In this document: in pieces, positions 1-10,522 of the stretch
Position numbering within the stretch: the first letter of the stretch is position 1
Layout of the letters: every line of letters starts with the position of its first letter
Assembly (NCBI GenBank): GCA_049599475.1
Contig: JBMYOQ010000112.1
Location: 1 to 10,522 of the forward strand
Source of the DNA: Opitutales bacterium
Lineage (GTDB): Bacteria > Verrucomicrobiota > Verrucomicrobiia > Opitutales > JABSRG01
Length of the DNA: 10,522 nucleotides
Reading direction: 5' to 3'
The notes under the pieces: model-generated
What the model saw: the letters and a program-made list of their open reading frames with translations, nothing else
Database searches by the model: none
What the model was told of the DNA's origin: nothing
Made by a program: the position numbers and the translations under genes

Positions 1-1
1 C

Positions 2-75
2 TTCCGTAACACCGAGCTATATTACGGAAAATGAGTTTTTCAGAACACCGAGTATGACTACGTAAAAAACAGTTT
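2..75. promoter_or_regulatory. Tandem imperfect ~36-bp direct repeat containing an 8-bp inverted repeat; candidate operator sites upstream of the operon
   Basis: AACACCGAG-N6-TACGGAAAA at 8-31 and AACACCGAG-N6-TACGTAAAA at 44-67 (period 36). The first copy carries a perfect inverted repeat, TTCCGTAA (2-9) / TTACGGAA (22-29). AGTTT follows both copies (34-38, 71-75). The repeat is seen directly; the regulatory role is inferred from its position. Confidence 0.45.
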
Positions 76-120
76 AAAAAAATCGCTTGATTTGAATTGG
101 ACGCGAGTTCACAAATGACG
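64..120 (+). promoter_or_regulatory. Possible promoter region (A-tracts followed by a -35-like hexamer)
   Basis: A-tracts at 64-69 and 76-82 (UP-element-like) are followed by TTGATT (87-92) and overlapping TTGAAT (92-97). No convincing -10 hexamer lies at 16-18 bp spacing. Confidence 0.2.
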
Positions 121-161
121 TCTGACGAAAAGCTCTCCGGACCCCTTCAATCTCTCTTCTT

Positions 162-965
162 ATGTTAAAATGCGTTAGCCTGTTTCTTTTTCTGGCGGCC
201 TCCTCTTCTATGATCCTCGCGAAGGAAGCCGTAAACCTGCCTGAAGAGACGCTTGAGGAATCTTTTTCTAAACTCACACCGAGGAAGTCGCGAGAGATTG
301 AACACGGAGAAGGTGACAATAAGCGGAAGATTAAATTCCACCGCCTGTCCAAAAAGGATGCGGAGAAGCCTCTGAAAGATCATAAAAAGAAGGAGCAAAA
401 AAAGCTCGATGAACAAGCGGAAGCTGCACGTCAGGAGATTGATACGAAGTATTTCGACGATGCGGGTAATTTCGTTTACCCGAAACGGCATAGCTTGATT
501 TTTGTCTCAGCAAGTGAGCTCGAGAATGGCCAGCACTACCTTGAGTGGACTGATGGCATGACGGGGCAATCTGCTACGGCGCTCAGCAATTTGGATTTTG
601 CTTCATTGAAGCCAACCATAACGATGGAGACAGAGGTGTCCCACGATACGATCCTTCTGTTTCACTTCCCGTATTGGGAAAGTAGTCCAATGAAGAATTG
701 GAGCGATGACGTTTTCGATGAAATGCCTTTGGTCAATTTCAGTGAGACTAGGTCGGAATTCGCAGTCGTTGAAGGCAGTGAAGCTGCCGGAGATATGGAA
801 TCCGTCGTTGCCTTGGATGCCTTACACATCGCTGCAGACGAAACCCCTGAAAAAGTGAAGCGCGATAAGGATGAGAAACCGTCAGTCGTGAAGAAGAAGC
901 CAAAGAAGAAGGAAGATGTGGAAGTCTACTTCTGGCCTATCAAAAGCAAGAAACACCAAGACTAA
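162..965 (+). CDS. Secreted hypothetical protein (Sec signal peptide); putative accessory/adaptor of the Rhs cluster
   Basis: 267-aa ORF with N-terminal MLK + hydrophobic stretch + SMILA/KE, consistent with a signal peptide. It has a charged coiled region (KDHKKKEQKKLDEQAEAARQE), a globular core (LIFVSAS...YLEW...SNLDF...ALDALH) and a Lys-rich linker ending in EDVEVYFWPIKS. It lies 8 bp upstream of the next gene. Confidence 0.85.
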   Translation: MLKCVSLFLFLAASSSMILAKEAVNLPEETLEESFSKLTPRKSREIEHGEGDNKRKIKFHRLSKKDAEKPLKDHKKKEQKKLDEQAEAARQEIDTKYFDDAGNFVYPKRHSLIFVSASELENGQHYLEWTDGMTGQSATALSNLDFASLKPTITMETEVSHDTILLFHFPYWESSPMKNWSDDVFDEMPLVNFSETRSEFAVVEGSEAAGDMESVVALDALHIAADETPEKVKRDKDEKPSVVKKKPKKKEDVEVYFWPIKSKKHQD

Positions 966-973
966 ATATCCTG

Positions 974-3900
974 ATGAAAAGCGCTCGTTGGATAATACTC
1001 TCTCTTTTGTTTGCGGCAGGAATTTGCAAAGCACAGACGGCATCTGATGCAAATCTTGGGCTGCGGATTGAATATGATTCTCTCATTAGCACTGCTGAAG
1101 TCAGTTGGTGGGGCACGACTGGAAAAAGTTATTTCATCCAGGCTACAGACGATCTTCTGGACGGATTTACGTATCTGCCGATTATTGAAAGCGGTTCAGA
1201 TGATGTGATTTCTTGGGGGCTTCTTTCCTCAAGTGATATGGCTTTCTATCGGATTGTATCAGTGGATACCCCCGCTGGTGGTACTGAAGGATACGATTTC
1301 GATTCGGATGATTTGACGACTCTTGAAGAGCTAAATGCAGGTTTAGATCCATTCTCAGCATTGGACCTAGACGGAGACGGTATTCCCGACGACTGGGAAT
1401 CTATTTGGAGTTCGGAAGTCGCAGTATTTCCGAATGCGATCGATTTAGTTCTTAATTGGGGTGAAGTCTCATCTTCGATATTCAAGATAAACAATCCAAC
1501 CGGGGCAGATGCGAATTATTCGATTGTAGTGACTGGGGACGAGATCGCGGGGTATTCATGGGAAGACTCAGAAACAGGCTCTGTATCATATGTCTGGAAT
1601 GATATTAGTGCTAGCGGAACTTTACTCTCCTCCATCGCCAATATTGATAGTGATTCGGAGATGATCACCCTAAGTCAATTTGTCTTTCCGTATTACGGAA
1701 GGGACTACAGTTATGTTTGGGTTTCAACAAACGGATATGTGAACTTTCGACAGGAGTATAACGATGCTACCAATGATCGCCTTCCAAAGACATCCACTCC
1801 ATACGGTGCAATTGCGCCATTCTGGGATGACCTCGATACTGGAGTCGGTGGTGATATATACTACAAGGAGGAATCGAATCGACTCATAGTCCAATATGAA
1901 GCGGTTGCCAAAGATGATGGCAGTGGTCTGAATACATTTCAGATTGTCCTGAATTCAGATGGGAAAATTGAGTTTTACTACAAAGAGATGAACGGAGATC
2001 TCGATGAAAGCACTGTCGGTATCCAAAATGTCTTTCGAAACCAGGGCATTGAGTTACGTTACAATAATCAGAATACGCTCATTTCGATTATTAATGAGTA
2101 CACGATTCATTTTTCTCCGACAAGATCTGCATTCGATATAACTCCGTTGAGTGGAGTGGTCACGAATGCTTCCGTTGAAGATCTCACACTTGAATTCAAT
2201 ACGAACAATCTGCTTCCGGGGTCATATATTGCATCATTTTCCGTTTCTCACGATGGTGCTGGAATATCACCTTGGGTAATTCCTGTAGATTTTGAAATTC
2301 CCTACGCGAAAATGACCGAGCCTTCGGACGGCTATACACTTTGGGAAGGTGAAACACTCTCATCGACTGGAGCTTACCTGCGTGCGAAGGTTATCGATGC
2401 TCCTGATGATATTGATTACGTGGAGTTTCGTTTTGGAGATACTTTAATCGGAACTGACACTGGACCCTCGAATGACGAATATCTGCGGAATTGGAGTAGT
2501 GTGCCGCCAGGAGAGCACCAAGTGTTTGCACGTGTTGTTCTCGACGACGGCTCGACCAATGATTCCAAACCCGTCCTGATTAATGTCCTTCCTGATAGTG
2601 ATAGCGATAGAATGGATGACCGTTGGGAAGAGGAGTATTTTGGTGGTATCCAAGAAGATCCGTTAGATGATTTCGATAATGACGGTGCTTCCAACCTGCA
2701 CGAATACGAAGCCGGAACCAATCCAGATGACGATACGGATACTCCGCCAAACATTCCTTCAACGGTAGTAATAACCGATCCTGCGGATGGTCTAACTGTG
2801 TTTGATGGCGACCAAGTCCACTTCAGAGCGACAGTCGCTGATACCGACTTCGGCGTAGAATATGTTAACTTTCTCTTGGACGGGAGTGTGATCGCTAGTG
2901 ACACCAACCTTAACACGATTGCGTCTGATTATGAAAATATCACACCTCCGGGGACTTACACCCTAATCGCGCGTGCTGTTGACAGGTATGGAGCGGAGTC
3001 TGATTCAGCTCCGATTACTGTAACAATCTACCCCGATGCAGATGGCGATCGCATGCCCGACGATTGGGAGACGAATAACCTTACTGACTTGTCAAATGAC
3101 GCCTCTGGCGATGCAGACTTCGATGGTTTTCCGAATATCTTCGAGTTCCATTTCGGAACGGACCCCGATGACGCGGCATCCAAGCCAGTGTATTCGCAAA
3201 CTCAAAATACGGTAAGCCCCGAGTCTGAGATTGGCGAAGTTAACTACTTCAAAGTCTACCCTGGAGCTCCTAATTCAGACTTTGAATGGGATACAATCCA
3301 AGGCGCTTTGAGCAGAGCAGATAATGTTGGTGAAGGTTTTGATATTATAGAGGTCGCTCAAGGAGTTTATAACGAGGACATTCGCATTGATGATCGTGTA
3401 TATCTGTTCGCTCCTGATGGACCTCGCTTGACCATTATCGATGGAACGGATCGCAATGACAGTGTCGTCGACTTAAATTCGGAGAGTGTTATCCATGGCT
3501 TTACTATCCAAAATGGAGGCACTACCGAGACCGTAAGCTATGGCGGAGGTATTAATGTTTCGGCGTATCAAGATGCGAACAAACCGAGACTAGTGGGTTG
3601 TGTTCTCTCCAACAACATAGCTAACCTTCAGGGAGGCGGTATTTACGTAGGGAATGGTGAGTTGACCTTGGTTTCCTGCACTGTTGTTAAAAATGATTCT
3701 GCACAAGGGCGTGCCGCATATGTGAATCCTGGTAGCAATCGAGGTCTTGTGTTGGTTAATTCGCTACTGTGGAATCCGGGGAATACTGGTTTCGAAATCG
3801 AAGGAAACCCTGCGAATGTTTCGCTCAATTCTTCGATCACGCGTGATGACAGTTCAGGAAACGTATTAATTGATGACATAGATCAAGGAACGGACAAGGT

Positions 3901-4534
3901 AGGCCTAACGCCTTGGTTCGGTATTTATGACACGTCTCCCGCCTATAATGCAGGTAGCTCAACTGAATATACAAAATGGGACATGGACCTCGAAGAGCGA
4001 ACCGATGGCCAGATCGATATTGGTGCCGATGAGGCGGTCGATGCAGATACAGACGGTATGGCGGACACATGGGAAGATTGGTATTCCGTATCAGATCCTG
4101 CGGCACATTCAGATGGTGATGACCTAACAAATCTTGAGGAGTATCAAAACCAAACCGACCCTACTAAATCGGATACTGACGGGGATGGTCTGTTGGATCA
4201 TGATGAAATTATTCTAGGCACTGATCCAACGGTGCCGGATGCTTTTGATTTGGACCAAGATCTTAATCAAGATGGCCTCGATGATTCAGTGGGAGTTGTT
4301 CTGGGCTACTCGCCTGCTGATACCGACGTTGACGGGGATGGTGTGTTGAATGCCGATGAGATTGCCCAAGGAACCAGTCCGTTTTTGCAAGATACCGACG
4401 GTGACGGTGTCAATGACGACGTAGACGCGTTCCCTACAGATCCTCTCCTTACGACTTTGGGAAGTAATGACCCTTCTGATACTACAGCACCCTTGATAAC
4501 GCTCGGTAAACCGCCCGAGGCTGTTCTTCTTTAG
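974..4534 (+). CDS. Large secreted Ca-binding multidomain adhesin-like protein (bacterial TSP3-like DxDxDG repeats, nidogen-like domain, Ig-like domains, right-handed beta-helix)
   Basis: 1186-aa ORF with signal peptide MKSARWIILSLLFAAGICKA. Many DxDxDGxxDxWE / DxDxDGxxNxxE...GTDP motifs. Nidogen-like motifs FPYYG...STNGY...IAPFWDDL...FQIVL..DG.I.F.Y. Two Ig-like domains (..T.P.DG...V.F..D...PG...L.A.A.D). Beta-helix motifs TIQGAL...VAQGVY.E.I...TIIDG...GFTIQNG...GGGI...DIGADE. Confidence 0.9.
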   Translation: MKSARWIILSLLFAAGICKAQTASDANLGLRIEYDSLISTAEVSWWGTTGKSYFIQATDDLLDGFTYLPIIESGSDDVISWGLLSSSDMAFYRIVSVDTPAGGTEGYDFDSDDLTTLEELNAGLDPFSALDLDGDGIPDDWESIWSSEVAVFPNAIDLVLNWGEVSSSIFKINNPTGADANYSIVVTGDEIAGYSWEDSETGSVSYVWNDISASGTLLSSIANIDSDSEMITLSQFVFPYYGRDYSYVWVSTNGYVNFRQEYNDATNDRLPKTSTPYGAIAPFWDDLDTGVGGDIYYKEESNRLIVQYEAVAKDDGSGLNTFQIVLNSDGKIEFYYKEMNGDLDESTVGIQNVFRNQGIELRYNNQNTLISIINEYTIHFSPTRSAFDITPLSGVVTNASVEDLTLEFNTNNLLPGSYIASFSVSHDGAGISPWVIPVDFEIPYAKMTEPSDGYTLWEGETLSSTGAYLRAKVIDAPDDIDYVEFRFGDTLIGTDTGPSNDEYLRNWSSVPPGEHQVFARVVLDDGSTNDSKPVLINVLPDSDSDRMDDRWEEEYFGGIQEDPLDDFDNDGASNLHEYEAGTNPDDDTDTPPNIPSTVVITDPADGLTVFDGDQVHFRATVADTDFGVEYVNFLLDGSVIASDTNLNTIASDYENITPPGTYTLIARAVDRYGAESDSAPITVTIYPDADGDRMPDDWETNNLTDLSNDASGDADFDGFPNIFEFHFGTDPDDAASKPVYSQTQNTVSPESEIGEVNYFKVYPGAPNSDFEWDTIQGALSRADNVGEGFDIIEVAQGVYNEDIRIDDRVYLFAPDGPRLTIIDGTDRNDSVVDLNSESVIHGFTIQNGGTTETVSYGGGINVSAYQDANKPRLVGCVLSNNIANLQGGGIYVGNGELTLVSCTVVKNDSAQGRAAYVNPGSNRGLVLVNSLLWNPGNTGFEIEGNPANVSLNSSITRDDSSGNVLIDDIDQGTDKVGLTPWFGIYDTSPAYNAGSSTEYTKWDMDLEERTDGQIDIGADEAVDADTDGMADTWEDWYSVSDPAAHSDGDDLTNLEEYQNQTDPTKSDTDGDGLLDHDEIILGTDPTVPDAFDLDQDLNQDGLDDSVGVVLGYSPADTDVDGDGVLNADEIAQGTSPFLQDTDGDGVNDDVDAFPTDPLLTTLGSNDPSDTTAPLITLGKPPEAVLL
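1550..2119 (+). other. Nidogen (NIDO)-like domain within the 974-4534 protein
   Basis: aa ~193-382: GYSWEDS...YVWNDI...FVFPYYGRDYSYVWVSTNGYVNF...LP....P.GAIAPFWDDLD...GDIYY...LIVQY...TFQIVLNSDGKIEFYY...STVGIQN. Recognised by motif only. Confidence 0.7.
2300..3172 (+). repeat. Protein-level tandem duplication of an [Ig-like domain + TSP3-like Ca-binding repeat] module (2 copies, ~147 aa period)
   Basis: Copy 1 (~2300-2740): TEPSDG...YVEF..GD..I..DT...PPG...PVLINVL-PDSDSDRMDDRWE...DFDNDGASNLHEYEAGTNPDD. Copy 2 (~2750-3172): TDPADG...YVNF.LDG..I..DT...PPG...PITVTIY-PDADGDRMPDDWE...DADFDGFPNIFEFHFGTDPDD. The PDxDxDRM motifs start at 2591 and 3032, 441 nt apart. Confidence 0.8.
3293..4033 (+). 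other. Pectin-lyase-like right-handed beta-helix domain with a DIGADE-type cap, within the 974-4534 protein
   Basis: aa ~774-1020: TIQGALSRA...DIIEVAQGVYNEDI...GPRLTIIDG...IHGFTIQNG...YGGGI...NNIANLQGGGIY...TVVKNDS...NSLLWN...SPAYNAG...DIGADE. Confidence 0.75.
4040..4444 (+). repeat. C-terminal cluster of bacterial TSP3-like DxDxDG calcium-binding repeats
   Basis: DADTDGMADTWE, SDGDDLTNLEE, DTDGDGLLDHDE..LGTDP, DLNQDGLDD, DVDGDGVLNADE..QGTSP, DTDGDGVNDDVDAFPTDP. Confidence 0.85.
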
Positions 4535-4555
4535 ACCTTTTAGATTCTCTCTTCT

Positions 4556-7500
4556 ATGAAATTATATTCTTCACTCTCCGTCGCTTTAGCCGCAGGCGCA
4601 CTTTCGGCGCTATCTGGGCAGCTCACAGCCAAAGAGGAAACAAAAAAGTTCGTACCGGCCGATGCTTTTAAAGAGGTCTGGGTGCCGCCAGCTCCGGTAA
4701 AAACGAAAGACATCACTCAGCCTAAAAGAGGTGCCCGCGCCCAGAAACCAGATGTGACTTTGAAGCTGGAACGTACGCCGAGTATGAAAAGCTTAGAGTC
4801 CGCGCGATTGTTGAGAAAGCCGCTAAGAGCTACAAAGGAAGTTCCCTCTGAAAAAGAACGCAGAGAAGTTGCTAAGTTGCTCAAGCGCTTGGATGCGGAT
4901 GGGGGGCATTTCAATACTGCGAACTGTGCTAAAATCGAAAAATTTGTCTCAGATAATCCAGACTCGCCTTTCAATGTAAGCTTACTCCTTGAGAAATCTC
5001 GCATCGAATGGACTCACGGCTATTTCACTCTAGCACTGGATTCCCTCCGAGATGCTTGGGCAATCGAAAGCGCAGATCTTACTGATGAAGCCGCGCGTCT
5101 CAGAGATATCGCGTTCGCTGAATTGGCCGAAAAATTAGGAAACTTGGGTCAACGCGAAGAATTAAGAAGTCTCATTGCTGAGGCGAAAGAGCGCACTCTG
5201 GGCGGCACCGCTGCCGAAGCCTTGATTAAAGCCGAAGAGGTTCTCTGGTTCTTTGATAATCAGGCAGAGCAAAATGTATTCTGTGGATTTACCGCAACAA
5301 ATGCAGTTTGTGTCCCTCTTGGGCATAAACCTATTTTCCCGGATGTTCATGATGAGCAAGAAGAGCGTGAATTTATCGAGAATGGCCTTTCGCTCTACGA
5401 GTTGCGTGCGCATAGCCATGAGGCGGGAGGCGATATTGAACTTTACAAGAGGGGCAATTCAAAGGGGATTCCTGTTCCTTCAGTTATTCATTGGAACTTT
5501 AACCATTACTCCGCAATTACTGAACAAGATGGTGATCTCTATCGCGTCAAAGACTTTCACTTAAAGGTGGATACTTGGGTAACACTCGATGCCCTTGAGC
5601 TTCAAATGAGTGGTTATTTTGCCATGTCTGCTTCTGTGTCAGTTCCCGCAGGGTTTGAGCCCGTAGACGATGCCGAAGCGAAGACTATTTTCGGGCGACA
5701 CTGCACCCACGGTCGAGGTGATGAAGGAAGTGACAACGGAGGGGGAGGCAATGAGGACGATTGCGCGATGGCTACCTACAGTTTCCGCTTCCTCAATCCG
5801 GGTCTTGAATTACACGACACCCCCATCTCTTATTCGCCACCTTATGGCCCATCGATTAATTTCAAACTAAATTACGATCAGCGGAGCACGAGTATCCCAG
5901 ACATTCAGGACTTCGGTAATTTTGGACCACGATGGACACACAATTATTTGAGCTATGTAGATATCGTGGGATCAGGAACGCCAGCGTCTAGTGTCGAGGT
6001 CGTTTTTGGTGACGGCACCTACTTTAGTTACAGTTATAATACTTCAGCAGGAACCTACACCACCGCTTACGGAGATCGTCCGCGTCTTGACTACATCGCT
6101 GCGGGTGCCGGTGGCCCTGCTTATCAGATGACTTACAATGACGGTTCCATAAAAATATTCGGTCAGGGGGATTCTGGTTCACCCACGCGCTTTTTCCTTA
6201 CCGAAATATCCGACCCGCAGGATAACTCTGTTACCCTTCAGTATGACGCTAACCTTCGGATTACTTCAATTTTTGATGCGCTTGGTCAGGAAACGACACT
6301 CTCTTACACTCCTGACGCAGGGGCAAATGTAGCGAGTGATACAGACAAAATTAGATCTATCACCGATCCGTTTAACCGCACTGCTTTGTTCAAATATACG
6401 GCTTCTGGTCAACTCTTTCAGATTATCGACCCAGAGGGTATTGTTTCCGAATTTAGCTACGATAATGGAGATTTTATCGATGCTTTCACAACGCCTTATG
6501 GAACATGGACGATTGATTTTGGAACTGTTCCAAATACGACCAATAATGTTAACGGCCTCTATATCGAGGTAACAGATCCATATGGGGATAAAGAACGTGT
6601 CGAGCAATTCGACGCGAGCCTTAGCCAATACAACCCTTCTGGGACAGAAACCCTTGCGCCAAGCTCGGTTGATGTTGACGGATCAAGCGTTTCTTTTATG
6701 CCCAAAAATTCGGACCTTGGTTGGAGAAACACCTTTCATTGGGACAAGCAACAGATGCAATATCATGCGGGTGACTATTCAAAGGCCACGGTTCACAATT
6801 GGCTGGCTGAAAACAATACAATCGTCGGAGTTAAAGCTAGTATCAAAAGGCCGGAAGAGGGCCGAGTCTGGTTCAATTACCCTGGACAAACCAGCTCGCA
6901 TGCTCCGGGCACATTCGATAGCCCTTCCAAAATTGTGCGTGCCGTTGAGGATGAAACTGGGACTCAAACATGGTCTATGTCTCAGAATGAGTATGACGCT
7001 AACTATGGAAAGCTTTCCAAGACCATTGATCCACTCGGGCGCGAAGTCGTTTACGAATATAATCCTTTAGGGACAGTGCCTGGTGCGATTACCGGTATCG
7101 ATCTCACGGCAATGAAAGTCAAAAATGCTTCCGGTAGTTACGAGACCATTACCTCATACTCAGATTACGTCGGAGGCTTACCACAGACGATCACTGAAGC
7201 ATCAGGTCTCGTCACGTCCTACCTCTACAATACTGAGGGGCAGACCACCCAAATAACTCTCAGTAAGGGCGGGAATTCTGAAGTAACAAAATTCATTTAT
7301 GATGAAGATCTCGATGGCACGCCTGATGCCAGAGGTTACTTAATTGAAGTGCAGACTACCGATCCCGAAAACCCAAGTGGATTCGTAACAGTCTCTCGAT
7401 ACACTTACGACGGCTTCGGACGCGTGCGCACGGAGACAAATGTTGATGGCTACACGCTGACCTTCGATTACGATAATTTTGATCGTGTCACGCTCATTTC

Positions 7501-9970
7501 GCATCCAGACACCACTACCGAACAGTTCGTCTACAAAGATCTAGATTTGGAGGCTGTAAAAGACCGCAACGGTAATTGGACGCGCTACGGGTATGATGCG
7601 AATCGCCAGCTTGTTTTTCAGCAAGACCCTGAGGGAAATATTACTGCAACGGAGTGGTGTCGCTGTGGAGATATTCGCAAGGTTATAGACCCTAAGAAGA
7701 ATGTCACCCAATGGAAGCGCGATGCCCAAGGGCGTCCATACGAAAAAATTTATCCAGATGGCACTAAAACCACTTACACCTACCAAGCACACAGTGGAAA
7801 TTTAGAAACGATCACGTATGCGAACGATCAAGCGAGCGGTCAGCCAACGGTCACATACAAATATTACATCGATGGCACCTTAGCATCTGCTGATTACACT
7901 GATCCTGATACTCCCGATGTTTCATACGCATACAATGATCCTCTGGCGCGCCTCACCAGTCACACCGACCAGCTCGGCACGACTGCTTACAGCTACGTGC
8001 CGTTCAACGGGAATCAAGCTGGAGCCGGAGCGCCTTATGAAACAAATGGTCCATGGGCCGATGATAATATTCGGTTCTCTTACGATTGGCGCAATCGCCT
8101 GAACAAACGCGAAATCTTAGACGATGTGGTGGCTGTCCCTGGCGTCCTCCACAGCGTCGAATGGCAGTTTGATTCACTGGGCCGTGTAATGAACGAAGTC
8201 AACGACCTTGGAACGTTCACCAACGTCTACAACTCAGGCAACCTTTCTGCGAGAGCCGACGCGGTGCAGTATCCGTCTTCTACAGGAATTACCGCGTCCT
8301 ACGATTATTACGCGATCACCGGATCCGCTAATGATAATCGATTAAAGGAAATTCACTATACCGGAAACGGAGGCTCTACACTGAGCAAATACAGCTATGA
8401 GTTCGATCCCGCTGGACGCATCAAAAAATGGACTCAGCAGCAAGGCGCAACGACTGCCGCTATCAAACATCACACTTTCGACTACGATAAAGCATCTCAG
8501 CTCACTGAAGCCGTTATTACGAATAACGGAGGCACAACTTTGGATTCATGGTCTTGGCAATACGATCCTGCCGGAAATCGTCAGCGAGAAAGTGAGGGCT
8601 CTGGCTCTGATTATTCGCAATACAACAACCTGAATCAACTCTCCCAAATCGGAGGCGACGGCACCACCCTGATTGAGGGTACTATCGACGAACTAGCCCT
8701 CGTAAATGTCAACGGAAGCTCTGCTGAAGTGACGAGTCTTGCAGGAGGTGGTTTCCGCTTCCGCAAAGAAGTTCCAGTCACTGAAGGCAGCAATACCGTG
8801 ACGGTCGAAGCCACCGATGCTTCAGGAAACACCGCGAGCCAAAGCTATGCAATCACGGTCGGTGGTGTTCAGAAGGTTTTGGAATACGATTTAAACGGAA
8901 ACCTTCGCTACGAAAAGGACAGCTTTGGAAGTGTATTACGAGAGTTCCAATGGGATGCTAAGAACCGCCTTATTGCAATTATTGATGGTGCCCAGATAAG
9001 CGAATTCGAATACGACGGCTTGGATCGTAGAGTTCGAATAATCGAAACAGAAAATTCGGTCGAAGTGTCAAATGATGTGTTTATTTGGATCGGTGGCCGA
9101 ATCGTCCAGAAAAGAAATGCTACGGCGACAGCGTTAGTCCGCAATTTTTACAACAGAGGTTTCAGTGAAGGAAGTAGTGATTACTTCCTAACAAAAGACC
9201 ACCTCGGAAGTATTCGTGAAGTTGTTGCCGCTAATGGAGCGACGGTCGAATCGCGCTATGAATACAACTCATGGGGTGAATTCACGAAGACCGCCGGAAT
9301 AGGTGCTGAAAGCGACTTCCTCTATACCGGACATTTGTATCATACTGAAAGCGAACTTTTCCTTGCTCAATATCGTGCTTATAATTCGGAAAACGGTCGT
9401 TGGCTTAACCGAGATCCTGCTGGGTTCATTGATGGCCCTAACCTTTACCGATATGGCCTGAATGATCCAATCGGGAAATTCGACAACAATGGACTATGGG
9501 TGAATTTTGCTATTGGAGCCGGGATCGGATTGGGTTTTGAGGCTGCGGCTCAGATCATTAGTGGAGAGTTTAATCCTCGAGCATTGGTCGTTTCGACTTT
9601 GACCGGAGCATTAACCGGAGGAGTTGGGGCTGGAATAGCGAAAGGAATTGTTGGTAACGGTCTGCGTCAAATCGCCGGAAGAGGGGCATTGAATGCGGGA
9701 GTTGGTGCAGGTGCCGGCGCACTCGGTGCCGCGGCAAACTGCGACGATATCGTTGATGGTGCGGTATCGGGATTGGTTTCTGGAGCAGCTGGCTCTGTGC
9801 TTGGAGACCTTGGCGGTTCGGCGGCGCGTAATGCTCTGACCGATCGCTATGCGACTGTTGCTGGTGGTGCGGGTGAGACTGTGACTGATGCTCTTGGGGA
9901 TGCAGGAGAGATTGTAACAGGGACAATAATCTCAGGTGTTACATCTGGTGTATCTACTTTTGTACCATGA
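4556..9970 (+). CDS. RHS/YD-repeat polymorphic toxin with signal peptide, TPR-like region, peptidase C39-like domain, inserted Ig-like domain, RHS-associated core and glycine-rich C-terminal payload
   Basis: 1804-aa ORF with signal peptide MKLYSSLSVALAAGALSALSGQLTA and numerous YD repeats (YDGFGRV, YDNFDRV, YDANRQL, YDPAGNR, YDLNGNL, YDGLDRR). Core: DHLGSIR...YEYNSWGE...YTGH...YRAYNSENGRWLNRDPAG..DGPNLYRYGLNDPIGKFDNNGL. Confidence 0.95.
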   Translation: MKLYSSLSVALAAGALSALSGQLTAKEETKKFVPADAFKEVWVPPAPVKTKDITQPKRGARAQKPDVTLKLERTPSMKSLESARLLRKPLRATKEVPSEKERREVAKLLKRLDADGGHFNTANCAKIEKFVSDNPDSPFNVSLLLEKSRIEWTHGYFTLALDSLRDAWAIESADLTDEAARLRDIAFAELAEKLGNLGQREELRSLIAEAKERTLGGTAAEALIKAEEVLWFFDNQAEQNVFCGFTATNAVCVPLGHKPIFPDVHDEQEEREFIENGLSLYELRAHSHEAGGDIELYKRGNSKGIPVPSVIHWNFNHYSAITEQDGDLYRVKDFHLKVDTWVTLDALELQMSGYFAMSASVSVPAGFEPVDDAEAKTIFGRHCTHGRGDEGSDNGGGGNEDDCAMATYSFRFLNPGLELHDTPISYSPPYGPSINFKLNYDQRSTSIPDIQDFGNFGPRWTHNYLSYVDIVGSGTPASSVEVVFGDGTYFSYSYNTSAGTYTTAYGDRPRLDYIAAGAGGPAYQMTYNDGSIKIFGQGDSGSPTRFFLTEISDPQDNSVTLQYDANLRITSIFDALGQETTLSYTPDAGANVASDTDKIRSITDPFNRTALFKYTASGQLFQIIDPEGIVSEFSYDNGDFIDAFTTPYGTWTIDFGTVPNTTNNVNGLYIEVTDPYGDKERVEQFDASLSQYNPSGTETLAPSSVDVDGSSVSFMPKNSDLGWRNTFHWDKQQMQYHAGDYSKATVHNWLAENNTIVGVKASIKRPEEGRVWFNYPGQTSSHAPGTFDSPSKIVRAVEDETGTQTWSMSQNEYDANYGKLSKTIDPLGREVVYEYNPLGTVPGAITGIDLTAMKVKNASGSYETITSYSDYVGGLPQTITEASGLVTSYLYNTEGQTTQITLSKGGNSEVTKFIYDEDLDGTPDARGYLIEVQTTDPENPSGFVTVSRYTYDGFGRVRTETNVDGYTLTFDYDNFDRVTLISHPDTTTEQFVYKDLDLEAVKDRNGNWTRYGYDANRQLVFQQDPEGNITATEWCRCGDIRKVIDPKKNVTQWKRDAQGRPYEKIYPDGTKTTYTYQAHSGNLETITYANDQASGQPTVTYKYYIDGTLASADYTDPDTPDVSYAYNDPLARLTSHTDQLGTTAYSYVPFNGNQAGAGAPYETNGPWADDNIRFSYDWRNRLNKREILDDVVAVPGVLHSVEWQFDSLGRVMNEVNDLGTFTNVYNSGNLSARADAVQYPSSTGITASYDYYAITGSANDNRLKEIHYTGNGGSTLSKYSYEFDPAGRIKKWTQQQGATTAAIKHHTFDYDKASQLTEAVITNNGGTTLDSWSWQYDPAGNRQRESEGSGSDYSQYNNLNQLSQIGGDGTTLIEGTIDELALVNVNGSSAEVTSLAGGGFRFRKEVPVTEGSNTVTVEATDASGNTASQSYAITVGGVQKVLEYDLNGNLRYEKDSFGSVLREFQWDAKNRLIAIIDGAQISEFEYDGLDRRVRIIETENSVEVSNDVFIWIGGRIVQKRNATATALVRNFYNRGFSEGSSDYFLTKDHLGSIREVVAANGATVESRYEYNSWGEFTKTAGIGAESDFLYTGHLYHTESELFLAQYRAYNSENGRWLNRDPAGFIDGPNLYRYGLNDPIGKFDNNGLWVNFAIGAGIGLGFEAAAQIISGEFNPRALVVSTLTGALTGGVGAGIAKGIVGNGLRQIAGRGALNAGVGAGAGALGAAANCDDIVDGAVSGLVSGAAGSVLGDLGGSAARNALTDRYATVAGGAGETVTDALGDAGEIVTGTIISGVTSGVSTFVP
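5270..5630 (+). other. Peptidase C39-like domain in the Rhs protein, with candidate triad C243/H317/D333
   Basis: FCG (Cys codon 5282-5284), GLSLYEL, and IPVPSVIHWNFNHYSAI (His 5504-5506)...YRVKD (Asp 5552-5554). The P.I.HW...HY...D pattern and the 16-residue His-Asp spacing match C39 peptidase domains of PCAT/ComA-type transporters. Confidence 0.75.
8651..8860 (+). other. Ig-like beta-sandwich domain inserted within a YD repeat
   Basis: aa 1366-1435 GGDGTTLIEGTIDELALVNVNG...FRKEVPVTEGSNTVTVEATDASGNTASQSYAITV, placed between YNNLNQLSQI and LEYDLNGNL. G.NT.TV.ATD..GN is a typical bacterial Ig-like motif. Confidence 0.8.
9197..9496 (+). other. RHS repeat-associated core with aspartyl autoprotease residues; predicted cleavage after L1647
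   Basis: RD (D1620, 9413-9415) and D1643 (9482-9484) are 23 residues apart and are followed by xxGL, as in the catalytic dyad of Tc-C/Rhs cores. The motif reads PIGKFDNNGL instead of PxxxxDPxGL. Confidence 0.85.
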
Positions 9971-10170
9971 AAACCATAAAACTATCCATTTTGCTCTCAG
10001 GTCTCACTTCGTTTGGGATATTTGTAGTGGGCATGTTTAAAGTATTTATTCTTGGCCAAGAGATACCTGTTGAAAGAATTTTTTCTGCAACAGCTTTCTC
10101 ATTGGTCTTCATGTTCGTAATATTTCTTTCCATCTTTGGTTATCTGATGAGGCGAAAGTCTAAGTTGTAG
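9967..10170 (+). CDS. Small two-TM membrane protein; putative cognate immunity protein
   Basis: 67 aa. ATGA overlap with the rhs stop codon (9967-9970). Two hydrophobic segments (aa ~6-29 and ~38-60) and a basic tail RRKSKL. AT-rich (20/60 G+C at 10021-10080). Sits in the canonical immunity position. Confidence 0.75.
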   Translation: MKTIKLSILLSGLTSFGIFVVGMFKVFILGQEIPVERIFSATAFSLVFMFVIFLSIFGYLMRRKSKL

Positions 10171-10209
10171 GATGTCCGCCGATGTTTAAAATCATATAGT
10201 GGAAGCGCA

Positions 10210-10470
10210 TTGGCTTATTATGATCGAAGTTTCGTTTTGAGAATGGAAGCTCCAAGGTATATCTATGGTAAAATAGAACCGATATCGCCTACCCAACTAT
10301 GGAAAATTAGTCCTAACGAATCAGGGGTTTTAGGGTATGAATTCGAGTCGGCACTCCAGGATTTCGAGGATTTCTTCGAGGGTTTTAATGGATTCGATGA
10401 GACGTTTTATCCGCTTGGCGATTTTCTTGGGGACAAGACCTTAGAGCATTTCTCAAAAGTATTTTCCTAA
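10210..10470 (+). CDS. Small acidic/aromatic hypothetical protein (start uncertain; possible orphan immunity gene or remnant)
   Basis: 86-aa ORF from TTG 10210, with an alternative ATG at 10243. Phe/Asp/Glu-rich, co-oriented and downstream of the toxin-immunity pair. No recognisable motif. Confidence 0.4.
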   Translation: MAYYDRSFVLRMEAPRYIYGKIEPISPTQLWKISPNESGVLGYEFESALQDFEDFFEGFNGFDETFYPLGDFLGDKTLEHFSKVFS

Positions 10471-10522
10471 ATAATACCGATTCTAAAAATTAAAGAGCCT
10501 TAAGGTTGTCTAAGAAGCGTTT

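What the first reader, a model, noticed from the sequence alone, without database searches (positions are those of the whole stretch)
4478..8860. Split Ig domain across two genes: orphan C-terminal A-strand of the adhesin may complete the Ig insert in the Rhs barrel
Seen: the 1186-aa protein stops right after DTTAPLITLGKPPEAVLL (4478-4531). This has the pattern of the first strand of a bacterial Ig-like domain (DTTxPxIxIxxPxxxxxL) and aligns with the start of the protein's own Ig domain, PSTVVITDPADGLTV, yet no domain follows it. The Ig-like insert in the Rhs protein (8651-8860) begins directly at the B-strand-like TTLIEGTIDE and has no P-x-I-x-I-x-x-P first strand. Established: donor-strand complementation of incomplete Ig folds joins subunits in chaperone-usher pili. 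Inference: the tail inserts into the Rhs Ig domain and clips an interchangeable adhesin onto the toxin capsule. I know of no described case of this for Rhs toxins.
Basis: partly seen in the sequence, partly recalled or inferred. Interest (0 to 1): 0.92.

Follow-up and report, generated by a model that had tools for sequence, protein, structure and literature searches.

The report
Split Ig domain joins adhesin, Rhs
A secreted toxin capsule (Rhs) carries an antibody-like domain that lacks its first two strands, and the protein encoded just upstream ends in exactly those strands, so the two probably clip together; the pairing is conserved in many genomes, but binding has not been shown.

Summary
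The 1186-aa protein ends in DTTAPLITLGKPPEAVLL-stop (4478-4534). This is not a truncation: 39 of 120 listed relatives, with different N-terminal domains, end in the same motif about 18 residues before their C-terminus. A paralogous locus keeps 13 of 18 tail residues, 12 of them with different codons.

The Rhs insert (aa 1366-1437) is a Glucodextran_B-type Ig domain. It matches the Pfam profile only from position 18 and 1UG9 only over residues 706-774. A complete domain of this family begins with an 18-residue segment that the tail resembles.

In 38 evaluable Rhs loci of the phylum, 30 of 31 insert-bearing Rhs have an upstream protein ending in a short strand-like tail. Of these, 17 fit the strict P-x-I-x-I-x-x-P form. 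None of 7 insert-less Rhs has one. The tail occurs with two different Rhs N-terminal types, so it tracks the insert or shell, not the C39 domain.

A complex prediction gave only weak support (0.43, best control 0.00) and no interface. The insert also folds confidently alone, and loss of strand A can be explained by insertion topology.

Verdict: trans completion of the split Ig domain is the best explanation (about 0.5) but is unproven. No description was found in the papers searched.

The parts
162..965 (+). First gene of the operon: 267-aa secreted protein of no known family. It ends ..VYFWPIKSKKHQD.
   Evidence: ORF and translation. No Pfam or NCBIfam hit. ORFs with similar ends lie at the head of 3 other loci, L044, L084 and L089.
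974..4534 (+). 1186-aa secreted adhesin-like protein: signal peptide, NIDO (aa 248-307), Big_7 Ig (aa 597-664), beta-helix-like region, TSP3-type calcium-binding repeats (aa ~1022-1151) and C-terminal tail.
   Evidence: A paralogue lies on contig C63.
4478..4531 (+). C-terminal tail DTTAPLITLGKPPEAVLL, the sequence equivalent of strands A-A' of a Glucodextran_B-type Ig domain.
4556..9970 (+). 1804-aa Rhs/YD-repeat polymorphic toxin with a signal peptide.
   Evidence: RHS_repeat E 7.1e-39. YD_repeat_2x and Rhs_assc_core hits. PDB Rhs chains matched by sequence and fold.
5333..5614 (+). Diverged peptidase-C39-like domain (aa ~260-353) with the HW..NHY..AI histidine motif.
   Evidence: BLASTP E 2e-07 to the C39 domain of the L043 Rhs, which has a Pfam Peptidase_C39 hit of E 6.4e-15. 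Pfam finds nothing in the window's own copy.
8651..8866 (+). Ig-like insert (aa 1366-1437) in a hairpin of the YD shell. It is of Glucodextran_B/Big_13 type, has six strands and lacks the first ~17 profile positions.
9263..9496 (+). Rhs-associated core (aa 1570-1647) ending ..DPIGKFDNNGL, the usual self-cleavage region.
   Evidence: TIGR03696 E 7.5e-16. Sequence.
9497..9967 (+). Variable C-terminal toxin region (aa 1648-1804), glycine- and alanine-rich. By composition it is probably membrane-acting.
   Evidence: Sequence. Only 21 of 157 residues are shared with the paralogue. No family hit.
9967..10170 (+). 67-aa protein with two hydrophobic helices; its start overlaps the Rhs stop. Candidate immunity protein.
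   Evidence: No family hit.

Best explanation
The window holds a secreted, multi-component polymorphic toxin operon of a verrucomicrobial genome. Its genes are a small secreted protein, a modular adhesin-like protein, an Rhs capsule with its toxin, and a small membrane immunity candidate. The adhesin-like protein has variable N-terminal binding domains, a TSP3 calcium-repeat stalk, and an 18-residue tail. The tail is the sequence equivalent of strands A and A' of a Glucodextran_B-type Ig domain. The Rhs shell carries, in one fixed hairpin, an Ig domain of the same family that starts at strand B. Proposed mechanism (inferred): after Sec export the tail lies along the free B and G edges of the insert and completes the sandwich. 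This joins the binding module non-covalently to the toxin capsule. The tail would end where strand B leaves the shell, which would explain why it is always at the C-terminus. Shown: the two halves exist, are conserved, are under protein-level selection, and co-occur. Inferred: that they bind, and where.
For: (1) The halves fit. The insert matches Glucodextran_B positions 18-81 of 83, with starts at 19, 20 and 21 in three other Rhs. The structural match to 1UG9 covers chain residues 706-774 only (Z 8.5, rmsd 2.0, 65 aligned, 34% identity). The complete domain in P0228 covers profile 1-82 and begins DNIAPAIHIDSPANALEL, then TASEVDVVGRV. The tail shares 7 of 18 positions with that segment. The tail HMM's best clearly internal hit is that segment (E 0.032).
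(2) The tail is a conserved terminal module on different passengers. 39 of 120 listed relatives have it, with NIDO, pectinesterase-like or RCC1 N-termini.
(3) Selection acts on the protein. Tail identity between paralogues is 13 of 18, against 521 of 1186 for the whole protein. 12 of the 13 conserved residues use different codons.
(4) Gene order. All 7 evaluable full-length tail hits from a profile scan of 401 genomes lie directly upstream of an insert-bearing Rhs; the eighth lies at a contig end.
(5) Co-occurrence in 38 evaluable Rhs ORFs of at least 1200 aa. Of 31 insert-bearing ORFs, 17 have a strict tail, 3 a variant, 10 a second short tail type or a variant of it, and 1 none. Of 7 insert-less ORFs, 0 have a tail.
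(6) L078 is a close C39-type relative (48.6% identity up to the insertion point). It lacks exactly the insert and has no tail gene upstream.
(7) Strict tails accompany both C39/TPR-type and CBM48/DUF6531-type Rhs, so the shared partner is the insert or the shell.
(8) Complex prediction: 'weak support'. Score 0.43 (runs 0.42, 0.44, 0.43), best of 3 controls 0.00. The mark was reached by 116 of 157 solved complexes and 2 of 215 mismatched pairs. At 0.60 or under it was reached by only 18 of those 157 and by both of the mismatches that passed. My own alignments were used, so these counts hold only roughly. The runs agree in at least 85% of contacts and the partner's pLDDT is at least 55.
Against: No interface or contacts were returned, and the pass is of the weak class, 'more often wrong than right unless the guess was likely beforehand'. 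AlphaFold2 folds the insert with high confidence without any partner (pLDDT 83-92 in shell context; 91-98 alone). Losing strand A is what an Ig domain needs in order to sit in a hairpin, so the gap may be purely topological. One insert-bearing Rhs (L087) has no tail protein upstream. Ten others have a different, shorter tail that does not look like an A-A' segment. Tail, insert and operon may simply be inherited together. The loci are related, and the Rhs set was gathered with an insert-containing query, so insert-less cases are few (7). The insert HMM was built from the same loci. Pfam finds nothing in the tail alone. The insert is no more conserved between paralogues (39 of 72) than the shell just after it (118 of 210). 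I could not inspect model coordinates, so I could not check that the B and G edges are really free.
Confidence: 0.5

Rival explanations
1. The tail does tie the upstream protein to the toxin system, but it docks somewhere other than the Ig insert. Candidates are an edge of the YD shell, the N-terminal TPR/C39 or CBM48 region, the small first-gene product, or the ~150-aa protein encoded between the tail gene and the Rhs in the CBM48 clade. The insert would then be a self-sufficient surface domain.
For: The insert folds confidently alone. TPR repeats, which often bind C-terminal peptides (my knowledge), precede the C39 domain in L092 and L099. Extra small conserved genes exist in the operons. 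No interface was returned by the complex prediction.
Against: Strict tails occur with Rhs that have no TPR/C39 region (CBM48 clade). The distance from the conserved D to the C-terminus varies from 15 to 26 residues, which argues against recognition of the free carboxylate. The tail matches the missing segment of the same Ig family. L078 keeps C39 but lacks both insert and tail gene.
Confidence: 0.2
2. The tail is an export, sorting or surface-anchoring signal read by host machinery. It neighbours the Rhs only because both are cargo of one operon.
For: It is strictly C-terminal and is attached to varied passenger domains, like known C-terminal sorting domains. All three large proteins carry Sec signal peptides.
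Against: There is no transmembrane helix or basic end as in known C-terminal sorting signals (sequence). It was seen only next to Rhs genes: 7 of 7 evaluable profile hits. 0 of 150 TSP3-rich proteins have it. The tail type changes with the insert type.
Confidence: 0.1
3. The tail is an evolutionary leftover, the first strands of a lost Ig domain or of an old gene fission, kept as a harmless flexible end. The insert is complete as it stands and nothing binds.
For: Ig domains inside these adhesins start with the same kind of motif (P0039 has three internal starts; the protein's own Big_7). AlphaFold2 needs no partner for the insert.
Against: D, P and P are invariant across 38 diverged tails. Tail identity is 72% against 44% for the whole protein, with synonymous turnover in 12 of 13 conserved codons. 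The tail is retained on unrelated passenger architectures.
Confidence: 0.1

Closest known systems
Type V pili of Bacteroidia (FimA, Mfa1): protease-mediated strand exchange
   Same: C-terminal donor strands of one protein fill the place of an N-terminal strand in a beta-sandwich of another, non-covalently and without a chaperone (PMC13655056; passages of the Introduction and Results read).
   Different: In pili the acceptor first holds its own N-terminal anchor strand, which a gingipain releases, and the result is a homopolymer. Here the acceptor never encodes the strand, the pair would be a 1:1 hetero-complex of an adhesin and a toxin capsule, and no pilin fold is involved.
Chaperone-usher pili (PapD/FimC): donor-strand complementation and exchange
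   Different: Pilins lack the C-terminal G strand and receive an N-terminal extension. Here the N-terminal A/A' segment is missing and the donor is a C-terminal tail. No chaperone or usher family was found in the window.
Tc (ABC) toxin complexes: TcB-TcC Rhs cocoon docked on TcA
   Same: An Rhs/YD capsule holding a toxin is joined non-covalently to a separate large binding component. The shell is related by fold (4O9X, 4IGL, 6H6E among the matches).
   Different: The coupling there is through the TcB beta-propeller and the TcA funnel (my knowledge). No TcA-, SpvB- or propeller-type family was detected here. No Ig insert is present in the solved cocoons matched.
T6SS-linked Rhs effectors (RhsA 7Q97, RhsP 8H8A, Tse15, Tre23)
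   Same: Closest solved relatives of the shell (7Q97 E 6.4e-25). They share self-cleaving core motifs and polymorphic C-terminal toxins.
   Different: Those load onto VgrG/PAAR with Eag chaperones (my knowledge). This protein has a Sec signal peptide, a C39-like domain and the Ig insert, and none of the solved chains aligns across the insert as an Ig domain.
Bacterial teneurin-like proteins (TLPs)
   Same: Secreted YD-shell toxins with 'diverse adhesion domains' as N-terminal modules (PMC13018210; abstract and passages read).
   Different: There the adhesion domains are fused in cis to the shell. Here they lie on a separate protein that ends in the tail. A cis-fused, insert-less form also exists in this phylum (L111).

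Membership tests
Rhs / YD-repeat polymorphic toxins | Multiple YD/RHS repeats forming a shell | tested here: met
   RHS_repeat E 7.1e-39. YD_repeat_2x E 7.2e-27. The AlphaFold2 model of aa 1173-1647 matches solved Rhs shells, e.g. 7Q97 at E 4.2e-19.
Rhs / YD-repeat polymorphic toxins | Rhs-associated core with the C-terminal cleavage motif, followed by a variable toxin | tested here: met
   TIGR03696 E 7.5e-16 at aa 1570-1647. The C-terminal 157 aa share 21 of 157 residues with the paralogue, against 671 of 1804 overall.
Rhs / YD-repeat polymorphic toxins | Cognate immunity gene directly downstream | tested here: inconclusive
   A 67-aa two-helix ORF overlaps the Rhs stop, but it has no family assignment.
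Glucodextran_B / bacterial Ig-like (Big_13) domain (the insert) | Pfam match above the gathering score | tested here: met
   PF09136 scores 35.1 bits against a cut-off of 27, and PF19077 scores 27.2 against 27. Structural match to 1UG9 domain B: Z 8.5, rmsd 2.0, 65 aligned.
Glucodextran_B / bacterial Ig-like (Big_13) domain (the insert) | Complete domain including the N-terminal A/A' segment (profile positions 1-17) | tested here: not met
   Matches start at profile position 18, and at 19, 20 and 21 in three other Rhs. The complete domains in P0228 and P0215 start at position 1.
Chaperone-usher donor-strand complementation | Periplasmic PapD-like chaperone and outer-membrane usher encoded with the subunits | tested here: not met
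   No such family was found among the five window ORFs scanned in Pfam or NCBIfam.
Chaperone-usher donor-strand complementation | Acceptor lacks the C-terminal G strand and the donor is an N-terminal extension | tested here: not met
   Here the N-terminal segment is missing and the candidate donor is C-terminal.
Type V pilus-like strand exchange | C-terminal donor strand occupies the site of an N-terminal strand of the acceptor | not testable with these tools
   The sequence logic fits. The only docking test gave weak support without an interface.
Peptidase C39 (Rhs N-terminal domain) | Pfam PF03412 match | tested here: inconclusive
   No Pfam hit in the window's copy. It aligns (E 2e-07) to the L043 domain that does hit PF03412. 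7 of the 27 Rhs N-termini scanned match PF03412 at E 0.01 or better (L078 below the cut-off), as do 4 of the 7 proteins scanned (L040 below the cut-off).
Tc toxin ABC complex | TcA-like translocator and TcB-type SpvB/beta-propeller parts | tested here: not met
   No such families were found in the window ORFs. Only the shell fold is shared.

The most novel reading that the evidence does not exclude
The split Ig domain is a general plug-and-socket system for secreted Rhs toxins. The socket is an A-strand-less Ig domain built into a fixed hairpin of the capsule. The plugs are short C-terminal strands on separately encoded TSP3-stalk proteins with freely varying binding domains. There would be at least two matched plug/socket types: P-x-I-x-I-x-x-P tails with one insert type, and ..L-x-V-F-T-P-L tails with another. 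Bacteria of several phyla could then re-equip one toxin capsule with different binding modules by changing a gene rather than the capsule. This would be a natural counterpart of engineered split-domain couplers.
Probability: 0.3. Interest if true: 0.9.

Novelty: new variant of a known kind. Interest (0 to 1): 0.74.

Why it matters
How Sec-exported Rhs toxins that lack T6SS, Tc or CDI parts find and enter their targets is an open question. If the tail and insert bind, this gives a concrete and easily tested answer: a separately encoded binding module clipped to the capsule through a domain split between two genes. It would also define a conserved operon type (small protein, tail-bearing TSP3 protein, insert-bearing Rhs, immunity gene). 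That operon type could be annotated in Verrucomicrobiota and, by the source names of homologues, in at least one Myxococcota record. A naturally split Ig domain with an 18-residue partner peptide would also interest protein engineers. If binding fails, what remains is a well-defined conserved C-terminal motif of unknown role.

Tried and rejected
- The search for related loci on genome contigs was tried with the tail alignment and with the Rhs alignment. Both stopped with 'no stretch conserved enough', so no scan beyond this phylum was made. The genome search was used instead.
- The search of protein representatives with the 45-residue tail alignment was swamped by multi-copy TSP3 repeats. It served only as a negative control (0 of 150 end in the motif).
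- Pfam on the tail alone (30- and 45-residue pieces) gave no hit at E up to 10. The piece is too short to say more.
- I tried to build a profile of complete Glucodextran_B domains from session proteins. Only 2 full-length domains were available, so no profile-profile test of tail against positions 1-17 was made.
- A search for longer or fused forms gave 5 hits. Only one (P0385) has the tail, again near the C-terminus. This is weak evidence that no fused form exists.
- 40 relatives by genus, family and order were searched with the whole Rhs. Only 2 genomes other than G000 matched at E 1e-20 or better.
- No solved Rhs chain carries the insert.
- Literature searches found no description of an Ig insert in Rhs shells, of the tail, or of strand donation to an Rhs. 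Only open-access papers and bioRxiv preprints were searched.
- Earlier findings of this scan held nothing on this locus.
- Truncation by a recent mutation is rejected. DNA-level conservation of the tail as a regulatory overlap is rejected.
- My first automatic upstream-ORF rule missed the tail gene of L098, because the stop-to-stop Rhs frame runs over it. This was corrected by hand, and the insert-less loci were re-checked with a wider rule.
Full report
WHAT IS IN THE WINDOW
The + strand carries one operon:
- a 267-aa secreted protein of no known family (162-965);
- a 1186-aa secreted adhesin-like protein (974-4534) with NIDO, Big_7 Ig, a beta-helix-like region and TSP3-type calcium repeats;
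- 21 bases later, an 1804-aa Rhs/YD-repeat toxin (4556-9970) with a signal peptide, a diverged C39-like domain, the YD shell, the Rhs-associated core and a glycine-rich variable C-terminus;
- a 67-aa two-helix ORF overlapping the Rhs stop.
Named homologues come from Luteolibacter, Coraliomargarita and Akkermansiaceae records.

THE OBSERVATION
The adhesin ends DTTAPLITLGKPPEAVLL, followed by TAG at 4532-4534. The Rhs insert (aa 1366-1435/1437) matches Pfam Glucodextran_B above its cut-off, but only over profile positions 18-81 of 83. Three other insert-bearing Rhs start at positions 19, 20 and 21. Complete domains of the family in P0228 and P0215 start at position 1.

In P0228 the complete domain reads DNIAPAIHIDSPANALEL, then TASEVDVVGRV. 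The first 18 residues share 7 positions with the tail, and the next stretch corresponds to the insert's TTLIEGTIDE.

AlphaFold2 models the insert as six strands. Its pLDDT is 83-92 inside a 475-residue shell fragment and 91-98 when folded alone. The best structural match is domain B of glucodextranase 1UG9, over chain residues 706-774 only (Z 8.5, rmsd 2.0, 65 aligned, 34% identity). The two halves are therefore real and belong to the same Ig family.

NOT A TRUNCATION
A paralogous operon on contig C63 of the same genome has an adhesin ending SDTSAPLITLEQPPHAVAL-stop and an Rhs with the same insert but a different toxin end.
- Tail identity is 13 of 18, against 521 of 1186 for the whole adhesin.
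- 12 of the 13 conserved residues use different codons. Selection is therefore on the peptide, not the DNA.
- Among the 120 listed relatives of P0001 aa 900-1186, 39 end in the motif D-x-x-x-P-x-(I/V)-x-L-x-x-P-x-x-A, 15-19 residues before the C-terminus.
- In the alignment of 38 of them, D, P and P are invariant.
- Their N-terminal parts differ (NIDO, pectinesterase-like beta-helix, RCC1).
- None continues into a domain. The one tail-bearing protein among five longer hits also stops 26 residues after the D.
- 0 of 150 generic TSP3-repeat proteins end this way.

GENE CONTEXT
A profile of the tail was run over 401 genomes of the phylum. It gave eight full or nearly full hits. Seven lie directly upstream of an Rhs gene and one sits at a contig end.

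Searching the same genomes with the insert region found Rhs genes in 38 genomes. I fetched 36 further stretches, plus two other Rhs loci of the window's own genome. 41 Rhs ORFs of at least 1200 aa were tabulated and 38 of them were evaluable. L097 and L106 were dropped for lack of upstream sequence. L107 was dropped because the Rhs frame is cut before the insert position.

Of the 31 insert-bearing ORFs:
- 17, in 14 genomes, have an upstream same-strand protein whose last 22 residues contain P-x-[IVLF]-x-[IVLF]-x-x-P;
- 3 have a variant of that (L084, L085, L086);
- 10 have a second short tail type or a variant of it, such as ..GNIGLKVHTP..FVVFTPL and ..LKIYHPVQRQP, and these go with a second sequence type of insert;
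- 1 (L087) has none.
Of the 7 insert-less ORFs, none has a tail.

Three points sharpen this result.
1. Strict tails accompany two different Rhs N-terminal architectures. In the C39/TPR type the genes abut or overlap. In the CBM48/DUF6531 type one ~150-aa ORF lies between them. The tail therefore does not track the C39 domain.
2. L078 is a C39-type Rhs that is 48.6% identical to the window's Rhs right up to the insertion point. It then lacks exactly the insert (and one YD repeat) and has no tail gene upstream.
3. The window's own genome has two more Rhs loci whose TSP3-rich upstream proteins end in a globular domain instead of a tail, and those Rhs have no insert.
An insert-less Rhs with TSP3 and beta-helix parts fused in cis also exists (L111).

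Caveats on these counts: the loci are related; the Rhs set was collected with an insert-containing query; the wider insert HMM was built from these same loci; and the second tail type was defined after seeing it.

DIRECT TEST
The complex prediction used Rhs aa 1332-1472 with 13 aligned rows, plus the last 45 adhesin residues with 38 rows. It returned 'weak support':
- score 0.43 (runs 0.42, 0.44, 0.43), best of 3 controls 0.00;
- the mark was reached by 116 of 157 solved complexes and 2 of 215 mismatched pairs;
- at 0.60 or under it was reached by only 18 of those 157 and by both mismatches that passed;
- my own alignments were used, so these counts hold only roughly;
- the runs agree in at least 85% of contacts, and the partner's pLDDT is at least 55;
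- no interface was given.
I could not read model coordinates, so I could not check that the B and G edges of the insert are free.

WHAT WEIGHS AGAINST THE IDEA
- The insert folds confidently without a partner.
- An Ig domain inserted in a hairpin has to drop strand A so that its ends meet. All Rhs inserts seen here start at the same point, whatever tail lies upstream.
- The insert is not more conserved between the paralogues (39 of 72) than the shell that follows it (118 of 210).
- Shared inheritance alone could explain the co-occurrence.

MECHANISM PROPOSED
Both proteins are exported by Sec. The tail then pairs as strand A with B and as A' with G of the insert. The tail would end where strand B emerges from the shell, and the TSP3 stalk would leave from the distal tip. 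The result is a non-covalent complex of toxin capsule and binding module. Steps shown: complementary halves, protein-level selection, adjacency and co-occurrence. Steps inferred: binding, its site, its geometry and its role in targeting. I put this at about 0.5. The rivals are docking elsewhere in the system (0.2), a sorting signal (0.1) and an inert remnant (0.1).

COMPARISON WITH KNOWN SYSTEMS
- The capsule is a member of the Rhs/YD family.
- The coupling would work most like type V pili, where C-terminal donor strands take the place of an N-terminal strand (PMC13655056, passages read).
- It is less like chaperone-usher pili: the missing strand is different and there is no chaperone or usher.
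- It resembles Tc toxins only in joining a capsule to a separate binding component.
- Bacterial teneurin-like proteins carry their adhesion domains in cis (PMC13018210, abstract and passages).
- No solved Rhs has the insert.
- Five literature searches found no description of it. Subscription journals were not covered.

VERDICT
I rate it a new variant of a known kind (Rhs polymorphic toxins plus strand complementation), with interest 0.74.

Noticed in passing
window 9967-10170 (+): A 67-aa ORF with two hydrophobic helices starts on the Rhs stop codon (ATGA overlap). It is a likely immunity protein for the glycine-rich, probably membrane-acting toxin end (aa 1648-1804).
   Followed up: partly
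window 5700-5780 (+), Rhs aa ~385-410: A Gly run (..SDNGGGGNEDD..) lies between the C39-like domain and the shell. The paralogue has ..GNGGEEE.. at the same place. C39 peptidases cut after Gly-Gly (my knowledge), so the N-terminal region might be released by self-cleavage. Not tested.
   Followed up: no
window 162-965 (+); L044 8364-9335, L084 8370-9179, L089 11306-12601: The first gene of the operon has no known family. In 4 loci it ends in a shared aromatic motif: ..VYFWPI.., ..INFWRV.., ..IYFWKI.., ..INFWKV... It may be a third component or an alternative partner of the tail.
   Followed up: partly
L095, L096, L098, L100-L105, L109 (other genomes of the phylum): A second class of short C-terminal tails (..GNIGLKVHTP, ..FVVFTPL, ..FRVFTPLR, ..LKIYHPVQRQP) sits on TSP3-type proteins upstream of Rhs genes. 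Those Rhs carry an Ig insert of a second sequence type (..NQYTQRT.PG..).
   Followed up: partly
L079, L082, L083, L088, L091: In the CBM48/DUF6531-type Rhs clade the tail reads P-E-I-x-I-x-(W/Y)-P-x-(D/E)-G-x-x-L. A ~150-190-aa ORF of no known family lies between the tail gene and the Rhs.
   Followed up: partly
G000 contigs C32 (L112) and C4 (L113): The same genome has two more Rhs loci. Each has a 1552-1564-aa TSP3-rich protein ending in a ..CHR.Y.(Y/F)QD.. domain, then a ~300-aa protein, then an insert-less Rhs of 2060 or 2755 aa (stop-to-stop frames). This looks like a different coupling solution.
   Followed up: partly
L111 1784-8138 (-): This Rhs has TSP3 repeats and DUF6531 fused in cis and has no Ig insert. 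A 440-aa TSP3/Chlam_PMP ORF overlaps its start by 199 bases, which may be a frameshift or a true overlap.
   Followed up: no
L042 3-6821 (-): A second, insert-less Rhs (2273 aa, open at the locus end) lies directly downstream of an insert-bearing Rhs in one operon of G116.
   Followed up: no
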